Part shown: piece by piece, positions 1 to 64,000 of the stretch | Numbering within the stretch: position 1 is the stretch's first letter | Layout: each line of letters begins with the position of its first letter | Source of the DNA: Dehalococcoidia bacterium | GTDB lineage: Bacteria; Chloroflexota; Dehalococcoidia; UBA2979 | Length of the DNA stretch: 64,000 nt | Direction of reading: 5' to 3' | Assembly (NCBI GenBank): GCA_965262725.1 | Contig: OZ253555.1 | Span: forward strand, 1,952,001-2,016,000 | Notes under the pieces: generated by a model | What the model saw: the letters and a program-made list of their open reading frames with translations, nothing else | Told to the model about the DNA's origin: nothing | The model's database searches: none | Made by a program: the position numbers and the translations under genes

Positions 1-112
1 CGCACGTCTGCACGTCCAGCACCGGGACCTCATATGGATGCCTCGGTTGTCAAGCCCCGTCCAGCGGTACTTGAACGTCCGGTCTGCTGCGGCGGCGGTC
101 GCGCGAGGATGA

Positions 113-336
113 CGACTCCGGGGTGGCGAAGGAGGGATGAGCGGGAATTGTTCGACGTCTTGTCACTCTCATATTCGCGGGTTGCCAGTGGCAGAGCCGC
201 ATGACCCTTCTTCGTCAGGAGCAGGCGCATTCTGATATCGCGGGTTGGCGACGCGAAGCGTCGTTGCCGCATGGTTCCGTCGCGCAGTCTCCGAAACGTA
301 GTCCCGCTTATCCGTCCTTCACCGCCCCCGGAGTCG
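113..336 (-). ncRNA. putative bridge/seek RNA unit 2 (copy 1)
   Basis: Mirror of 6292-6515. Confidence 0.72.
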
Positions 337-613
337 AGGTCCCCGCCCTCCGCGGCCAGCTCCGCTGCATGCTCCTCACTCGCGGCGATGCCTGAGAGCC
401 CCTGCTCCGTCGGGCGGATGTGCTCATCCGTCATCTCGACCCTCTGCAGGTAGCTGCCGAAGGCCGCCTGGGCGCCCTTCTCCTGGAAGGAGAGGAAGCG
501 CGGACAGCGCCGGCGCTCGTGCGCCCAGCAGGACTTCCCATAATGGTGCCGCGCGAGCAGCGAGCACCCCGCCGACGGCTGCTGCGCCGTCTTGCGCGGC
601 CGCGCGAAGATGA

Positions 614-837
614 CGACTCCGGGGTGGCGAAGGAGGGATGAGCGGGAATCACTCGACGTTGTGTCACTCTCATAGTCGCGGGTTGCCAGTGGCAGAGCCG
701 CATGACCTTTCTTCGTCGGGAGGGGGCGCCGTCTGGGAACGCGGGTTGGCGACGCTTCGCGTCGTTGCCGCATGGTCCCGTCGCGCGATCTCCAGAATGT
801 GGTCCCGTTCATCCGTCCTTCACCGCCCCCGGAGTCG
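614..837 (-). ncRNA. putative bridge/seek RNA unit 1 (copy 1)
   Basis: Mirror of 5791-6014. Confidence 0.78.
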
Positions 838-903
838 ACGTCTCCGCCCTCCGCGGCCGGTCTGTCCTCCTCTCCGTCCGCTCCCTGTTCGTGGCCAGCC
901 GGC

Positions 904-2016
904 TCAGGCGGCCTGCTGCCGCTCTTCAGCGTGGGTGCGCAGCACCGCCCAGATGGCGGCGAGCAGCTCCCGCGCCACGGCCACGACGGCGACCTGCGAC
1001 GGCTTGCCTCGCTCCTTGAGATGCCGGTAGCGCCGGGACATCCGGGAACCGGTCTTGTCGGCCATCGCGACCGCCCAGCCCGGCTGGCCCTCCCGCCGTC
1101 TGCGCAGCGGCGCCCCGACGCGGTACGGGCGGATGCTGTGCCAGCCCGCCTCGACCAGCACGCGCCGGACGTGCTCGTTCCCCGTCTTGGTGATGCCGCC
1201 GCGCCGCGTCCTCGGGCCTGAGCTGTGCTCGCTCGCCACCAGCCCCACGTACGCTGCCAGCTGGTCGGGGCTTCCGAATCGCGTGATATCGCCGAGCTCG
1301 CCCAGGATCGTCATGGCGGTGACCGTGTCGATGCCGCGGAAGCAGCGGAGGAGTCCCGCCTCCGGCGCATACTCCTCACTCGCGACGATGTCTGAGAGCC
1401 TCTGCTCCATCAGGCGGATGTGTTCATCCGCCATCTCCACGCGCTGCAGGTAGCCGTCGAATGCCGCCTGGTCGCCCAGCTCCTCGAAGGAGAGCGAGCG
1501 CAGCCAGCACCGGTGCTCTCGGGTCCACGTAGACTTACCATAATGGTGGCCCGAGCGCAGCAGGAACCCCGACAGTTGCATCTGGGCCGTCTTGCGGGCC
1601 GCAACGGCGTCCTCGCGCCCACGGGTGAGGTTGCGCACAGATTCCTGCCGCTCAGTCGGCTGGTGCACCTCGGTGAGCAGTCCCGCGCGCAAGAGATGCG
1701 CCAGGTTCCGCGCGTCGCGGCGGTCCGTCTTGACGCGGTCTCCCGGCTTTGTGGGGATCAGCGCCGGCGCGATGACGCGGCAGTCGATCCCCTTCGCATC
1801 GAGAGTGCGCTTCAGCCCGAACCCGGTCGGGCCCGCCTCGTAGCAACAGACCACGGAATCCCCGGCCTCGCGGCGCAGTCGCCGCGCCAGCGCCGCCACG
1901 GACTTCGGCTCGTTGGCGAGCTGCCACTCTTCGGGCTTCTTCTCCCCGTGCAGAACGGAGACGTTGATCGTCCGCGCGTGCACGTCGAGGCCCACGTATA
2001 GCTTCGTCTGGTCCAT
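904..2016 (-). CDS. IS110 family transposase/recombinase
   Basis: N-terminal YVGLDVH, CYEAGPTG, KTDRRDA (DEDD); C-terminal GLVASEHSSG..GITKTGN. Confidence 0.96.
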   Translation of the reverse strand: MDQTKLYVGLDVHARTINVSVLHGEKKPEEWQLANEPKSVAALARRLRREAGDSVVCCYEAGPTGFGLKRTLDAKGIDCRVIAPALIPTKPGDRVKTDRRDARNLAHLLRAGLLTEVHQPTERQESVRNLTRGREDAVAARKTAQMQLSGFLLRSGHHYGKSTWTREHRCWLRSLSFEELGDQAAFDGYLQRVEMADEHIRLMEQRLSDIVASEEYAPEAGLLRCFRGIDTVTAMTILGELGDITRFGSPDQLAAYVGLVASEHSSGPRTRRGGITKTGNEHVRRVLVEAGWHSIRPYRVGAPLRRRREGQPGWAVAMADKTGSRMSRRYRHLKERGKPSQVAVVAVARELLAAIWAVLRTHAEERQQAA

Positions 2017-2939
2017 CTGGTCTGCCCCCTACCCCTTCCATGTTCCGGTCCGGTTCCGCTCCGATGTTGCACTCGGAACAGAAACCGACACCGGTTCTCA
2101 AGGTGTCGAGGCATCCATAGGGTCTGGGAGGGCTCGGCCTTGTCCCTGCGTGTTGCCACGCCGGGACCGCAACGGAAAGGGCGATTCCGTAATCCGTTGA
2201 CGCACGAGGTCGAGCAATCAGATCCGGCCATAGTAGTGATGAGGGCGGCGAACAAAGAGGAGTAGACACCCTCGGCGGAGTCGACGGAGCGAAGGGCCGG
2301 ACCGGAGGGGAAGCTGGCGAAGCCCGGCACTGGCGGGACACTGCGCCCGCGTTTGGTGTCACTCGGGCTACCCGGCTACGGCACCTCTTGGGTGCCGTCT
2401 GACCTGACGGAGGAGCCGTATGCGTTAACGCGCACGTACGGATCTGTCCGGGGGGCGGCCGGCAACGGCCGTCCCTACCGGAATTGCTCCCTGTGGCTGT
2501 GACGTGATTCGTTGAAAAACCATTGTCCCAGCTACAGCGGAGCACCCAACACCAGCCGCTCGCGCACTCTTCGTTCGGTTTCCGGTAGGGACGCCGGTTA
2601 CCCGGCGCCCCCCGGACAGATCCGTACGTGCGCGCTAGCGCATACGGCTCCTCTCCCGGGTATGACGGTCGGGGCTGAAACGCACCCTGCCGTATCGGCT
2701 CGGACTTCTTGTGCCACAGGTCACCCGGCTCAGTGTCCGGCCCATGTCGAGTCCTCGCAGATTCCCCGCGAGTCCGGCCCTTGGCTCCTCCGACTCCGCA
2801 GAGGCTCGCGCCCCCTTCTATGAGGGTCGTCTGATCCGCAAGGCCGACGTGGCGGCCTTCTGCGCCGTTCTACCGATCGCGCCTCCCGTCCGCAGCCCTG
2901 TGGTGGTTGTCGGTGCCGATGCGAGTGGTGCCGCCGTCT

Positions 2940-3100
2940 TGTCCCCGGGACGTTGTGGTGACCGTGCTTCTATTCGCACTCGTCGAGGGGCCGCTCCGGG
3001 CCCGGTGCATGATGATCAGCCTGTCTCCAGGGTGTGGGCGCTGCCATCTTGTTCCCGTCCTCGTTGGGACCAGGGGGTTCCGCAGTCGCCCGCGTGTCGG
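2940..3100 (-). ncRNA. putative bridge/seek RNA of IS element B (boundaries approximate)
   Basis: Guide-like segments CCCCCT and GAACAAG match the target; TCATC and ATAGAAG match the circle junction. Confidence 0.65.
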
Positions 3101-3163
3101 CATCTCTCGTATCCTCCGAAGCCCACCGGCCGCCCGGTCGCCTCGCTCCTCGCGTGCTGTCTG

Positions 3164-4255
3164 CTACGCCGCCTCGGCCGCGCGCGCGTGGCGCAACGGC
3201 TCGTAGACCTCCCCGCTCTTCCAGAGCGCAAGCATCAGCACCGCCAGTCGCCTCGCGACCGCGACGACGGCACGCTTCTTCGCATTGCCGGCCCCCGACT
3301 CCGCGTAACGCAGCCCCCACCTGCGGAGGTCGCTGTCGGGGCCGAAGGGGCCCAGGATGTAGTGCGCGGCCTGGTTCAGCACCCGGCGCAGCGCCACGTC
3401 CCCTTCCTTCGTGATCCGCAGCTGGGGCTGCCGATCACCGGAATCGCGGCTCCGGGGCACCAGCCCCAGGTAGGGCCCCACCTCCCTGTTCTTGGGGAAG
3501 CGGGCCGGGTCCTCGATGGTGAGGATGAAGGTGAGCGAGGTGATCGGGCCGACGCCCACGATCTGCCGCAGCGCGCCGGTCTCCGCGTAGCGCTCGCACA
3601 TCGCGGCGAACTTCTTGTCGGCCTGGCGGATCTCCCCGGTCAGCTGCTCGATCTGGTGGAGCACCGGCAGCAGCGCCGGGCCCAGCTCCTCGGGGATGTG
3701 CTCTCTGACCGCGCGGTGGAAGGCCGGCGCCGTGCAGCCCGGAAGCGCCGCGCCCCACGCCTTCACCGCGCCCCGGACGTGGTTGATGAACATCGTGCGC
3801 GCCCGGACCAGCGCCTCGCGGCTGCGGAGCACCTGGAGGTCCGCCTGCGCCATGGCGCTTCGGTGCCGGATGGGGAAGAGGAGCGCCGGGTCGAATCGGC
3901 CGAGCCGTGCGAGGTGCTCGGCATCGGAGCGGTCGGTCTTGCGCTGGCTGCGCGCGATCAGCCTGACCTGCCTCGGGTTGGCGACGATCACGTCGTGACC
4001 GAGCTCCGCGAACATCCGGCTCAGCCACGGGGACCGCGGCCCCACCTCCATCACCACCCGGGCGCCCTGCAGTGGGGTGAGCGCCCGCGTGAGCGCCGCG
4101 GTCGTGGTGCGGACTCGCTCCTCCCGCACGATCTCCCCGTCGCCACCGAGGACGCAGAGGTGGCTGTAGCGGTCGCTGACGTCGATGCCGACAGTCACGA
4201 GCTCCGCATCCCCCACCTTCCTGCTCTCTGTGACATCTGATGTACGCTGTGCCAC
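3164..4255 (-). CDS. IS110 family transposase (IS1111 group)
   Basis: VGIDVSD, VMEVG, KTDRSDA, GLVPRSRDSG..ITKEGD; GTG start after AGGAG. Confidence 0.94.
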   Translation of the reverse strand: MAQRTSDVTESRKVGDAELVTVGIDVSDRYSHLCVLGGDGEIVREERVRTTTAALTRALTPLQGARVVMEVGPRSPWLSRMFAELGHDVIVANPRQVRLIARSQRKTDRSDAEHLARLGRFDPALLFPIRHRSAMAQADLQVLRSREALVRARTMFINHVRGAVKAWGAALPGCTAPAFHRAVREHIPEELGPALLPVLHQIEQLTGEIRQADKKFAAMCERYAETGALRQIVGVGPITSLTFILTIEDPARFPKNREVGPYLGLVPRSRDSGDRQPQLRITKEGDVALRRVLNQAAHYILGPFGPDSDLRRWGLRYAESGAGNAKKRAVVAVARRLAVLMLALWKSGEVYEPLRHARAAEAA

Positions 4256-4611
4256 GGTCGGTCTCCTACCTCTCTCGGCTCGCCTGAGCCGTTCTCCTGG
4301 GCCACCACGTGAGCCCGTGCTTGGAGGGGAAGTATCCCCTCTGAGGAGGGGACCGACCCTCATGTCATCTTGTTCGCCGGTCTCACAGCTACTATGGCCG
4401 AATCAGATTGCTTCACGGCGTACATCAGCGGCGTACGGCTTCTACCTTCCCGCTGCGGCCCCCCCGACAGGAACTGTCACAGGGGCACCGTGGAGCCCTC
4501 CCAGACCCTATGGATGCCTCGACACCTTGAGAACCGGTGTCGGTTTCTGTTCCGAGTGCAACATCGGAGCGGAACCGGACCGGAACATGGAAGGGGTAGG
4601 GGGCAGACCAG

Positions 4612-5724
4612 ATGGACCAGACGAAGCTATACGTGGGCCTCGACGTGCACGCGCGGACGATCAACGTCTCCGTTCTGCACGGGGAGAAGAAGCCCGAAGA
4701 GTGGCAGCTCGCCAACGAGCCGAAGTCCGTGGCGGCGCTGGCGCGGCGACTGCGCCGCGAGGCCGGGGATTCCGTGGTCTGTTGCTACGAGGCGGGCCCG
4801 ACCGGGTTCGGGCTGAAGCGCACTCTCGATGCGAAGGGGATCGACTGCCGCGTCATCGCGCCGGCGCTGATCCCCACAAAGCCGGGAGACCGCGTCAAGA
4901 CGGACCGCCGCGACGCGCGGAACCTGGCGCATCTCTTGCGCGCGGGACTGCTCACCGAGGTGCACCAGCCGACTGAGCGGCAGGAATCTGTGCGCAACCT
5001 CACCCGTGGGCGCGAGGACGCCGTTGCGGCCCGCAAGACGGCCCAGATGCAACTGTCGGGGTTCCTGCTGCGCTCGGGCCACCATTATGGTAAGTCTACG
5101 TGGACCCGAGAGCACCGGTGCTGGCTGCGCTCGCTCTCCTTCGAGGAGCTGGGCGACCAGGCGGCATTCGACGGCTACCTGCAGCGCGTGGAGATGGCGG
5201 ATGAACACATCCGCCTGATGGAGCAGAGGCTCTCAGACATCGTCGCGAGTGAGGAGTATGCGCCGGAGGCGGGACTCCTCCGCTGCTTCCGCGGCATCGA
5301 CACGGTCACCGCCATGACGATCCTGGGCGAGCTCGGCGATATCACGCGATTCGGAAGCCCCGACCAGCTGGCAGCGTACGTGGGGCTGGTGGCGAGCGAG
5401 CACAGCTCAGGCCCGAGGACGCGGCGCGGCGGCATCACCAAGACGGGGAACGAGCACGTCCGGCGCGTGCTGGTCGAGGCGGGCTGGCACAGCATCCGCC
5501 CGTACCGCGTCGGGGCGCCGCTGCGCAGACGGCGGGAGGGCCAGCCGGGCTGGGCGGTCGCGATGGCCGACAAGACCGGTTCCCGGATGTCCCGGCGCTA
5601 CCGGCATCTCAAGGAGCGAGGCAAGCCGTCGCAGGTCGCCGTCGTGGCCGTGGCGCGGGAGCTGCTCGCCGCCATCTGGGCGGTGCTGCGCACCCACGCT
5701 GAAGAGCGGCAGCAGGCCGCCTGA
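4612..5724 (+). CDS. IS110 family transposase/recombinase
   Basis: Identical protein to 904..2016. Confidence 0.96.
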   Translation: MDQTKLYVGLDVHARTINVSVLHGEKKPEEWQLANEPKSVAALARRLRREAGDSVVCCYEAGPTGFGLKRTLDAKGIDCRVIAPALIPTKPGDRVKTDRRDARNLAHLLRAGLLTEVHQPTERQESVRNLTRGREDAVAARKTAQMQLSGFLLRSGHHYGKSTWTREHRCWLRSLSFEELGDQAAFDGYLQRVEMADEHIRLMEQRLSDIVASEEYAPEAGLLRCFRGIDTVTAMTILGELGDITRFGSPDQLAAYVGLVASEHSSGPRTRRGGITKTGNEHVRRVLVEAGWHSIRPYRVGAPLRRRREGQPGWAVAMADKTGSRMSRRYRHLKERGKPSQVAVVAVARELLAAIWAVLRTHAEERQQAA

Positions 5725-5790
5725 GCCGGCTGGCCACGAACAGGGAGCGGACGGAGAGGAGGACAGACCGGCCGCGGAGGGCGGAGACGT

Positions 5791-6014
5791 CGACTCCGGG
5801 GGCGGTGAAGGACGGATGAACGGGACCACATTCTGGAGATCGCGCGACGGGACCATGCGGCAACGACGCGAAGCGTCGCCAACCCGCGTTCCCAGACGGC
5901 GCCCCCTCCCGACGAAGAAAGGTCATGCGGCTCTGCCACTGGCAACCCGCGACTATGAGAGTGACACAACGTCGAGTGATTCCCGCTCATCCCTCCTTCG
6001 CCACCCCGGAGTCG
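5791..6014 (+). ncRNA. putative bridge/seek RNA unit 1
   Basis: Closing stem CGACTCCGGGG/CCCCGGAGTCG; two loops with scaffold guide-ATGCGG-hairpin-AACCCGCG-guide whose guides match target and donor. Confidence 0.78.
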
Positions 6015-6029
6015 TCATCTTCGCGCGGC

Positions 6030-6265
6030 CGCGCAAGACGGCGCAGCAGCCGTCGGCGGGGTGCTCGCTGCTCGCGCGGCACCATTATGGGAAGTCCTGC
6101 TGGGCGCACGAGCGCCGGCGCTGTCCGCGCTTCCTCTCCTTCCAGGAGAAGGGCGCCCAGGCGGCCTTCGGCAGCTACCTGCAGAGGGTCGAGATGACGG
6201 ATGAGCACATCCGCCCGACGGAGCAGGGGCTCTCAGGCATCGCCGCGAGTGAGGAGCATGCAGCG
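6030..6265 (+). pseudogene. degenerate internal fragment of a related IS110 transposase
   Basis: HHYGKS..YLQRVEMTDEHIR..EQ.LS.IAASEE resembles ~5030-5265. Confidence 0.8.
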
Positions 6266-6291
6266 GAGCTGGCCGCGGAGGGCGGGGACCT

Positions 6292-6515
6292 CGACTCCGG
6301 GGGCGGTGAAGGACGGATAAGCGGGACTACGTTTCGGAGACTGCGCGACGGAACCATGCGGCAACGACGCTTCGCGTCGCCAACCCGCGATATCAGAATG
6401 CGCCTGCTCCTGACGAAGAAGGGTCATGCGGCTCTGCCACTGGCAACCCGCGAATATGAGAGTGACAAGACGTCGAACAATTCCCGCTCATCCCTCCTTC
6501 GCCACCCCGGAGTCG
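6292..6515 (+). ncRNA. putative bridge/seek RNA unit 2 (different target guides)
   Basis: Diverged copy of unit 1, offset 501 nt; donor guides conserved, target guides CGGAACC/ATATCAG. Confidence 0.72.
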
Positions 6516-6899
6516 TCATCCTCGCGCGACCGCCGCCGCAGCAGACCGGACGTTCAAGTACCGCTGGACGGGGCTTGACAACCGAGGCATCCATATGAGG
6601 TCCCGGCGATAGACGTGTGCGCGTGCATGGGGTTCTTCGACACCGTGGGGCCCGACCACGACTCGCCAATAGCGCCGTCGCCGGTATTGCCTTCGACCAA
6701 TCCAAAAGCCTCGACACCCCAAATGGCCCTTTCGATGCTCATTAGCCCCGCCCGCACACCCCGCTGCCGACGCTTCACAAGCCGCCTCGCGACGACCCGC
6801 GCACGGCTCGCGGAATGACATGAGTGGCTAACTCTTTGCCATAGAGGACTTCCACCTCCTGCCTACTCGCCAGTTAGCCTGGCGCTCTGGATCAGGGCT

Positions 6900-7097
6900 A
6901 TGCGTATCCTCGACGCCTTCATCGAGGCCGTCCCTGTGTTCAGCGACGACCTGGAGGAGATGTTTCGGGCAGAGGAGCCGCTGCGAGAGCAGGCCTTACA
7001 GACTCTTCGTCGGGCGGCCCGCTACGTTCAGGAGGTGGACGACCAACTCAGCGCCGCGGGACGCCCCCGGCCTCCAGTATGGAACCACCCGGTCTGA
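6900..7097 (+). CDS. small hypothetical protein
   Basis: 65-aa ORF with plausible helical composition. Confidence 0.4.
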   Translation: MRILDAFIEAVPVFSDDLEEMFRAEEPLREQALQTLRRAARYVQEVDDQLSAAGRPRPPVWNHPV

Positions 7098-7279
7098 GTC
7101 GGCAAACGAAGCGACTGGTGCGAAACGCGGCCTGCCCGATTGCCGCCGTGTCGATCGAGCTGGCAGAAGCGGCTGATCAGGCGCGACCGGGGCGAGCGCA
7201 ATCGAGCGGCGATTGCGGGCCTAGTCAGCCCGATCGTAGCCCGGGCCTGTAGAATGGGGTGGCGCGGGAGCGAGTCAAC

Positions 7280-7870
7280 ATGACGACGACCACCGAGGCG
7301 AAGCTGCTGACCGTCGGCGACCTGCTACGGCTCGACGCCGAGGGCGTGCGCGGCGAACTGATCCGGGGGGTGCTCTGCGAGACCATGCCAGCGGGACAAC
7401 GACACGGGAAGATTGTGGCAAGGCTTGTGGCTGCGTTGGTCAACTTCGCTGAGGCAGGGAGACTGGGCACGGTCGTCGCATCCGACTCGGGGGTCTGGCT
7501 GGAGCACGATCCCGACACGGTGCGCGAGCCGGACATCGCGTTCACATCAGTCGAGCGGCTGCCGCTCGACGAGGATGTCGCAGGGTACGCTGAGGTGGTC
7601 CCCGACCTTGTCGTGGAGATCGCCTCACCGAGCGACAGTCGCCGCGAGGTGCACGACAAGGCGCGGATGTGGCTCAGCCACGGCGTGCGCCTTGTCTGGG
7701 CCGTCCACCCGGAGGCGCGCGCAGTGGATGTGCATCGACCTGACGGCGATGTGGAGACGCTCGGCGAGCCGGATGCCCTCGACGGGCTGGACGTGCTGCC
7801 GGGCTTCACCTGCGACGTAAGCGCAGTCTTCGGTGGGCCAGCGGCAGGAGCTGTGCGGCAAGACGGCTGA
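7280..7870 (+). CDS. Uma2 family (DUF820) endonuclease
   Basis: ELIRG..PAG..HG, REPDIAF, PDLVVEIASPSD, GVRLVW. Confidence 0.92.
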   Translation: MTTTTEAKLLTVGDLLRLDAEGVRGELIRGVLCETMPAGQRHGKIVARLVAALVNFAEAGRLGTVVASDSGVWLEHDPDTVREPDIAFTSVERLPLDEDVAGYAEVVPDLVVEIASPSDSRREVHDKARMWLSHGVRLVWAVHPEARAVDVHRPDGDVETLGEPDALDGLDVLPGFTCDVSAVFGGPAAGAVRQDG

Positions 7871-8499
7871 GGTAGGCGCGGTGGCTGAGCCGGTCTCGCA
7901 GCGCGGCATCTTTGCGCACCTGCGCAACGGTTCCCCGAGCGCCGTCAGCGTACGCAAGGCCGCGCTCGCCGTGGCGCACCTGCGCAAACGAGCGACCAGA
8001 GACGCATCACGATGTCCGCACCACGCCGCTCCAGCGCGACGTCGACGCATGGCCAACCGGATTGGCGGCACGCGGAGGAACGCGCGCACGGCGGCCGCGG
8101 CCGGCGGGGGCGGCCTGCCGCACGACGGTGATGGCGACCGTGGCCGTGGCGACGCCGCCCCGCGCCGGCTTCGAGATGGGCACGGCCTCTCCATCCTCGA
8201 AAGCGTGTACTCGTCGACATCCTGTGACGAGCGCCGGGATAGCGGTCCGATCGCCTGCGTCGCGCAGTGCGGTGTACGTGGTCACGATCAGGTTTCCCGC
8301 ATCGTCCAATAGATGTCCTTCGGAGATCGGGGTCATCTCAGCGTCATGTGGATGTCGCTCGTGCCAATTCGGTCCCCGAGAACAGCGAACGATGGGTCAG
8401 GAAGGGCGTGACGGAGACAACTGGATCCCGATGCTGGAGGCCCTCGCCGACGCCTCAGGCGGGGCGGTACTCAAGGAGCGGCGACCGGCCCGTGATAGA

Positions 8500-8800
8500 G
8501 GCGACGCGCACAGCGCTCACGCTCGAACGGTTCGCCAGCGTTGAGCCCGATCAGTGCGGTGCTTACGGGCTCCGGGAGGCTTCCCCAGAACGCTAGCGAG
8601 CTACCGTCGAGCTCGGCCACGGTTATCCATCTCCCCGGTTCGACCTCTTCCTCGATTGCCTCGATAGCGTAGTTGTGCAGGCCCCAGGTCTGGGTATGGC
8701 ACCGGTAGGGGCCAGCCGCCTCGATCGCGACGACGACCTCGTCGGTGAAGTTCGGCGCGTCCCCGTCATCGAAGCCGAGCTTCAAGTTCCAACGTCGATG
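8500..8800 (-). pseudogene. fragment paralogous to 53071..53388
   Basis: GFDDGDAPNFTDEVVVAIEAAGPYRCHTQTWGLHNY is nearly identical to the 53 kb ORF. Confidence 0.6.
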
Positions 8801-9096
8801 TCCCGGCGGGTGCCAGTACGTCTCCTTTCGTACCTGAGAGCCAGCGTATTGAGCGCCCTTCGTGCCCGTCTGTCCCGCTCGTATCGCTCCGTGGTGACAG
8901 GTTGACGCCAAATTGATGCCAACGGCCAAATGGAACGGCGCTGGCGATCGACAGCGCAAGATTGTGGCGTCCGGGGGAGTGCAGCAGTTGCTGTCCGGGG
9001 CTGGCTCCATCGCTACAATGCGCGGCGGCCGCACGGCGGCATCGGCGGCGCTGTTCCCGCGTCCTCCCTGTAGGCAGCGTCCGTGGGGAATAGACA

Positions 9097-9505
9097 ATGC
9101 CTAGATCCGGCGGCGAGGCTGACAAGCTGGGGAACCGATACGAGGGCTTGTGGGCAGTTCATGCTGCACTGGACCTCATCGACGGCGAACACGTCGACCT
9201 GACAATCGAAGCGATCGGGGACGAAGCCGCCGGGGTCGAGTTCGTTCGGACGAACCGCTCAGGTGCCCCCGAGTACCACTCCATCAAGCGCCAACAAGGG
9301 AAGGGCAACTGGACACTCAGCCGTCTCGCTGAGGAGGGGCCGACGGGGAGGAGCATCCTCGGCGACCTCATCGCGAAGGTCGACAGTGGGGGTGAAGCGG
9401 TCTTCAGCTCCGGCACTAGCGTAAGCGAACTCGAGAGACTGATTGACCAATCTCGCGCGACTGAGTCTTTCGACGAATTCGGTGCGCGCATCGAGCAAAA
9501 CGCCA
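9097..9505 (+). pseudogene. N-terminal PD-(D/E)xK nuclease-like domain of a large defence NTPase (truncated)
   Basis: GGEADKLGNRYEGLW..GVEF..EYHSIKRQ..WTL. Confidence 0.6.
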
Positions 9506-9509
9506 TGCG

Positions 9510-9956
9510 TTCCGGGCAGGTTGTGAGTACGGAGTGGACGTAGACCTCGAAGACCGTGCGGATCAGCGGATTGTCGAGTCGGATGAACTCCACGTCCCAC
9601 GAGGCAACCGTCGCCTTGGCTTGGTTGAAGTAGCGAGCAACCTGCGGGTCGGCCTGCAGTTCCGCTCGCGTGCGGCCCTCGACGACGACGCGACGCTTCC
9701 TTGCTCGCTCGACGGCCATCGAGAAGGCAAGGGTCGCGGAGTGGTGCGTGCTGCTTGGGCGTGTGTGTTGCGCGAGGCGGTTGCGCAAGTTGCGAGTCTG
9801 TCCGACATATCGATAGCGTTCGCCGTCGCTGAACAGGTAAACCCCCGGGACAGCGGGTACCTTGCCCGGCGTAGGCGGTGATTGCGGAGCGTCCAGCAAC
9901 GGACGCATCTTCGACCAGATGCGCTCCCCGCTTTGCCAGGATGGCTCAACGTCCAA
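9510..9956 (-). CDS. GIY-YIG nuclease (3' end apparently disrupted)
   Basis: PGVYLFSDGERYRYVGQTRNLRNRLAQH. Confidence 0.75.
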
Positions 9957-10845
9957 GCGATGTGGACCCTGCTGGCCGACTACGCGAAGGAGCAGCGATT
10001 GCTCGATCCCCTGATCGCGATGACCTCAGAAGACCTCGGCCGCTCTGGATCGTGGCGGGCGATCGAGGCCATGCCCGAGATCGCCGCCGACGATCCCGAG
10101 CGGTGGCGTGACGTGCTCGGCTGGGCAGCGAGCCGGCTCGCCGAGCGTGCCGCCACCGATCCCTGGTCGGTCGCCCTTCTCATCGAGAAGAGCAGTGGTG
10201 TGGTCCCTCTCCCCGTGAGTGAGCCCGCGAGGGAGATTCGGTCTCCGTCTGCTGGAGAGGACGAGGCGCTCATCCTGGTCTGAGAAGTCGAGCCTCACGG
10301 AGGATTCCCTGATCGGGGGATTCCTGAACCTCCCGGCGGGGAAGGCAATGCAGGCGCTGCTCGAGCTGGCACGCCGGGAGATGGCCGACTTGGAGGCCTC
10401 CACCGGGACGCAGCCCGGCGTGCCGCAGTGGTTCCGGTCCAGCGTGCTGGACGTGATCGAGCGCGACGATCTGGCTCTGGGGATCGATGCATGGGTGGGG
10501 GTGGGCCGCTACTATGCCTTGCTGGCCAGTCGATCGCCCGACGCAGTCGCCTTCGTCGCGGCTCGCCTGGAGTCCGAGGCGTCGGACCTCTCGACCCCCA
10601 CACTTGCCTTTTGGGCGGGATACCTGTGGTCACCCTCGGTGTGGCCCCGCGCACTGGAGCGCCTCCAGGACGCCTATAGGCAGCACGCCCTGATCCTGCA
10701 GCGGGCGCAAGCTCTAGATGAACATCTTCGAGAGTCGTTCTTCCATCACGTGGTGATGGGAGCTCTCAGGGGGGTGGGCGACTACGAGGACATCTTGCAG
10801 GCCACCCTCGGTCCCCCCTTCACTCCGCAGGCCGAACTGACCTAG
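9900..10845 (+). pseudogene. C-terminal fragments of a large helical-repeat protein
   Basis: Frameshifted coding-like ORFs 9882..10283 and 10219..10845; similar coding sequence resumes at ~12400-12791. Confidence 0.45.
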
Positions 10846-11007
10846 TTTGAACAGCAGTAATGCCCTAGTTATTGCTGTTTCCAACTAATGCAAATGCATC
10901 CATTAGGCCAGCACATAAAGGGACTTAAATCAAAAACCCGAAGTTCGGGCTCGTTGCCAGAGTGTGCTGTCCTAATGGATGCATTTGTATCAGGTTTGAA
11001 AAACTAG
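10841..11007. repeat. AT-rich palindromic, MITE-like element with a 21-bp repeat
   Basis: ATGCAAATGCATCCATTAGG (10888-10907) pairs with CCTAATGGATGCATTTGTAT (10971-10990); CCTAGTTTGAACAGCAGTAAT at 10841 recurs at 12183. Confidence 0.6.
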
Positions 11008-11037
11008 TGTCTAGAATGAGGCTAGAGTCTTGACTGC

Positions 11038-11899
11038 GTGCGTCCGGAAGTCGAAGGGGTGGTGACGTGATGACGTGACCGGTCCGGAGACATGCTCGTT
11101 GCTGCCAGCCGGTGAGAGTCCGGCACGGGTAACTGTCAGGAGGCCCGTTAGCAGGTCGGCGGCGTGGACGGGAAACGGTCTGCGTCGAAGCCCGACGTCA
11201 AGAGCCCTATGAGGGGGAGCAAACGTGCGGTCCGCAGCATGACGCGAAGTCTGCCGCGCCGTGAGACTCGCCTGTCTATTGACAGGACCAAGGAGGAGCC
11301 GAGCCCGGGTGGTCAGGGCGAAGGCCATGGACGAGGTGAAGATCCTGGAATGCAGCCTCAAGAAACCTCCCGGCGTATGGGACGTGGAACGTACGGAAGG
11401 TAGCGACGGGAACCGGAGAAGCCCTCCCCGGCCCGGCACCCTGTGAGAGGGCGTCGGAGCGAGGCGTCCTATAACCGGTCAGAGCCGGGAAGTGGACAGC
11501 CAGCCGGAAGGGTGGCGGAGGGGGTCGTAGTACCGCTGGAGCCGGACGGACAACATAACCGCCGGTGATGGGAAGGACCCCTACTTTGTCCGTGCATGTT
11601 GCTGGGGGTGTGGACTGGTGAGTGCCCCTCGGGGCTAGCAACCACTTGGTAGGGTTCGAGGCTCTCCGCACATGCTGTACCGGCTGGCCAAGGCACGACC
11701 CACGTTGTGGGGAGCGCTGCATGCCATCTGGTGAAGGGCATCGGTGAGCCGGATGAGGGAGAACCTCACGTCCGGTTCGATGTGGCAGGGGCTGGAGACG
11801 GACGCTGCTATGGCCGTGGAGTTGGGCACCACCGGGAAACCGGCTTGGAACTGATGCGCCACCGCCTACGGCTCGCACCGCGCCAGCCCCTGACCCTAC
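11038..11899 (+). ncRNA. ORF-less group II intron C
   Basis: 5' GTGCG; GGTGAGAGTCC; GTAGTACC..GGGAAGG; domain V GAGCCGGATGAGGGAGAACCTCACGTCCGGTTC; 3' CCCTAC. Confidence 0.88.
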
Positions 11900-12829
11900 A
11901 ACTATCACCACCTACAGTCGACCATCTTGTTGGTGCTACACTGAGCCAGAGTTCAACGAGAAGCTGGCTCAGTTGAGACGAACCAATAAGTCCGCAACCA
12001 TCTTGAGATCGTTGGCGTGGCTAACAAGCTTCTTCGCGTCAATCAAATCCCGAGCCACCACAGCCTGCTCCAACGAGAGTCGTTCGCCAAGAAGGAGTCG
12101 CAAGGACTCATGTAGGTGAAGTCCTGCCCGGTCAATCTGGTCGTAGAGTTCGCTAACCATATCAGTCATGTGGTGAGGGTCTCCTAGTTTGAACAGCAGT
12201 AATACATGAATCGAACTAACCTAGGTTGAATCATGCATGAAAAACGTGTCAGGGCTGAACTGCTCAGCCTCTCTCAGAATAGCAATGAGTTTTTCAGTCA
12301 GGTTCGTCAGCGACCTAATCTATCTCGAAGGTAACAAGGCCGAACTCCTCAACTTGTCTGAGAAGCCCAACGAACTCGTCCGCATTGAGTATAGTAGCGA
12401 ATCGGGGGTTCGGACGGCGCTGCGCTGGCGACGTACCTGCGATGGCTGGACGAACTCGATCGCCCCCCTACGGAGATCGGAGACCTGATCGAGGCATCGC
12501 TCGACCAATCAACAGACGGCTTGGAGGCCGATCAGGTTCTCCGGTACCTTGCATCCCACGTGGAGGACGCTCCTGAGCGCGTCCTCACGCTCTTCGGGAG
12601 CTGCGTGGACTGGCATCGGCTGCGCGGGCGTCTCTCGGCTCCCGCGTGAGGAGACACACACCCTGCTTGCGGGTCTCGCGCCCCGGCTACATGGCAGCCC
12701 CGAACTCGCTCGGATCCTCGACGGTCTTGCCGAATTGGGAGTAATTTCGACTCAGGATGTCCGCCGCTACCTCGCTGCCCTCGACTCGTAGTGCCCCGGA
12801 TCTCCAGCGCCCTGAACAGCGTCGACGGC

Positions 12830-13780
12830 TCGTGCGGCAGGCTCCTTGATGTGGGATCCGCGCCGGACCGTCACTCACGATCGGGCATCCGTCGCCCGAT
12901 CGCGCTCGCGCGCCCGCAGGCGGCGACGTGAACCCTGAAGCCCGACGCTGCGCGGCACACGCGGCAGATCACTTGGCCGGGGCACTCGTGCGTCAACCCG
13001 CAGTGCGGGTGCGGATGCCCCGAGCTCAGGGGCGCCGGCGGCCGCCGTCCCGACCTGCCGGTTCGGGAAGGCAGCGTGGGACGCGGGTTCCACGGCGTTT
13101 CCTGCTACGGGACGCGAGTCCTATGGGAACGGAGCCCCCGTAGTAGTCCGAGGACGGGAAAGCCGTCCACATGGCGAAGGGGGGCAGGTGTCTTGAGACC
13201 TGACCGAAGGAGGTGCGCGAGATGCGCAACGCCGAAACCGCGTTGGGAATCATCCAACAACGTGGCAAACAGGGACAGCCGCTGGAACGCGTCTATCGGC
13301 TCCTGTTCAATCGGAACCTGTATCTCCTGGCCTACGGCAAGCTCTATCGCAACAAGGGGGCCATGACCCCCGGGGCGACGGGCGAGACCGTGGACGGGAT
13401 GACCATGAGCAAAATCGACGCCACGGAGATCGACCGAGGATGGAGCGGGACAACCTGGTTCATCGAAGGGGATATCGCCGAGTGCTTCGACCGGCTGGAC
13501 CATAAGGTCCTGCTCGACGTACTGGGCGAACACATCCACGACAACCGCTCCCTGCGCCTCCTCGCGGGGCTGCTTGAGGCGGGGTACCTAGAGGGGGCGA
13601 CACAACGCCACGCTGAGCGGCACGCCGCAAGGCGGCGTCGTGAGCCTCATTCTCGGACATCTATCTGGACCGATTGGACAAGTACGTCGGGGCGGTGCTC
13701 CAACCGGCACACACCCGCGAAACCAAGCGACGAACGAACCGGACGTACCGGCGGCTCTGGGAGCAGGCCGCGTACGCGAG
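12830..13780 (+). pseudogene. truncated group II intron with degenerate reverse transcriptase/maturase
   Basis: GTAGTAGTC..GGGAAAGCCG..GGCGAAGGG upstream of MRNAETALGII..LAYGKLYRNKGAMTPG, WFIEGDIAECFD, frameshifted GTPQGG; no domain V seen; 5' boundary approximate. Confidence 0.85.
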
Positions 13781-13965
13781 GAGCACGCCCGGGTGCGCGA
13801 GCGCAGGCGCCCACCTGGGCATCGCTAGACTCGTGCAGGGCAGCCGGTCGAGTTCGCCGTCGATGCCCCCGAGCGGCAGATGCCCGTTCGCTTCCGGAGC
13901 GCAAGCACCACATGTAGTGTCTCCGCTGTGGCACTGGCTGCCCCGATCGCGGAGAGTTGAGACCC

Positions 13966-16900
13966 ATGATCGTGCTCCACGCGGCCATCTCCGAGGGCGC
14001 GCTGCTGCTCTGGGGCGAGACCCCGCCGGGGGACGCCAGCTCCCCTCCACCCGCCGGGGGCCCCCGCCGCCGCGCCCGGCCCCACCCGTTCGCGGCCAGC
14101 GCGCTCGGAGTCGCACGGGCGATCGCGGACGCCGCTCCCTGCACCCCCGTGGCGCCCGCGGACGCCTGGAAGGTCGGAGCGTGGCTCCCCACCCGGGGCT
14201 CGCGGCCGCTCCCCTCGACCGCGCTGCTCGGCGACGCTCCGCCGTCCCGCGCTCGGATCCGGATCGCCCGCTGGTCGGTTGCGGCCCTCCCGCTCGCCCC
14301 CGCTGACGCCCGGGGACTGCTTGTCGCAGCAGCCGGAGGAGAGCGCGCGATGGCCCCGGGCGTGATCGCGGCGAGCGACCTGCGCTACTGGGCGGACGCG
14401 CTGCGGCTGGCGACCACCCTGGTCGCGAGCGGCCAGTTCCTGCCGGGACTCGACGCAGGGCCGGGCGGCGCCCACGCCACCTGGGATCCGGTCTACACGG
14501 GCGCGAACGCAGAACGCCTCGCCGCCCTCGCTCGGCGGATGCCGGCCGCGGCGCGGGCCCTCTCACGCGCGCGGACCGCACCTGGGGCGCCCGCCGCGGA
14601 GGTGTTGCGCCACGTGATGGCGCGCGTCACCGACCGCCTGGTGCGAAACGCCGCGGGCGGCCTGGGAGCAGGCTCGCACGCCGCCCCCGAGAGCGCGCAC
14701 GACGCGTGGCTCTCCGCCCTCCGTTCGCCCGACGGCGGTGTGGAGTGGCCGGCGGCGGATCTGCGACAGCTCGCGGCGGAGGTCGATTCGTGGCGTGCTC
14801 CGATCGCGGTGTCGGAGCATTCGCCGTACCGTCTCTGCTTCCGCCTCGAGGAGCCCGCCGCCGTGCCGGACGGGGGCGACGACGCTGGTGCGGCCGCTGA
14901 GGGAGAGGAGGGAGCGCCGGAGCACGGCTGGTACCTGCGCTACCTGCTTCAACCCCACGACGACCCGAGCCTGCTGGTGCCGGTCGACGAGGTCTGGTCG
15001 GGCCGCATCCCGAAGCTGCCCGGGCGCTCGGGCGACGGCCTCCACGAGTTCCTGATCGCCTCGCTCGGGCAGGCGGCCGGCCTCTGCCCCGCCGTCCTCG
15101 CAGGTCTGGAAGACACCGCTCCCGCCGGGTGCCGCCTTGATGCGGATGGCGCGCACGCGTTTCTGACCCGCGACGCCCTCGCCCTTGGGCAGGCGGGATT
15201 CACGGTCATGCTTCCGGCCTGGTGGACGCGGCGGGGAAGCAGGCTGCAGCTCAGCGCCCGGGCCCGCGTCCGGGGCTCCCGCCACAAGGCGGGGGACGGA
15301 ACCCTGCTGGATGCGATCGCCCGCTTCGATTGGGAGCTCGCCATCGGCGAGCGAGCGCTCAGCTTCGGTGAGCTGGAGCAGCTTGCCCTGCTGAAGAGCC
15401 CGCTGGTTCGGATGCGCGGCCGGTGGGTGCAGGTGCGCCCCGAGGAGATCCGCGCGGCGATCGAGTTCTGGACCTCCCGCGGCTCGGACACGGCAACGGT
15501 CCGCGAGCTCGTGCAGATGGCGCTCGGTTCGCAGGACCTGCCCGGTGCTCTGGACTTCGGGGGAGTCGAAGCCGACGGGTGGATCGGCGAACTCCTGGGG
15601 CGGCTTCGGGGGACGGCCGCGTTCGAGCAGCTCCCGCCCCCCGCCGGATTCACCGGCACGCTCCGCCCCTACCAGCTCCGCGGCTACTCCTGGCTCGCCT
15701 TCCTCGGGCGCTGGGGTCTTGGGGCCTGCCTGGCCGACGACATGGGGCTGGGGAAGACGATCCAGACCCTGGCCCTGATCGAGCGCGACCGCGAGCTCGG
15801 CTCCACGCGACCGGTGCTCCTGATCTGCCCGACGTCGGTCCTGAACAACTGGCGCAAGGAGGCCAGCCGCTTTACACCCGGTCTCCGCGTGCTCGTCCAC
15901 CACGGGCCCGGCCGCAGCCGGGGCGAGGCGTTCGCCCGCGAGGCGCGGCGGCACGGCCTCGTCATCTCCAGCTACCAGCTGCTCGCCCGTGATCTCGACA
16001 CCCTGACGGAGGTCGACTGGGGCGGGATCGTGCTGGACGAGGCGCAGAACATCAAGAACCCGGAGACGCTGCCGGCACGCGCCGCGCGGGCGCTTCAGGG
16101 CGGCTACCGGATCGCCCTCACCGGGACGCCGGTCGAGAACCATGTCGGGGAGCTGTGGTCGATCATGGAATTCCTGAACCCCAGCCTGTTGGGGACGGAG
16201 GGTGCGTTTCACCGTCGGTTCCTGGTGCCGATCCAGGCCGCGCGCGACCCCGACGCCGGCGAGCGGCTCCGGCGCCTCACGGGGCCGTTCATCCTGCGTC
16301 GGCTCAAGACCGACAGATCGATCATCTCGGACCTGCCGGAGAAGCTGGAGGCGAACGTCTACTGCCTGCTGACGCGGGAGCAGGCGTCGCTCTACGCCTC
16401 CGTGGTGGACGAGACACAGCGGGCGCTCGCGGGGGCCGAGGGCATCCGGCGGCGCGGGTTGGTGCTGGCGACGATCTCGAAGCTCAAGCAGGTCTGCAAC
16501 CACCCCGCGCAGTTCCTGGGCGACAACTCGCGGATTGACGGCCGCTCCGGCAAGCTGCAACGGCTGACGGAGATGGTGGAGGAGGTCGTGTTGGCGGGCG
16601 AACGCGCGCTCGTCTTCAGTCAGTTCGCGGAGATGGGGAGCATGATCCAGCGCCACCTCCAGAGCACGCTCGGGCGCGAGGCGCTGTTCCTCCACGGCGG
16701 GGTCGCGCGCCGACAGCGCGACGAGATGGTCGAGCGCTTTCAGGACGAAGGCTCGGCGCCGGCGATCTTCGTGCTGTCGCTCAAGGCGGGCGGCACGGGG
16801 CTGAACCTGACAGCCGCCAACCACGTCTTCCACTTCGACCGCTGGTGGAACCCCGCTGTCGAGAACCAGGCGACCGATCGTGCCTTCCGCATCGGCCAGT

Positions 16901-17088
16901 CCCGCCACGTCCAGGTGCACCGCTTCGTCTGCAGCGGAACGCTCGAAGAGAGGATCGACGAGATCATCGAGCGCAAGAGAGAGGTCGCCGATCTCGTCGT
17001 CGGCACCGGCGAGGGATGGTTGACCGAACTCTCCGAGGCAGAGCTGCGCGAGGTGCTCGCGCTCGGCAGTGAGGCGGTCGCGGACTGA
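13966..17088 (+). CDS. SNF2 family helicase
   Basis: LADDMGLGKT, LDEAQNIKN, LTGTPVEN, SLKAGGTGLNLT, QATDRAFRIGQ. Confidence 0.96.
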   Translation: MIVLHAAISEGALLLWGETPPGDASSPPPAGGPRRRARPHPFAASALGVARAIADAAPCTPVAPADAWKVGAWLPTRGSRPLPSTALLGDAPPSRARIRIARWSVAALPLAPADARGLLVAAAGGERAMAPGVIAASDLRYWADALRLATTLVASGQFLPGLDAGPGGAHATWDPVYTGANAERLAALARRMPAAARALSRARTAPGAPAAEVLRHVMARVTDRLVRNAAGGLGAGSHAAPESAHDAWLSALRSPDGGVEWPAADLRQLAAEVDSWRAPIAVSEHSPYRLCFRLEEPAAVPDGGDDAGAAAEGEEGAPEHGWYLRYLLQPHDDPSLLVPVDEVWSGRIPKLPGRSGDGLHEFLIASLGQAAGLCPAVLAGLEDTAPAGCRLDADGAHAFLTRDALALGQAGFTVMLPAWWTRRGSRLQLSARARVRGSRHKAGDGTLLDAIARFDWELAIGERALSFGELEQLALLKSPLVRMRGRWVQVRPEEIRAAIEFWTSRGSDTATVRELVQMALGSQDLPGALDFGGVEADGWIGELLGRLRGTAAFEQLPPPAGFTGTLRPYQLRGYSWLAFLGRWGLGACLADDMGLGKTIQTLALIERDRELGSTRPVLLICPTSVLNNWRKEASRFTPGLRVLVHHGPGRSRGEAFAREARRHGLVISSYQLLARDLDTLTEVDWGGIVLDEAQNIKNPETLPARAARALQGGYRIALTGTPVENHVGELWSIMEFLNPSLLGTEGAFHRRFLVPIQAARDPDAGERLRRLTGPFILRRLKTDRSIISDLPEKLEANVYCLLTREQASLYASVVDETQRALAGAEGIRRRGLVLATISKLKQVCNHPAQFLGDNSRIDGRSGKLQRLTEMVEEVVLAGERALVFSQFAEMGSMIQRHLQSTLGREALFLHGGVARRQRDEMVERFQDEGSAPAIFVLSLKAGGTGLNLTAANHVFHFDRWWNPAVENQATDRAFRIGQSRHVQVHRFVCSGTLEERIDEIIERKREVADLVVGTGEGWLTELSEAELREVLALGSEAVAD

Positions 17089-18008
17089 TGGCGGCCCCCG
17101 ACGCCGGCGGCTACAACCCCCCGCCGGGGCCGCGTCCGGCGAAGGGGGGCATCCGGTCGCAGTCGCGCAGGGGCGGCCAGGAGCGCTGGTGGGCCGGGCG
17201 CTGGCTCGCGGCGCTCGACCGCCGCTCGCTCGCGGGCCGGCTCGCACGCGGCCGCTCGTACGCCCGCCGGGGGCAAGTGCTCTCGATCAGCGTCGAACAG
17301 GGAGTCGTCACGGCGGAGGTGCAGGGTTCGCGCCGGCGGCCCTACTGGGTCACGGTCTGGGTGCGGGCGCTGGGGGCGGAGGAGAAGGGGCGGCTCGTGC
17401 GCGGGCTCGCCGGGCGCCCCGCCGTCGCCGCCCGCCTCCTGGCCGGGCACGTGCCCGAGGAGGTCGAGGACATCTTCCGCGAGGCCGGGGCCTCGCTCTT
17501 TCCCGATGACCGCACGGATCTGCAGACTGAATGCTCCTGCCCCGACTGGTCGAATCCGTGCAAGCACGCGGCGGCGGTCTACGTGCTGCTCGGCGAGGAG
17601 TTCGACCGCGATCCGTTCCTGATCTTCCGGCTCAGGGGCGTGGAGCGCGAGGAGATCGTCGCGCTCGCCGCGGGCGGGCAGGCCGGAGCCGGGGCGAGAC
17701 CGGACGACAAGCCGGCGAGCGAGCCGGTGCCGGACGAGCCGCTCCCCGAGAACCCCGACATCTTCTGGGACGGACGGCCCGCGGCACCAGCCGCGCCCCC
17801 GCCGGTGCTCCCGGCCGCGGCCGCCCTTCCCCGGAGGCTCGGCCCCTTCCCGTTCTGGCGGGGGCAGGAGCAGTTTCTTCCGGCGCTGGACCCGCTCTAC
17901 CGGGCCGCATCGGCGGCCGGCGTCGAGCTCGTCGCAGGCCTGGCCGGCGGAGGCGGCGCCCCTGAACCGGACCCCGGGCACCCGGACCCCGGGCAGCCGG
18001 CCGGGTAG
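17088..18008 (+). CDS. SWIM zinc-finger protein
   Basis: CSCPDWSNPCKH; RLARGRSYAR; coupled to SNF2. Confidence 0.93.
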   Translation: MAAPDAGGYNPPPGPRPAKGGIRSQSRRGGQERWWAGRWLAALDRRSLAGRLARGRSYARRGQVLSISVEQGVVTAEVQGSRRRPYWVTVWVRALGAEEKGRLVRGLAGRPAVAARLLAGHVPEEVEDIFREAGASLFPDDRTDLQTECSCPDWSNPCKHAAAVYVLLGEEFDRDPFLIFRLRGVEREEIVALAAGGQAGAGARPDDKPASEPVPDEPLPENPDIFWDGRPAAPAAPPPVLPAAAALPRRLGPFPFWRGQEQFLPALDPLYRAASAAGVELVAGLAGGGGAPEPDPGHPDPGQPAG

Positions 18009-18029
18009 GGGGGCGGTCAGCGGCTCCCG

Positions 18030-19340
18030 CTACGAGGGGGGCGGCCGCTCCCCATCCGCCGCCCCCGCGCTTTCCTCCGCGGCTGGCTGCTCGAGGGCGG
18101 CGTCCTGCCGGTAGCTGAACGCAAGCGCGGTCTCCTCGATCTCCGGCTCCGCGCCCGGATAGAGCCGCCTCAGATCCCACTCGTTGATCCAGCGCCGGAC
18201 GAAGGAGCGGATCGTGCGGCGGCCGCCCTGTCCGATGCCCGTCTCGATCTCGGGAGCGGTCCAGTCGTAGGCCCGGGAGTGGATCCCGAGCAGCTGGCGG
18301 TAGAGATCCCTGAGCATCGCCTCCCCGGGCTCGGCCAGCAGGTGCTGGTTCCGCTCCAGAAGCCGCATGCCGATCTCGGCGCGCGAGGCGGCGAGGTCGT
18401 CGGGAGCGCGCCCGCGCGCCCGGAGACGGGGCAGGGCCTGCCGCCGGTCGTCCTTCTCATCGAGGACCACCGCCGCGAAGTCGGCCGTGACCGTCCCCAC
18501 CATGACGAGACCGGGGTAGCGCTCCCGGACATCCTGCCCCATCCAGCGGGTGAGTTCGGCGTAGGAGCGCGCACGCTGCAAGATACTGTAGTTGGCGACG
18601 AGCTCGATCTCGTCGATCAGGACCACCCAGCCGCGGTAGCCAGCGGCGCGGATCAATTCCAGCACGAATCGGAGTCGCTGCGGCGGGAGCTCGCGCTGGA
18701 GCGGGGCGCGGAATGCGTAGTTCGCGAGCCGGCCAGCCTCCCGCAGCCCGTCGCGGACGCGCCGAACCGCCATCCGCTCCCCCGACCAGAACCAGGCGAT
18801 CTCGCTCGCGAGCTCGAGATCGCGGCTGTGCTCGTGCACCGTGAGCGTGGCCGGGAAGATGCGGTGCAGCCCGTTACTATCCTCGTCGGCCCACCGCACG
18901 AACTCCCGGTAGCGCGCCGAGTCGTGATCGAGCCTCTGGGCCAGCTCCTCGACCATCTGCCCGGTGGTGTTCGGGACGCGGCCGCTGACGACCGCGGCGC
19001 GGAAGACCTTGTCGAGGTCGAAGAGCGGCGTCTCCTTGCTGATCACGACCCGGCTGCAGACGAAGCCACGCTCCAGAGCCAGCGACTCGAGTCCCCCCAG
19101 GAGGTGCGACTTCCCGGCACCGAACTCACCGGCGACCAGCATCCCCTCGCCCGACGGCGGCCGGGTGTCCCCCGACGCGCGGTCGAGTATCGCGCGGACA
19201 TCGCGCTCGACGGCGGGCTGGTTGGAGCCGAGAACGGCCACGGCGTCTCGATTGGGAACGCCGTGACGCAGCGCCTCCAGGGCGCGGCGGCAGGCCAGCC
19301 TCTCCGCCGAGGGGTCCGTGCGCGGGGACTCTGCTCTCAT
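18030..19340 (-). CDS. DUF2791 / BrxD-like P-loop ATPase
   Basis: ALEALRHGVP, GEFGAGKSH, VVISKETPL, VLIDEIE. Confidence 0.85.
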   Translation of the reverse strand: MRAESPRTDPSAERLACRRALEALRHGVPNRDAVAVLGSNQPAVERDVRAILDRASGDTRPPSGEGMLVAGEFGAGKSHLLGGLESLALERGFVCSRVVISKETPLFDLDKVFRAAVVSGRVPNTTGQMVEELAQRLDHDSARYREFVRWADEDSNGLHRIFPATLTVHEHSRDLELASEIAWFWSGERMAVRRVRDGLREAGRLANYAFRAPLQRELPPQRLRFVLELIRAAGYRGWVVLIDEIELVANYSILQRARSYAELTRWMGQDVRERYPGLVMVGTVTADFAAVVLDEKDDRRQALPRLRARGRAPDDLAASRAEIGMRLLERNQHLLAEPGEAMLRDLYRQLLGIHSRAYDWTAPEIETGIGQGGRRTIRSFVRRWINEWDLRRLYPGAEPEIEETALAFSYRQDAALEQPAAEESAGAADGERPPPS

Positions 19341-19342
19341 GC

Positions 19343-20299
19343 TCAGTCCCCCAGCCGCACCAGCGCCGACATCGGGTTGAAGCGCCGCCGGTCCCGGACC
19401 TCCTCGGCGATTCGCCCCATGAGCGCGCGGTAGATCACGAGCCCCCGGCCGCGCTCGTCGGGGTCGAGAAAGTCGCCCGAGACGAGCACGACGAGGAGCA
19501 GGCCGGGCAGGCGGTCGGTGCTGTCGATGAGCTCGCGCAGCACCTCGTAGTGATCCATGACGGCGGGCCGCGTGTAGTAGCGCGATCCGTCGCGGGGGTT
19601 GCGCCTCACGGTGACCCGAGCGTCGTCCATCACCAGCAGCGTCCCGGGATGGCCGCAGAAGCGGACCCAGTACAGCAGCGATTCGAAGAAATGACGGGCA
19701 TTCGTGCGCATGATGGTGTTGTAGATGGAGTACGGCCGAACGGGGGAGACGCGCCGGTTGCGACCGGTCAGCCACTCGACCAGCGGCGCCGCACTCTCGC
19801 CGCGCCCGTCCATCTCCGCGAGCAGGAGGTGGGTCATCGCGAAGCGAAAGTCGCGAGACATCCCGCGGTTCTCGCGGACCGCATCGGGCACGAGCCTTCG
19901 CAGCTCCAGGGCGATCTGCCCCTCGTCGACGCCGTTGTCGTCCGCGATCACCCGCAGGATCGGCGCCTCTGCGAGCGGATCGACGCTGCCGCAGCGGTAC
20001 GGCAGCTCGCCCTCGCAGAGGCGTACGATCGCCCGCCGCGCCAGGAGTCGCCAGTCGACCTGGTCGGCGACCGCGAAGAAGATGTCCTGCGGCATGTGCA
20101 CCCGCGTCTCTCGGGCGTCGACGCGGACGGACACGTAGTCAAGCTCGTCGGCCAGCTGCCCCAGCCCGCGAGCGACCAGAGGCGTCAGTCCGTTCTCCGC
20201 CGCCACCACGAACTTGACCGCGGAGCCGCCGTCGCGCACGAAGCCGTCCATGTAGTCATTCCGGATGACCTCGAGCCACCCCCGGGTCGTTGCGCTCAT
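19343..20299 (-). CDS. DUF2791 / BrxD-like ATP-binding domain protein (degenerate Walker A)
   Basis: GGSAVKFVV, YEVLRELIDSTD, YRALMGRIAEEV. Confidence 0.78.
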   Translation of the reverse strand: MSATTRGWLEVIRNDYMDGFVRDGGSAVKFVVAAENGLTPLVARGLGQLADELDYVSVRVDARETRVHMPQDIFFAVADQVDWRLLARRAIVRLCEGELPYRCGSVDPLAEAPILRVIADDNGVDEGQIALELRRLVPDAVRENRGMSRDFRFAMTHLLLAEMDGRGESAAPLVEWLTGRNRRVSPVRPYSIYNTIMRTNARHFFESLLYWVRFCGHPGTLLVMDDARVTVRRNPRDGSRYYTRPAVMDHYEVLRELIDSTDRLPGLLLVVLVSGDFLDPDERGRGLVIYRALMGRIAEEVRDRRRFNPMSALVRLGD

Positions 20300-21099
20300 A
20301 CGTCCGCCCCGGAGAACCGGATCCCGTAATAGACAACGGTCTCGCCGCGGGGGTCGATGAAGGTGATCGTCCCGCGGGGTGTACGCGTTCCGGTCGATGC
20401 CGGGAACGAAACCCGGGCACCCGACCGCACCTCACGGACGCCGCTCTCCTCCAAGTGGTAGAGATCGCGGGCGAAATCCAGCTGCGTGTACTCCCGCCCC
20501 GTCCCGGGCAGGCCCGTGAAGAGCCGATAGATGCGGTCGAGCCGGATCACCTCGCCCACGCCACCGAGCGCGAGCGCGCTGGGTACATCGCTCTGACATA
20601 ACTCAAGGTAGGCGCCGTACAGGGAGTGGAGAAAGGCGCGCGGCTGGAACCGGGCGGGACGCTCCTGCACGCGGATGAGGTCCGCCACCACCCGCGTCGG
20701 GCGCACCGACGCGCTGCGGCGGCGGTCGATCCGGATCGCTCGATCCCCGGCCAGCACGCGCACAATCGAGGGGTGCGCAATCAGCCGGTCATCGCGGCTG
20801 AAAAGCTGGAGCCCCTCCCGGTCGGCGCACGCGACGAGCTCGTCGGAATAGCGAGTGCGCAGGTAGTCGACCTCGCCCTCGGCCGAGAAGGGCCAGGCCT
20901 TCGCCGCCTCGTCGACCCGTGCGCCGATCTGCTCCAGGCCCTCGTCCAGGCGCTCCGTCTCGCGCCGGAGGGCGGCGATGTTGCCGTCCCGTGCGGCGCG
21001 CTTGAGCTGCCTGACCAGCCGGGACATCTCGGAGAGCGCCGCCAGCACCGAGTCCGCCGCCGCCTCGCTCGTCGCGAATCCCTCCTCGAGAGTCGCCAT
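20296..21099 (-). CDS. hypothetical protein co-transcribed with the DUF2791 pair
   Basis: 268-codon ORF from ATG 21099 whose stop overlaps the next start. Confidence 0.7.
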   Translation of the reverse strand: MATLEEGFATSEAAADSVLAALSEMSRLVRQLKRAARDGNIAALRRETERLDEGLEQIGARVDEAAKAWPFSAEGEVDYLRTRYSDELVACADREGLQLFSRDDRLIAHPSIVRVLAGDRAIRIDRRRSASVRPTRVVADLIRVQERPARFQPRAFLHSLYGAYLELCQSDVPSALALGGVGEVIRLDRIYRLFTGLPGTGREYTQLDFARDLYHLEESGVREVRSGARVSFPASTGTRTPRGTITFIDPRGETVVYYGIRFSGADV

Positions 21100-21183
21100 C
21101 GCCACCCCGCTCGCGAGCGTCCGGCCCCGCCGGCCCCGTACGCTACGCCAACGCGCCCACAGGCGCAGCCCCTCTCGCCCACG

Positions 21184-21400
21184 ATGCGGGACACGCCGCT
21201 CGCCAACATCGGCTGCCTCGCCGTCTTCCAGGTGGCGGGGTCGGACGCACGGCAGCTCGTCTGGGAGCTCGATCGCGACCGCGTCTCCGAGGAGGACCTC
21301 GTCTCGTTGCCCGTGCACCACGCCTACGTGCGGGCGACGGTGGGCACGGAGCGCACGCCCGCCTCGGTGGAGGTGCTCAAGCCCGAAGAAGGGAACCCCG
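21184..21400 (+). pseudogene. C-terminal fragment of a VirD4/TraG-like coupling ATPase
   Basis: LANIGCLAVFQVAGSDA..EEDLVSLPVHHAYVR. Confidence 0.55.
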
Positions 21401-21404
21401 GCAG

Positions 21405-21620
21405 GGTGTCCTCGCGATAGCCGTCCTGCACGGCCACCAGCTCCTCGCAGCCGTCCGGGCGCACCCCGACCAACACCAGGCAGCAGAGCCGGTCCTCCTC
21501 GAGACGCACGGTGAAGTGGACGCCGTCCGCCCAGAGGTAGACGTAGTCGACCTCTGCCAGTCTGCGTCGCTGGCAGCGCTCGTGCTCGGCCTGCCACGCC
21601 TCCGTGAGCCGCCCCACGGT
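21405..21620 (-). pseudogene. IS256 family transposase fragment
   Basis: YVYLWADGVHFTVRLEEDRLCCLVLVGVRPDG.EELVAVQDGYRE. Confidence 0.8.
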
Positions 21621-21639
21621 CGCTGTTGCGATCGCTCTA

Positions 21640-22967
21640 GGGCACTTCGAAGAATGACTATATCGTCGGCATGGTGAATGATATACTGTAGCCATCAGTG
21701 TCATGGTTACGGGGGATGATATGGGCCAACTTGGATTCTTCAATGTGGACGACCGCTACGACGCTCTCGACGCCAAGGGCGACCCACTCGCCAAGCTCGA
21801 CCAAATCATCCCGTGGGAGCAGTTCAGACCTCAGTTAGAAGCCGTCTGGGCCACGCCCGAAGAAGAGCGTAAATCACCGGCCGGACGCAAGCCATGGGAC
21901 GCAATCGTCATCTTCAAGGGATTGATACTCGGCGTACTCTACAACCTCTCCGATGAACAGATTGAGTATCAGATCCGCGACCGTCTCTCCTTCTCCCGCT
22001 TCTGCGGCACAGGCATCGAAGGCCGGGTGCCCGACGCCACCACCTTCTGGCTCTACCGCGAGCAGTTGACCAGGGCGGGCGCCATCGCCGAGTTGTTCCA
22101 GGCCTTCGACCACTATCTCGCCAGCCAGGGCTACCGCGCCAGTGGCGGACAGATCGTCGACGCCTCGATCGTCTCGGTGCCGATCCAGCGCAACAGCCGC
22201 CGGGAGAACGAGTCGCTCAAGCAGGACCTCATTCCCTCGGAGTGGGTCTTCAATCCGGCGAAGCTGGCCCAGAAAGACCTCGACGCCCGCTGGACGAAGA
22301 AGCACGGGAAGAGTCACTACGGCTACAAGAACCACATCACCATCGATCGGCGCCACAAGCTGGTGCGTTCCTACGCCGTCACCGATGCCGCGGTCCATGA
22401 CAGCCAGGTGATCGACCAGCTGCTCGACTCTCCGAACACGTCACCCGATGTGTGGGCAGACCGTGCCTATCGGTCGCGGGCGATTGAGGCAATGCTCACG
22501 GAGAAAGGTCTGACGAGCCGCATCCATCGGAAGGCCGCTGCCAACCGGCCGTTGACGGCGGCTGAGGAGGCGGTCAACCGGGGATGGTCGCAAGTACGGG
22601 CCCGGGTTGAGCACATCTTCGGCTCGCAGACGAACGAGATGGGCGGCACGCACATCCGTACGATCGGCGTGCGGCGGGCAGTGACGCAGATCGGCTTCAA
22701 GAACCTGGCGTACAATATTCGCCGTCTGGCGCACCTCGAACACCGCCGTACGGCTGCCGCGGCCTAGCTTGCCGCCACCCGTCCACAGACCTCACACCAG
22801 CCTCTAGTTCGGTGCTTTGACAGTCCCGTTTAACTGTCAATTATCCCGCTTCACCTATGCTCTCGCGGACTCACCCACACCCCCTGGGGTCTCCTCAGCT
22901 ACGCCCTCTGCCCCCTCGTGCCCTCACCGATACCTTCATCAACAATCGCGAGTTCTTCGAGGTGCCC
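21640..22967 (+). mobile_element. IS5 family element, copy 1
   Basis: TIRs GGGCACTTCGAAGAA / TTCTTCGAGGTGCCC; identical inverted copy at 46205-47532. Confidence 0.92.
21703..22767 (+). CDS. IS5 family transposase
   Basis: IVDASIV, DLDARWTKK, YGYKNH, WADRAY, RARVEHIFG. Confidence 0.95.
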   Translation: MVTGDDMGQLGFFNVDDRYDALDAKGDPLAKLDQIIPWEQFRPQLEAVWATPEEERKSPAGRKPWDAIVIFKGLILGVLYNLSDEQIEYQIRDRLSFSRFCGTGIEGRVPDATTFWLYREQLTRAGAIAELFQAFDHYLASQGYRASGGQIVDASIVSVPIQRNSRRENESLKQDLIPSEWVFNPAKLAQKDLDARWTKKHGKSHYGYKNHITIDRRHKLVRSYAVTDAAVHDSQVIDQLLDSPNTSPDVWADRAYRSRAIEAMLTEKGLTSRIHRKAAANRPLTAAEEAVNRGWSQVRARVEHIFGSQTNEMGGTHIRTIGVRRAVTQIGFKNLAYNIRRLAHLEHRRTAAAA

Positions 22968-23001
22968 TGGGGGGTGTTTACATATGAGGAATACGGCACG
23001 A

Positions 23002-23445
23002 TCAGGTGCTCGTAGTTAGCGGTAGGTAGTTGTCAGCGGATCGTACCTGCAGCGCCAGCAAGCCGTTCTCTGGATCGTAGGTCATCGCGCAACGGTCCAG
23101 TACATCGCGCCCCAGCAGGGAGTCGGACACGTTGTTCATCTTGGCAATGAACACTACCTGCTCGTAAGCGACGATCGACTTCGTATCGTCACAGGCGAAG
23201 ATGATAGACCCATGCTCTCCGTAGCATGATAGACCGCCGCCGACACCGCCGAAGTCTTGATCACCTGCGAGGTTGGCGAGCTGCCCCTGCAGGATGCGCG
23301 AAGCATCGGGAAGCGACAGCACCGACGCATCGGCGCCCGTGTCAACGAGAAACTCGACAATCCCTACGCTGCCGAGTCTCGGAAACGAGATGACGGCGCG
23401 AAGTCGTGGCCGCCCGCCGGGGCCGAAGTAGCCGCGCAGGATCAC
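23002..23445 (-). CDS. retropepsin-like aspartic protease
   Basis: FLVDTGAD and SLLGRDVL motifs; GTG start overlaps the upstream stop. Confidence 0.8.
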   Translation of the reverse strand: MILRGYFGPGGRPRLRAVISFPRLGSVGIVEFLVDTGADASVLSLPDASRILQGQLANLAGDQDFGGVGGGLSCYGEHGSIIFACDDTKSIVAYEQVVFIAKMNNVSDSLLGRDVLDRCAMTYDPENGLLALQVRSADNYLPLTTST

Positions 23446-23726
23446 AGAATCAGTAGTTGTTCCGTCGCGGTCAGGAACTTCACGACCGCCCTCCGTCGAG
23501 GCAGATCCTTGGCGTCGAGCAGATCCAATACCGCATCGAAAGCCTCGCCGTGTGCGACGACCTCGCCGTCGAGGATGGCAACCCACTGCTCCGCGTACTG
23601 CTCGAGAAGTTGCACCTTGCTCTCGTTGAACACCCGCACATCGTCCCCGAACTGTTCGAGTTCCTGGCACATGAGGGCTGGCGGGTAGCCCTCGAGGCCG
23701 CGCTGGTCCTTCTGAGTCTTGGCCAT
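23442..23726 (-). CDS. DUF5678-like small protein
   Basis: LLEQYAEQWVAILDGEVVAHG. Confidence 0.7.
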   Translation of the reverse strand: MAKTQKDQRGLEGYPPALMCQELEQFGDDVRVFNESKVQLLEQYAEQWVAILDGEVVAHGEAFDAVLDLLDAKDLPRRRAVVKFLTATEQLLIL

Positions 23727-23769
23727 GTTGGACACTCCTTCGCCGCAGGCTCTTCTTAGAGGATACAGG

Positions 23770-23852
23770 GTACTGACCGGGGTCGAGCTGCGCGGGCAGG
23801 GGAAGCGACTGACGGCGCGCTGCCCGTTCCACGAGGACCGCACCCCGAGCTG
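23770..23852 (+). pseudogene. CHC2 zinc-finger (primase) fragment
   Basis: GVELRGQGKRLTARCPFHEDRTPS. Confidence 0.55.
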
Positions 23853-24765
23853 GCGATCGCCGCGGCGCTCGATTGCCATCCGGTCACCGTCGGCAAGTGG
23901 CGCCGGCGCTTTGCACAGTGGCGGCTCGATGGGCTACAGGATGAGCCGCGCCCCGGGGCGCCGCGCACGATCACCGATGCACAGGTGGAAGCGGTGATCG
24001 TCACGACGCTGGAGGAGCAGCCTCCCAACGCGACGCACTGGTCGACCAGATCGATGGCAGCCGCGCTCGGGATGTCGCAGTCGGGGATCTCCAGGATCTG
24101 GCGCGCCTTCGGCCTGAAGCCGCGCCTCGTGGAGAGCTTCAAGCTGTCGCCCGACCCGCAGTTCATCGACAAGGTCCGTGACGTGGCCGGGCTCTATCTC
24201 AACCCGCCCGACGCGGCGGTTGTGCTGTGCGTGGACGAGAAGACCCAGATCCAGGCACTCGACCGCACCGCTCAGACGGTGCCGATGATGCCCGGCGTCC
24301 CCGCCCGCCAGACGCACGACTACATCCGTCACGGCACGACGAACCTCTACGCGGCGCTCGATGTCGCTTCGGGATGCGTGATCACGGAGATGACCCCCCG
24401 GCACCGGGCTCGGGAGTTCCAGCAGTTCCTCACCCTCATCGACCGCAGCGTTCCCCGTGAGCTGGCGGTGCATGTCGTGCTCGACAACGTCTCCACGCAC
24501 CGCACGCCCGCCATCCAGCGCTGGCTCCAGCGCCATCCCCGCTTCACCTTGCATTTCACGCCGACCTACAGCTCCTGGATGAACCTCGTGGAGCGCTGGT
24601 TTGCAGAGCTCACCAGCAAGTGGCTCCGGCGCGGCACGCACCACAGCGTCCCTGATCTGATCCGCTCAGTGGAGATGTGGGTCGCCAGCTGGAACGAGAA
24701 TCCGAGGCCCTTCATCTGGCACAAGTCCGCGGACCAGATCCTGGACAACCTCACCGGCTATCTAG

Positions 24766-26158
24766 CAGGGTCGGGAAAAAGGCCCCCTTTGGCGCGGCCA
24801 CGGAGCGAATCACCGCCAAGAGGGCGTATGCGGCGTCATTTCGGGGCCGATTCTGGCCCCCTCCGGGGCTCTCTCAGCCCGTCCGGGCGCCCCGGGACCT
24901 ACTCCGGGCGCACTACGCCCGTGACAGCGCGGCGTCGATATTGGCCACGCGCACCAGGTTGTACGCGGCAGCGCCCATCTCCATCCAGAAACCGTTGACC
25001 TGTTCGCCGATGTAGCGGAGCTTGCGCCCGCCCCCCACGGTCTTCAGCCACCCGAAGCTCTCCTCCACCATCTTGCGCCGGCGCTGACTCACCTCGTAGC
25101 CGGGCGTCTGCGCCACCTCCTCGGGGATGGCGCTGTGCTTCGCTCGCCGTGCCACGTGCGGCACGACCCCGAGTTCGCACAGCCCCTCCACGAAGTGCTT
25201 CGCGTCGTATCCCTTGTCGGCGCCCAGCGTCGCCCCCGGTGTCAGGCTGCGCTCGGCCATGGCCAGCGCCGCATCCCGCTCCGCCCGCCCGTGCGCCGTC
25301 GTGAGCTCGACGTCGACGATGAGCCCGTTGCGGTTCTCCGTCATCACATGCCCGATGTAGCTCGGGCGCGCCGCCTGCCCGTTCCCCTTCCGGTACAGGT
25401 GCGCGCCGGGATCGGTCGTGCTGACGTGGGTGTCCCGGTGCCGGCGCTCGCCGCGGAAGTCGACGTCCGGATTGCGGCCCGCAGGCTTGTCCCCGTCCTG
25501 CTCGTCGCGTGACCGGTAGCTCTTGTGCGACGCCCACGCCTCGAGCTGCGACCCGTCGACCGTGAAGTGCTCCTCGGACAGCAGGTTCCGCTCCCTCGCC
25601 TCCCTCACGACTTCCTCGAAGAACCCCCGGGCGATGTCGCCGTCAAGGAGCCGGGAGCGGTTCTTCGAGAACGTGGAGCGGTCGAAGGAACCGGGGTCTC
25701 CCGGGAGGTCGAGGAACCACTTGAACGCCATGTCGGACCGCAGCCGCTCGCAGAACTGGCTCTCGCTACGAATCGAGAAGAAGGCGATGAGGAGTGTCGA
25801 CTTGAGCAGCGTCTCGGGCGGAATCGACGGTCGCCCGGACTCGCTGTAGAGACCGTCGAAGCGCGGGGAGAGATTGGCGAGCGCCCGGTCGACGATGGGC
25901 TTGATGCGTCGGAGCGGGTGGTCGCTGGGGACGAACATCTCCGGGCAGGTGAGAGTGGCGCGGCCCTGGTCCTCGCTCTGTCCTCGCATCGATATCCTCC
26001 CTCGTGGGGGTCCCTCTTGTATGATCGTTAGTATACTCGTCTTATCAGTTACAGTCGACCACTACCTGGGGCTTCTGACAGCTACCGGGGGCGTTTGTTG
26101 CACCCGCGGGGCACCGCCGGCCATGCTCCGGGCACCCAGGGAGAAAATCACAACCCTG
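24766..26158 (-). mobile_element. IS5/IS1182-like element with CTAG target duplication
   Basis: CTAG at 24762-24765 and 26159-26162; ends CAGGGT..ACCCTG. Confidence 0.85.
24913..25989 (-). CDS. IS5 family transposase
   Basis: DHPLR, GRPSIPPE, FTVDGS, GADKGYD, RKMVEESFGW. Confidence 0.92.
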   Translation of the reverse strand: MRGQSEDQGRATLTCPEMFVPSDHPLRRIKPIVDRALANLSPRFDGLYSESGRPSIPPETLLKSTLLIAFFSIRSESQFCERLRSDMAFKWFLDLPGDPGSFDRSTFSKNRSRLLDGDIARGFFEEVVREARERNLLSEEHFTVDGSQLEAWASHKSYRSRDEQDGDKPAGRNPDVDFRGERRHRDTHVSTTDPGAHLYRKGNGQAARPSYIGHVMTENRNGLIVDVELTTAHGRAERDAALAMAERSLTPGATLGADKGYDAKHFVEGLCELGVVPHVARRAKHSAIPEEVAQTPGYEVSQRRRKMVEESFGWLKTVGGGRKLRYIGEQVNGFWMEMGAAAYNLVRVANIDAALSRA

Positions 26159-26298
26159 CTAGAGCGCATCCCTGACTCAGGACACTAGTCGGGCGACGAT
26201 CTCGCCCACGGTCGACGACGAGGGTCTCGGCCATGCGGTCTCGTCAACAGGGCCGACACGCTTCTGTAAGATGGTTGTGCGCCGACGTGGAGTGCTGG

Positions 26299-26541
26299 AT
26301 GAGCCGCGACGATGATCTGCGACAGAGAATCCTCAGTGGGCGATCTGACGCAAACATCCGCTTCGAGCAGCTCCGCTCGTTCCTGTTGCGGCTGGGCTTC
26401 ACCGAGCGCGTCCGCGGAAGCCACCATATCTTCAGGCGAGAGGGCGTCCGCGAGCTAATCAACCTGCAGCGCGATGGGAGCCACGCGAAACCCTACCAGG
26501 TACGGCAGGTCCGTCAGGCAATCCTGAGAAACCACCTGTGA
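26299..26541 (+). CDS. hicA: HicA family toxin
   Basis: IRFEQL..LGF..RVRGSHHIF..KPYQVRQV. Confidence 0.9.
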   Translation: MSRDDDLRQRILSGRSDANIRFEQLRSFLLRLGFTERVRGSHHIFRREGVRELINLQRDGSHAKPYQVRQVRQAILRNHL

Positions 26542-26549
26542 GGAAGCTG

Positions 26550-26762
26550 ATGCACAAGTACGAGGTCATCATCTACTGGAGCAACGAGGACGACACCTTC
26601 GTCGCGGAGGTGCCCGAGCTTCCCGGTTGCAGCGCCCACGGCGACACCAAGGCGTCCGCCCTGCAGAGCGTCGAGCAGGCGATCGACCTCTGGATCGACA
26701 CGGCGCGGGAGTTCGGCGACTCCGTCCCGGACCCCCGCGGTGAACGCCTGATGCTGGCGTAA
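26550..26762 (+). CDS. hicB: HicB family antitoxin
   Basis: YEVIIYWSNED..FVAEVPELPGCSAHGDT. Confidence 0.92.
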   Translation: MHKYEVIIYWSNEDDTFVAEVPELPGCSAHGDTKASALQSVEQAIDLWIDTAREFGDSVPDPRGERLMLA

Positions 26763-27265
26763 GGCCGCATGAGCGCCCTCGCCGGAGCTGACGGTGAGGC
26801 CGCCGCGCCTGAGTGGCTCGCAGCCTTGGCTGGCAGACCGCGCATGCCCCGACATTGGCCCCGGGACGGCAGATCTTCGTGAGTGCCACCGAGGCGCGTT
26901 ATGGCGGCGTGTCCGCGGAGCATGGCCATGTGGCAGCAAAGCAGGAGCTCTCGACCTGCTGATCCCGGGCAATCGGGGCGTTCGGTGGAAGTTGAGCCGC
27001 CGGCTCCGTCCACTCGATCACGCTGCGTGAGGGCCTTGTGCAGTTGAGTTGCGGGTGGATCGCACCGCCGATTGAGAAGCGTGTCGGAGTGAACACCGCA
27101 GGCCGCGTCGTTGCGAGCGCCTGCGAGTACACTGCCGGACAGAGGAAGGGCCAAGCTGTTGCGATCGCTCTAGTGTCCCGAGTTGCAAATGCTGAAAACA
27201 ATGGGGATTATATACAAAACTGCCACGAGATGATATGATCCTTGTGTAGCAAGGAGAATCCGGAG

Positions 27266-28204
27266 ATGACGCAGAAGGCGCCGGGCCAGTACCACCGCAA
27301 GGGGATGAGCATGCGAGAGTTGTTTCGCTTGTTCCCCGACGACACGACCGCCGAGGACTGGTTCGTAGAGACCCGCTGGGGCGGCTCTCCCGCCTGCACA
27401 GCCTGCGGCTCCCTAGACGTGAAGACCGACGCCGTCCACAAGTCCATGCCCTTCCGCTGCCGCGACTGCAAGAAGCGCTTCAGCGTTCGCACCGGCACGG
27501 CCATGCAGTCCTCGAAGCTTGGCTACCAGACATGGGCGATCGCGATCTACGTGCTCTCGACCTCGCTCAAGGGTGTTTCGTCGATGAAGATGCACCGCGA
27601 CCTCGAGGTCACGCAGAAGTCCGCGTGGCACCTCGTACACCGCATCCGCCAGGCATGGGAGGCGCAGGGCGACCTCAACGGCTTCATCGGCCCCGTCGAG
27701 GCGGACGAGACCTACATCGGCGGTAAGGAGCACAACAAGCACGCGAGCATGAAGCTGCGCGCGGGCCGCGGGCCTGTCGGCAAGACCGCCGTCGCCGGCG
27801 TCAAGGATCGTGTATCAGGCCAGGTGAGCGCCCGCGTCGTCGAGCGCACCGACGGCGCGACGCTCAAGCCGTTCGTCCTCTCGCGCATCGCGCAGGAGGC
27901 CGATGTCTACACGGACGACCACGGCGCGTACCGGGGCCTCCCGAATCACGAGACGGTCGCCCACAGCGTGGGCGAGTACGTCAACGGTCAAGCTCACACG
28001 AACGGTATCGAGTCGTTCTGGTCGATGCTCAAGCGCGGCTACTACGGGACGTACCACCGCATGAGCCCGAAGCACCTCGACCGCTACGTCGCCGAGTTCG
28101 CGGGCCGCCACAACCAGCGCCCGATGGACACGATCGATCAGATGGCCGCGATCTGGCGGGGGATGCAGGGCAAGCGCCTGCGCTACTGTGACCTTGTGGC
28201 CTAG
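27266..28204 (+). CDS. IS1595 family transposase
   Basis: Zn ribbon CTAC/CRDC, VEADETYIGG, YTDD, HTNGIESFWSMLKR. Confidence 0.96.
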   Translation: MTQKAPGQYHRKGMSMRELFRLFPDDTTAEDWFVETRWGGSPACTACGSLDVKTDAVHKSMPFRCRDCKKRFSVRTGTAMQSSKLGYQTWAIAIYVLSTSLKGVSSMKMHRDLEVTQKSAWHLVHRIRQAWEAQGDLNGFIGPVEADETYIGGKEHNKHASMKLRAGRGPVGKTAVAGVKDRVSGQVSARVVERTDGATLKPFVLSRIAQEADVYTDDHGAYRGLPNHETVAHSVGEYVNGQAHTNGIESFWSMLKRGYYGTYHRMSPKHLDRYVAEFAGRHNQRPMDTIDQMAAIWRGMQGKRLRYCDLVA

Positions 28205-28222
28205 TCGCGTGAGACCCCCGAG

Positions 28223-28567
28223 CTAGGGGTCGATCCGGAGGACGTTATCCAGCCCGCAGGTCCTTGCTGTCGCGGAGAGACGATCCTGCTCGGTGAGGGC
28301 CTCATGGTAGGCTTCGATCATGTCTCGCAGAGAATGGCCATCCCACGTAACGTCCTCGACGGTTGCGCCTGCATCAGCGTAGTTCTTGGCGATAACGCCA
28401 TCCTTGAGGCACACGGCGCGGGGTGTGTCGACGAGAGCCTTCCCAAGCTCCTGTAGCTGGCGTCCAACCGACTGGAGCCGCATCTGCGCGAACCCGCGAG
28501 CCTGCTGGTTCGCAGCAAAGCTCGTCACAAGCTCAGCGATCGCCTGATCGGTCTGCTTGGGGGTCAT
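28223..28567 (-). CDS. hypothetical passenger protein
   Basis: 115-codon ORF inside IS1595. Confidence 0.5.
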   Translation of the reverse strand: MTPKQTDQAIAELVTSFAANQQARGFAQMRLQSVGRQLQELGKALVDTPRAVCLKDGVIAKNYADAGATVEDVTWDGHSLRDMIEAYHEALTEQDRLSATARTCGLDNVLRIDP

Positions 28568-28763
28568 ACCGGTGATTGTACCGGAGCGTGTCGCCGCGCG
28601 TACACGCCATTTGTGGTAGCATCCCGCAGCTCTCGCCAGAGCGACCTGCATCGGCACCTCTCAGAGGTCGGGGAGACCCATGTCTCCTCGCGGGGCTGTG
28701 CCGGTGTAAGGGCCATCTGGCGAGAGCGGTCAATCCCCGACCTGCTCCGCGAGGGGGCTCCAC

Positions 28764-29258
28764 GTGCTGTCGTCGCTCATCTTGGCCGTGCTTATCGTGA
28801 TCGCGTCCCACCTCGCTGGCAGCGACCTGAGCGCCCTGTTTCCGGACGACCTGACCGACGAACACCGCGCCCTCGTCAAGAGCGCGGTGCCCGAGCCAGA
28901 TCCGCCGGCCGGGACATTTGACGGGGTGGGGGATTTCACGAGCGACTCCTTTGTGCTCGCCCCCGGCAGATACACTGCCCGCTCCACGTGGCTGGACGCA
29001 GAGCACACCGAGTTCCTCGACCTGTGCAGCATGCAGGTGCTCGACCGCTCGGCGTCGAAGTGGGTCGAGGACCACAGCAAGTACGGCACGTCCATCGTCG
29101 CGATTCGCGACACCTCTGTCGGCTGGAACAAGGAGCGCGGTCACTGGGAGGCGGTGCAGGTGGTCACCTTCACAGCCCGGCTCACAGCGCGCATCGAGCT
29201 CCTGGTGCTCTGCGACGGGGCCTGGCATGTCGAGATCGCCCCCTCGGACGCACCTTGA
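28764..29258 (+). CDS. hypothetical exported/membrane-anchored passenger protein
   Basis: N-terminal hydrophobic segment; FDGVGD..SDSFVLAPGRY..GAWHVEI. Confidence 0.55.
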   Translation: MLSSLILAVLIVIASHLAGSDLSALFPDDLTDEHRALVKSAVPEPDPPAGTFDGVGDFTSDSFVLAPGRYTARSTWLDAEHTEFLDLCSMQVLDRSASKWVEDHSKYGTSIVAIRDTSVGWNKERGHWEAVQVVTFTARLTARIELLVLCDGAWHVEIAPSDAP

Positions 29259-29308
29259 CAAACGCCGAACGCGTCCAACACCCTAGATGTGGGAAGAGAG
29301 GCTGAGAC

Positions 29309-29461
29309 GTGCCGAAGCGAGTAGATAATCGGATCGACGCGTCGCCGCAGGAGTTGGCGCGGGCTGTACTCGGCCTGCCGGCAAAGTCGGCGGCTGCCCC
29401 TCCCTCTGGTAAGGTGATGGTGGAGCGTCCGGGAGTCGAACCCGGCGGGGGCAGGGTGTAA
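29309..29461 (+). CDS. small hypothetical protein (MPKRVDNRIDASPQELARAVLG...)
   Basis: TTGACA upstream, purine-rich RBS, GTG start; antisense to the tRNA-like element. Confidence 0.4.
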   Translation: MPKRVDNRIDASPQELARAVLGLPAKSAAAPPSGKVMVERPGVEPGGGRV

Positions 29462-29488
29462 GTCTACCCCGGCAAGCCTGCACGCCCC
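29418..29488 (-). ncRNA. non-canonical tRNA-like RNA (G3:U70 acceptor, CCA end, no D stem)
   Basis: GGGGCGT/ACGCTCC-A-CCA; T arm CCGGG-TTCGACT-CCCGG; central stem GGGGTAG/CTGCCCC. Confidence 0.65.
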
Positions 29489-29738
29489 ATCGTCGAGAGC
29501 GGTGGCCCGCCTGTCTCAGGACGTTGCGGGTCACCGCTCTAGCCTATCATCTCGTGGCACTTTCCCATATAATCCCCAAAACAATCGCACCGAGCCTCGC
29601 AGGCTTGGTCCGCTCAGTGGAGGCTTGGGTCGCAACTGGAACGAGCACCGGATGCGCTTCATCTCGCACAAGACCACCGACCAGATCCTGGACAATCTCA
29701 CCGGATATCTCAATCGCATTTCCAATTCAGGACACTAG

Positions 29739-31648
29739 GAGGCTGGTGCCAAACTTGATGCCCGGCCGCTGCGGTCAGGTGTGAGACGGAAGTGTCGCTT
29801 CTGGCGGCCCGGGTCGGGAGGCGGCGGCCGGGGAGTGAGCGGGGCTTGCATCGATGCGGTCTCGGGATCCCCGGTCGCGGGCCCTGCCGCAGTGGTCTCT
29901 CGCCGCTTCGCCTCTACGAGGGCGCTGCCACCGCCCACCGGGTTGGTGTGTAATGCAGCCCCAGCGTCGCCAGCCGCGCCAGGTTGACGGAGGCGGCGAG
30001 CAGATTGTGGTCGGCGTCGACCTTGAGGCGGCCCCGGACGCGGGCAACGCGGCCCCCGTGTCTGCGACGGGTCGTATGCGCCACCTTGCGTTCGACTCTC
30101 GAGCGGACCGCGCGGTAGCCGGATAGCCACCCGGGAGTCTCCTGGCATGCCCGGGCGGCCGCGAGACTGGCCTCGTGGACGCCCACCGCGACGGTGCGTC
30201 CCCCGCGCGATGTGGTGCACTGCGCGCGAAGCGGACAGGGGCTGCAGGCGCCCCGGAAGCCGGCGGTTCCCGAGCCGTCGGAGGCGCGGCGAATCGGCAC
30301 CGTCACCTCCGCGGGGCAGGTCACGGTGCCCCTCTCCAGGTCGATGGTGAATCGCTCCTTGCTGAAGTGCTGATGCGGCGCGGTCGCTCTCTGAGTGCGG
30401 CAGCGGGACTCGACCCCGTGCTGCTCCAGCAGCGACTGGAACGCGCCCGAGCCGTAGGCCGAATCGCCGTAGACCGTCGGTGTCCCGGTGCTCGCCTCCG
30501 CAGCCGCGTCGGCGGCTAAGTCGTGTGCCCCTGCGTCCTCCAGCAGGTCCGTGATCAACTCCTCCGCAACCTCCCCGTCCGCCACGTTGCCCGCGGTCAC
30601 CGTCGTGTGGGTGATGAGCTCCGACTCCGGGTCGACCGCCAGATGGCCCTTGTAGCCGTCGAAGCCGTGCGCGGAGCTCTTGCGTCCGTGGCGGGCGTCG
30701 GTGTCCACGGTCGAGATGATGCGGTCCCTCGCTACCCGCCGCGCAATCACGAAGCGCCCGCCGTCGTCCTGCTCGAGGTCCTGCCCCACCACGGCCGCAC
30801 AGAGCTCGCCCGCCCGCTCGACGTGCCCGTCGAGCTCCCGGCCCTCCAGCACCCGCAGGCAGCGCGATACATCGGCCGCCAGCTCGTCGATGAGCGCCCG
30901 CGCGGCCTCGCGGTCCTCCCAGTCGCACGGAGGCTTCCCAGTGGCCCGGTAGTCGTCATCGCGCTCCAGCACCGCCCGCAGCTCGGCCCCGAGTCCGGGC
31001 GCATCGAGGCTCTCCGCCTCCCGCAGCAGCCCGCGGAGCGACGAGCGGAGCAACGTCACCGTGTCCTGCGTGGCGACGGCGTCGTAGAGCGGCGTGGAGT
31101 CCAGCACACGCTGAGCAGAGAGCAGCTTCGCCTCGCGCGCCACCGCGAGCGTGGCCTCGAAGATGCGCCGGGGACGCTCGGAGCCGGCGAGGCGAGCGCG
31201 CATCGAGACCAGGACCGTGTGCACGAAGCCCGGCGCGTCGTAGTCGAGTCCGCCGCAGGCGAACTTCCAGCGGGCGTCCCACTCGAAGGCCGCCACCGCC
31301 TCGCGGTCGGAGAGGCCGTGGAGTCGCTGCAGCACCATGACCGTGGCGACGACGCGGGGCGGAACGCTGCGGCGGCCGCGAGCGGCGAAGAGGTCGGCGA
31401 ACATCTCGTCGGGGAAGAGGCGTTCACCCTCGCGGGCCAGGAGGGTCCAGATGGAGTTCCCGGGAACCCTCTCAGCGACGTAGGCGGTGCTCTTGAAGAG
31501 GTGGGGCTGCCTGGAGGTCTCTCCGAGTGTCATGGGCGCGCCTTCCGCTGCGAACGGAACTGATCACACACATGATCGCATTCCGTTACTCAGCTCGCAA
31601 CGCGACCCCGCCTCCAGCGGCACCCACCGTCCAAAAAACACCAGCCTC
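29739..31648 (-). mobile_element. IS1182 family element
   Basis: TIRs GAGGCTGGTG/CACCAGCCTC; CTAG on both sides. Confidence 0.88.
29914..31533 (-). CDS. IS1182 family transposase
   Basis: GRRSVPP, VLDSTPL, FDGYKGH, YGDSAYG, CSPCPLRAQCT, RSRVERK. Confidence 0.92.
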   Translation of the reverse strand: MTLGETSRQPHLFKSTAYVAERVPGNSIWTLLAREGERLFPDEMFADLFAARGRRSVPPRVVATVMVLQRLHGLSDREAVAAFEWDARWKFACGGLDYDAPGFVHTVLVSMRARLAGSERPRRIFEATLAVAREAKLLSAQRVLDSTPLYDAVATQDTVTLLRSSLRGLLREAESLDAPGLGAELRAVLERDDDYRATGKPPCDWEDREAARALIDELAADVSRCLRVLEGRELDGHVERAGELCAAVVGQDLEQDDGGRFVIARRVARDRIISTVDTDARHGRKSSAHGFDGYKGHLAVDPESELITHTTVTAGNVADGEVAEELITDLLEDAGAHDLAADAAAEASTGTPTVYGDSAYGSGAFQSLLEQHGVESRCRTQRATAPHQHFSKERFTIDLERGTVTCPAEVTVPIRRASDGSGTAGFRGACSPCPLRAQCTTSRGGRTVAVGVHEASLAAARACQETPGWLSGYRAVRSRVERKVAHTTRRRHGGRVARVRGRLKVDADHNLLAASVNLARLATLGLHYTPTRWAVAAPS

Positions 31649-31721
31649 CTAGGGTCGGAGGCAAGGCGATCCCCGTTTTCTGGGATGAGTCGGTTGCCGA
31701 GGATTCGCCGTCTTCGGTGGG

Positions 31722-31928
31722 TCAGGGGGTGGCCCGGCCGAACAAGGATTGCGATCCCGAGGATCCGGCCTCCTGCGTCGCTTCCCGCTCATCCGCCCGC
31801 TCGAGGAGCGAGCCGGAGTCGCCTGTGTCCTCGCCATCGGTGCAGGCCGCGAGGGCCGCCGTGAGGACCAGCGCAAGGACAACGCCCAACAGGGCAAGCC
31901 GTCTCGCCGGTCCAGTACTCGTCATCAT
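31722..31928 (-). pseudogene. truncated paralogue of the RCC1 lipoprotein N-terminus
   Basis: LAAC-TDGEDTGDSGSLLERADEREATQEAGSSGSQS shared with the 34 kb ORF. Confidence 0.7.
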
Positions 31929-32120
31929 CGTGACCTCCCATCGTTGCTGAAGGCGTCATCCCGCGACACTGCCCGCGGCAAACCGCACGGCAGGCCTCCG
32001 CCGGGCCGGCTATCGCTGCCCTCGCGCGTCCCCTCCCGCAGAGATTGGGACGGGGTTCCGTACTCTCGGCTATGACTCCTCTCCCGACCACGGCGTGGCC
32101 TTGCCAAACCAGTCACTGCC

Positions 32121-32300
32121 CTAGCAGGCGACGGAGCCGTCCCGCTTCACCGCGCAGGTGCGGTCATCCCCGGCGCTGACGGAGGCGAACTGCCCCTCCG
32201 GCGGCGTGGCTTGGCCACTCCCATCATCGCCCCAGCAGGCGACGGAGCCGGCGGTCCTCACCCCGCAGGTGCGAACCACCTCGGTGCTGACCAAGGCGAA
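32121..32300 (-). pseudogene. out-of-frame RCC1 repeat tail
   Basis: TCGVRTAGSVACWG..ATPPEGQFASVSAG. Confidence 0.7.
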
Positions 32301-32301
32301 C

Positions 32302-34164
32302 TCACCGACCAGCAGGAGGCATGAACGCCCCATATCGGCCCCAGCAGGCCACGGAGCCGTCCACCTGCACCCCGCAGGTGCGGTCATCCCCGGCGCTGAC
32401 GGAGGCGAACTGCCCGTCCGGCGGCGTGGCCTCGCCATTCTCGTCACCGCCCCAGCAGGCCACGGAGCCGTCGGTCTTCACCCCGCAGGTGTGCTCCACC
32501 CCGGCGCTGACCGAGGCGAACTCCCCCTCCGGCGGCGTCGCCTGGCCAAAGCGATTCTTGCCCCAGCAGGCGACGGTGCCGTCGGTCTTCACCCCGCAGG
32601 TGTGAGACGACCCGGCGCTGACCGAGGCGAACTGCCCGTCCGGCGGCGTGGCTCGGCCACTCCCATCATGGCCCCAGCAGGCCACGAAGCCGTCCCGCTT
32701 CACCCCGCAGGTGTACAAGGACCCGGCGCTGACCGAGGCGAACTCCCCCTCCGGCGGCGTGGCCTCGCCCAATTCACTCCCGCCCCAGCAGGCCACGGAG
32801 TGGTCGGTCCTCACCCCGCAGGTGTGCTCATACCCGGCGCTGGCGGAGGTGAATTCCCCTTCCGGATGAGACTTGGCTCTTGACGATCCCCTTGAAGAAT
32901 CTCCCCAGCAGGCCAACGTCCCGTCCCGCCGAACTCCGCAGGTGTGGTTATACCCGGCAGAGCGCGTGCCGGTGCTGACCGCAGTGAACTCCCCCTCCGG
33001 AGGCACTCCACAGGATATGCAATCATCTGAACGCAATCCCCAGCAGGCCACCTCGCCGTCTACCCGCACTCCGCAGGTGTAAGCATCCCCTTTGGCGCTG
33101 ACCGCGATGAACTTTTTGCCCGGCGGCGTCGCCTGGCCAACGCGATTATCGCCCCAGCAGGCGACGGTGCCGTCGGTCTTCACCCCGCAGGTGTGCAAGT
33201 ACCCGGCGCTGACGGAGGCGAACTGCCCCTCCGGCGGCGTGGACTGGCCATTCTCGCCCCAGCAGGCGACGGTGCCGTCGGTCTTCACCCCGCAGGTGTG
33301 CAAGTACCCGGCGCTGACGGAGGCGAACTGCCCCTCCGGCGGCGTGGACTGGCCATTCTCGCCCCAGCAGGCGACGGTGCCGTCCCGCTTCACCCCGCAG
33401 GTGTACTTGTACCCGACGCTGACCGAGGCGAACTCCCCCTCCGGCGGCGTCGCCTGGCCAACGCCACTCGCGCCCCAGCAGGCGACGGTGCCGTCGGTCT
33501 TCACCCCGCAGGTGTGCCCATACCCGACGCTGACGGAGGCGAACTGCCCCTCCGGCGGCGTCGCCTGGCCAACGCCACTCGCGCCCCAGCAGGCGACGGT
33601 GCCGTCGGTCTTCACCCCGCAGGTGTGCCCATACGCGACGCTGACGGAGGCGAACTGCCCCTCCGTCGTCGCCGCCTGGCCAACGCCACTCGCGCCCCAG
33701 CAGGCGACGGTGCCGTCGGTCTTCACCGCGCAGGTGCGGTCATCCCCGGCGCTGACGGAGGCGAACTGCCCCTCCGGCGGCGTGGCCTCGCCATTCTCGT
33801 CACCGCCCCAGCAGGCCACGGAGCCGTCCCGCTTCACCCCGCAGGTGTGCAAGTACCCGGCGCTGACGGAGGCGAACTGCCCCTCCGGCGGCGTGGCCTC
33901 GCCGCCTGCCATGATGGGCCGGTCTTGGTCTGCCTCCCCGGTGGATCCTGGGATGTCCAGGCCGAAGGGGGTCTGCGATTGCGATCCCGAGGATCCGGCC
34001 TCCTGCGTCGCTTCCCGCTCATCCGCCCGCTCGAGCAGCGAGCCGGAGTCGCCTGCGTCCTCGCCTTCGGTGCAGGCCGCGAGGGCCGCCGCCAGCACCA
34101 GCGCAAGGACAACGCCCAACAGGGTCCCGCATCTTGGCGCTCGCCTACCGGTCATTTTCTTCAC
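32302..34164 (-). CDS. RCC1-repeat lipoprotein
   Basis: Lipobox LAAC; about 14 repeats of FASVSAGxxHTCGVKxDGxVACWG. Confidence 0.88.
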   Translation of the reverse strand: MKKMTGRRAPRCGTLLGVVLALVLAAALAACTEGEDAGDSGSLLERADEREATQEAGSSGSQSQTPFGLDIPGSTGEADQDRPIMAGGEATPPEGQFASVSAGYLHTCGVKRDGSVACWGGDENGEATPPEGQFASVSAGDDRTCAVKTDGTVACWGASGVGQAATTEGQFASVSVAYGHTCGVKTDGTVACWGASGVGQATPPEGQFASVSVGYGHTCGVKTDGTVACWGASGVGQATPPEGEFASVSVGYKYTCGVKRDGTVACWGENGQSTPPEGQFASVSAGYLHTCGVKTDGTVACWGENGQSTPPEGQFASVSAGYLHTCGVKTDGTVACWGDNRVGQATPPGKKFIAVSAKGDAYTCGVRVDGEVACWGLRSDDCISCGVPPEGEFTAVSTGTRSAGYNHTCGVRRDGTLACWGDSSRGSSRAKSHPEGEFTSASAGYEHTCGVRTDHSVACWGGSELGEATPPEGEFASVSAGSLYTCGVKRDGFVACWGHDGSGRATPPDGQFASVSAGSSHTCGVKTDGTVACWGKNRFGQATPPEGEFASVSAGVEHTCGVKTDGSVACWGGDENGEATPPDGQFASVSAGDDRTCGVQVDGSVACWGRYGAFMPPAGR

Positions 34165-34206
34165 CTCCCCATAGCATCGATTAATACCGGGTTGTTCAGG
34201 CCATCC

Positions 34207-34393
34207 CTAGTGTCCTGAATTGGAAATGCGATTGAGATATCCGGTGAGGTTGTCAAGGATCTGGTCCGCGAACTTGTGCCAGATGAAGCGCCTCCGGTGC
34301 TCGTTTCCAGTTGCGACCCAAGCCTCCACTGAGCGGACCAGGCCTGCGAGGCTCGGTGCGATTGTTTTCAGCATTTGCAACTCGGGACACTAG
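34207..34393 (-). mobile_element. IS630-derived MITE (~185 bp)
   Basis: Ends CTAGTGTCC/GGACACTAG; interior resembles the IS630 3' end. Confidence 0.82.
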
Positions 34394-35130
34394 AACGCGT
34401 CGCTGTAGTTGCTGAACGAGTCAAACTGGTCCAGGTCACAGACCGCTTCAGCCCTGACCCTGCGGCCGTCCTGCCTGACGTTGATGTCGTGGCAGTCGCC
34501 GTCGTCCACCACCTCTTCGAGGTCGTCTTCGGCTCGTTCGGCGTCCCTCGCGGAATCGAATTCAGCCAACAGCACGATCTTGGCTTCCCGTGAGTTCTCT
34601 TTCTCCACCGACAATCCGTAGACCTCGCAGCCGTCCCAGCCGCATTCGTCGCCTGTGACTATCCGCACATACCCGGAAGGGAGGTCTCCCCATACATCAC
34701 CCAGCTCGTCATCGAGCGACGACCCGCCCCGGTCGCGCCGCCGGAGCATGTCCTCCATATCCTCCTCGTAATAGGCGATGAGGACAGCGCCCCGGGCAGG
34801 AAGGCAAACGCTTCCCATGTGCTCGATGAGTCTATCCATACTTCCACACTGGCGCTCTCGTCGTCGTCGTAGTCCCGATCGTCCAGTTCGTCCTGCAGGT
34901 CACGGTCGTCCACTTCGCCCAGGAGGTAGACGTCGCCCCCGCCGTCTTCTTCGGAGAACGCCATGAAGTCCAGGTCCCGGAGGTCCGCGTCGTAGGCGTC
35001 AAAAGCCCAGTTGGATTCCACGCTCCTTCGGAAGTCCCTGAGGTCGTCATCGCCGTCAATCGCGGCGACATCGAAGAAAGAACCCCGGCGGCATCGTCGG
35101 AGAGCATCTGCATGAGGTCCTCCGTCGTCT
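34390..35130 (-). pseudogene. acidic hypothetical protein, frameshifted and 5'-truncated
   Basis: Continuous Asp/Glu-rich coding sequence across two frames. Confidence 0.45.
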
Positions 35131-35134
35131 GGCG

Positions 35135-35315
35135 TGTCAAACGGCCACGGGAAGGGGAAGGTCTCGAACGTCGTTGTCGGCGTGTAGCGCGGGCGATCCT
35201 CTAGGCTCGTGCCCATCCGCAGCGACCACAGCTCGTGCGCGCGCGAGTGCAGCACCCCAAACGCGTAGTCGTCGGCGCGTCCAATCACAATAAGTTGGTG
35301 ATCGTCGTGCTCGAG
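35135..35315 (-). pseudogene. type IIG/MmeI-like DNA methyltransferase C-terminal fragment
   Basis: FGVLHSRAHELW..RYTPTTTFETFPFP. Confidence 0.75.
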
Positions 35316-35319
35316 CTCA

Positions 35320-35601
35320 GCAAGAGCTGCACGCAGTGAATGCGCAGCATCACTGCCAACGGGTAGGGCCGCCGTCCCCGCCCCGCCTTCGGGTAGACGG
35401 GCCGGATGCGCCCTTCGAGGGCCTCCCAGGGGAGAAGGCCGTCCATCCGTTCGAGGAAGCGCTCCCGGCGCGTCTTCCGCCTCTTGTTCTCGAACTCCAC
35501 GCTCGCGAACGTCGGCTGGTGCATTGGGGCGCGCTCCTCCCTCTCCCCCGCCCCCCAATCCTACCGAGGCGCCAACCTCGCGACCTGTTCAGAGAGTTCC
35601 T
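35320..35601 (-). pseudogene. IS5 family 5' remnant
   Basis: [37 protein letters not shown]. Confidence 0.85.
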
Positions 35602-35845
35602 GGAGGCTTCGCAGAGGCAATTCGACTGACATTCGACGCGAGAAGCCCCCATTCGACTGAATCGACCGCGATCTTCGACTGACGCTCGGTGGCCCCAATG
35701 CAGGCTATGCCCACATCGCTGCCGCATTGGCCGCGGTGCTTCGGAAGGGTCGACGCGTGAGAACACCGTTCGCCTCATCGGCCGCCACCGTCCCCCGCGC
35801 GGGAGTCGCCGGGAGTCCGCTCGCCGAGTCGGCCGCCAGCGCAGC

Positions 35846-37816
35846 GTGGGCAGTCACGTGAGCAAGATCGCTGCAACCGGGGCACTCGCCTCGCGGGCCC
35901 TGGCCTGGCTGGTCCAGCTGCCCCTCCTCGGTGATGAGGAACTGGCGCAGTTGCTCGGCGTCCATGAGATCGATGCCGCGAGGACGCGCCGCGAACTGGA
36001 GGGCCTCGGCTGGGTGGAGCGGGTCGCAACCGGCTCGCACGAACTCCGCCCCGGGTGGCTCTCGTTCGTGCGCGAGGAGGCGACGCCCGCGCTCGCGGAT
36101 CTGCTCGGGATCTCCCGCGAGGAGTTGGGGCGGTGCCTCGCGCTGCGGACGCGTGACGTGCTGCGGCGGATAGCCGCGATGGAGATCGCCGCCGGCATCA
36201 ACCAGCTCTTCGCCGGGTTGGCCGCGGACCCTGGCTTGCGAGGGCTCGAGCTGACGGTCGCTCGCGTTCTTCCGGCTGTCGGGCGCGCAGCGAATCGGTG
36301 GTGGCCAGCCGGCGTCGACGCCTACGGTTGCCTGCGTGCCGGGGGACTCCACGCGCCGTTCTTCGTCGCGTGGGACCGGGCGCGGGCTCCGGTTGTTCAT
36401 CGTCGCGCGCGCCTGGCTACCTGGCAGGCCTTCGCGAAATCGACGGGGGCCTGGGGATCGGCCGGGGCACCGCCGGTCGTGGTCGTCTGCGCGGACGAGC
36501 GCGCAACCGGCTGGTGGGAGAGCAGCGTCAGGCAGCACGTCGAGCGGCACGGTGGCCAGCCGCTCGACCTGATCCTCGGCACCGCCGGCGCGCTCGCGGC
36601 CGACGGTGCCGGCACCGAGATCTGGCGCCTGCCGGAACCGCGGCGCCGGGCCCTCCTCGCCGAGCGGCTGGGGTGGGGTCCGGCGCCGCCCGCCGAGGTC
36701 GCGGCACCATCCCTGGGGGAACTGCCCGAGTCCCTCCCGGAGGTGCCCCGGCGCACGCCTCCGCTGCGCCGAGCGGCCGCGGCGACGGCCGCACCGGACT
36801 CTCGTTCCGGCGCCCGCGAGCGACTCGCGGCCCTGACGCTTGCCACGGACGCCGACGAGAAGCTGCTGCTGGAGTGGGTGGGGCTGCACCCGCTGCTCGA
36901 TATGGCCCAGCTCGCGGTGTTGCTCGACCGGCCCGTCGCCGCCGTGGCGCGGCGCATCGCGCGCCTGCTTCGCTTCGGTGCGGTGGAGGAGATGACGCGC
37001 CTGCCGGACGGGGCAGCCCGCTCCGCGACCGGATTCGTGCTCGGCGGTCCGGGCCTGAGGTGGCTCGCCGCCCGCGACGGTGTGCCCCCTCGCCTCTACG
37101 CCAGGCACGGTGCAGTCGCCGCCGCCACGGACGGCGGCAGCACTGCCGGCACGCGCCTCGACGGCTTCGTCCGGCACGTCGAGCACTCACTGGGCGTGAA
37201 CCGCACCATGGTGCGGCTTGCCGCGGACGCGCGTCGCGCTGGCCACCGGCTCGAGGAGTGGCGTAGCGAGGCGGAGTCGCACAGGCGGTTCCGGGACGAC
37301 TCCTCCAGCTACTGGATACGCCCGGACGCGTCGGGCTCGCTCTCGTGCGCCGGAGGCCGCCACGCCTTCCTGCTTGAGTACGACCGGGGCACGCTCGATG
37401 CCGCGGACCACCGGGCGAAGCTCACCGGCTACCACCGCTACTACCGCAACCGGGAGTTCGCGGGCGACTTCGGTGGGCCGCCCGGGCTGCTCGCTGTCGC
37501 CACGGATGACCGGGCCGAGGAGCGCTTCGCGCGGGCCGCGAGGCGAGCCTCGCGCGAGTGGGCGTCGCAGCTTCCGCTGCTCCTGACCACCGAGTGGCGG
37601 TTTGCCCGCGATCCTTCCAATACCCGGGGTCTGCTCGGGCCGATCTGGAGGGCGGCCGATGAACCCGCGACGCGCTGGCCGTGGCTGGGAGAAGGCCGCC
37701 GGCCGATTCCGTGCGCGGGAGGGGCCCTCCCGGACACCGATCCGGCAGGCAGAAGGCAAGGGACGGTCCCGGCCGAGAGCCGTTACGCTCAGGCCGACCG
37801 TCAGGGTGTGCGATGA
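35846..37816 (+). CDS. replication-relaxation (Replic_Relax) family protein with two tandem domains
   Basis: EHSLGVN, WRSE, IRPDASG, FLLEYDRGT; degenerate N-terminal copy (AGINQLF, DAYG, FFVAWDR). Confidence 0.75.
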   Translation: MGSHVSKIAATGALASRALAWLVQLPLLGDEELAQLLGVHEIDAARTRRELEGLGWVERVATGSHELRPGWLSFVREEATPALADLLGISREELGRCLALRTRDVLRRIAAMEIAAGINQLFAGLAADPGLRGLELTVARVLPAVGRAANRWWPAGVDAYGCLRAGGLHAPFFVAWDRARAPVVHRRARLATWQAFAKSTGAWGSAGAPPVVVVCADERATGWWESSVRQHVERHGGQPLDLILGTAGALAADGAGTEIWRLPEPRRRALLAERLGWGPAPPAEVAAPSLGELPESLPEVPRRTPPLRRAAAATAAPDSRSGARERLAALTLATDADEKLLLEWVGLHPLLDMAQLAVLLDRPVAAVARRIARLLRFGAVEEMTRLPDGAARSATGFVLGGPGLRWLAARDGVPPRLYARHGAVAAATDGGSTAGTRLDGFVRHVEHSLGVNRTMVRLAADARRAGHRLEEWRSEAESHRRFRDDSSSYWIRPDASGSLSCAGGRHAFLLEYDRGTLDAADHRAKLTGYHRYYRNREFAGDFGGPPGLLAVATDDRAEERFARAARRASREWASQLPLLLTTEWRFARDPSNTRGLLGPIWRAADEPATRWPWLGEGRRPIPCAGGALPDTDPAGRRQGTVPAESRYAQADRQGVR

Positions 37817-38014
37817 ACGTCCAACACGACATAATCACTGCAAGGTCAGGGATCGCACGGGGGAGCTGCGCGCCCACCTGGGGGGAAGGGAAGTGCGCCG
37901 GGATCGACGAGGGCGACTCCGGACCCTCCGCGTCGGCGGTGGAGTATCTTTGCCGTGAGTGGGCGGCCGTCGGCAGGGCGATCCTGACCCGGCGTGCGCG
38001 GGCAGGGGCGTGTG

Positions 38015-39577
38015 ATGGCGGCAAGCAGTAGGGCGGCCGGGTATATCCGGGTCTCCGACGAGAGCCAGATCGATACGAACTCGCTCGAGGCTCAGCGCCG
38101 CGAGATCGCCCGCTACTGCGAGCGGCAGGGCTACCGACTGGTCCGCTTCTACGCCGACGAGGGCGTGAGCGCCCACACCGAGCAGATCGAGCGGCGTCCC
38201 CAACTCCTCGCGTTGCTCGACGCCGCCTCGCGCGGTGAGTTCGACGTGGCGATCGTCCACACGCTGGACCGGTGGTCGCGCAACGTCGGCGTCCAGCGCC
38301 AGGCGCTGCAGCGCCTCGGCGATGCCCATGTGGGCTTCGCGAGCGTCACCGAGAGCATCGATTTCGCGACTCCCGCCGGCAGGCTCATGCTCACGATGAT
38401 CGGCGGCGTGTCGGAGTTCTTCTCGGACCAGCTCGGGGTCCACGTCAGCAAGTCGAAGAAGGTCCGCGCCGAGGGCGGGCTCCCGGCCGGCAACGTGCCC
38501 TTCGGGTACCGGGCCAACCCGGAGTCGGGCGTAGCGGAGCAGGTCCCCGGGGAGGCCTCTGCGGTTGCGGGCGCGTTCGAGCGCCGGGCCGCCGGTGACA
38601 CCAACGGGGCGATCGCGGACTGGATCAACGCGCAGGGGTTCACGACGCGCACCGGCCGGCTGTTCACGGCGCATGCCATCAAGGACATGCTGAACACGCG
38701 CTTCTACGCGGGGGTCGTCGGTTACAGGGGGAACGAGTACCCCGGACGGCACGTGGGCATCGTCGACGAGGACCTCTACGAGCGCGTGCAGCAGCGCCGG
38801 CGACGTGATCGGCGGCCGCGCCGGCAGCGGGTCGGTCCGCCGAGCGTCCTCCACGGGATGCTCCACTGCGGCAACTGCGGTAGCGCGCTGCATTCCGATC
38901 GCACCCACGCGGGATATCCGCTCTACCGCGAGCGCCACGGCAGACCGTGCGGGACGAACGGGCGGGCGATCGTGGCGCACCGCGTGGACGAGCAGATCGG
39001 CGAGATCGTCAGCTCGGTGGAGCTTCGGCCCGACTGGCGGAAGCGCATGGCCGAGTACGCGGTGTCGGACGAGGGCCCGAGCCTCACGGTCCTCCGCAGC
39101 CAGCGGCTGCGGCTGGGCCGGGTGTACGCGGACGGCACGCTCCCGGAGGCGGAGTACCGGGGCCGGCTCGCCGAGATCGACGCTCGCATTCGCGCGAGGA
39201 CGGCGCCGTCTGAGCCGACGCTCGGGGATGCGGCGGAGTTGTTCGGCGACATACCGGCGCTCTGGGAAGAGGCGGGGCCCGAGGAGCGCCGCCGTCTCGT
39301 GGCGCCCTTGATCGAACGTGTCTACGTGGACATCGAGAGCAAGCGCGTCGGCGCCTTCACGCCGTCGCCCGCGTTCCGGTCGCTGCTTGCGGCGGCAACG
39401 CAACGGAGGTCTCAATCGAGGGCGGTGATCCTGTCTCCAGATGAGACCAGGTCCCCCGAAATAATGGCGTGGTGGAGACGGGGGAGGCTCTGGCTCCAAG
39501 ATCTCCAACCACCCGCGCTCATTCATGCCGGGCCAGCTCAGTGGTCGGCCTACGGCCTTGTCTGGCAGCTCAGGTGA
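38015..39577 (+). CDS. large serine recombinase (integrase)
   Basis: YIRVSDESQ, SLEAQ, DRWSRN, PFGY, Zn ribbon CGNCG. Confidence 0.93.
   Translation: MAASSRAAGYIRVSDESQIDTNSLEAQRREIARYCERQGYRLVRFYADEGVSAHTEQIERRPQLLALLDAASRGEFDVAIVHTLDRWSRNVGVQRQALQRLGDAHVGFASVTESIDFATPAGRLMLTMIGGVSEFFSDQLGVHVSKSKKVRAEGGLPAGNVPFGYRANPESGVAEQVPGEASAVAGAFERRAAGDTNGAIADWINAQGFTTRTGRLFTAHAIKDMLNTRFYAGVVGYRGNEYPGRHVGIVDEDLYERVQQRRRRDRRPRRQRVGPPSVLHGMLHCGNCGSALHSDRTHAGYPLYRERHGRPCGTNGRAIVAHRVDEQIGEIVSSVELRPDWRKRMAEYAVSDEGPSLTVLRSQRLRLGRVYADGTLPEAEYRGRLAEIDARIRARTAPSEPTLGDAAELFGDIPALWEEAGPEERRRLVAPLIERVYVDIESKRVGAFTPSPAFRSLLAAATQRRSQSRAVILSPDETRSPEIMAWWRRGRLWLQDLQPPALIHAGPAQWSAYGLVWQLR
39470..39486 (-). other. tRNA/tmRNA 3'-end-like att site
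   Basis: Reads CTCCCCCGTCTCCACCA on (-), inside the integrase 3' end. Confidence 0.55.
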
Positions 39578-39899
39578 ATCGGCCGCGGCAGCAGCATCGA
39601 CGACGACTGGTGGTTCGCGCCATCTTCTTGACTTCCCGGAAGCTGGCGGTAGTCATGTGAGCGGACGTTGGGGGCCCCGCACTGGTACTCCACACTGCCA
39701 GATTGCCAAGTTCCGTCCCGCCCCGTCCCGTTCCGTACCTATATTCTGCGAAGGCACGTCGCAGCCTGTACCCGCTCGTCACACCCAATCCCACCGAACA
39801 TGGGCACAACTTGGCCACAAGATCGTCGCACGCGCAGTCGTCACGGGGTGGTCGGCCGAGGGCACGCCGCGGACCAGACCGGGGCGTGACCCCGGGCGA

Positions 39900-40165
39900 G
39901 TGGCGCGTCCTCAGGATCTCAGGGAGACCCAGCGGAGCCTGGCGTCCGATGTCCGGGAGGAGACCGGCCACCCGCTCGTCTTCATCATCGACGAGCTCGA
40001 CCGGTGCCAGCCGACCATCGCGATCGCGCTGCTGGAGCGGGTCAAGCACATCTGCGACGTGCCCGACGTCGTGTTCGTGTTCGGGGTCAACCGCCTGGAG
40101 CTCACGCGCTCAGTGCAGTCGGTCTACGGCGCAATCGACGCGGGGACGTACCTCCGGCGCCCTTA
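39900..40165 (+). pseudogene. KAP family P-loop NTPase fragment
   Basis: LVFIIDELDRCQP..LLERVKH..VFVFGVN..YLRR. Confidence 0.8.
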
Positions 40166-40305
40166 TCCATTTCGACGGGTGGGAATGATGCTCTGAATTG
40201 GCCCCACCTGGAGCCGTTTTGATCCTTTGAATTGGCCCCACCCCCGACCCATCCAGGACCTACGCTCGGGTGACTGCATGACTCCCGGAGCGAGGGAAGA
40301 GGAGT

Positions 40306-41940
40306 GTGTCGAGAGTGGAGCTGTTCGAGTCTATCCGACGGATGGCGAGGGAGGAGGAGCTGTCGATCCATGAGCTGGGACGCCGGCATGGCGTGCACCG
40401 GCGCACGGTGCGGCAGGCTCTTGGGTCGGCGATACCCCCGGAACGCAAGCAGGCGACCCGCGTGGCCCCGAAGCTCGGGCCGTACGTCTCGGTCATCCGG
40501 GGCTGGCTCGTGGACGACCTCAGCGCGCCGCGCAAGCAGCGGCACACGGCCCGGCGCATCTGGGAGCGCCTCGTCGACGAACACGGGGCGACGGTGGCCG
40601 AGCCCACGGTCCGCGCCTGCGTCGCGCGCCTGCGTCGCGAGATCCAGGGCGGGCGCGCGGTTGTGACGATCCCGCAGGTCCATCCTCCCGGCGAGGAGGC
40701 GGAGGTCGACTTCGGCACGGTGACGGTGTGGCTGGAGGGCGTCGAGACCCGGCTGGCGATGTTCGTGATGCGGCTCTCGCATTCGGGGCGGGCGGCGCAC
40801 GTCTGCTTCGTCGGCGAGGGCCAGGAGTCTCTGCTCGAGGGGCACGTGGTCGCCTTCGAGCGGCTCGGCGGAGTGCCGCGGCGCATCCGCTACGACAATC
40901 TGACGGCGGCCGTCACCACCGTGCTGCAGGGACGCGAGCGCCTGCAGACCGAGCGCTTCATCGCGCTCCGCTCGCATTACGGCTTCGACAGCTTCTTCTG
41001 TGAGCCCGGCATCGAGGGCGCGCACGAGAAGGGCGGTGTGGAGGGCGAGGTCGGCCGCTTCCGCCGGCGGCACTTCGTGCCGGTCCCGAAGGTGGCGACC
41101 CTCGGCGAGCTGAACGAACGAGTGCGGGAGGCGGACCGCACCGACGACGCCCGGCACATCGAGAGCCGCCTCGCCACCGTCGGCGAGATGGGAGAGAACG
41201 AGAAGGCCTCGCTGCGTCCGCTTCCGGCGGAGCGCTTCGACCCGTCAATCCCGCTGCGCGCGAAGGTCGACCGCAAGGCGCGCATCGCCGTGCGTAGCTC
41301 CCGCTACTCGGTCCCGGCGGCCTATGCAGGCCGGAAGCTGGACGTGCGGCTGTCCGGGAACAGCCTGACCGTGTGGGCCGAGGGGCGTGAAGTCGCCCAC
41401 CACGAGCGCAGCGCCCGCACCGGAGCAGAGGTCCTGCTGCTCGACCACTATCTGGAGGTGCTCGCGCGCAAGCCCGGGGCGGTCCCGGGCTCGGTGGCGC
41501 TCCAGCAGGCGCGTGCGAAGGGACACGTCACAGCCGAGCATCAGCGCTTCTGGGACCGCGCCCGCCGCAAGCTCGGCGACCGCGCGGGCACGCAGGCGTA
41601 CATCGAGGTCCTGCTCCTGCATCGCCATCTTCCCTTCACGGCGGTGCACGCCGCGCTCGGGACGGTCAACAGGATCCAGTCGGTGAACCCCGAACTGGTC
41701 GCCATCGAGGCGCGCCGTCTCGCCGACCGCAGGCCACCAGACGCCGCCGTCGAGAGACCGCACCTGGAGCGCTACGACCGACCTGCCCCGCTCCTCGATG
41801 GCTACGATGCGCTGCTCTCGGGTGATTCCCGATGGCCCGGCACGTCGCCGGGCGGGCGCTCCCGCGCTCCGCGGTCTGCCGAGAACGCGTCGCACACCAC
41901 CACAACCGCCGTCACCGCTGCGGTGTCGACGGCACGCTGA
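40306..41940 (+). CDS. istA: IS21 transposase IstA
   Basis: KQRHTARRI, AEVDFG, IRYDN, EKGGVEGEVG. Confidence 0.95.
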   Translation: MSRVELFESIRRMAREEELSIHELGRRHGVHRRTVRQALGSAIPPERKQATRVAPKLGPYVSVIRGWLVDDLSAPRKQRHTARRIWERLVDEHGATVAEPTVRACVARLRREIQGGRAVVTIPQVHPPGEEAEVDFGTVTVWLEGVETRLAMFVMRLSHSGRAAHVCFVGEGQESLLEGHVVAFERLGGVPRRIRYDNLTAAVTTVLQGRERLQTERFIALRSHYGFDSFFCEPGIEGAHEKGGVEGEVGRFRRRHFVPVPKVATLGELNERVREADRTDDARHIESRLATVGEMGENEKASLRPLPAERFDPSIPLRAKVDRKARIAVRSSRYSVPAAYAGRKLDVRLSGNSLTVWAEGREVAHHERSARTGAEVLLLDHYLEVLARKPGAVPGSVALQQARAKGHVTAEHQRFWDRARRKLGDRAGTQAYIEVLLLHRHLPFTAVHAALGTVNRIQSVNPELVAIEARRLADRRPPDAAVERPHLERYDRPAPLLDGYDALLSGDSRWPGTSPGGRSRAPRSAENASHTTTTAVTAAVSTAR

Positions 41941-41956
41941 CCACAGGAGGCACCCG

Positions 41957-42739
41957 ATGACAGCACCCCTCACCGACCAGGCCGCGGAGCTGACAATCGA
42001 GGCGATCTGCCGCGAGCTCCGTCTCCCCACCGTCAGGAAGCAGGCGCTCCCGCTCGCCGAAGCCGCGGTCCGAGACCGGATCACCCATCTGGGCTATCTC
42101 GCCGAAGTGCTGGGAGCCGAACGCGATGACCGTGAGGAGCGGCGCCGTCAGCGCCGTATCGTCGAGGCGCGGTTCCCGCGTTTCAAGTACCTCGCCGACT
42201 TCGACCTCGAGGCGGCGCCGACAGTCGACGCGCCGGCGCTCGCCACGCTGGAGCGCTGCGACTGGGTCGAAAGGGGCGAGCCCGTCGTCCTGCTCGGTGA
42301 CAGCGGCACCGGGAAGTCACACCTGCTCATCGGCCTCGGCATGGCCGCCTGCCACCTGGGGCTGCGCGTGCGGTACATGACCACGGCCGCCCTGGTGAAT
42401 GAACTGGCCGAAGCGTCGGATGATCGCGCGCTCTCACGCCTCGTCGCCCGCTACGGCCGCCTCGACCTGCTCTGCCTGGATGAGTTCGGGTACGTCCACC
42501 TCGACCCGCGCGGTGCCGAAATGCTGTTCCAGATCCTGACCGAGCGCGAGGAACGGGCATCGGTCGCCGTCGCCTCCAACTCCCCGTTCTCCGAGTGGGG
42601 CCGCATCTTCACCGACCCTCGTCTCGCCGCGGCCGTCGTTGACCGCCTCACCTACCGTGCCCATATCATCGAGACCGGCACCGAGTCCTACCGGCTCCGG
42701 GCCTCGACCTCCCCGAGAGGAGGTGCCCCAACGACCTGA
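41957..42739 (+). CDS. istB: IS21 helper ATPase IstB
   Basis: GDSGTGKSH, LCLDEFGY, AVVDRL, GTESYR. Confidence 0.95.
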   Translation: MTAPLTDQAAELTIEAICRELRLPTVRKQALPLAEAAVRDRITHLGYLAEVLGAERDDREERRRQRRIVEARFPRFKYLADFDLEAAPTVDAPALATLERCDWVERGEPVVLLGDSGTGKSHLLIGLGMAACHLGLRVRYMTTAALVNELAEASDDRALSRLVARYGRLDLLCLDEFGYVHLDPRGAEMLFQILTEREERASVAVASNSPFSEWGRIFTDPRLAAAVVDRLTYRAHIIETGTESYRLRASTSPRGGAPTT

Positions 42740-42974
42740 TCCCGGTCCCCGGGGGTGGGGCCAGATCAGAGGATCAAAGTGGGGCCAGATGTAAGCATCA
42801 TTCCCACCGACGGGGGCCGCTTCCTTGGCCCGTACTCCTCATGAAGGTACGAAAGTGGCGTGGCTGTGCTCGCGGGACCGGCGAAGCGGGCTGGCGGCAA
42901 AGTGCACAGGCGCGGTTTGGGCGTACGCTCGTGGCGCGGGAGATCGCCCGCCGCGTTTACCTGCGTAAGGGCTC

Positions 42975-44521
42975 CCTAGAACCGTGCGGCCCAGGGCAGC
43001 GTGTTCCCATCCATAGGTGAGAACGACCGAGCGCTCAGCCTCGCCCGTCCACAGAGCACCTCTGCGCGCTTGTGGTGGGAGCCCCGGAAGGATCTCAACA
43101 GCTGCACGCCGCATCCAAGGAAGCCTCTGTGACCACGGCGCAACGCGTACCGACAATGACTCGGTTCCGAGATCTTCAACCAATCCGTGCCGAGCCGCCT
43201 CGCTCCCTACCCTCACAACGACTTCGTCAAGGGCAACTCCGTCACGGCGCAGTCGATCCAGGGCAACATGCAGTGCGTCGGCCTTGGGATTCGCATCAGA
43301 AATCAGGGCGTGCAGCTGTAGCCCGCTTTCACGAAGTGCTGGCCAGGTGGTCTCCCGGAAGGTGTGCCACGGCCCCGCAAAGAGTGAGTGGCTGTTCGCC
43401 TCGAGCGTGTTGCGCAGGCTACGCAAGGACCTCGTACGGTGATCGAGCGCAGCTGATCGGTCGTATGCCTCAACAGAACCAACGAGCTGGGCCAGGATGC
43501 TGACCATCCGCCGAGCAGCTACAAACGGGTAGGGAGCAGGAGCGAGTACATCATTACCTGCTCGGAGTAGCACAAACGCCCGCCGGAAGAGTTGCTCGAG
43601 ATCCGGTGCCGAGATTCTCACGACGGAGGGCTGCGCATCGGATCGTGTGAGTAAGGCGTTCGTCGACAAGACCGAGGCGCTGCTCTCTACGCCTACGACT
43701 CTCATGAGATCGGCGATGACCTCGGACGTTGCGCAGAATTGTCTGAAGTGTGCAGACCGGGACTGAACAAGCGACACTGTGTCCTCATCGCCGAGGTCAG
43801 AGATGACAATGACTCTTTCGACGCGGTGCGCTCGGACCCAGTCCAGTGCACGGGCGAGGAGCTCAGAGCCTCCAAGCGTGGTCCGGTCGACAATTGCCAC
43901 CCCACCTGACTCGCCTCTCAACGAGGGCCAACCGACTCGTGTATTGAGGTAGAGCAGGCTACCTCGGCGAAAATCCACAATCCGCCCGTCAGGACTCACA
44001 ATTCTCCCGTCGCTGCGCACTCGGCGGACGCCCAGTCCCTCCGCGAGGTTGACTCCCTCCACCGTCATGCTGGAGAGCCTCCGCTGCATAGCAGTGTCCA
44101 TTGCTATGACGACGGTGGAACCTTGAGAGGCGGCCGGTGTACCAGTCTCAAAGGCGCGGCTGTAGAGCCGAGCGAGATGTGCTACTAGTCCCATCGCGAT
44201 CGCGAATTCACTTCGCCCGCGGGGGAGTTGAATGACAAGCGCCTGTAGGCCCGCGGGGCTCGCAGTGTGGCGAAGCAGACGAAGAATGAGCGCTACGAGC
44301 GCCTGGTCGAGTGCCCCTAGTTGAAACCTGGCACGACCATCTCGCAGATGTAGTTCCTCGATCGCATCAAAGAGACGATCGTCGCCTTTCCCGAAGGGTA
44401 TTAGCCGGTCGACCCAGTCATCACTGCGGTTCTCCATGACGGTAGGAGGCGCAGTGGAGCATCTCTGGGGCACCGAGTCTGACGGGTTGCTCACTCCCGA
44501 GGCTCCAGGCTGTGCATCCAC
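42975..44521 (-). pseudogene. lower-GC hypothetical protein, apparently truncated at a CTAG junction
   Basis: Long ORF 42839..44521; composition changes at ~42975. Confidence 0.5.
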
Positions 44522-44889
44522 CGGAAGAACGCACCGTACCTGCGGGTCCGAGCTGACGTGAGAGTACTCACATGCCCGCGCTCCGCGTTGCGTGAGCCGC
44601 GACCCACCCCCTGCAGAGACTCGCGGTACCGTCTCCGTTGGAGAAGCCAGCTCGCAACCATCTTGCGCTGCTTACTACCCAGCACGCTGATCTCAGGCTC
44701 TTCGCCGGGTCTCACATGTGACGAGAGAGCCCATGACGATCCGTCAATTGGGAGATCCGCCTCTTTCGGTTGGTTCTTCTCAAGCAGACGCAATATACAG
44801 CTCGACCCTGAGGCTCACCCGTCAGCGGGGGCTGCTGCTGGCTCTCGGCAAGCGGAGTGTTGTGCTGGTGGCGACCCCTATTGGCACCT

Positions 44890-45370
44890 GTCGGCCGGTG
44901 GTGGGTACGGCGTGCCGATCACGATCGTGAACTTCGAGGTGTTCGATCCGGTGGACGGCTCCCAGTTGCTGATGTGCGAGGTCACCGAGGACGAGGCCCG
45001 GCCGCCGCGCCGGGAGGGGACGCGCCACAGCGTCGAGGCGATCCGGCACCGCGCCCGGGAGGAAGGCGTCGGCGTGCCGTTCGACCGCTTCCTCGACATG
45101 GCGAAGGAGGCCGGGCTCGTGGTTCGGCCGTACTCGCGAGCCGTCATGATCGCGCCTCCCGCGAATCGCAGCCGCTTCCTGATGTACGCGCGACCCGATT
45201 CCGGCCGCATCGTCCTGAGCGCGGGGCCGGCTCAGGAAGCGACCGCCGCGATTGGTCCGTATGAGCGCGGAGGCGCTCCGCATTTGGCCGGTGCCGAGCT
45301 GTAGGCGCGCCTCGACCAGCTCGAGGCATTCCTGCGGTCGTTGCCCCGAGCGGAGGACGAGGCCGGGTAG
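44890..45370 (+). pseudogene. C-terminal fragment of a NucS-like endonuclease-associated protein
   Basis: GYGVPITIVNFEVF resembles GVPVNVATVQHF of 60967..62010. Confidence 0.4.
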
Positions 45371-46204
45371 CGGGGCCCGCTCGCCGTCGGCTGGCGGCGG
45401 GTGCGGTCTTCCAGGAGGCGACCTTGACCGTCGCCAGGCGGATGTGCCTTTCGTCGCTCGCCCTGGGCCGGGAACGGGAGCGGACGGCTCGGCGGGCGCT
45501 CCCCTGCAGCCGGTCGACGACTCTGGCGGGTAGCCCTGTCGCATGCCGAGTTGAGTCAGGCCTTGGTTCTCGCTACCGGACGCGTGCCCTCGAGATGGCT
45601 CTGAGGAACGAGGGAAACGACGCCTTGCTCGGCGTGGAGCGTGAATCGAGGTCCGTGGCTCCCTACATCCATCTACGTTTGCACGGGAACGGCGGTTGGT
45701 AGTAGGATCCCCTGCACAAACGGTCGCGCCGCTGGGGCACTACGTCCGTGTACGCGACCGTCCTGCGCGGGGCTGGTCGCACACGATCGGGAGCCCTCAC
45801 ACCACGAGGTCATCGAAGACGCTCCGCTCACTCGAGATAGGAAGCGATCCGGCAGCCCCCGCCCGATACGAGCCCCTAGGACCATCGTCCTTGGGTGGGG
45901 ATTCCCCGCGCTCCGCGATCCACTCCCAACGCATTGAGAGGATCCGTGCGGCGGTGCTCGATGCGTGGTTGTCGCCGGGGAACTCACGCCGAAGTGCTTC
46001 GGCGAATTGCTCGAGCGGGTCGCTGAAGTACTCCGGATCCTCATTGCCGTCGTAGTGGCTCAGGAATCCGTTCACCGCGCCGGACGGATCCGCCATGACC
46101 TCCGATCGCAGGCGGTCCCGCAGGATGGCCTCATCTCCTTCGCTGAGCAGGGAGCGGAGACCGTCCGACCAAAGCACCGCTGCGTCGGTGCCGTCTAGGC
46201 AATA

Positions 46205-47532
46205 GGGCACCTCGAAGAACTCGCGATTGTTGATGAAGGTATCGGTGAGGGCACGAGGGGGCAGAGGGCGTAGCTGAGGAGACCCCAGGGGGTGTGGGTG
46301 AGTCCGCGAGAGCATAGGTGAAGCGGGATAATTGACAGTTAAACGGGACTGTCAAAGCACCGAACTAGAGGCTGGTGTGAGGTCTGTGGACGGGTGGCGG
46401 CAAGCTAGGCCGCGGCAGCCGTACGGCGGTGTTCGAGGTGCGCCAGACGGCGAATATTGTACGCCAGGTTCTTGAAGCCGATCTGCGTCACTGCCCGCCG
46501 CACGCCGATCGTACGGATGTGCGTGCCGCCCATCTCGTTCGTCTGCGAGCCGAAGATGTGCTCAACCCGGGCCCGTACTTGCGACCATCCCCGGTTGACC
46601 GCCTCCTCAGCCGCCGTCAACGGCCGGTTGGCAGCGGCCTTCCGATGGATGCGGCTCGTCAGACCTTTCTCCGTGAGCATTGCCTCAATCGCCCGCGACC
46701 GATAGGCACGGTCTGCCCACACATCGGGTGACGTGTTCGGAGAGTCGAGCAGCTGGTCGATCACCTGGCTGTCATGGACCGCGGCATCGGTGACGGCGTA
46801 GGAACGCACCAGCTTGTGGCGCCGATCGATGGTGATGTGGTTCTTGTAGCCGTAGTGACTCTTCCCGTGCTTCTTCGTCCAGCGGGCGTCGAGGTCTTTC
46901 TGGGCCAGCTTCGCCGGATTGAAGACCCACTCCGAGGGAATGAGGTCCTGCTTGAGCGACTCGTTCTCCCGGCGGCTGTTGCGCTGGATCGGCACCGAGA
47001 CGATCGAGGCGTCGACGATCTGTCCGCCACTGGCGCGGTAGCCCTGGCTGGCGAGATAGTGGTCGAAGGCCTGGAACAACTCGGCGATGGCGCCCGCCCT
47101 GGTCAACTGCTCGCGGTAGAGCCAGAAGGTGGTGGCGTCGGGCACCCGGCCTTCGATGCCTGTGCCGCAGAAGCGGGAGAAGGAGAGACGGTCGCGGATC
47201 TGATACTCAATCTGTTCATCGGAGAGGTTGTAGAGTACGCCGAGTATCAATCCCTTGAAGATGACGATTGCGTCCCATGGCTTGCGTCCGGCCGGTGATT
47301 TACGCTCTTCTTCGGGCGTGGCCCAGACGGCTTCTAACTGAGGTCTGAACTGCTCCCACGGGATGATTTGGTCGAGCTTGGCGAGTGGGTCGCCCTTGGC
47401 GTCGAGAGCGTCGTAGCGGTCGTCCACATTGAAGAATCCAAGTTGGCCCATATCATCCCCCGTAACCATGACACTGATGGCTACAGTATATCATTCACCA
47501 TGCCGACGATATAGTCATTCTTCGAAGTGCCC
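46205..47532 (-). mobile_element. IS5 family element, copy 2
   Basis: Identical to 21640-22967; AATA duplicated at 46201-46204 and 47533-47536. Confidence 0.93.
46405..47469 (-). CDS. IS5 family transposase
   Basis: Identical protein to 21703..22767. Confidence 0.95.
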   Translation of the reverse strand: MVTGDDMGQLGFFNVDDRYDALDAKGDPLAKLDQIIPWEQFRPQLEAVWATPEEERKSPAGRKPWDAIVIFKGLILGVLYNLSDEQIEYQIRDRLSFSRFCGTGIEGRVPDATTFWLYREQLTRAGAIAELFQAFDHYLASQGYRASGGQIVDASIVSVPIQRNSRRENESLKQDLIPSEWVFNPAKLAQKDLDARWTKKHGKSHYGYKNHITIDRRHKLVRSYAVTDAAVHDSQVIDQLLDSPNTSPDVWADRAYRSRAIEAMLTEKGLTSRIHRKAAANRPLTAAEEAVNRGWSQVRARVEHIFGSQTNEMGGTHIRTIGVRRAVTQIGFKNLAYNIRRLAHLEHRRTAAAA

Positions 47533-49487
47533 AATAGTCAATCAGATGCCGGGCGAACTCTGCTCGCACTACCTCCGGCAGTACTCCATTGCGCCGGAGA
47601 GTGACCACGAGGTTGTTCGCGGTATCGCCCTCCAACATAAGACCGGGCTCCGCAAGCGAGCGAAGAATGTCTGGGAATCGGTCGAAATACGCGATCTGGA
47701 AGCCCGGGACGCAGTGTCGGGCGATGTAGCTCTCCGTTCTCTCGAGATGCCGCCAAGCACTGCCGACGCTGTAGGGCTCGTTCAGGCGGTCCATGACCGT
47801 TGGCCACAGGTGTGGCGGGATCACAAGCGCATTCTCGATACCTACGTCGCCGCACGTCGTCTGATCGAGGAGCGTATCGATGCCGAGCCCGCCGAGCAGC
47901 AGGTGCAGCAACTCGGGATTGCGCAGGAGCTTGGCGTACGCATCTATCATCGTTGGATGCGCGAACGCCCACCCTAGACGCGAGTCGCGCGTGACCTCCG
48001 ACACGAGCGAACCGCTCATGGCTGCCAACGCTTGGGTCACGCCCCCAATAGAGGATCCGAGCCGCTCTATCAGTTCCGTTCCCGCATCGTCTGGCTCGAC
48101 CGGGCTCGGAATCCAGCCCCGACCGAGGAAAATGAGGCCGAGTGCCGCTCTGTTGTGTGCATCGAGGCCCTCGAAGATCGATTCGAGCATCTCCCGCGGT
48201 TCGTCGAGGAACCGTTGCAGCGCGGTCGGCGTGGGCTGGCGCAGGTGCTTTGTGAACATGGGCTCGGCTAGCCTGCGCGCCAGCTCCGGGGTGAAGCCCT
48301 GGTGCGATGCGAGAGCATCAAGGTGCGGGCGCAGCCGGAGCAGATACTCGCGGCTCTGTCGTCCATGCTTCAAGTGGTTGTAGAGAATCTGTTGGCGTTC
48401 CTGCACGTTCAGGTCGGCCACGTCGACGATCACCTGCGCTCCCTCGAGCAGGGGAAACGATCCGGGCTTCAGGTGTGGCCATGCCGACCTCAGCACGTAG
48501 TCGCGCGTGGTGAGCACGAACTTGCTGCCGCGATTGATCGCTGCGGTCACGCGTGGCGTCGCCCGCTGCCACGAGGAGGCGAGGTACGAGTTCAACTGCG
48601 TGGCGCCAAACGCGTCATCCAACCAGAAGAACTGGCGCTCGTCCGGATTCCAGCGATCCGCAAGCTCGGAGGCATCGTCGAGCGCCACGACGGTCGTGTC
48701 GAATCGATCGGCGGCAGCGAGCGCCAACTCGGCCGCGATCGTCGTCTTCCCGGTCATCGGTGCTCCGGATAGAAGAACAAACCCATGATGATCCAGGGCG
48801 TTGGCGGCGCGCTCGTAGGTCTCCGTTCGAACAAGCTTCGCCAGATCCATCCTCATGGTGTCCAGCACAGCCGCCGCTTGGCGGTAGGCCCGCTCGTCGA
48901 GAATCTGGGTGAGATCGCCGATCCCGTACAACCGGGGAACCAGCATGCGCAGCCGGCTGCTCTCCCTGATGGTGTGATTGAACCACGAGGCTCCTAGAAC
49001 CATCGTCTGCTGGACGCCGCGCGAGGCCAGCGCTTCCCGTATGGTCGATTCCGACCGTCCGGTCACCCGCGCGTTGGTCATCAGCACGTAGACATCGCAG
49101 CGGCCCTCGGCCACGAGGCGCTGCACCTTATGGAGCTCGTCCGCGATCAGTGACGGAGTGAGCGATTTCCCTGGCAGGGATGTGTGCTTGGCCTGGATGA
49201 CAAAGTTGCCTTGATACGACTCCTGCCCTCGGGGAGTCCAGGATCCGTAGAATGCGCCGTCGCGCCCAGCGTCGTCGGTCTCGACGAAGCCGACGACAGT
49301 CTGTCCGAGAAGCTCGCGTGCAACGGTATGGCAGAGGTTCTGGAAGTCATGCCAGCCGAGCAGGTGGAGGTCGAAGCTCGCCATCATGGATGGCACTCTC
49401 AGTTGAATCCGACGAGACTACGGTCGACCGATCGCGGCGCGGCCAGCTCCCACGTCAGCAACTCGTGAACTCCGTCGGCAATCGCTG

Positions 49488-50087
49488 TCAGAATTGGCGC
49501 CGCACCCGGCCCCAGAATTCGTGATCGATCTCGCGGCGGTCATCGGCGGCCTGCCAGAGTTCGCGGGAGTATGTGCTCATCTGATTGTCAGCCGCGACCG
49601 CGGGGCCATGAAAGAGCCACACCGACACGCCTTCCCGTTTCGCCAGTTCGACGGCGGGAACGAGGTCTCCATCCCCCGCGACCAATGCCGCGTGGGTGAT
49701 TTGTTGTTTGCCGCTCAGGAGCGCAATGTCCAATCCGAGGAGCAGGTCTACCTGCTTCTGACCGAAGATCGGACTCCCGTCGGATCGGGTTCCCTGGTGC
49801 TGCAGTCTTCCGAGTCGAACCTCGAAACGTGGAATGCTCGTAAGGGCGTTCTGGAAGCGTCGAAAACCCGAGTAGCGCTCGCGCTCGTCGTCTGTCGGCG
49901 GACTCGATTGATATGGCGGTGCCGAGTAGTAGAAGGCGCGTAGCAAGTCAACCGGCTCCGCGGTTGCTTCATCCACGGCCAAGGTGACCTGCCCTGCCAT
50001 CCTCCCGTAGTCCGCTCCGCCCTCGAACAGACGACGGGCCAGCGCGTCGACGTAACCGCCATCAATGAAGACCGCGAGCCTGGCCAA
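49488..50087 (-). CDS. NYN domain (PIN-like) protein
   Basis: VFIDGGY, QKQVDLLLGLD, LVAGDGDLVPA. Confidence 0.9.
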   Translation of the reverse strand: MARLAVFIDGGYVDALARRLFEGGADYGRMAGQVTLAVDEATAEPVDLLRAFYYSAPPYQSSPPTDDERERYSGFRRFQNALTSIPRFEVRLGRLQHQGTRSDGSPIFGQKQVDLLLGLDIALLSGKQQITHAALVAGDGDLVPAVELAKREGVSVWLFHGPAVAADNQMSTYSRELWQAADDRREIDHEFWGRVRRQF

Positions 50088-50446
50088 GACCGTGACCTCA
50101 GAGGGTGCCGAACACCCTTAGGGAGAGAGGGATACTGACCTGGCGTGCGGTCACCCGAACGCCAGGGGCGATACTGCCGATAGTGTCGACCGCTCTAGGG
50201 AGGGTGTCAAGTACTCAGAAGGAGCCCAAACTTCCCATCTGTGGCTGGCGAGGCGCTCGAGAGGCGGTCACGGAACGCTGATCGGCGTCGTGTCGCGGAT
50301 TGGCGGGGTCGCGAGGCCGCTCCGAGCGCCTCCCGAGCACCGGAAGCTGCGGCGCAGGGACTCCGACTCGCCGGCGCGGGCCCCATTTGACACCACCCGG
50401 GCATGCAGCGGCCGGGTCATACAACGAGAATCGCACTGAGCAGCGG

Positions 50447-51979
50447 CTATATCGGGGGCGGAGCGCGCAGCGCCAGCAGTCGCCGCTGCGCCCGGAAGAG
50501 ATGCGTCGTGCCCGGGTGGCCCTCCGGCAGGCGAAGCGTCAGCTTCCGCGCGTGCCGCACCAGGCGCCCCGGGATCTGCAGCAGGGCGAAACGCACGGCC
50601 TTCATCCGCTTGCTCACCCACCCCGTGTCCAGCAGCAACTGCTTGATCACCGACATCACGTTGAACGCCAGCATCGTCAGCGCCCACCACACCGCGTTCG
50701 CTCCGAACAGCCCCGACGGGAGCCTGCCGCCCGCCAGGTCCGTCTTCATCACGCCGTGGACCTCTTCGCCCTTCCCCGCCCGCGCCCGGTACCAGGCGAT
50801 GACCTCATCGCCCGCTGGCTCGTGGCGGTTCGTCACCACTCCCGAGAACCGGTAGACACGTCCCGCTCGGCCCCGCAGCAGCGGCATGCCCAGATTCAGT
50901 TGCTCCTCCATCCCCGGGAGCACCTGCTGCCGCAGCGGCTCCCGCGTCGCCACGAACCGGTAGTCCGGGGCGTTCGCGCTGTAGCCGGCCCAGTTCGGCA
51001 CGTAGACGACCTCGGCGTACTCCTCGATGACCGTCCCGTCGGAAGTGCGGGAAAGCGGCTTCCACTCGCTCTCCGGCATCGCCTCTACGGCCCGACGGAA
51101 CTCGGTCGTGCGGTCCACGCCCACTACGAACTCGATGACGCCGAATCGGGAGCGGCCCTCCGCCATATAGCGGAGCAGCTCCCGCTGGTACCCCGCCGTG
51201 TCCGAGCGCATCGACACTCGCTCCACGCCAGAAGGGAGCAGCTCCAGCGATTCCTCGAGCACGCGCAGCTGCTGGTGACCGGCGGGGACGTTGCCGTCGC
51301 GGTACTCGGAGAGCACGACCGTGTCCTGCTCCGCCCAGTACACGGTGTGCGGCTGGTACGCCTTCTCCTTCGTGTAGGCGTAGAGCGCTTCGCGCTTCTG
51401 GGTCACAATCAGCGTCGCGTCCATGTCGAGCGTCGCGGAGGACTGCGGCCGGTGCGTGTTCAGGAATGCGAGCAGGTCGGCGTTGACGCGCTCCAGACCG
51501 CGCACGGTCGGGGACGGCTCCGGGATGAAGGCGGGCGGTCCCGTGGTGCGCAGGCGCTCCTGCTCCTCGTCGTGCTGGCGGCGGATCCAGCGGGAGAGCG
51601 CCGAGCCCGAGGGCACGCTCCGTGTGCGCCGGCAGCGCCAGCGCTTCCGCACCGCCGTCCGGGCGAACAAGCGCCGCATGCGCCGATTCAGGCCCCGCCC
51701 CGAGACCTCGTCGATGGCGCGCGCGAGCCCGGGGTCGCCCTGCAGGTGGTCGATATCGGAGAGCGACTCTCCGCCGGCGATGTTGAGCAGGAGCACGGCC
51801 TCCACCATCTCCGACGCGGTCCAGCCCTGGGTGGAGTCATCGGGGACGAATCGTTCGACGGCGTCGAGAAGGCCGGCACGCTGAATGAACTGGAGCGGGA
51901 GCACGAGGCCGGAGCTGGCGGTAAGGGCGGTGGAGTTGGTGTCGGCGCCGAACTCGATCGGGAGCCGCTGACGTGTCAT
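50447..51979 (-). CDS. IS1380 family transposase (element ~50435-52221)
   Basis: LTASSGL, LDMDAT, YRDGN, RSDTAGY, Y.ARAGKGEE, LPSGLFGANAVW. Confidence 0.88.
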   Translation of the reverse strand: MTRQRLPIEFGADTNSTALTASSGLVLPLQFIQRAGLLDAVERFVPDDSTQGWTASEMVEAVLLLNIAGGESLSDIDHLQGDPGLARAIDEVSGRGLNRRMRRLFARTAVRKRWRCRRTRSVPSGSALSRWIRRQHDEEQERLRTTGPPAFIPEPSPTVRGLERVNADLLAFLNTHRPQSSATLDMDATLIVTQKREALYAYTKEKAYQPHTVYWAEQDTVVLSEYRDGNVPAGHQQLRVLEESLELLPSGVERVSMRSDTAGYQRELLRYMAEGRSRFGVIEFVVGVDRTTEFRRAVEAMPESEWKPLSRTSDGTVIEEYAEVVYVPNWAGYSANAPDYRFVATREPLRQQVLPGMEEQLNLGMPLLRGRAGRVYRFSGVVTNRHEPAGDEVIAWYRARAGKGEEVHGVMKTDLAGGRLPSGLFGANAVWWALTMLAFNVMSVIKQLLLDTGWVSKRMKAVRFALLQIPGRLVRHARKLTLRLPEGHPGTTHLFRAQRRLLALRAPPPI

Positions 51980-52319
51980 GCTGTCTGCACCTCGCTGGTG
52001 AGTTTTCTTTTCGTACAGACACTCTCCAGCCTTGAGCGATCAAGGCGCCAGCGAGGTACCTCTCTCTTCACCGCGCTCGCTGCGGCCTCACCGGGACTGT
52101 GAGACGCTCGGAAACGCCGATCTGGGGGCGTGATCGGCGTCAGAAATGCGGCTCTGGCGGCCGGATCGGCGCGGCCGACGGTACATCTGCGTCCCGGGTG
52201 GCCTCCACCGGGCCGCTCAGGCCCGACGCAGTACCGTCAGCTTCCCGGGCCTACGAATCTTGATGGGATATCTGGGCGGAGCTGAGCAACTCGCGAGTAG
52301 AGTGTGAGCGATGCGATCG

Positions 52320-52620
52320 GGGGGGTTCCCTATCTTCTCTGTCAAGGTCCACGGGGGTCGGGATTCGAGATCGGGGCAAGCCATCAGGCGGCCGCGACTT
52401 GGTGGCGGGTAGGTCTGGACCGGCTGTTGCAGGCGGAGCATGGTCAGGATCACGTCGCAGCGCCTGCGGGCAAGGCAGATGACCGCGGCGTTTTGCTTCT
52501 TCCCCTCGGCCCGCTTCCGGTCGTAGTAGGCTCTCGAGGCGGGCTCGCGAAGCGAGGCGAAGGCCGCGAGGAACATCGCGTTCTTGAGGCGGTGGTTGCC
52601 GCGCCGGCTGCGCCCTTCGC
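52320..52620 (-). pseudogene. IS110 family 3' remnant
   Basis: GNHRLKNAMFLAAFASL..YYDRKRAEGK..LARRR; end TTGACAGAGAAGATAGGGAACCCCCC. Confidence 0.8.
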
Positions 52621-52624
52621 CTCG

Positions 52625-52770
52625 GTCGCCTCGCCGCTCGCGTGCTGCCTGCTGCTACGCCGCCTCCGCCGCGTGCGCGTGGCGCAACGGCTCGTAGACC
52701 TCGCCGCTCTTCCAGAGCGCCAGCATCAGCACCGCCAGCCGCCTCGAGCCCACGACGACAGCGCGCTTCT
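52625..52770 (-). pseudogene. 3' remnant of an element-B-like IS110 transposase
   Basis: Close match to ~3135-3280 (LAVLMLALWKSGEVYEPLRHAR). Confidence 0.8.
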
Positions 52771-53070
52771 GCGCACGGAAGGGGTACTGTCCTGCGCGTC
52801 ACCCGCCGTGGGACTCGTCAGCCTCCACTTTGGCTGCGATCACAACACACGGCAACGCGGCGTCCTCTCCGCTGTGCGTAGTGACGCGCGATCACAGCCT
52901 CGATGCTCTCCCATGGCGCGCGAGGTCACGGGAAGGTGGCGTGGCCAGGACCGGACACCCTCACGCCAGCGGCTCGGTGTCCGACCGGAGGCTACGGCGC
53001 GCTGGAGGGTGTGCGGTCGGAGGTGGCCGGACAGGTTCTGCCTGTCCGGCCACTGTCGCGAGCGACCCGC

Positions 53071-53388
53071 TCAGAGCCGCCACGCGAGCGGCTCGCCGTC
53101 GTTGAAGGCGACGAGCGCGTCGCGCACGGGCTCCGGGAGGCTCTCCCAGGGCGGCAGCTCGTAGCCGTCGAATCCGGCAACGGGCACCCACTCCCCCGGG
53201 GCGACCTCCTTCTCGATGATCTCGATCCCATAGTTGTGGAGCCCCCAGATCTGGGTGCGGCAGCGGTAGGGACCGGCCGCCTCTATGACGGCAACAACCT
53301 CGTCGGTGAAGTTGGGCCCATCGCCGTCCTCGAAGCCGAACTTCGAGAACGCGTCGGTGATCTCCCAGCAGATGATCCGTCGTGGCAT
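53071..53388 (-). CDS. hypothetical protein
   Basis: AGGAG RBS; paralogous fragment at ~8.6 kb. Confidence 0.7.
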   Translation of the reverse strand: MPRRIICWEITDAFSKFGFEDGDGPNFTDEVVAVIEAAGPYRCRTQIWGLHNYGIEIIEKEVAPGEWVPVAGFDGYELPPWESLPEPVRDALVAFNDGEPLAWRL

Positions 53389-53547
53389 CAGGTTCTCCTT
53401 CTCTCGGTGCTGTCATGGGTGGTTGGCCGGACCGGGTGCCCGGACCGGCGTGTTCTCAGCGCAACGCGGTGGGGTGGGGCATCGCCCGACGATCTCGATC
53501 GCGTCGAGCGCCGCCCCACCCCACCACGTGTGATCGGTTTCGGGCGG

Positions 53548-54468
53548 TCAGACCGCCGCTCTCGGCGGCTCCTCCGGTGCCTCGGGACTTCGCCCGAGGA
53601 TGTGATCGGCGGCGCGCTGCCCCTGCGCGGCGGCGACCACGACCAGGCGCCGGTCGTCGTCGAGCACGCGCAGCCAGGAGGCGATGTAGGCCGCGGACTG
53701 ATCGACCCGCGAGGGGTCGATCCCGGCCTCGCTTCCGAGGAAGGCGGCTGCGAACTCCGCCACCAGCTCCTCCTGCGAGTAGCGCTCGGAGCCGAAGCGG
53801 GCGGCGGTCCGGTATCCCTCGCGCGCGAGGCGGCTCGGGTGCCCGGTGGAGTGGGCGAGCTCGTGGAAGAGCGTCGCGTAGTAGCCGTGCGCGTCGGTGA
53901 ACGCTGCGCGCGGCGGCACGTGCACCTCGTCCCGCTCCGGGACGTAGTAGGCGCTCTCCGAGTCCCGGCACAGGCTCGGGCCGTCCCGGTAGCCTGCGAT
54001 CACCGCCTCCGCCCGCTCCAGCGGATCCGGGCAGCCGGACTCCGCCCGTGCGGGGAGCCTCACGCCATCGCACTGGTCGACGTTGAAGACGGCGTAGAGG
54101 CGGATGAGCGGGAAACGCTCCACCCGCTCGGGGTCCTCCGGGTCCCTCCGCTCGATCCACTTCCAGAGCACGACGCGGGTGCCGTGCTCGCCGCGGCGGA
54201 CGTTCCCGCCCGAGGCCTCGGCCTGGCGGTAGGTGAGCCAGCGCGGGTCGCTCCAGCCGCGCTCGAGCGCGGTCATCTGGAGGACCAGCGTGTTGATGCC
54301 GCGGTAGGGGCGGCCCGAGCGGGCGTTGCGGTGCCCGCGTGCGCGCCACGGCGTGCGCCACGGCACGGTGCCGCGCTCAAGCGCGGTGATGATGCGGCCG
54401 GTGATCTCCTGGTAGGGGTCGGTCCGGCCGCCGGGCTGCCTACGCCGCACCGGGATCACCCCCGCCAT
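53548..54468 (-). CDS. ardC: ArdC family anti-restriction ssDNA-binding/zincin protein
   Basis: YQEITGRII..PWRTPW, YRGIN, WLTYRQA, VFNVDQ, FHELAHSTGH, YSQEELVAE. Confidence 0.92.
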   Translation of the reverse strand: MAGVIPVRRRQPGGRTDPYQEITGRIITALERGTVPWRTPWRARGHRNARSGRPYRGINTLVLQMTALERGWSDPRWLTYRQAEASGGNVRRGEHGTRVVLWKWIERRDPEDPERVERFPLIRLYAVFNVDQCDGVRLPARAESGCPDPLERAEAVIAGYRDGPSLCRDSESAYYVPERDEVHVPPRAAFTDAHGYYATLFHELAHSTGHPSRLAREGYRTAARFGSERYSQEELVAEFAAAFLGSEAGIDPSRVDQSAAYIASWLRVLDDDRRLVVVAAAQGQRAADHILGRSPEAPEEPPRAAV

Positions 54469-54654
54469 GGCATGGCTCGAGACGCTCGTAGAGCGTGAGA
54501 CGGATCGCTCGCGCCTGGGGGCGATCGGCATCGACGGCCTGGATGAGGCAGGCCCGGAAGCCCGGTATCGGGCACTCGGGCAGCGGGATCCGGGCGACGT
54601 CGTAGCGTCCGTGGCGCGTCTCGATGACGCGGCTGGGGCGGTAGGCCATCTGCG

Positions 54655-55332
54655 TCAGGCCGCCCGTGCGCCGTTACGGCGGTGGAGTCCGCGCGTGAGG
54701 GCGTCGACGCAGGCGAGCAGCGACCCCCCGCCGAGCTCCGCGAGCGGGCGCCCGTAGCGCTGCTCGACCCAGCTCCGGGTGCGCGCCTCGTCCGAGCCCG
54801 CGCTCGCCGCGATCTCGAGCACGCGGCGCCGGAGCTCATCGGGCCGCGCACCGGCCGCGAGCGCAGCCGCCCCGGCCGGCTCGGCTCCGAGCCCGTTCCC
54901 GAAGCGCGCCCCGAAGTGCCGGAGCGCGCGCTTGAGCGCGTCGGTGGCGGCGGCCTTGACGGCCACCGCGTGCGCCTCGGCCGTGTGATCCGAGGCGAGG
55001 GCGGTGCCGACGTCGCTGTGCGGCAGGCAGCCCCAGGCGGTGACCCGGACGGTCGCCGTGTAGATGACGGCGGATGCGCCGCCCGCTCCTGGCGATCCCG
55101 GGCCCGGCCGGGAGGTGATTTCCCCGACGAGTTCGGCGCCCCAGCGGTCGGGCCCGAACGTCGCGTTCGCCTCCTCTATCGCCCGCCACCCCTCCAGATA
55201 GCGGACGACCTCGCCGTCCTCGGTCGTGCGCTCGGAGACGAGCTCCGGCGGAAGCGGCTCCCCGAGCCGCCGTCTCGCGGCCGGCGTCAGGCGGCGCGGC
55301 CTGGCCGCTCGTGTTCCGTTGATGTCGGACAT
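54655..55332 (-). CDS. Rad52/Rad22 family single-strand annealing protein
   Basis: YLEGWRAIEEANATFG..W, KAAATDALKRALRHFG..FGNGL. Confidence 0.85.
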   Translation of the reverse strand: MSDINGTRAARPRRLTPAARRRLGEPLPPELVSERTTEDGEVVRYLEGWRAIEEANATFGPDRWGAELVGEITSRPGPGSPGAGGASAVIYTATVRVTAWGCLPHSDVGTALASDHTAEAHAVAVKAAATDALKRALRHFGARFGNGLGAEPAGAAALAAGARPDELRRRVLEIAASAGSDEARTRSWVEQRYGRPLAELGGGSLLACVDALTRGLHRRNGARAA

Positions 55333-56375
55333 GATTCCTGCTCTCGTGCGTGTGCCTGCTGGAGCGAACGGAGAAACGTCGCCCGTCCGGACGGGCGCGT
55401 TCCGAGTTCGCTGAGGTCGTGCGCGTCCCCTGGGAGCGGCACGACGGTGGCCCGAGCTCCGAGCTCGGAGCGGATGCGGGCCGAGGCGCGGCGGCCGGGG
55501 CCGTCGGCGTCGAGCGCGACGTAGATGCGCCGTAAGGAGCGGAGCGCGACGAGCGCGTCCCGCGAGAGGTGCGTGCCTGCGAGCGCGACCGCATGCAGTC
55601 CCCACTCGCAGGCGGTGAGCCAGTCGAAGGGGCCCTCGGTCAGCACGACCGAGCGAGCTCCCGCCGCGCGCGCCTGCCCGAGGCCGAGCAGCGGCGACGG
55701 GAGGCGGAGGTTGAGGTAGCGCAGCTCCCGGTCGTCGAGCGCCCGCGCGGTGAGCCAGGTGGCCCGGCCCTCCGTGTCCAGGTCGGGGATGACGATCCGG
55801 CCCGAGAGCGTGTCGCGGTCTCCGCTCAGGAGGCCCAGCTCTCGAGCGGGATCGCGCCGAAACCGCCGTCGCTCCAGGTGCTTGGCGAGGCCGCCTGAGC
55901 CGAAGCCGATGCGAAGCCGCGCCGCCGTCTTCTCGCCGATCCCGCGGCTGCGAATGTAGGAACGCGCCCGGCGGCTCCGCCTGTACTGGTGCGCGTAGAG
56001 TGAGGTCGCGGCCTCGATGACCGCCGACTCCTCATCGTCCGGCGTTCGGGTCGCCTCCGGCGGCGCGCGCCGTCGGCTGGCCGGAGGGAGCGGGCGGGGC
56101 CCGCCGGCCGGTCCGACGAGGAACTCCGCGGTCTCCCGGAAGCCGGTCCCGCGCATCCGGCCGACGAAGTCGATGACGTCCCCGCCGGTGTCGCAGGCGA
56201 AGCAAAACCAGCTCTGCGTCCCCGGGTAGACGAGGAGGCTCGGCCTCCGGTCCTCGTGGAACGGGCAGAGCCCGACGAGGCGGTGTCCCGAGCGCCGTAG
56301 GCTTACCCCGGAGCCCTCGACGGCGCCTTCGATCGGGTGCGCCGTGCGGATCGCGTCGGTGTCGAACACGCTCAC
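55287..56375 (-). CDS. DnaG-like primase (CHC2 zinc finger + Toprim)
   Basis: CPFHEDRRPS, WFCFAC..GGDVIDF, LTEGPFD, ALDADGPG. Confidence 0.9.
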   Translation of the reverse strand: MSVFDTDAIRTAHPIEGAVEGSGVSLRRSGHRLVGLCPFHEDRRPSLLVYPGTQSWFCFACDTGGDVIDFVGRMRGTGFRETAEFLVGPAGGPRPLPPASRRRAPPEATRTPDDEESAVIEAATSLYAHQYRRSRRARSYIRSRGIGEKTAARLRIGFGSGGLAKHLERRRFRRDPARELGLLSGDRDTLSGRIVIPDLDTEGRATWLTARALDDRELRYLNLRLPSPLLGLGQARAAGARSVVLTEGPFDWLTACEWGLHAVALAGTHLSRDALVALRSLRRIYVALDADGPGRRASARIRSELGARATVVPLPGDAHDLSELGTRPSGRATFLRSLQQAHAREQESCPTSTEHERPGRAA

Positions 56376-56660
56376 GCGCGCCCGCCCGGAGCGGGCCGGC
56401 CCCGCCCGTACCGGCCGATCGCCGCCTTCGTGTACGTGGCCGCCGTGCTCCCACACGTGGCGCGGTCCCGGCTGTGCCGGGTTCCGCCGCGGGCGGAGCC
56501 GCGCGTCGACTCGTGGTGATTCCCGGATTCCATGTCGCTTGTCCTTTCGTTGGTGATCGCGCGCGCGGATCGCCCCGCGCGGCGACGAGTTGAGGAGGCA
56601 CGGACGAAGAAGAGACCGCCCGGCGGCGGTCCCCTCTCGTCGTGCTCCCGGTGGTTCGGG

Positions 56661-57647
56661 TCAGGCGAGCGCGCGTGCCCCCCGCAGCGCCCGCGGCGCG
56701 AAGCGGCGGCCGCGTTCCCAGCGGCTCAGCCCCAGGGCCGTGACGACCTCCCAGCGGCCGTCCAGGGCCGGCATCAGCACGGCCCCGCGGCAGGGACCGG
56801 CCCGGTAGTGGATCGCCGCGAGCAGGCCGAGACGGCGGCAGGCGGTGAGCCAGCAGCCGTAGAGGTGCCGAGCGAGCTCCTCCGGCACGCCGTCGAGCGG
56901 GGCCTTCTCGAGCACCTCGATCGCCCGCGCCGGCTCGCGCCGGTGCAGACGCCTGGCCTCTGCGAGCGCCGCCTCCGCGGCGCGGATCTTGACGGCGCGC
57001 TCGCGTCGCCGTAGCGTTTCGAACGCCTGTTTGAGGTCCGGTACGCTGCTGATGTTCTCCTCCAAGGAATCCAGCAGCCGCCGGGCCTCGTCGTATCTGC
57101 CGCCGTCCAGGTGCCTCCCTGCCAGCGCCAGTTCCCCCTCCATCCTCGTCTTCTCCTCCCTGTTTCGCTCCTCCTCGATCAGCCGCGCGATGTCCTCACG
57201 CTCGCCGAGCGCCCGGGCCTCGCGCTCCCGCACCGCGGCGTGTGCCTCGGCGCGGTTCGCGAGCCGGCCGGCCGCCGCGAAGCTGAACTCCGCCCGCCTT
57301 CGCGTCCCGGGCTCGAAGGCCGACCGTGCGAGTCCCTCGGCGCGGCGCGCCGCCTCGCGCATCTCGCCTGCGGTGCTTCGGAGCCGCGCGGCCTCCGCTG
57401 CGGCCGCCCGCACGCGGTCGAGACCGCGCTCCGCCTCCAGGCGGCGCTCGCGGTCGCCCGCGACCAGCCGATCGAGCTCCTCGATCGCCCGCCGCGCCTG
57501 CGCGGCCAGCGCCTCGCGTTCGGCGGGCCCGGTGCCGCGAATGACGGGCACGAGCGCCCGCTCCTCCGGGATAGGTCCTTTGTCCACGAAGAAGTCGCGG
57601 ACGGCCGCGAGCTCACCGAGGCTGGTGAGCACGACTCCCTGCGTCAT
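56661..57647 (-). CDS. hypothetical coiled-coil protein
   Basis: ATG overlaps the upstream stop; operon context. Confidence 0.6.
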   Translation of the reverse strand: MTQGVVLTSLGELAAVRDFFVDKGPIPEERALVPVIRGTGPAEREALAAQARRAIEELDRLVAGDRERRLEAERGLDRVRAAAAEAARLRSTAGEMREAARRAEGLARSAFEPGTRRRAEFSFAAAGRLANRAEAHAAVREREARALGEREDIARLIEEERNREEKTRMEGELALAGRHLDGGRYDEARRLLDSLEENISSVPDLKQAFETLRRRERAVKIRAAEAALAEARRLHRREPARAIEVLEKAPLDGVPEELARHLYGCWLTACRRLGLLAAIHYRAGPCRGAVLMPALDGRWEVVTALGLSRWERGRRFAPRALRGARALA

Positions 57648-58252
57648 CGCTCCCCCCTCATCACGTCGGCCGGGAACGCGCCGTTGGGGCCCGCGCCGGC
57701 CCGCTCGGGCAGCGCCAGGTCGTCGAGCGGCGACGTACCGGGCTCCGGGACGGACTCGCCACGCTCGGCGGCGGGCTGGACGGTGGTCGCCTCCAGCGGA
57801 ACGACGCGCAGCGTGCCGAGCTCGGAGGCGACGACGTGCCGCAGCTGCTGCCGGAGCGTCGCCACGACCTCCTCGTCCGCGACCCGCCGGCCGCCTACCG
57901 AGAGCGCGACGTAGAGCACGTGCCGCGTGCGGCCCGCCGAGTCCTCGAACACCTGCAGCAGCGCCTGGAGCTGACGCTCCTCCATCGTCACCGTGCGCTG
58001 CACCACCACAAGCAGGTGCCCGGGCGGCGTGACGCCGAGCGCCCGCAGGTGGCTCCGTGCCGTGCCTGCGATCGCCCTGCGGAGCCGGCGCCCGCGCTTC
58101 CCGCCGACATCGGCCTCGACCGGCGGGCGCCACGGCCGCAGCCGTGAGGCGACCCCGCGCCGCCCGTCCGCGATCCTCCGCTCGCACCACCGCCGGACGC
58201 GGGCCGGAGGCGACGCTCCGCTCTGCGCGCGGCGTGTCTTCTTGCTTGCCAT
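57644..58252 (-). CDS. hypothetical protein
   Basis: GAGGAG RBS before MASKK; operon context. Confidence 0.6.
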   Translation of the reverse strand: MASKKTRRAQSGASPPARVRRWCERRIADGRRGVASRLRPWRPPVEADVGGKRGRRLRRAIAGTARSHLRALGVTPPGHLLVVVQRTVTMEERQLQALLQVFEDSAGRTRHVLYVALSVGGRRVADEEVVATLRQQLRHVVASELGTLRVVPLEATTVQPAAERGESVPEPGTSPLDDLALPERAGAGPNGAFPADVMRGER

Positions 58253-58822
58253 CTCGCACTCCTCTTCTGCTGCGCCGCCCCGTTCCGGCGGGACGGATGT
58301 ATCTCGCTCTCCCGTCGCTGTCGGAATCGGACCCGGCATCGGAGCCGCGTTCCGACCAGCTGCTTCCCGATCGCTCCTCCTTTCGGCGCTCCACCACGAG
58401 AGAAGCCCCGCGGCACCGGGCCTCACGGGGCGTCGTCGACGGCAGTCCCGCGCCCTCCGCGTGCGCCGCGAGTGCGCTGCGCGGGGTCGTGGCCCGCCTC
58501 GATGCGTTGCTCTGCTTGCCGGCTCGCGCCGGGTTCGATTGGTTCAGGTCGCCCCTCGGCTGCTCCTTCCCGGGCCGCTTCCGGCCTGCCGTCGCTCGCT
58601 CCGCGACTCGACGTCCGCCTGGTTCACCTCCTCGCCTTCATGCACTCGTCCGCCCTCGCTGCTCGCTTCGATGTCCGGCTGGAGAGCGCTGCTCGTTTCC
58701 CCCGATGGAGGGTGATCCGTACCGTCATCCCGGATGAGCAATCCGTGCCGGCTGTTCTGCTCCGTGGGGAGCCGGCGCCGCCGGCGACACGCACTACTTG
58801 TGGGGAGGAGGCTACGAGGGGG

Positions 58823-58854
58823 CGGTCACACGGCGGTCACACGGGGTCACACGG
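58823..58854 (+). repeat. three tandem GGTCACACGG repeats (iteron/operator-like)
   Basis: 58823-33, 58834-44, 58845-54; inverted part-copies at 58972-80 and 59036-53. Confidence 0.6.
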
Positions 58855-59978
58855 GAGTCCCAGGCGCTCCCAATTCGCGATGAGTGGCTGTTTTTCCCCG
58901 AGTCGTACGAACCGGGGCCGGAGCAACCCTGTGGGGCGCGGCGTGTGTGCCGGCCGCTTCCGTGGGACTGCTGTGTGACCTGCGTGGGACCGAATTGGGA
59001 GCGGATGTTTAGATCCGTGACTGCCTGCGAACGTCCGTGTGATGCCTCACACGCGTGCGGCCGTCCGGGCTCACGTCGTCTTTCCGTCGTGCCCGCGCTC
59101 GCTCGGACTCTCGACTCGATGGCGCCCGGGTGGATCGCGACCACCATGCACGGTGTCGCTTCCCTGACACCGCGTCGCCGAGTCCCTTCTGCCGGCGGGG
59201 CTGCTGCTTCCGCCGCATCCGGTTCGGGGCGGCGGCGCGAGCTTCCCGGGTCGGGTGCCTCGCGCCGTCGCGTTGGGGCGCCGGGCCCGGTCTCGGGCCG
59301 CCGGGCCGCATGACCGGACGGGACCTCACCGCGCTCATCGGCCGGTGCGTGCCGCCTCTCGCTCCGCAGGGACGAGGAGCCGGTTCGCGTCGCCGGCGTA
59401 CGGCCCGAGGGTCTGCCTCGCCCACGCGACCGGCTCCTGATCGGAGGGGGTTCCGCACGGCACGTAGCAGCGCCTGAGTGCCCGCTTCACCGACCCCTCT
59501 ACGGGGAACGCATAGAGCCTATGGAGGGCGAAGAGCGCGCCGCAGTCGGCCCTGGGACCGATCCCCTCGCAGCCCATCGGCCGGAGCCGCACCTCGCGGT
59601 AGTGAACGCGGGGCCCGGCGAGCTCCTCACGGTTGAGCTGGCCGCCCGCCATCGCCCGCGCGACGGCGAGGGTCCTACGGTGCTTGCCGAGTCCCGGCCG
59701 CGGCCTCTCGAGTCCCCCCGCCTCGCGGCCGGGACTCCGCTCCGATCTTGCAGGGCGGGCGCGGTACGTACACTCTGCTCGGTGGCCAGGGCCGTCCGGC
59801 ACCGCTCATCCGGGGCTGGGCCCGGCTCGGTCGAGCGCGTGCGCGCGCCCGATGACTCGGGACCTGGTGCTTCCGGCGCGCCGCCGTGCGGGCCGCGCAT
59901 CGAATGAATGGTGTCTTGCGTGTCGGCCACGAGGAAGGTGGCGCTCGCCCGAGGCGACGAGGACGGGAAGGCAGGAGC

Positions 59979-60182
59979 ATGACCGGTGCCTTCTACGTCA
60001 ACGAAGACAGGCCGACGCGGTCGGCGACGGTTCACCAGGCGGGGGGACCCTGCCAGGTCCCCCCGCGAAAGCGGGCGCGCGATGGGCAATGGCACGGCCC
60101 GTTTCGACTCAAGGAGGGGGCGCTGAGAGTCGCCCGCGAGGTCGGCCGCGACGTCTACGAATGCCAGCGCTGCGAACCCTGA
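59979..60182 (+). CDS. small hypothetical Cys/His protein
   Basis: AGGAG RBS; H..C..W.GPF..CQRC. Confidence 0.55.
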   Translation: MTGAFYVNEDRPTRSATVHQAGGPCQVPPRKRARDGQWHGPFRLKEGALRVAREVGRDVYECQRCEP

Positions 60183-60966
60183 CGCCGGGCGGTACTGCCA
60201 CGGAGATCGGGATAGTGGAGTCGGTTGCCCTTCAGGGCCCGCGTGCCGCCAGCGGGCGCGGAGACCTGGGCGGGCCGGACGGGCTCGACAGCCCCGACGT
60301 GCTGGACCTGGGCGCGGCCGGAACTGAGCGGGCGGCTGCCCGGGCTCTGGCGCCGCCGGTCGTCGGCAGGGAGGAGAGTGTGCACAGGTAGGCGTACGCT
60401 GTCACGGTTGCCTCGGCCGACCTGTGACCGAGGCGTCTGAAACCAACCCGGCCGCAGCAAGCGCAGCTCCTGCCGGATCACCGGTAGCCGCCGAGCGGAG
60501 AAGCAGCGCGGCCGTCGCGCGGCGAGCCTGGCCGTCCTCGCGCACCACAGGGGATGGGGGCTGGCGGTTCTCGCCGCGAGGCCCGGCAGTGAGTTTCGGC
60601 ATCACCTCGCCGTCGAGGACGCCCGAGTCGCCGCCGCGATCGTGCCGCGCGCTGACAGGAAGGCCGGCCCGGACCTCGGCATCGAACATCCGCCTGATGG
60701 CCGTGCCCGACCGGATGTCCGGAGGCTGTGCCTCAGGCGCGGTGAGTGGCAGGCACCGGAACCCCACGCTCGCGCGCACCTGAGTCGACGCGTCCACGCC
60801 CATGGCCGCCAGCGACGGCGGCACGAGCTGGTGGTCACGACTAGGCTTGAACCACCGACGGGAACGCGCGCTCGGCCCTGCGCCGGGCTCGATCAGCGCC
60901 GGAGAGAGGCCGTGTGATCCGAACGGCCCTCGAGGGCCGTGATCACCGGGTCGCCAGGGAGGGACC

Positions 60967-62010
60967 ATGCAGCAGGTACGGATATGGAGAATCGGGACCG
61001 ACCGGAAGCTGTCGGAGATTCCGGCGAGGAACGCCAGCCTGGAGCAGTGGATCGAGGACTGGCTCGCCGACGACATATCGGTACTCGACCCCAACCTCCT
61101 GGTCATCGGGAGGCAGGTTCGTACGAGCTCTGGCGGCATGGTGGACCTGCTGTGCATCGACGGGGAGGGGAATCTGGTGGTCGTCGAGCTCAAGAGGGGC
61201 CAGACCCCCCGGGACGTCACCTCCCAGGCCATGGAGTACTCGTCCTGGGTCAAGGATCTCGAGTTCGATGAGATCGCCGAGATCGCCACGTCCTATCCCG
61301 GCATTGCAGGGACGCTGGCGGCAGCCTTCCGGGAGAGGTTCGGGACGGAGCTGCCCGAACAGCTCAACCAGGCTCATCGCTCTCTGATCGTCGCCGAGTC
61401 CGTGGACGCCCGTACCGACCGGATAGTTCGGTACCTGGCAGAGATGGGGGTGCCGGTCAACGTGGCGACGGTGCAGCACTTCGAGGATGGCGCGGGCACG
61501 GAGCTGGTGGCTCAGGTCTACCTGATCGAGCCCGAGTCGATTCAACCCAGAGCGCGCCGGACGTCGGCGAGGTCGGGCTACCGCACGGTGAACGAGCTTC
61601 AGGCTCTCGCCGACGAGAAGGGCATCGGCGAGACATACCTGCGGTTGAGGGACGGGCTCCGAGGGATCTTCTTCGCCCAGGCGTACCGGGAGACGGTGGC
61701 GTACGTCCGTCGCCTGGAGGGTGGCGGAGTGCGGACCATGATGTTGGTCGACGCGGTTCCGGGCGACGACGCCAGAGGCGTCAGGTTCGTCGCTCACGCC
61801 ACGCGGTTCGAGCGGTACATGGATGTGTCGCTGGACGACCTGCAATCCTGGTTGCCGTGCAACACGGCAGACTCCAACGTGAGGAGCTGGAGCGGCAGTT
61901 CTCCGGAGGAGAGAGGTTCGGCGCAGGGGCTGGAGGGCGTGTTCCGCAGCACGGAGGACGTGGACAGCTTCGTGGCGGGGCTCGCCGCTGCACTCAGGCG
62001 GTTGCCCTGA
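60967..62010 (+). CDS. NucS/DUF91-like PD-(D/E)xK endonuclease domain protein
   Basis: LEQWIE, LLVIGRQV, VDLLCID..LVVVELKRG, QAMEY. Confidence 0.85.
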   Translation: MQQVRIWRIGTDRKLSEIPARNASLEQWIEDWLADDISVLDPNLLVIGRQVRTSSGGMVDLLCIDGEGNLVVVELKRGQTPRDVTSQAMEYSSWVKDLEFDEIAEIATSYPGIAGTLAAAFRERFGTELPEQLNQAHRSLIVAESVDARTDRIVRYLAEMGVPVNVATVQHFEDGAGTELVAQVYLIEPESIQPRARRTSARSGYRTVNELQALADEKGIGETYLRLRDGLRGIFFAQAYRETVAYVRRLEGGGVRTMMLVDAVPGDDARGVRFVAHATRFERYMDVSLDDLQSWLPCNTADSNVRSWSGSSPEERGSAQGLEGVFRSTEDVDSFVAGLAAALRRLP

Positions 62011-62271
62011 CCAGATGGGGTGAGCGACGTGAGCCTCCGCAGCCGACTCGCGCCGAGGATCGGAAGCGGGTTCGTCGCCCTCTGTCGTATCGGCGGCTGA
62101 TACTGTGACGCCCGTCTTTCGCGGCGGGCGAGGATCGGCGCCGATCATCGGCAGTTGCTTCTGTCGGACTCGTCCCGGACGGCGATGCTGCCCGTCAGGG
62201 GCAGAGCGCCCCCCGGTGGGGGACACGCTGCGCGGAGTGGCCGAAGGGGTGCTGCTCCGGCGACACGCCCA

Positions 62272-62934
62272 CTAGCCTGCGGGGCGCATGCGGCGGAATT
62301 CGTCCCGGCGAGCAAAGAGATCGAACGACGCCCAGCACGCGGTCGCGAGATGCGATCCGGCGGGCGGGAATCCAGCCTGCACGGTCCTGAGTCCGCGCAG
62401 GTCCAGGAACTCGACCGCCGGAACGAAGTCGCTGTCGGACGACACCAGAACGGCGATGTCGTAGGCCTGCTCCCAGGCCAGCCGAATCATGTCAGTGACC
62501 ATCGCCGTGTCGACGCCCTTCTCCTGCGTCCGGGCAAGCGCTCCGCCGCAGTGGGGGCACTCGGCGACGGTCTCGTGGCACGCAGGACATGTCGGTGGTT
62601 CGCGTCGGCGTCGTTCGCGGAGACTGACCTGGACGCCGGGTTGTCGATCGAGCCAGTTCGTCATCCAGTCGCGCAGTCGCCGGTCCGGCTCCGATAGGGG
62701 ATTCCACGAGGCGTACACGTGGGCACCGCCATAGGACGCCGATGTGTGGCCGCAGGTCGCTGCTCCCACGGATGCCAACCATGTCGGCAAGCGCGACCAG
62801 TCGAAGCGAAACTCGTCGCCGGGCGATATCCGTGCGATCCGGGCGTTCATCGTGATCTGGAGGTTCCAGAAGTCGATGAAGACGCGAACGCGGTTGCCCG
62901 CGCCCGGCGATTCGACCGAGTTGTCCAACGCCAT
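62272..62934 (-). CDS. NYN domain protein with CxxC insert
   Basis: VFIDFWN, EKGVDTAMVTD, LVSSDSDFVPA. Confidence 0.88.
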   Translation of the reverse strand: MALDNSVESPGAGNRVRVFIDFWNLQITMNARIARISPGDEFRFDWSRLPTWLASVGAATCGHTSASYGGAHVYASWNPLSEPDRRLRDWMTNWLDRQPGVQVSLRERRRREPPTCPACHETVAECPHCGGALARTQEKGVDTAMVTDMIRLAWEQAYDIAVLVSSDSDFVPAVEFLDLRGLRTVQAGFPPAGSHLATACWASFDLFARRDEFRRMRPAG

Positions 62935-63567
62935 CCGCAACAGCTCCGGGGCCAGATACGATACAGGGGCCGCGGGAACGAATCCCCGGGCCCCTGGTAC
63001 TCGGATTGCCGACGGACTCATCCGGGCTGACCCCGAGCTTACCGCCAGCGGGCTCTGATGTCCGGATCTTCATGTAGCGGGTTGCCGTATGTCAAGGAGA
63101 GACGAGCCAACACCCGTGCGCGAGACCCCGGCGTCGATCGAACGGTTCGGCCGGGAGGGGCTTGCCGCGCAGGCCTATGCTTTCTGAGGGTGCGTCTTGT
63201 CGGGGGCCGGCACGGTCGAGCTTGAGTTCTTGGCGCTCTCGCAAAAGAACATGGAGGACGCGCATCGCGTACATCCGCGAGCAGGCGGGGGCGCCGGAGG
63301 TCGGCGACATCGCGTTCCGCCCCGTGCGCCACGACGCCTCCGCCGTCAGCCACCAGCGGTACGACAGGGTCGACCGGCTCGGAGAACGTCAGCCGGGCAG
63401 TGCGGAGGACTCCGCCCCCGGAACGAAGGTGGGCCGGAAACCGTCACTCGCTGCGGCGATGAGTACACTCCCTGACGAGCGATGGAAAGACGTACGTGAG
63501 GGCCTGACCGGCTTCGTCACGACCGCGCCCGAATCCTGGAACCCCACTTCACAGGGCGGGACCGCCG

Positions 63568-64000
63568 ATGCGGCAGCACGCCGGGGGGCCCCCTGAGCGG
63601 GGCGCTCGAGCGGTCGATCCGCGACGCGTGGAGCGCCTTCTCGTCGGCCGGAGCCCTCCCCTCGCGCGTCGACCCGGCCGTGCCGATCCTCTTCTTCGGC
63701 GATCTCACCGCGTACGAGGAGTCTCCGCTGCGCGTGCTGACAGCCGGCCTCAACCCCTCGCTCCGCGAGTTCCCCGAGTCCGCGCCCTTCAAGCGCTTCC
63801 CGCTCGCCGCAGGCGCGGGGCCGGCCGACGTCGACCGCTACACGGCCGCGCTGTCGGCCTACTTCCGGACCGACCCCTACCGCCGCTGGTTCGGGGCGTT
63901 CGCGCCGGTGCTGGGGGGCCTCGGGGCGAGCTACTACCCCGGGCATCCCTCGATCGCGCTCCACACGGACATCTGCTCGCCGGTCGCGACCGACCCCACC
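63568..64000 (+). CDS. hypothetical protein, possibly UDG-like fold (runs off the window)
   Basis: PILFFGD, VLTAGLNPS..EF, HTDICSP.AT. Confidence 0.6.
   Translation, partial: MRQHAGGPPERGARAVDPRRVERLLVGRSPPLARRPGRADPLLRRSHRVRGVSAARADSRPQPLAPRVPRVRALQALPARRRRGAGRRRPLHGRAVGLLPDRPLPPLVRGVRAGAGGPRGELLPRASLDRAPHGHLLAGRDRPH

Follow-up and report, generated by a model that had tools for sequence, protein, structure and literature searches.

What places the same insertion sequence at the same position of two different introns? The window analysed here, 64,000 nt of contig OZ253555.1 from a Dehalococcoidia bacterium, contains two copies of an element that we call IS-1, at 31–2123 (minus strand) and 4505–6597 (plus strand). 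Each copy is 2093 nt long, with 0 mismatches between them. The preliminary description had given a 2.1-kb IS and an extent of 29–6599. Both copies are indeed present, but the element itself measures 2093 nt, and 29–6599 runs from the outermost core of copy A to that of copy B.

IS-1 belongs to the IS1111 type of the IS110 family

The two copies comprise the following features:

29–30, unstranded: core CT (AG on the IS strand), right end of copy A; second instance at 2124–2125; from the junctions
31–2123, minus: IS-1 copy A, 2093 nt; 100% identity to copy B; ends mapped from the junctions
904–2016, minus: transposase of copy A, 370 aa; ORF, Pfam result taken from the identical copy B protein
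4503–4504, plus: core AG, left end of copy B; second instance at 6598–6599; from the junctions
4505–6597, plus: IS-1 copy B, 2093 nt; with TATGGATGCCTCG / CGAGGCATCCATA as subterminal inverted repeat
4612–5724, plus: transposase of copy B, 370 aa; PF01548 64.3 bits, PF02371 75.8 bits
6032–6268, plus: degenerate, incomplete duplicate of the transposase gene; 79% identity with 5032–5268

On the plus strand, the junctions of copy A read ...CACCGGGAC CT|CATATGG...CCATAGGGT|CT GGGAGGGCTCGG, and those of copy B read ...GCCCTCCC AG|ACCCTATGG...CCATATG|AG GTCCCGGCG on the IS strand. When IS-1 and one copy of the dinucleotide were deleted, GGGAC-CT-GGGAG was restored at both loci. This agrees with the earlier claim that an identical IS occupies the same position of two non-identical ORF-less introns.

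The transposase combines a DEDD (RuvC-like) N-terminal domain with a Transposase_20 C-terminal domain (PF01548 and PF02371, respectively). Subterminal inverted repeats of 12–13 bp (ATGGATGCCTCG / CGAGGCATCCAT) are followed outwards by asymmetric terminal extensions, AGACCCT on the left (7 nt, with the core counted on the left) and ATG on the right (3 nt). The transposase gene stops at 5724 and IS-1 ends on the right at 6597, which leaves 873 nt of non-coding DNA. The two Pfam domains, the subterminal repeats and the downstream non-coding region confirm the proposed IS110-family membership and assign IS-1 to the IS1111 type.

The host introns

The DNA flanking both copies belongs to two introns, named X and Y':

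1–28, plus: last nucleotides of the 5' part of intron X, which lacks an ORF and begins ~262 nt before the window; RF02005 166.2 bits at g1951772–1951998
2124–2484, plus: 3' part of intron X; domains V/VI at 2411–2484, RF00029 39.3 bits (cut-off 40); IS-1 adjoins the same 3' part at two other loci
2580–2816, minus: 3' part of intron Y'; domains V/VI at 2580–2652, RF00029 36.0 bits (cut-off 40); without RT ORF
4371–4502, minus: middle part of intron Y', between both insertions; 4369–4504 recurs in public contigs with 1–3 changed letters
6600–6887, minus: 5' part of intron Y'; 98% identity with the principal family of RT-encoding introns; RF02005 170.2 bits at 6631–6852 (minus)

The reading of the rejoined flanks as group II introns held up, as the domain I–IV ribozyme core was recognised on the Y' side (170.2 bits) and on the X side (166.2 bits) by RF02005 (group-II-D1D4-6; cut-off 49 bits). 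For domains V/VI, the intact RT-encoding relative scores 39.9 bits with RF00029, likewise below the cut-off of 40 bits. The product of this main intact relative is an RVT_1 protein of 494 aa, and the RT ORF is missing from both window introns. The introns X and Y' are 81% alike in their 5' parts and ~75% alike in their 3' parts. The preliminary description had placed the target in domain I, which is only a possible assignment: the insertion site falls 12 nt beyond the point where the RF02005 model stops on its 3' side, and local folds gave z = −1.74 and 0.01. Furthermore, the uninterrupted site CTCCCAG|GTCCCGG was found in contigs of three of four public runs (three studies). Intron Y' is chimeric, and in public contigs its middle part adjoins another 5' part, with the site empty.

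In addition, Y' carries a second IS110-family element, IS-2:

2817–4368, minus: IS-2, 1552 nt, core AG at the flanks; limits from comparing 3.4-kb with 1.9-kb introns; PF01548 and PF02371
3072–3080, minus: IS-2 5' target guide GAACCCCCT; as reverse complement, AGGGGGTTC, it matches the right flank AGGGGGCG
3048–3054, minus: IS-2 3' target guide GAACAAG; equals left flank plus core, 7/7

IS-2 is inserted immediately before the point at which the RT ORF starts in intact relative introns, and its transposase is 29% identical to that of IS-1. Four intact copies were found; their host introns comprise three different haplotypes in addition to Y'. A variant outside introns has the guides CCCTCAG / AGCTTCCGT, changed in step with its own flanks. 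Across three variants of the family, guides match their own flanks at 5/5 and 4–6/6 positions, versus 0–2 in cross matches. The putative guides of IS-2 match a conserved site other than that of IS-1 in this intron family.

Two tandem guide units downstream of the transposase gene

The non-coding region of IS-1 holds two tandem bridge/seekRNA-like units of 263 nt each:

5770–6032, plus: ncRNA unit 1; direct repeat D2, predicted fold
5848–5854, plus: unit-1 target loop, 5' guide CGGGACC; complementary to IS-strand GGTCCCG
5889–5895, plus: unit-1 target loop, 3' guide TTCCCAG; 6/7 match to left flank plus core CTCCCAG
5918–5924, plus: unit-1 donor loop, 5' guide AAAGGTC; 5/7 versus expected TAGGGTC
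5952–5959, plus: unit-1 donor loop, 3' guide ACTATGAG; 6/8 versus CATATGAG; position differs among nearly identical copies
6271–6533, plus: ncRNA unit 2; 88% identity with unit 1
6349–6355, plus: unit-2 first loop, 5' guide CGGAACC; from sequence and predicted fold
6390–6396, plus: unit-2 first loop, 3' guide ATATCAG; the genome contains its predicted site ATATCAGGTTCCG once without mismatch
6419–6425, plus: unit-2 donor loop, 5' guide AAGGGTC; 6/7
6453–6460, plus: unit-2 donor loop, 3' guide AATATGAG; 7/8

In a consensus fold of eight related RNAs (records from Dehalococcoidia, Planctomycetota and Eisenbacteria), the unit-1 guides face each other across one internal loop, exactly where the preliminary description had located TTCCCAG and CGGGACC. 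The fold has 35 pairs, nine of them with compensatory changes, and in the alignment of these RNAs the guide columns are variable and flanked by invariant stems. The downstream RNA is thus predicted to form a bridge/seekRNA-like two-loop scaffold that is conserved across phyla. No Rfam family matched it at gathering score.

Together, the unit-1 7-mers match the intron target at 12 of 13 positions, the single mismatch being a T against C in the left guide. The top-strand match (CGGGACC) lies 5' of the bottom-strand match (TTCCCAG), and the two overlap in the target at the core G. The 5' target guide is offset by one base relative to the guides of related elements and, within the core, pairs with a single base. 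In three relatives of IS-1, the right guide matches its own flank at 7, 6 and 7 of 8 positions, versus 2–4 of 8 for the flanks of the other elements. Covariation of the left guide is weak among these relatives, because their left targets are all alike.

A single core base separates used from unused introns

Next, we compared site occupancy across the whole genome. In keeping with the proposed intron target, group II introns house every IS-1 copy (4/4); these RF02005 introns represent at least two lineages, and each insertion lies 12 nt past the RF02005 match. Among the 19 RF02005 matches of this genome, four of the five sites with a CT core are filled, versus none of the 14 with a TT core. Across the genome, 0 of 58 sites listed as empty, with two or fewer mismatches, are occupied. 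Two exact sites are left empty, one outside introns (g2140839) and one in an intron (g1682998). The IS-1 copy at the third locus differs from the other copies at 24–25 of ~1970 nt, and its intron flanks differ at 0–1 of 653 nt. The window copies, in turn, are identical yet lie in different introns. Both observations favour independent insertions. The three copies in X introns share one composite context and may therefore not all be independent.

The same guides in a sister genome

In the sister genome G003, the unit-1 target-loop guides are identical to those of IS-1 here (five of nine copies aligned). The only RF02005 intron of that genome is occupied, and no exact site that is still empty was found in it. 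However, an intron was present in only one of nine left and one of eight right flanks. The eight non-intron sites carry 2–4 mismatches and have only about CCAG|GTCC in common. Their GTCC[C/T][G/A/C] half is kept at 5–6 of 6 positions, the other half being loose (2–4 of 5). Since identical guides accompany these eight sites, the effective specificity is ~9–10 nt. The view of the intron as the target of the element therefore stands for this genome but has to be relaxed for G003, where eight of nine sites with identical guides are not introns; copies at unrelated sites, the observation named beforehand as refuting that view, were thus seen in part. The intron is thus the best-matching landing pad of IS-1 rather than its exclusive target.

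Among 20 more distant relatives, no IS-1-like element was flanked by a group II match, and none was found in the flanks of the relatives L003, L006, L009 and L014 of G008, a genome of a related genus. A third relative in G008 does lie inside such an intron, at yet another site.

Alternative explanations for the shared site

A common position in several introns could also arise by a single entry into one intron followed by passive spread through intron mobility, segmental duplication or recombination, and would then say nothing about targeting. Three of the four copies indeed lie in nearly identical X introns (99.7–100%) within one repeated context, a DDE-transposase IS followed by X and then by a tail-to-tail Y intron. 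Moreover, the flanks of Y' are chimeric and those of the G003 loci L005 and L015 look reciprocally exchanged, so recombination between IS copies does shuffle flanks. Such spread is nevertheless improbable in our view: the flanks derive from three or more intron lineages (X, a 5' part resembling Y, and a 3' part known from public contigs), and the identity they have in common, only ~9–12 nt, is of insufficient length for the element to be copied by homologous recombination. The IS copies and their X flanks also diverge differently, the upstream 1 kb is 86–97% alike between loci, and many unrelated G003 sites have the same core motif. Even less credible, to the point that we hardly entertain it, is that the recombinase itself reads CCAGGTCC and that the RNA 7-mers match by chance. 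The G003 sites share only a short motif and a GC-rich unit of 263 nt could contain chance 7-mers, but the matches coincide exactly with those loop positions that vary within the conserved scaffold, in three relatives of IS-1 and three variants of IS-2 they shift with the flanks, and RNA guidance has been established experimentally for the family (available text of PMC11187229 and PMC11208160).

A different question is whether IS-1 is a dedicated intron parasite, programmed to parasitise or inactivate introns as the preliminary description had proposed, with a guide selected for the intron as its natural home and all other insertions being secondary and off-target. The intron is the best match in both genomes (12/13), and intron sites are filled in four of five cases here and in the single case in G003. 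The unrelated IS-2, with guides for a second conserved site of these introns and four intact copies inside introns, and the third relative in G008 point in the same direction. The off-target pattern, with a loose left half and a retained right one, resembles the half-match insertion reported for IS621 in the accessible part of the literature. On the other hand, eight of nine G003 sites are not introns, and neither the 20 distant relatives nor the four G008 relatives named above have a flanking group II match. In addition, survival bias could produce the same picture, because insertions in genes get lost. We therefore hold a dedicated parasite to be possible but somewhat doubtful.

Comparison with known IS110 and IS1111 elements

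The core of IS621 is CT, whereas that of IS-1 is AG on the transposase strand. In the available text of PMC11187229, IS1111 elements have subterminal inverted repeats of 11–13 bp with asymmetric extensions of 7 nt (left) and 3 nt (right), and in their seekRNA the top-strand-complementary segment lies 5' of the bottom-strand-complementary one, the two overlapping in the target. IS-1 resembles the elements described there (ISEc11, ISPa11, ISKpn4 and ISPst6) in its DEDD transposase, subterminal repeats, 7/3-nt extensions, downstream non-coding region, segment order and overlap. It differs in that its natural target lies within a group II intron, whereas 'intron' occurs 0 times in that text, and in its non-coding region, where two diverged units that differ in their loop sequences lie in tandem; IS-1 is, moreover, known here solely through sequence comparison.

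With IS621 of the IS110 group, as far as the available text of PMC11208160 and PMC11208158 covers it, IS-1 shares the two-loop RNA (target loop and donor loop) and a 2-nt core common to donor and target. In IS621, the RNA lies upstream of the gene and subterminal repeats are absent, the opposite of IS-1 on both counts, and the order of strand matches is reversed (PMC11187229, same part). Non-coding units duplicated beside the transposase gene, with partial tandem duplication of the IS110 module, are also described in the accessible part of a survey of tandemly expanded IS110 loci (bioRxiv 10.64898/2026.08.14.744561). That survey demanded ≥95% repeat identity, whereas the IS-1 duplication is old (79–88% identity) and has different loop sequences. 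The duplicated unit travels with IS-1 in all 13 copies seen in the two genomes. The G003 non-intron sites keep one half, as do half-match off-target insertions of IS621 in the part available of bioRxiv 10.64898/2026.08.31.748434; the G003 pattern is read from genomic sites, and IS621 belongs to a different subgroup.

A model for insertion into group II introns

We consider it likely that IS-1 is an RNA-guided element with a conserved group II intron site as its best target. Its DEDD/RuvC-like recombinase would bind and be directed by an RNA transcribed from the non-coding DNA that follows its own gene. Each unit would fold into two internal loops, and the first loop of unit 1 would set the target: CGGGACC would pair with IS-strand GGTCCCG and TTCCCAG with the opposite strand of CTCCCAG, the matches overlapping at the AG core as the presumed point of strand exchange. 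The second loop would specify the ends of IS-1 itself. The unit-2 donor loop fits these ends better than that of unit 1, and therefore the two units may share the work, unit 1 probably being the one that acts on the target. The 12–13-nt site belongs to a conserved segment of a single group II intron family, immediately 3' of the region that RF02005 models; since it is conserved in the family, each genome would offer several harmless landing sites. Intron copies with T for C at the core stay unused, presumably as a TT core blocks insertion. Once the intron sites are exhausted, insertion would occur where the core and right half (CCAG|GTCC) are kept. The sequences show the anatomy of IS-1, its junctions, the covarying matches between guides and flanks, and which sites are filled; the whole case for intron targeting is built on comparative evidence.

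IS110/IS1111 elements also use attC sites and transposon ends as targets. REP sequences, the natural targets of IS621, are likewise multi-copy genomic repeats (available text of PMC11208160 and PMC11208158). Our literature searches found no IS110/IS1111 element described with group II introns as its target, in line with the initial impression of an undescribed target class. The RNA-guided mechanism is already known; it is the natural target class for which no precedent was found in these searches.

A broader reading, which we offer tentatively and with less than even confidence, is that, in this Dehalococcoidia lineage, RNA-guided DNA transposons have group II introns as their selected home. 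IS-1 and IS-2 would each have acquired guides for a different site, with the third relative at another; the change from C to T at the core, found in the main RT-encoding copies, would be immunity, in an arms race in which IS-1 knocks out introns.

With these introns, a self-splicing retroelement would join the list of IS110/IS1111 targets, one mobile element using another as a multi-copy safe harbour. The introns would also provide a natural experiment on specificity, as a single core base (CT versus TT) divides used from unused sites, and G003 shows how the same guide behaves once full matches are exhausted. Recombination by IS621 worked in vitro with target and donor loops on separate RNA molecules (available text of PMC11208158), and the tandem diverged guide units of IS-1 may serve as a test case for such loops working from separate RNAs.

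An IS1111-type element at one site in two group II introns

Mobile elements are nested in one another over the left 6.9 kb of the window. This part contains two group II introns, X and Y', which both lack an ORF and are arranged tail to tail:

Start about 262 nt upstream of the window, domains V/VI at 2411-2484, plus strand: intron X; RF02005 166.2 bits (5′ part), RF00029 39.3 bits (3′ end)
6887 down to about 2580, minus strand: intron Y'; RF02005 170.2 bits (5′ part), RF00029 36.0 bits (3′ end)

RF02005 is the group-II-D1D4-6 model, and both 3′-end scores are slightly below the RF00029 cut-off of 40 bits. For intron scoring, natural uninterrupted relatives and an empty-site contig were used in place of rejoined flanks. 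Each intron is interrupted by IS-1, an element of 2093 nt (copy A, 31-2123, minus strand; copy B, 4505-6597, plus strand), and the two copies show no mismatch to each other. The preliminary description had claimed an identical element in two different introns, which is what we found. Both junctions, written for the IS strand, are CTCCC-AG|ACCCTATGG...CCATATG|AG-GTCCCGG. When the element is excised together with one AG, the intron strand again has GGGAC-CT-GGGAG, as had also been proposed. The empty site exists naturally, since a contig in three of four public runs (from three studies) joins window position 4504 directly to GTCCCGG.

IS-1 encodes a protein of 370 aa with DEDD_Tnp_IS110 and Transposase_20 domains. 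Its ends carry subterminal inverted repeats of 12-13 bp; the left terminal extension is 7 nt long with the core counted, the right one 3 nt. A long non-coding region lies 3′ of the transposase gene. Subterminal inverted repeats, asymmetric extensions and a downstream non-coding region are given as marks of the IS1111 group in the available part of PMC11187229. At the sequence level IS-1 can thus be placed in this group, and it appears to resemble the published seekRNA/bridge RNA systems in its working. A perfect TTGACA is found at 6565-6570, which with the ends as drawn here is 17 nt inside the right end in IS-1 and in its relative L009, and 19 nt inside in the relative L003. It may be the −35 element of a circle-junction promoter, although no convincing −10 was found at normal spacing. 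A scan of JGI metagenome contigs for the left end gave no match, and a shorter pattern led to one unrelated contig (L123).

Several processes other than repeated insertion could place one element in two introns. An assembly artefact or a simple inverted duplication is ruled out, because the flanks differ and the junction of IS and flank, as well as the empty site, occurs in public contigs of other studies. Homologous recombination is likewise rejected as the source of the second intron's copy, given that the identity of the flanks next to the element extends over only 9-12 bases. Y' is a chimeric intron, with a 5′ part (6600-6887) that is 98% identical to the main RT-encoding intron family of this genome and a middle part (4369-4504) that is joined to another 5′ part in public contigs. 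It is either a natural recombinant or the outcome of recombination of two occupied introns via their IS copies; under both origins, more than one intron lineage must have received insertions. The Y' copy represents an insertion event of its own, in a different intron. The Y' chimera, and also the flanks of two loci in the sister genome of the same genus (L005 and L015), suggest that intron halves are reshuffled when IS copies recombine with each other.

Intron sites and their occupancy in the genome

This genome contains 19 matches to RF02005 and 59 to RF00029 at E<=0.001, of which 12 reach the 40-bit cut-off; it is therefore unusually rich in group II introns. An RF02003 intron, of another class, lies in the window at 11106-11242 (102.8 bits). 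Two main-family RT-encoding introns carry extra insertions of 2.2 kb (at genome position g1521951) and 1.3 kb (g1875265), which are nearly co-located in the RT ORF (reference positions 856-885). A further RF00029 match lies inside the 2.2-kb insertion, so one intron may be nested in another here. Immediately before the start of the window (L106, g1950300-1951736) and in about 20 other places of the genome, we found an IS with a 441-aa DDE_Tnp_1_4 transposase, one constant end of which adjoins intron boundaries. At three loci this end abuts intron X on its 5′ side. Elsewhere the sequence after it is the 92-nt stretch found next to the 3′ end of Y introns, which places X exactly between the two.

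There are four IS-1 copies for the 19 RF02005 introns, and all four are located 12 nt beyond the RF02005 match. Five of the 19 introns have a C in the core (GGGAC-CT-GGGAG), and four of these five are filled. The other 14 have a T core (GGGAC-TT-GGGAG) and none is filled; they include 13 near-identical introns of the main family, whose intact members encode a 494-aa RT. Outside the occupied loci, 58 empty sites differ by at most two mismatches from the 13-mer that the guides predict; one of them is intronic and none carries an element. The fourth IS-1 copy (L122, g2020977-2025007) is split within its second ncRNA unit by a 4-kb insertion with IS21-type IstA-/IstB-like proteins.

Three of the four copies reside in nearly identical X introns in one repeated context, so their independence is not safe. 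Two observations nevertheless speak against simple co-duplication. At the third locus, 24-25 of about 1970 element positions differ from the other copies, against 0-1 of 653 in the intron flanks, and from locus to locus the upstream kilobase is only 86-97% alike.

The target motif, CCGGGAC-YT-(G/T)GGAG, is kept in seven of eight aligned introns from two genera, one intron (G008_e) diverging there. The site is 12 nt downstream (3′) of where the RF02005 model stops, and local folding of the intron around it assigned it neither to the last part of domain I nor to the domain that follows.

Putative guides in the tandem non-coding units

The non-coding region of IS-1 downstream of the transposase gene contains two bridge/seekRNA-like units:

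5770-6032, plus strand: unit 1, tandem repeat in the IS-1 non-coding region
6032-6268, plus strand: decayed piece of the transposase gene, 79% identical to 5032-5268
6271-6533, plus strand: unit 2, 88% identical to unit 1

Conservation is higher in both units than in the gene fragment that separates them, which hints at constraint on both. We aligned units 1 and 2 with the single units of relatives and of more distant elements found in records of Planctomycetota and Eisenbacteria. In the consensus fold, two internal loops are flanked by conserved stems (35 pairs, compensatory changes in nine); the stems are invariant and the loop sides variable. The first (target) loop of unit 1 carries the putative guides CGGGACC (5848-5854) and TTCCCAG (5889-5895), at the positions that the preliminary description gave. 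CGGGACC is the reverse complement of GGTCCCG in the IS strand, and TTCCCAG equals CTCCCAG at six of seven positions, and so pairs with the opposite strand. This fits the IS1111 pattern in the available part of PMC11187229, with the top-strand match first and an overlap at the core. In relatives, the right-hand guide agrees with its own flank at 7/8, 6/8 and 7/8 positions, against 2-4 of 8 for the flanks of other elements. The left-hand guides of IS-1 relatives are too similar for discrimination.

The second (donor) loop would be expected to read the ends of IS-1 itself. Unit 2 fits these ends at 6/7 and 7/8 positions and unit 1 at 5/7 and 6/8, and the donor loop of unit 1 varies among near-identical elements. 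For IS621, the accessible portion of PMC11208158 reports that separate target and donor loops support recombination in vitro. The two units may therefore share out these roles. The first loop of unit 2 (6349-6355 and 6390-6396) predicts another site, ATATCAGGTTCCG, which has one exact match in the genome (about 0.02 expected, as estimated from base composition) and one match with a single mismatch. Both (g2411043 and g328941) lie inside a four-copy repeat of about 250 nt, which has no match in Rfam and carries no IS-1 copy. The predicted site may be a remnant of the element from which unit 2 came. The 7-mer ATATCAG of this loop is also found within the donor-loop guide of distant relatives. 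Partial tandem duplications of IS110 modules have already been published (bioRxiv 10.64898/2026.08.14.744561, in the part available).

A second IS110-family element in the same intron family

Intron Y' also harbours IS-2 (2817-4368, minus strand), located just 5′ of the position where the RT ORF starts in intact relatives. Its transposase has both Pfam domains of the IS-1 transposase and is 29% identical to it. The downstream non-coding region contains GAACCCCCT and GAACAAG, which match the target CGAACA-AG-GGGGCG at 7/7 positions on the left and six on the right. An older, non-intron variant (g1707869-1712033) has ACGGAAGCT and CCCTCAG at the corresponding positions and lies between CCCTC-AG and AG-CTTCCG (matches of 7/7 and 8/9). 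The putative guide pair of IS-2 covaries perfectly with this variant. In the sister genome, an IS-2 variant has the guide TTCTGAG, positioned after CTTCTGAG.

All four intact IS-2 copies in the genome lie in introns, at one common site. Such copies could have spread solely by riding a retrohoming intron. However, the three RT-encoding introns with IS-2 represent three different SNP haplotypes, each of which also occurs in IS-2-free introns, and this favours repeated insertion over passive spread. On the basis of its sequence, IS-2 points the same way as IS-1, to group II introns as targets.

IS-1 in the sister genome and in other relatives

The sister genome contains nine IS-1 copies with transposases that are 98% identical, and the target-loop guides of unit 1 are identical in the five copies aligned. 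An intron flank was found at one of nine left ends and one of eight right ends, on two different copies, and these two flanks look like reciprocal products of inter-element recombination. The other sites differ from the predicted 13-mer by two to four mismatches and have approximately CCAG|GTCC in common; at the non-intron sites the right half is kept at 5-6 of six positions and the left half is loose. This resembles the half-match off-target insertion of IS621 in the available part of bioRxiv 10.64898/2026.08.31.748434. Just one RF02005 intron is present in this genome, it is occupied, and no empty exact site remains there. The intron is therefore the best-matching site and is either filled first or retained best, but the element is not confined to it. 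This weakens the strong form of the preliminary claim.

In two places of a genome from another genus (G008), a truncated relative of IS-1 is inserted around nt 110 of an RF02005-type intron and points the same way as the intron:

G008:C1:747377-751255 (L012) and G008:C1:1555000-1558500 (L105): truncated IS-1 relative, left end ACCGTATGGATGCC

The RNA region of this truncated element is gone. No group II match was found beside four other relatives in this genome (L003, L006, L009 and L014) or beside 20 more distant loci.

Group II introns as a target class

In the literature searched, no IS110/IS1111 element is reported to target group II introns, and the proposal that this target class is undescribed holds to that extent; supplementary tables may list one. 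The word 'intron' is absent from three key papers, including PMC11187229, and the part available of a fourth names group II introns merely as a class of RNA. A programme of intron parasitism had been proposed as well. Its natural intron target is borne out. The strong reading, in which introns are parasitised under selection and a core base confers immunity, is no more than a possibility. The new aspect is the natural target, a group II intron, and as a target class for this family it is of real but moderate interest.

Follow-up and report, generated by a model that had tools for sequence, protein, structure and literature searches.

An IS1111-type insertion sequence probably aimed by its own non-coding RNA at a conserved motif of a group II intron in a Dehalococcoidia bacterium

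The best explanation for the element at positions 2815-4370 of the window (minus strand; element B) is an RNA-guided insertion sequence of the IS1111 type that has been active recently and is aimed at a group II intron by a two-loop RNA. We hold guidance and recent activity jointly, and with high confidence. The window is the whole stretch of 64,000 nucleotides that was analysed, positions 1,952,001 to 2,016,000 of contig OZ253555.1 from a Dehalococcoidia bacterium. Read on the minus strand, B and its borders are laid out as GGCGAACA-AG-ATGAC-ATGAGGGTCG ... CGACCCTCAT-AGA-AG-GGGGCG, and the parts of the element and of its host intron are as follows.

4371-4479 (-): intron part upstream of B, ending with the left half-target ...GGCGAACA
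2815-4370 (-): element B, 1554 bp, by its sequence intact and of the IS1111 type within the IS110 family
4369-4370 (-): core dinucleotide AG of the left end, common to element and target; the empty site has one AG, the filled site one at each end
4364-4368 (-): left 5-nt extension ATGAC (donor-right), which the donor loop would read with its 5' strand
4354-4363 (-): left sub-terminal inverted repeat ATGAGGGTCG, 10 nt
3164-4258 (-): gene for the 364-aa transposase, probably beginning at the GTG of 4258 with AGGAGA ahead of it; no stops in the translation
2817-3163 (-): 347-nt 3' non-coding region, putative source of the seekRNA or bridge RNA
3036-3091 (-): target-binding loop predicted from the fold, with basal stem GGGCGACUGCG / GCAGCGCCC
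2962-3019 (-): predicted donor-binding loop, 5' strand GAUCAUCAU and 3' strand GAAUAGAAG
2836-2841 (-): -35-like hexamer TTGCGG, 21 nt from the element end; candidate half-promoter, completed only in the circle
2820-2829 (-): right sub-terminal inverted repeat CGACCCTCAT, 10 nt
2815-2819 (-): right end, made of the 3-nt extension AGA (2819-2817) and the core AG (2816-2815)
2580-2814 (-): intron part downstream of B, beginning with GGGGCG (right half-target) and ending with domains V/VI

B is placed in the IS110 family by its protein, and in the IS1111 type by its ends and the layout of its non-coding sequence. In a profile search the transposase matched PF01548 with 69.8 bits (cut-off 29) and PF02371 with 65.2 bits (cut-off 21.3), and it scored 215 bits against NF033542, ‘IS110 family RNA-guided transposase’ (cut-off 140). 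It carries GLVPRSRDSG, which reads as the conserved-serine motif G--P----S(T)G of the family, and it is similar to the IS621 and ISCro4 transposases in the PDB (E 1e-9 to 1e-10). The IS1111 group is defined by sub-terminal inverted repeats of 7-17 bp and short terminal extensions, which B has; transposases of the group are reported at 330-350 aa, and that of B is 364 aa long if it begins at the GTG preferred here. Homologues keep the inverted repeats, and the two arms change in compensation, as in locus L022 (ATGAGAGTCG / CGACTCTCAT). The non-coding sequence of B amounts to 347 nt downstream of the gene versus ∼109 nt upstream, and a longer downstream part is likewise a trait of the IS1111 group. 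Moreover, TTGCGG, TTGCAG, TTGACG or TTGACA was present at the matching distance from the end in 16 of 16 aligned elements, and a computational scan of 2700-4500 for promoters and terminators returned neither, which leaves the linear form of B without a promoter-like site.

The flanks of B are a group II intron, as judged from matches to Rfam models. RF02005 (D1-D4) scored 152-170 bits, with 170 bits at 6631-6852 (-), and RF00029 (D5/D6) scored 36-39 bits on the window copies, just below its gathering score of 40, with 36 bits at 2580-2652 (-). Full-length sister introns contain a reverse transcriptase ORF (RVT_1, 126 bits), and the window copy is without it. The target of B is located ∼125 nt upstream of the start of the reverse transcriptase, and in an alignment fold of five intron variants it falls in a stem-loop between the first multi-branch domain and the ORF, which may be part of domain III or of the start of domain IV. 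The intron reading frame is open across the target site, so that the intron protein may extend N-terminally over it; intron variants without the ORF still keep the target motif, however, and this counts against such an extension.

Within the intron, the insertion site is GGCGAACA-AG-GGGGCG, and the junctions are identical in all four full-length copies of B that the genome contains. Without interruption, the 16-mer GGCGAACAAGGGGGCG is present 10 times, every time in a copy of one intron family, and the target sequence is present in at least 14 intron copies; one further GAACAAGGGGG, outside introns (genome position 2481572), is empty. Contigs from four of four public runs join 2814 to 4369, skipping 1554 nt with three shared (ambiguous) letters, and thus represent the empty form of this very intron. 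The junctions, the empty 16-mers and these contigs fix the borders of B independently of one another.

The RNA predicted from the 3' non-coding region has two loops that match, respectively, this site and the ends of B. In the target loop, the 5' strand AACCCCCU is complementary to top strand AG-GGGG (CCCCCT at 3077-3072), and the 3' strand GAACAAG (3054-3048) has the same sense as GAACA-AG, so that it is complementary to the bottom strand. The hairpin GUCC-CAACGA-GGAC (3070-3057) separates the two strands, and the letters AUG that follow GAACAAG are the first three letters of the left end of B. The 8-bp basal stem of this loop was kept in 18 of 18 sequences, with two of its pairs changed on both sides, and the basal stems are conserved with such two-sided changes in distant relatives. 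In the donor loop, a stem GCAC / GUGC encloses the hairpin GGGCC-CGGAGC-GGCCC; the motifs are TCATC (3015-3011) and ATAGAAG (2973-2967), and the 3' strand has the same sense as the right end CATAGA-AG. Every motif that the original prediction had given for the ends and guides of B was found at its coordinates. The target matches are short, at 6 and 7 letters with the core counted in; 200,000 first-order Markov resamples of the 347-nt region yielded the two target motifs 20 times, the two donor motifs 29 times and both pairs together never. A comparison of 2815-3163 with Rfam gave no family, even at E up to 1. Contigs from two RNA runs covered the empty intron, at depths of 62.7 and 11.7, and none covered 2822-3065, although absence from contigs is not evidence of absence.

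For covariation of guides with flanks among relatives of B, we compared 21 instances of 14 guide variants and scored guides against flanks out of 13; 16 of 37 unique rows had no flank and were left out, and for four loci that could not be parsed (L033, L037, L038 and L055) the reading was by eye alone. Cognate pairs of guide and flank scored 9.1 of 13 on average versus 4.6 in 273 non-cognate pairings, and a score of at least 10 was reached by 12 of the 21 cognate pairs versus a single non-cognate pairing. When variants were permuted, the observed sum was reached in none of 20,000 permutations, a figure that overstates independence because the relatives are kin. The poorest cognate scores were 4 of 13 (L034, L031) and 3-4 of 13 (L050, L066), and L025 and L048 have their 5' strand one letter out of register. 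In the donor loop, the 3' strand AAU[A/G]GAAG tracks the right end CAT[A/G]GA-AG in all aligned groups, and the fourth letter of the left extension tracks the RNA, being A/U in the window and G/C in L022 and L005; L021 is the exception, and breaks the covariation of the donor 5' strand.

The transposase of L021 is 94% identical to that of B, and the letters in which the non-coding region of L021 departs from B are just those of the two loop strands (CGCGAACU / CACUCAG); L021 is inserted at a different site, CCACCC-AG-TTCGCGCG, that matches these strands. The genome also contains an interrupted sibling of B (92-96% identical) with different guides, and this sibling is located at the site predicted from them, GCCTCCCTC-AG-CTTCCGCACG. 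One run (X1) has a variant contig with 16 differences from the window in 165 nt, of which 13 are within the three guide strands, and the differences include 3045-3054 and 3074-3079 in the target loop and 3015, 3016 and 3019 in the donor loop. In another genome, the left end of a degenerate B-like copy (L035) is at the intron site of B although its guides do not match, and this is either a decayed or a recombined copy. For RNA-guided recombinases, L021 and the other near-identical relatives offer a clean natural case of a change of target through exchanged guides: in one genome and its relatives, the elements differ almost only in loop letters, and each sits where its letters point. The 14 guide/target pairs, with their mismatches and one-letter shifts, are moreover a small natural data set on tolerance in this branch.

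Taken with the motif matches, the covariation supports the reading that the non-coding RNA of B programmes insertion into the intron motif, and bears out the original prediction that B is programmed to an intron motif by its 3' region; covariation of guides and flanks was the check proposed there. The matches lie, moreover, in the published order of IS1111 seekRNAs. All four carriers of these particular guides are in introns and none outside, contrary to the outcome named beforehand as refuting the prediction (such guides mostly outside introns), and the 51-nt target-loop pattern of B was found in none of 98 other genomes of the family. In 12 of the 14 parsed guide variants of the clade no intron was found at the site, the one site that was characterised being an IS1380-type element, and introns are targeted only by B and by the type represented by L054; most relatives of B thus appear to aim elsewhere than at introns.

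We propose that the DEDD/serine transposase of B would be guided by RNA from the 347-nt region downstream of its gene. The 5' strand of the target loop would pair with top strand AG-GGGG, and GAACAAG with the bottom strand to the left of, and including, the core. The donor loop, UCAUC / AUAGAAG, would read the junction CATAGA-AG-ATGAC that is formed when the ends are joined in a circle, the predicted circle junction being ...CCCTCATAGA-AG-ATGACATGAGGG..., and recombination at the common AG core would then place B at GGCGAACA-AG-GGGGCG in the conserved intron stem-loop. By analogy with studied relatives, we infer that the cell makes this RNA and the transposase binds it, that a circular intermediate carries a promoter formed at its junction, and that the chemistry of strand exchange is as in those systems. 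The intron was most likely chosen as a multi-copy and dispensable site, as suggested by IS1111-type elements aimed at repeats of mobile DNA, and insertion there would therefore cost the host little.

The copies of B could also have multiplied by riding in a retrohoming intron, with the guide matches irrelevant to copy number. This would suit the orientation of B, on the same strand as the intron, and the similarity of the host introns, which are 99.4-99.9% identical for three of the four copies; two filled introns agree at all but 3 of 16 variable columns, so that one copy could have been made with its intron. We nevertheless give this account only a small chance. The fourth copy is in another intron family, only ∼72-75% alike around the site, and among 12 near-identical full-length introns the three filled ones share none of the 16 variable columns as a private variant, two of them differ at 11 columns, and one groups with empty introns. 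Ten empty sister introns remain, and riding leaves both the match between guide and site and the covariation in relatives unexplained; furthermore, should the site belong to a catalytic domain, a 1.5-kb insert there may leave the intron immobile. The haplotype table of the 16 columns leads us to reject hitchhiking with the intron as the only cause, and supports that the insertions of B at the intron site include independent events.

A slighter probability still attaches to choice of the site by the protein or by DNA structure, such as a hairpin in the intron, in which case the matches would be due to chance or to another role, for example as terminator or binding site. The shortness of the matches, the overlap of the target with a predicted stem-loop and the lack of a guide RNA in contigs of the two RNA runs would agree with it, as would the title of a 2026 preprint, which speaks of ‘sequence-structure dual-match logic’ in an IS110 element. 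Against it stand the absence of both motif pairs together from the resamples and the variation between near-identical elements, which falls on the guide strands in step with the flanks; RNA guidance has also been experimentally demonstrated for four IS1111-type elements. That B is a dead relic whose placement records only an old event has hardly any probability: its four full copies are 100% identical at BLAST resolution with the ORF uninterrupted, and the insertion is polymorphic, since four of four other runs contain the empty form of the same intron. A relic would be consistent with the lack of a circle junction or other direct sign of activity in contigs; the back-joint was absent from the contigs of four runs over 2700-4500, which is uninformative either way because contigs drop rare forms. 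RNA-guided insertion by a recently active element is thus the reading that we retain.

A second element of the genome, A, shows that B is not alone in this choice of host. A is inserted at GAGCCCTCCC-AG-GTCCCGG of introns in four of four copies, 20-30 nt after the D1-D4 match, and the strands CGGGACC / UUCCCAG of one of its loops match this site, in agreement with the original claim that A, too, is aimed at a conserved intron motif. The two elements had also been called unrelated, which does not hold, as their transposases are 29% identical (E 7e-23) and belong to one family. A third intron-directed programme is that of the L054 type in a sister genome, which targets intron positions 10-12 (the intron 5' end) in antisense. 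As for a guild of intron-targeting elements, A and B do both target introns, but the guild is small: of 25 IS110-type DEDD matches in the genome only 8 are in introns, all of them A or B, and the 12 clade variants mentioned above are at sites where no intron was found.

Introns have, in turn, homed into the left-end extension of the same IS clade, in seven of nine intron copies in one genome (G081) and at least one in another (G079). This extension is exactly the part that the donor loop must read. It is conceivable, though we think it rather unlikely, that in this Dehalococcoidia group IS1111-type elements, with guides repeatedly rewritten, and one intron family prey on each other. If this were more than a pile-up, it would be a selfish-element conflict with RNA-guided retargeting as a weapon; alternatively it would be a partnership, in which splicing removes an IS within an intron from host transcripts and the intron may carry the IS along. 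With introns as hosts of insertion sequences in this genome, and the reverse in sister genomes, conflict and cooperation between selfish elements become testable in a simple system.

Because its guide is written to a spot in the intron, B uses another mobile element as a landing pad. Comparable habits are known in the IS1111 family: IS4321/IS5075 reportedly insert at the terminal repeats of Tn21-type transposons, and a further group is said to be aimed at attC, the recombination site of integrons. For these elements, as for B, a conserved multi-copy sequence of another mobile element is the site; they differ in that a transposon end or an integron recombination site is targeted by them, and the interior of a self-splicing intron by B. 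In the literature, supplementary tables apart, we found no paper with the interior of a group II intron as the target of an IS110/IS1111 element.

The mechanism of B is the one published in 2024. With IS621 and its bridge RNA, in the parts of the two reports used here (Durrant et al. 2024, PMC11208160; Hiraizumi et al. 2024, PMC11208158), B has in common a target loop and a donor loop, each reading both DNA strands with a 2-nt core, and the target-loop letters beside the core that match the donor (AUG) are like the ‘handshake guides’ of IS621. In contrast, the RNA is encoded upstream of the gene, at the left end, in IS621 and downstream in B, the sub-terminal repeats of B are long, and top- and bottom-strand guides come in the opposite order, a difference already reported between the two groups; similarity between the two proteins is limited to the C-terminal domain (E 2e-9). 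The IS1111-family elements ISEc11, ISPa11, ISKpn4 and ISPst6, which have a 3' seekRNA (Siddiquee et al. 2024, PMC11187229), are closer. As far as they are described in the parts of that report used here, they share with B a DEDD transposase with GL-P----SG, sub-terminal inverted repeats beside short terminal extensions, a long non-coding region downstream of the gene, and a top-strand match that lies 5' of the bottom-strand match and overlaps it at the insertion point. B differs from them in its target, a group II intron, in its 364 aa compared with 330-350 aa, and in being known from sequence alone. Their targets, like that of B, are repeats of other genetic elements (REP and attC), and natural retargeting by exchange of guide letters is seen in both, between ISEc11 and ISXne4 in that report and between the window and L021 here.

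That element B, an IS1111-type insertion sequence of the IS110 family (window 2815-4370, minus strand, 1554 bp), is an intact RNA-guided element programmed for a conserved motif of group II introns is well supported. Its transposase scored 215 bits against the NCBIfam model 'IS110 family RNA-guided transposase' (cut-off 140) and contains GLVPRSRDSG, a motif described for IS1111 transposases; close relatives of the protein are from Dehalococcoidia metagenome-assembled genomes. The element has 10-bp sub-terminal repeats, short terminal extensions and 347 nt of non-coding sequence downstream versus ∼109 nt upstream, and passages of PMC11187229 and PMC11208160 use such repeats, extensions and a longer downstream non-coding region to set the IS1111 group apart from the IS110 group. 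The parts of the element and its host are as follows.

Features of element B and its host intron
3164-4258, minus strand: transposase ORF, 364 aa, with both Pfam domains of IS110-family transposases
3091-3036, minus strand: predicted target loop, reading the insertion site; basal stem GGGCGACUGCG / GCAGCGCCC around AACCCCCU, a hairpin, and GAACAAG followed by AUG
3019-2962, minus strand: predicted donor loop, reading the joined element ends; GAUCAUCAU, then a hairpin-bearing GCAC / GUGC stem, then GAAUAGAAG
∼6887 to ∼2580, minus strand: ORF-less host intron, interrupted by element A (4503-6599) and element B

Read on the minus strand, the element and its flanks are GGCGAACA-AG-ATGAC-ATGAGGGTCG ... 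CGACCCTCAT-AGA-AG-GGGGCG. The host genome, a single contig of 3.67 Mb with 70.6% G+C, carries four full copies, 100% identical at BLAST resolution and with the same junctions (4/4), together with one interrupted sibling and fragments. In contigs from four public runs of four studies, position 2814 is joined straight to 4369 and 1554 nt are skipped; thus the intron exists elsewhere with an empty site, and the limits of element B are fixed apart from the ambiguity of the shared letters. Two metatranscriptome runs, each from a different study, gave contigs of the empty form of the ORF-less intron (2700-2814, 4369-4500) at depths of 62.7 and 11.7; the intron may be transcribed in those samples, although DNA carry-over is conceivable.

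The 347-nt downstream region folds, by prediction, with two internal loops, and the four motifs that the original prediction had matched to the target and the circle junction were all located at their coordinates. Within the target loop, the 5′ strand complements AG-GGGG of the top strand, and the 3′ strand has the same sense as the top strand (GAACA-AG) and hence pairs with the bottom strand; the AUG after the target-loop core equals the three letters with which the left end begins, a match that mostly holds for two of three letters in relatives. First-order resampling of the region (200000 resamples) produced the target pair 20 times and the donor pair 29 times, but never the two in one resample. 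The basal stems are retained in 18/18 sequences, and the distant ones have changed on both sides.

The insertion site itself belongs to an intron. The 16-mer GGCGAACAAGGGGGCG occurs uninterrupted 10 times in the host genome (11 with one mismatch), always within copies of one repeat, a 1.93-kb group II intron (fam1; RF02005, 170 bits) with an RVT_1 ORF. There are 12 full-length fam1 copies at 99.4-99.9% identity, three with element B and two with an unrelated 1328-nt insertion. The latter breaks the reverse-transcriptase ORF at two points separated by 29 nt, once in each orientation (contig positions ∼1522774-1524987 and 1876117-1877442). All five aligned intron variants retain CGGCGAACAA and the greater part of the motif's right half; in fam2, another ORF-less family, the AG core is replaced by AA, there are two further changes, and no element B is present. 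The 11-mer GAACAAGGGGG is unfilled 11 times in the host genome, 10 times in introns and once elsewhere, also empty. Among 99 genomes the 23-nt intron motif is present in eight, all of which have B-like transposases. The site lies ∼150 nt past the D1-D4 match and ∼125 nt ahead of the GTG preceding the reverse-transcriptase motifs. The alignment fold puts it in a stem-loop. Between intron families the outer helix varies in both of its strands, and the right half of the target makes up the 5′ strand of the apical hairpin; on this predicted fold, the stem-loop may be part of domain III or form the base of domain IV. An ORF-less intron of another Rfam type was seen at 11106-11899 on the plus strand (RF02003, 102.8 bits; RF00029, 37.5 bits).

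Element B could have reached its several introns by insertion or by being carried along as introns were copied. Its site is occupied in two intron families; the 12 fam1 introns vary at 16 columns, at none of which the three filled copies share a variant of their own, and two of these copies differ from each other at 11 columns, one of the two clustering with empty introns. Hence at least three insertions were independent, and a single one of the three in fam1 may instead have been copied together with its intron.

Guides and flanks also covary across relatives. Relatives were collected by protein, giving 22 loci and matches in 9/99 genomes of the order; 37 unique rows were parsed, of which 16 were dropped for a missing flank and 21 had both flanks, representing 14 guide variants. 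The guide-flank score averaged 9.1 of 13 in the 21 cognate pairs versus 4.6 in 273 non-cognate pairings, and reached at least 10 in 12/21 versus 1/273. When guide sets were shuffled among variants, the observed sum was matched in 0/20000 trials, so the covariation that the original prediction had proposed as a check is indeed observed. Low cognate scores came from L034 and L031 (4) and from L050 and L066 (3-4), and the 5′ strand lies one letter out of register in L025 and L048.

The clearest case is L021, whose transposase is 94% identical to that of element B and whose non-coding region is nearly the same except in both target-loop strands (CGCGAACU and CACUCAG); its insertion site is CCACCC-AG-TTCGCGCG. 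L022-L024 have guides CGACCACU / CAGGUAG and sites (C/G)AGGT-AG-TGGT(C/A)CG, with the right side off-target in one copy, and L033, L037 and L038 (48-60% identical, unparsed) follow the same pattern as judged by eye. The interrupted sibling in the host genome (92-96% identical) has guides ACGGAAGCU / CCCUCAG and the site GCCTCCCTC-AG-CTTCCGCACG, near which no intron match was found in that genome. A variant contig from one public run (X1) differs from positions 2985-3149 by 16 letters, 13 of them in three guide strands. In the donor loop, AAU[A/G]GAAG tracks the right end CAT[A/G]GA-AG in all aligned groups, and the 5′ strand tracks letters four and five of the left extension, with the exception of L021. 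Two side observations concern these loci. In L026, L028, L030 and L071 the right end is present in two or three tandem copies, 59-64 nt or more apart, some of them fused, at target-like sites, to non-coding sequence of the element itself, which suggests self-targeted or half-site recombination. The Rfam family Ms_AS-4 (Actinobacteria sRNA) matched with 64-67 bits ∼1 kb from B-clade elements (L027 4836-4917, L071 3837-3918, L048 605-686).

Element A, which interrupts the host intron and lies on the plus strand, encodes a 370-aa transposase. Its site is GAGCCCTCCC-AG-GTCCCGG in 4/4 copies, which the loop CGGGACC + UUCCCAG fits. The claim that two unrelated elements are aimed at intron motifs thus stands in that each matches its own intron site by its guide, but not in 'unrelated', because the transposases are 29% identical. 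Within its 2097 bp, element A has two tandem target-loop-like modules (starts ∼5841 and ∼6342) in repeats 88% alike (5770-6032 and 6271-6533), separated by a 237-nt piece that resembles a portion of the element's transposase gene (79%). Module one fits the intron site of element A; the site predicted by module two, ATATC-AG-GTTCCG, is present once in the host genome (∼2411055), empty. Two inverted copies of element A, 99% identical and including 23 and 27 nt of flank (2-2148, 4480-6626), bracket 2.3 kb with element B. The minus-strand host intron is a mosaic, its 5′ part 98% like fam1 and the part around and after element B 72-75% and unique in the genome, which fits recombination or inversion between the element A copies.

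A third programme came from L054, a B-clade element (88-89% identical) of a sister genome (G079), inserted antisense at intron positions 10-12 (GAGCGCCAGG-CT-ACCTGG); its guides in DNA sense, CAGUU-AG and AG-CCUGAC, fit the usual intron 5′ motif CCAGG-CT-AACTGG. The intron that it hit itself lies within sequence resembling domain I of another intron, and may be a twintron. The sites and matching guides of A, B and L054 thus indicate three separate programmes aimed at this intron family. A 'guild' of intron-targeting elements holds to that extent, but at the sites of 12 of the 14 parsed guide variants no intron was found; one such site, CGCCGGGCAG-AG-TGGGTGAGCC, is inside an IS1380-family element. 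Among 25 IS110-type DEDD matches in the host genome, intron sequence adjoins only four A and four B copies, and the guide variant of the window was found in none of 98 other genomes of the family.

What is notable about element B is two-way traffic with introns. Fam1-related group II introns lie in the left-end extension of B-clade elements (L096 and L102 in genome G081, L095 and L044 in G079, L058 in G078), between A and T of AG-A^TGGC, a point within the sequence that the donor loop must read. In G081 and G079 these introns are 83-84% like fam1; in 3/11 loci examined, the 5′ exon is the antisense B-clade left end (...CCGGCCCTCATGCCA|GAGCG...) and the 3′ exon consists of the remaining T, the core and the old flank of the element; by coordinates, 7/9 intron motif matches in G081 are exactly 545 nt from a B-clade transposase gene. 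In the host genome, fam1 introns home into the terminal repeats of an IS1380-type element at ...ATCCA^CCGAA, which resembles the B-clade left-end site. This IS1380-family element (L085, L086), 1.66 kb long, encodes a 441-aa transposase (NF033539, 338 bits), and its 97-nt end is present without intron in at least 14 places. The ∼95 nt at 2485-2579, between two converging introns, are likewise its end.

A full-text literature search of main texts found no description of a group II intron as the target of an IS110/IS1111 element. The new part is the target, the group II intron, and the mechanism is known: it is that of Siddiquee et al. 2024 (PMC11187229) and Durrant et al. 2024 (PMC11208160), and natural redirection through exchange of guide letters is already described in a passage of PMC11187229. 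The order of strand matches in the target loop of element B is the order reported there for IS1111 seekRNAs, and the match of AUG to the left end recalls the 'handshake guides' of IS621.

Follow-up and report, generated by a model that had tools for sequence, protein, structure and literature searches.

A two-unit IS1111-type element in a Dehalococcoidia-like genome, with two bridge/seek-RNA genes of one scaffold and diverged guide loops

We confirmed that a Dehalococcoidia-like genome carries an IS110-family element with two complete bridge/seek-RNA units beside one transposase gene, found in the window, by which we mean the whole 64,000-nt stretch of DNA analysed. The two units share one scaffold and have almost the same donor loops but unlike target loops, as a preliminary description of this DNA had claimed, and the best explanation, to which we give about an even chance, is a division of labour in which unit 1 would supply the target loop and unit 2 the donor loop. 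Bridge/seek RNAs are under development as programmable recombination tools, and the natural elements described so far have, to our knowledge, been modelled as one transposase with one RNA.

Anatomy of the element and its transposase

The element belongs to the IS1111 group within the IS110 family, whose insertion sequences are RNA-guided, and the coordinates of its parts are collected in Table 1. The ends of copy B are common to four copies in the genome, and copy A, inverted within the same window, is 100% identical to it (0 differences over the 2,094 bases compared). Copy B is flanked by ...CTCCCAG on the left and GTCCCGG... on the right, and the core dinucleotide AG is present at both junctions, since 13 of 13 left flanks read ..CCAG and the element itself ends ..GAG. 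Counterparts of the sub-terminal inverted repeats were found in relatives. Non-coding DNA amounts to 875 nt 3' of the transposase stop codon (5725-6599) against 107 nt 5' of the start (4505-4611). Over the element neighbourhood, group II intron models alone were matched in Rfam, RF02005 at 6631-6852 on the minus strand with 170.2 bits. The empty site CCCAG/GTCCCGG, with position 4504 joined directly to GTCCCGG..., is present in contigs of three of four public DNA runs. The long-spacer two-unit form is likewise present in contigs of the four runs, which break inside the units at the stretch common to both, so that one-unit recombinants cannot show there, and stretches that the contigs leave uncovered are evidence of nothing. 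A promoter and terminator scan of 4400-6700 returned 0 sites of either kind, a result that says little as the scan covered the sigma-70-type consensus only.

The transposase matched PF01548 (64.3 bits; cut-off 29) and PF02371 (75.8 bits; cut-off 21.3) in Pfam and NF033542, 'IS110 family RNA-guided transposase', in NCBIfam (235.5 bits; cut-off 140), and it has the architecture of the IS110 family, an N-terminal DEDD (RuvC-like) domain with a C-terminal Transposase_20 domain. Compared with the IS621 chains using phmmer it gave E = 7e-8 over 92 residues only, which makes the two distant relatives, and in a protein scan of a metagenome collection its relatives reached at most 44% identity, except for one 39-residue segment at 59%. 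The element resembles ISEc11, ISPa11 and ISKpn4, the seekRNA elements described by Siddiquee et al. (2024; PMC11187229), in its DEDD transposase with PF02371, its sub-terminal inverted repeats, its long guide-RNA-encoding non-coding region 3' of the transposase gene, its site-specific insertion into repeated structured DNA, and the order of its guides, with the segment matching the top strand lying 5' of that matching the bottom strand. It differs from those elements, which have one RNA-coding region 3' of the transposase gene, in carrying two complete units with different guide loops, and its transposase, at 370 aa, is longer than the 330-350 aa given there for IS1111 transposases.

Table 1. 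Coordinates of the two-unit element, its flanks, its RNA units and their guide arms (positions in the window; a slash marks the junction between the two parts of a site)
Feature	Position	Strand	Basis or remark
Two-unit IS1111-type (IS110 family) element, copy B	4505..6599	+	2,095 bp; complete; starts ACCCTATGG, ends CATATGAG
Copy A, inverted	29..2123	-	units at 612-840 and 111-339 (model R1 matches, minus strand)
Target left half CTCCCAG	4498..4504	+	terminates in core dinucleotide AG; 6/7 match to unit 1 3' target arm TTCCCAG
Left sub-terminal inverted repeat TATGGATGCCTCG	4509..4521	+	13 nt; complementary to 6583-6595
Transposase gene, 370 aa, IS110-family RNA-guided transposase	4612..5724	+	Pfam and NCBIfam
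Unit 1, bridge/seek-RNA gene	5788..6016	+	fold, consensus structure, model R1 262.1 bits; ~229 nt
Unit 1 target loop 5' arm CGGGACC	5848..5854	+	pairs with top strand G/GTCCCG
Unit 1 target loop 3' arm TTCCCAG	5889..5895	+	same sense as left target ..CCCAG
Unit 1 donor loop 5' arm AAAGGTC	5918..5924	+	one mismatch to left end ACCCT
Unit 1 donor loop 3' arm ACTATGAG	5952..5959	+	position 5957 variable
Decayed in-frame transposase fragment (codons 141-219), spacer between units	6032..6268	+	79% identity to 5032-5268
Unit 2, second bridge/seek-RNA gene, scaffold intact	6289..6517	+	fold, model R1 264.1 bits, substitution pattern; ~229 nt
Unit 2 target loop 5' arm CGGAACC	6349..6355	+	predicted right half-target G/GTTCCG; invariant across copies
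Unit 2 target loop 3' arm ATATCAG	6390..6396	+	same as right-end terminus and donor arm of sister elements of another genus
Unit 2 donor loop 5' arm AAGGGTC	6419..6425	+	AGGGT pairs with all five bases of left end ACCCT; final C pairs with core G
Unit 2 donor loop 3' arm AATATGAG	6453..6460	+	matches last 7 bases of right end, ATATGAG
Right sub-terminal inverted repeat CGAGGCATCCATA	6583..6595	+	13 nt; read from sequence
Target right half GTCCCG	6600..6605	+	inside group II intron on minus strand

Two RNA units and the decayed gene fragment between them

The units lie in a direct repeat of 263 nt (5770-6032 and 6271-6533) that is 88% identical at a spacing of 501 nt, and each is closed by inverted repeats (5781-5801 with 6004-6024 in unit 1, 6282-6302 with 6505-6525 in unit 2). 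Both fold far more stably than their shuffled versions, unit 1 at -118.4 kcal/mol (z -6.07) and unit 2 at -110 kcal/mol (z -5.99), with 0 of 200 shuffles as good in either case. Their consensus structure has 68 pairs and two internal loops, each closed by a hairpin. Across the wider family (15 distinct members) both partners have changed in 33 of the 68 pairs, and the proportion of paired cells is 92.5%, values reached by 0 of 500 shuffles and to be compared with 36-48% paired in slid controls. A search of the units against Rfam 15, which may hold no IS1111-type guide RNA family, matched no family at E up to 1. The structured units and closing repeats had been described correctly beforehand, as had a mirrored pair, which is that of copy A, and every guide string then quoted was found at the arm positions of units 1 and 2.

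Between unit 1 and unit 2 there are 28 differences, of which 3 fall in the 136 paired columns and 25 in the 93 unpaired ones (Fisher p = 1.9e-8), and four positions differ in the target arms. Expressed as rates, this is 2.2% in paired columns, 27% in unpaired columns and 21% in the adjoining gene fragment, the paired columns (3/136) differing from the gene fragment (50/237) at p = 5e-8. Unit 1 has 6 derived changes and unit 2 has 11, which are similar numbers (p = 0.33), and random decay of unit 2, which was looked for, is absent. This pattern of substitution indicates that both RNA scaffolds are held by selection. Because the direct repeats lie 501 nt apart, gene conversion between them could give the stems the look of purifying selection. 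The differences are spread across every loop and are not gathered in one tract of conversion.

The spacer tells of the history of the pair, since its 79% identity to part of the transposase gene, which the preliminary description had missed, shows the route by which the second unit arose. A partial tandem duplication, running from midway in the transposase gene as far as and including the RNA gene, was followed by an internal deletion, giving the order left end, transposase gene, unit 1, transposase fragment, unit 2, right end. The coding fragment has since decayed and is being deleted, and the guide loops of the two units have diverged separately. The 50 differences between fragment and gene are spread 17, 18 and 15 over the three codon positions, and the codons hold 30 non-synonymous and 8 synonymous differences, which indicates that the fragment decayed neutrally. 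The spacer is partly deleted in three other copies and exists as three alleles, the deletions (at least two different ones) beginning directly after the unit 1 closing stem and leaving both units untouched. Comparison of the two species that carry the element gave 6 of 150 bases changed in the spacer vs 4 of 450 in the units (p = 0.019). At the boundary after unit 1 (...TTCGCGCGGCC/GCGCAAGACGG...) and at the internal deletion boundary the joined parts share a short G+C-rich similarity. The idea that unit 2 is a separately mobile module, as Ssr9 is for ISPpu9, was rejected, the genome containing no solo unit and no internal element end.

The arrangement is like the expanded IS110 loci of Hu et al. 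(bioRxiv 10.64898/2026.08.14.744561) in being a same-strand partial-module duplication that includes non-coding DNA and adjoins a transposase gene. Repeats D1 and D2 form a same-strand adjacent duplication inside the element, as in such loci; a half-match to a donor arm (ACCCT, ATGAG), likewise to be expected there, is absent from the repeat boundaries. Their repeats are by requirement at least 95% identical, whereas the copies here, at 88%, are old, and the element further differs from their loci in that RNA structure has been selectively kept, the guides have diverged and the whole composite still transposes. The word 'bRNAs' has 0 occurrences in the available part of their text.

All 13 elements seen have two units, four of them in this genome and nine in a sister species (G180), where the nine copies occupy nine different sites and the eight compared are all identical; the two-unit form is thus the mobile form. 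Related units in eight other genomes, about 40 in all, are single, the nearest two lying 8.5 kb apart. The number is always exactly two, and only two species, both of one genus, have the arrangement. A search with filters off of six homologous loci large enough for an extra unit gave none (best additional match 16.5 bits), and the target-loop hairpin pattern gave 0 stretches in the metagenome collection. The preliminary description had spoken of a guide array. A common scaffold with different guides is indeed there, most differences being unpaired, whilst used targets for each guide and a varying number of units, which an array like those of CRISPR or TIGR would also imply, are not. The notion of an expandable array fails on these counts, the element being the product of a single partial duplication.

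Target use and donor-loop fit

All 13 left junctions end in CCAG and fit the unit 1 target loop, and all 12 right junctions examined begin with GTC (GTCCC in ten, GTCTC in one and GTCCT in one) and do so too, whilst none of the 13 or of the 12 fits unit 2. The junctions therefore indicate that the unit 1 target loop (CGGGACC and UUCCCAG) specifies every insertion seen. The minimal insertion site is CCAG/GTCC, with a preference for a hairpin found in group II introns. The earlier proposal of one recombinase with two programmed targets is not borne out by these junctions. The target sequence tied to unit 1 is CTCCCAGGTCCCG, and that predicted for unit 2 is ATATCAGGTTCCG.

A search of the genome for copies flanked by the unit 2 target, which the proposal called for, found none. 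The predicted 13-mer occurs exactly once in the 3.67-Mb genome, in a hairpin on the minus strand at C1:2411043-2411055, and this site is empty. It sits in a repeat with four genome copies, one matching 13/13, one 12/13 and two 11/13, and the three near-matching copies are likewise empty; a junction motif for a unit 2-type insertion is absent from the genome. G180 has no unit 2 site within one mismatch, and its unit 2 target loop is unchanged. As to the repeat itself, Rfam gave weak tRNA-like matches only (tRNA-Sec 23.9 bits, tmRNA 19.9 bits), and ARAGORN called no tmRNA, a tRNA-Ser in G180 and an odd tRNA-Ala in G251. That it is a diverged group II intron was rejected: BLAST against the target intron gave a best E of 0.06, and since the likeness is limited to about 35 nt around the site, homology over the whole repeat does not hold. 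That it is a relic of the right end of a sister element was rejected for the whole end, as model R1 finds no unit in the four loci.

The donor arms of unit 2 match 5/5 bases of the left end and 7/7 of the right end in both species, whilst those of unit 1 match 4/5 and 6/7 in this genome; the unit 1 donor loop of G180 has a mismatch three bases from the end, in a version that has nevertheless spread to nine sites. The unit 2 donor loop (AGGGUC and AUAUGAG) is invariant. The only variable sites of unit 1 are position 5920 in the 5' donor arm (A here and G in G180) and position 5957 in the 3' donor arm, which has three states (G in cA, cB and c4, A in c1 and C in G180), and both fall within the 15 donor-arm positions of 225, for which the chance is ~0.004. 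Divergence between the species is shallow, at two differences per unit, so that the argument for drift in the unit 1 donor loop rests on two sites. Among single-unit relatives with a visible right end (n = 10) none is mismatched within five bases of the end. Nine of these were read, seven matching 7/7 and L083 and L088 each mismatched at -6, in L088 because one base is deleted from its end; L089 was counted without separate reading because its unit is identical to that of L080. At the left end six of six relatives with that end visible match 5/5. Single donor-arm mismatches may be tolerated, as the one carried by L083 suggests.

Proposed cooperation of the two units weighed against other readings

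In IS621 the target and donor loops of one synaptic complex belong to two different RNA molecules, and recombination in vitro proceeds when the TBL and the DBL are supplied as separate RNAs (Hiraizumi et al., 2024; PMC11208158), so that cooperation between two different units is possible. By this analogy a transposase dimer that has taken up the unit 1 target loop would pair with another that has taken up the unit 2 donor loop, and the intact unit 2 target loop (CGGAACC and AUAUCAG) would be a spare or rarely used second address. Such a division of labour presumes that both RNAs are expressed, bound by the transposase and cooperate, as we infer. The IS621 precedent comes from a distant relative and may not hold for IS1111-type elements. 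A further point against the division of labour is that a unit 2 RNA, if made and loaded, should use its intact target loop, and no such insertion was seen.

Both target loops may instead be active, one transposase serving two targets with unit 1 leading to CCAG/GTCCC and unit 2 to ATATCAG/GTTCCG-like sites, a reading that we consider unlikely. The scaffold and target arms of unit 2 are intact and invariant in all copies, and the presence of the exact 13-mer in the genome may be set against its shuffles, of which 256 of 20,000 matched in composition occur there. When the four positions that distinguish the loops are varied, 17 of the 256 variants are present, at 19 sites, and only at the 13-mer and the known intron target does the right-arm complement lie just upstream to form a hairpin. 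The predicted site also belongs to a four-copy repeat, and given the available sites the absence of unit 2-type insertions is only weakly significant (P(0 of 9) 0.08 for G180, P(0 of 4) 0.25 for this genome). However, unit 2 fits none of the junctions, the genome lacks its junction motif, and the exact site stands as empty as the near-matching copies of the repeat. The full 13/13 match is found in one repeat copy only, the extra match at +5 being a base common to the unit 2 and unit 1 arms by descent, G180 keeps the loop unchanged with no site within one mismatch, and the left arm ATATCAG has a rival origin in the right-end terminus of sister elements.

That origin is the starting point of another reading, very improbable in our view, according to which the 'target' loop of unit 2 is a hybrid that binds the right end-to-flank junction of an integrated copy, its 3' arm copying an ancestral right-end terminus (ATATCAG) and its 5' arm reading the right flank. 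Such a loop could serve excision, copy-out or insertion beside resident sister elements and would not be a new address. ATATCAG is the donor 3' arm in nine of ten rows from genera g4 and g13 (alignment A5) and the right-end terminus (CCATATCAG) in the eight rows with the right end visible, a chance match of the five free positions being put at about 0.001, and the predicted site agrees with the element's own right junction, ATATGAG/GTCCCG, at 11/13. Recent work describes reactions of the donor-only and half-match kinds, and also a target-loop RNA, truncated, that cooperates with the bridge RNA (bioRxiv 10.64898/2026.08.31.748434; bioRxiv 10.1101/2025.10.25.684509). Yet the present junction is mismatched at -3 and +3, two positions that adjoin the core and stand uncorrected, the left junction has no counterpart hybrid loop, and such a loop is not known from experiments on any IS1111-type element; the identity of the arm could moreover stem from a one-off gene conversion between the two loops, which have the flanking stem CAACCCGCG in common.

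It is also improbable, though somewhat less so, that the duplication left behind unit 2, or one unit of the pair, as a relic without function, kept only for lying inside the element and in a good state through gene conversion or chance. Unit 2 arrived together with dead gene sequence, partial tandem duplication of IS110 modules is reported to be common (bioRxiv 10.64898/2026.08.14.744561), and the loss of unit 2 needs a precise deletion; with unit 1 on one side of it and the right end on the other, it travels along at every transposition, useful or not. An insertion of about 4 kb splits unit 2 in one genome copy, and its target loop is used by no insertion. Such a leftover would sit poorly with the near-constancy of the paired columns beside the adjoining fragment and the unpaired positions, with differences in every loop and no one conversion tract, with spacer deletions (at least two) that halt short of both units, with the excess of interspecies change in the spacer, and with the fact that the better donor loop is that of unit 2.

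Like the IS621 bridge RNA (Durrant et al., 2024; PMC11208160; Hiraizumi et al., 2024; PMC11208158), each unit is a two-loop RNA with a target and a donor loop, with two arms per loop around the core dinucleotide and, in IS621, with loops that are independently programmable; IS621 has one RNA upstream of the transposase gene and the core CT, whereas here there are two RNAs downstream and the core is AG. In CazIS110 (Sun et al., bioRxiv 10.1101/2025.10.25.684509) two RNA species of one IS110 element cooperate in transposition, as we suppose here, but there a single bridge-RNA gene also gives rise to the second RNA, a truncated target loop, in contrast to two full genes with different loops. ISPpu9 with Ssr9 (Pares-Guillen et al., 2025; PMC12288879) is likewise an IS110-family element, and it has an additional RNA gene 3' of its transposase gene. 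As described there, Ssr9 forms a distinct module, bounded by its own ends, that moves alone and is dispensable for transposition, whereas the second RNA here is a full guide-RNA duplicate without ends of its own and has no solo copy in the genome. A two-guide-RNA system with a target reader and a donor reader, the re-programmed loop of unit 2 serving as a standby second address, at a hairpin in another repeat of this genome, or as a reader of the element's own end-to-flank junction, would make this the first example in nature of bridge RNAs that are sub-functionalised or multiplexed, a claim that we regard as doubtful.

Two full guide RNAs have been kept in one mobile unit while the dead gene fragment beside them diverged by 21%, and the loops of the two units have diverged in complementary fashion. 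Were unit 2 idle, the element would still be a dated example of RNA structure preserved amid decaying neighbour DNA. With four loops, two of them apparently redundant, it is a compact experimental test bed. If the division of labour is true, it provides evidence from nature that in the IS1111 branch too the target loop and the donor loop work from different RNA molecules, and it shows a route by which an element might gain a new address without losing its own ends, the RNA being duplicated and one donor loop retained while the other copy explores.

The element and its genomic setting

The source genome, G000, is a single contig of 3.67 Mb in which the window spans G000:C1:1952001-2016000. The transposase of the two-unit element scores 235.5 bits against the NCBIfam model 'IS110 family RNA-guided transposase' (cut-off 140), and because it combines sub-terminal inverted repeats with a long region behind the gene, the element belongs to the IS1111 group as the accessible parts of PMC11187229 and PMC11208160 define that group. 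Both window copies lie in group II introns.

Coordinates of the element and of neighbouring and related features (bare numbers are window positions)
Feature	Position	Strand	Details
Insertion sequence	4505-6599	+	2,095 bp
Left end			107 nt, 5' of transposase gene
Transposase gene	4612-5724		370 aa; Pfam DEDD_Tnp_IS110 and Transposase_20 domains
Non-coding region			875 nt, 3' of transposase gene
Element ends			left ACCCTATGGATGCCTCG..., right ...CGAGGCATCCATATGAG; sub-terminal inverted repeats of 13 nt included
Predicted RNA unit 1	5788-6016
Predicted RNA unit 2	6289-6517
Direct repeat	5770-6032 / 6271-6533		263 nt, 88% identity, spacing 501 nt
Spacer	6032-6268		ungapped copy of bases 5032-5268 (codons 141-219) of the transposase gene, 79% identity
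Second copy	29-2123		inverted, sequence identical
Group II intron	6631-6852	-	Rfam RF02005
Group II intron domain V-VI	2411-2484	+	Rfam RF00029, 39.3 bits
Group II intron domain V-VI	2580-2652	-	Rfam RF00029, 36 bits
Different IS110-family element	~2830-4376	-	ORF 3164-4363
Fourth G000 copy	C1:2020977-2025007		unit 2 interrupted
Element L009 of the sister species	G180:C2:1407587-1413911		transposase gene broken
~77-nt repeat, example	C1:1963364-1963439 (window ~11364-11439)
240-nt repeat (L067)	G000:C1:2410972-2411213
240-nt repeat (L070)	G000:C1:3384791-3385032
240-nt repeat (L072)	G000:C1:328868-329118
240-nt repeat (L074)	G000:C1:1509059-1509271
Gene-to-unit stretch, L048	2109-2522 of the locus		~415 nt
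Gene-to-unit stretch, L049	1333-1746 of the locus		~415 nt

The two intron 3' ends marked by domains V-VI face each other across a gap of about 95 nt, and each of these introns holds, further upstream, one copy of the two-unit element. The different IS110-family element (NCBIfam NF033542, 214.9 bits) lies in the same group II intron as a two-unit copy, so that one intron has been struck by two RNA-guided elements; inverted repeats of its own (ATGAGGGTCG and CGACCCTCAT) are present, its gene is followed by about 330 nt of non-coding sequence, and a 70-nt stretch at its left end is found again at five places in the genome. In the fourth G000 copy, unit 2 is split by an insertion of about 4 kb with the 9-bp TGAGAATGA on either side, suggesting that the insert is a further mobile element that duplicates 9 bp of its target. 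In the sister species G180, one element out of nine (L009) has a transposase gene broken after about 1,170 bp, with both units about 4 kb beyond the break. A BLAST of the region around the predicted target of unit 2 brought to notice the repeat of about 77 nt, present at more than 40 places across G000 at 85-88% identity; two further repeats, one of about 72 nt and one of about 89 nt, likewise occur in large numbers in this genome.

Maintenance and origin of the two units

The preliminary description had recognised two structured units downstream of the transposase, and the direct repeat and significant folds bear this out: each repeat copy gives a long closed fold (z of -6.07 for unit 1 and -5.99 for unit 2, equalled by 0 of 200 shuffles in either case), the units remain separate domains when the 766-nt stretch is folded whole, and every guide string then quoted is found in the sequence. 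A covariance model, likewise proposed there along with a count of units per element, was built from the G000 units, the G180 units and two single units from a different genus; with it, units are found in at least 10 of 99 genomes from the order (E <= 1e-5). Across 15 distinct members 92.5% of cells are paired and both sides have changed in 33 of 68 pairs, values reached by 0 of 500 shuffles, with slid controls at 36-48% paired. The modelled consensus, a long outer stem around two stem-internal loop-hairpin modules, has the layout of a bridge RNA. Each module has a 5' arm complementary to the top strand right of the core AG and a 3' arm in top-strand sense to its left, the same arm order as in the IS1111-type seekRNAs of the accessible text of PMC11187229.

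Among relatives, the donor 5' arm fits the first five left-end bases at all six loci with a visible left end (L010, L022 and the elements of another genus, g4). The right end is visible in 10 relatives, L089, with a unit identical to that of L080, not being read separately; the donor 3' arm fits the last seven right-end bases in seven of the nine read, and both exceptions mismatch at -6. Target arms vary between elements, and as judged from sequence the relatives' arms track each element's own targets and ends. On the same grounds the element fits all tested IS1111-group features and the predicted units all tested bridge/seek RNA features.

Over the 229-nt aligned unit, units 1 and 2 differ at 28 positions, 3 of 136 paired and 25 of 93 unpaired columns (Fisher p = 1.9e-8), on a structure that came from an alignment including both units and is supported independently by the wider family. 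One of the three paired-column changes breaks a unit 1 pair, one breaks a unit 2 pair and one turns G-C into G-U. Unpaired columns (27% different) are about equal to the dead gene fragment of the spacer (21%; p = 0.31), whilst paired columns are 2.2% different (p = 5e-8 compared with the fragment). When the other genus serves as outgroup, unit 1 has six derived changes and unit 2 eleven (p = 0.33), and between G000 and G180 the spacer has changed at 6 of 150 bases and the units at 4 of 450 (p = 0.019). Because paired columns are spared, the spacer changes faster and derived changes are similar, neither unit looks like a pseudogene, and the random decay of unit 2 that the preliminary description had named as counting against its reading is not the pattern seen in these columns. 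Gene conversion between the two repeats may be another explanation, and the comparison spans the only two species with the two-unit form, between which divergence is shallow.

The spacer differs from the gene at 50 positions, distributed 17/18/15 over the three codon positions, with 30 codons changed non-synonymously and 8 synonymously, a pattern of neutral decay and not of a working gene diverging. At its two joints, one after unit 1 and one between the gene fragment and the unit 2 lead-in, the joined parts share short G+C-rich similarity. The simplest history would be a tandem duplication spanning mid-gene to just beyond the RNA gene, followed by an internal deletion taking out what was left of the second gene copy; the same arrangement would also result from deletions in a tandem pair of whole elements. 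The spacer has three alleles: both window copies, like contigs of four public runs, have a long one, copy c1 lacks 123 nt, and copy c4 and G180 lack 117-120 nt. Every deletion starts directly 3' of the unit 1 closing stem and stops well short of unit 2; spacer shrinkage is ongoing.

Distribution and comparison with described systems

Unit pairs less than 1 kb apart are confined, among the matches listed, to G000 (at least four elements) and G180 (at least nine), and in the other eight genomes at least about 40 places have a unit, always a single one, the smallest distance between two of them being 8.5 kb among the matches listed. A class-wide scan with the exact target-loop hairpin matched 3 of 401 genomes. 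Six homologous loci with enough downstream sequence have one unit each and no second with filters off, and three further genomes of the G000 genus (73-87% complete) have no covariance model match among the matches listed. The two-unit form is a speciality of one small lineage, two species of one genus.

The distant metagenomic relatives L048 and L049 (transposase 43% identical) have a long stretch between gene and single unit, which is below 100 nt in most relatives, and the covariance model finds no second unit in it. Contigs of the same public runs also carry sister-element units with other guide arms, one like L016 and one with donor arm ATATCAG (loose ends at window positions 6356 in run X1 and 5930 in run X4), so several members of this RNA family co-occur in the samples.

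The novelty lies in two units that are both maintained and have diverged in complementary ways. In the openly accessible main-text literature, mentions of more than one bridge RNA or seekRNA (two, a second, several or in tandem) concerned engineering or were unrelated, and none described a natural case; the 'two bridge RNAs' in the accessible text of PMC11208160 are two designed RNAs per site. The available text of a preprint on expanded IS110 loci (bioRxiv 10.64898/2026.08.14.744561) describes tandem duplication of partial modules as common and does not contain the word 'bRNAs', and in that of a survey preprint (10.64898/2026.10.21.760802) the word 'tandem' is not used together with bridge RNAs. 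ISfinder has 26 entries with two long non-coding regions according to the accessible part of PMC11187229, whose named examples, ISHvo10 and ISAcp5, have one upstream and one downstream, unlike the two downstream units here.

Guide loops and the proposed roles of the two units

The pair had been put forward as a dual-specificity guide array giving one recombinase two programmed targets, a reading not borne out by the insertions seen, which fit the unit 1 loop only. All four G000 copies lie between ..CTCCCAG and GTCCCGG..; three share the same 40 nt on the left and the same 40 nt on the right and may therefore not be independent events. The nine G180 copies lie in nine unrelated places (the eight compared are identical), with left flanks that all end in CCAG and, in the eight examined, right flanks of GTCCC (six), GTCTC (one) and GTCCT (one), that of the ninth, interrupted element being left out of the count. 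The flanks indicate that insertions follow the unit 1 target loop and that the site effectively needed is close to CCAG/GTCC. The unit 2 loop would call for TCAG/GTTCC; no insertion of this type occurs among the 13 copies of G000 and G180, and the suggested search for copies flanked by ATATC..GTTCCG found matching junction motifs absent from G000. Empty nine-letter sites of unit 1 versus unit 2 type number 31 versus 12 in G180 and 40 versus 18 in G000, which under equal use per site gives probabilities of 0.08 and 0.25, respectively, for zero unit 2-type events. Given these values the unit 2 target loop is at best less used than that of unit 1, and the data do not prove it dead.

This loop may hold a second address, since the 13-mer it predicts, ATATCAGGTTCCG, has exactly one occurrence in G000 (of 20,000 composition-matched shuffles, only 256 have a match there), in a hairpin-forming site resembling the intron target. 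Variants at the four positions separating the unit 2 from the unit 1 site are present in only 17 of 256 cases, at 19 sites, and only the unit 2 site and the empty intron target have the right-arm complement just upstream; about 35 nt around these two resemble each other. The unit 2 site lies inside a 240-nt non-coding repeat with sharp borders, whose four G000 copies are 88-92% identical and which recurs in another genus (91%; L068) and in G180 (71%; L069). All copies are empty, the match to the 13-mer being 13 of 13 in one, 12 in one and 11 in two; tRNA-like T-arm sequence comes next in several, and Rfam and ARAGORN give weak matches only, tRNA-like or tmRNA-like. Alternatively, the loop may be a hybrid converted from a donor loop, with which it shares a flanking stem, or may read a junction. 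Both readings draw on its 3' arm ATATCAG, which is the donor 3' arm in 9 of 10 rows from two other genera (g4 and g13) in the RNA unit alignment and the right-end terminus (CCATATCAG) in the eight of those nine with a visible right end; a junction reader would also accord with the match of the predicted site to the element's own right junction, ATATGAG/GTCCCG, at 11 of 13 positions.

In G000 and G180 alike, the donor arms of unit 2, AAGGGTC and A/GATATGAG, are a perfect fit to ACCCT and ATATGAG. In unit 1 of G000, C4 of the left end faces an A of the donor 5' arm, and the 3' arm in G180, ACTATCAG, has a mismatch three bases from the end, this mismatched version nevertheless being the one spread to nine sites; copy c1 has an A at the same 3' arm position (5957). 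Positions 5920 and 5957 are the sole variable sites in the 225 nt of unit 1 across all copies, both among its 15 donor-arm positions; the transposase gene has changed at 21 of 1,113 bases. For IS621, the accessible text of PMC11208158 reports that a synaptic complex takes its target loop from one bridge RNA molecule and its donor loop from another, and that separated loops function in vitro, and excision by complexes of two donor loops is reported in the available text of 10.64898/2026.08.31.748434.

If the IS621 rule holds here, a two-unit element would provide four freely combinable loops. In the pattern seen, the unit 1 target loop is in use and invariant, the unit 1 donor loop imperfect and variable, and the unit 2 donor loop perfect and invariant. 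We infer expression, loading and cooperation of both RNAs. Since this pattern would be expected if selection on a redundant loop were relaxed, a division of labour is favoured, and on our analysis the chances are about even that unit 1 serves as the target reader and unit 2 as the donor reader.
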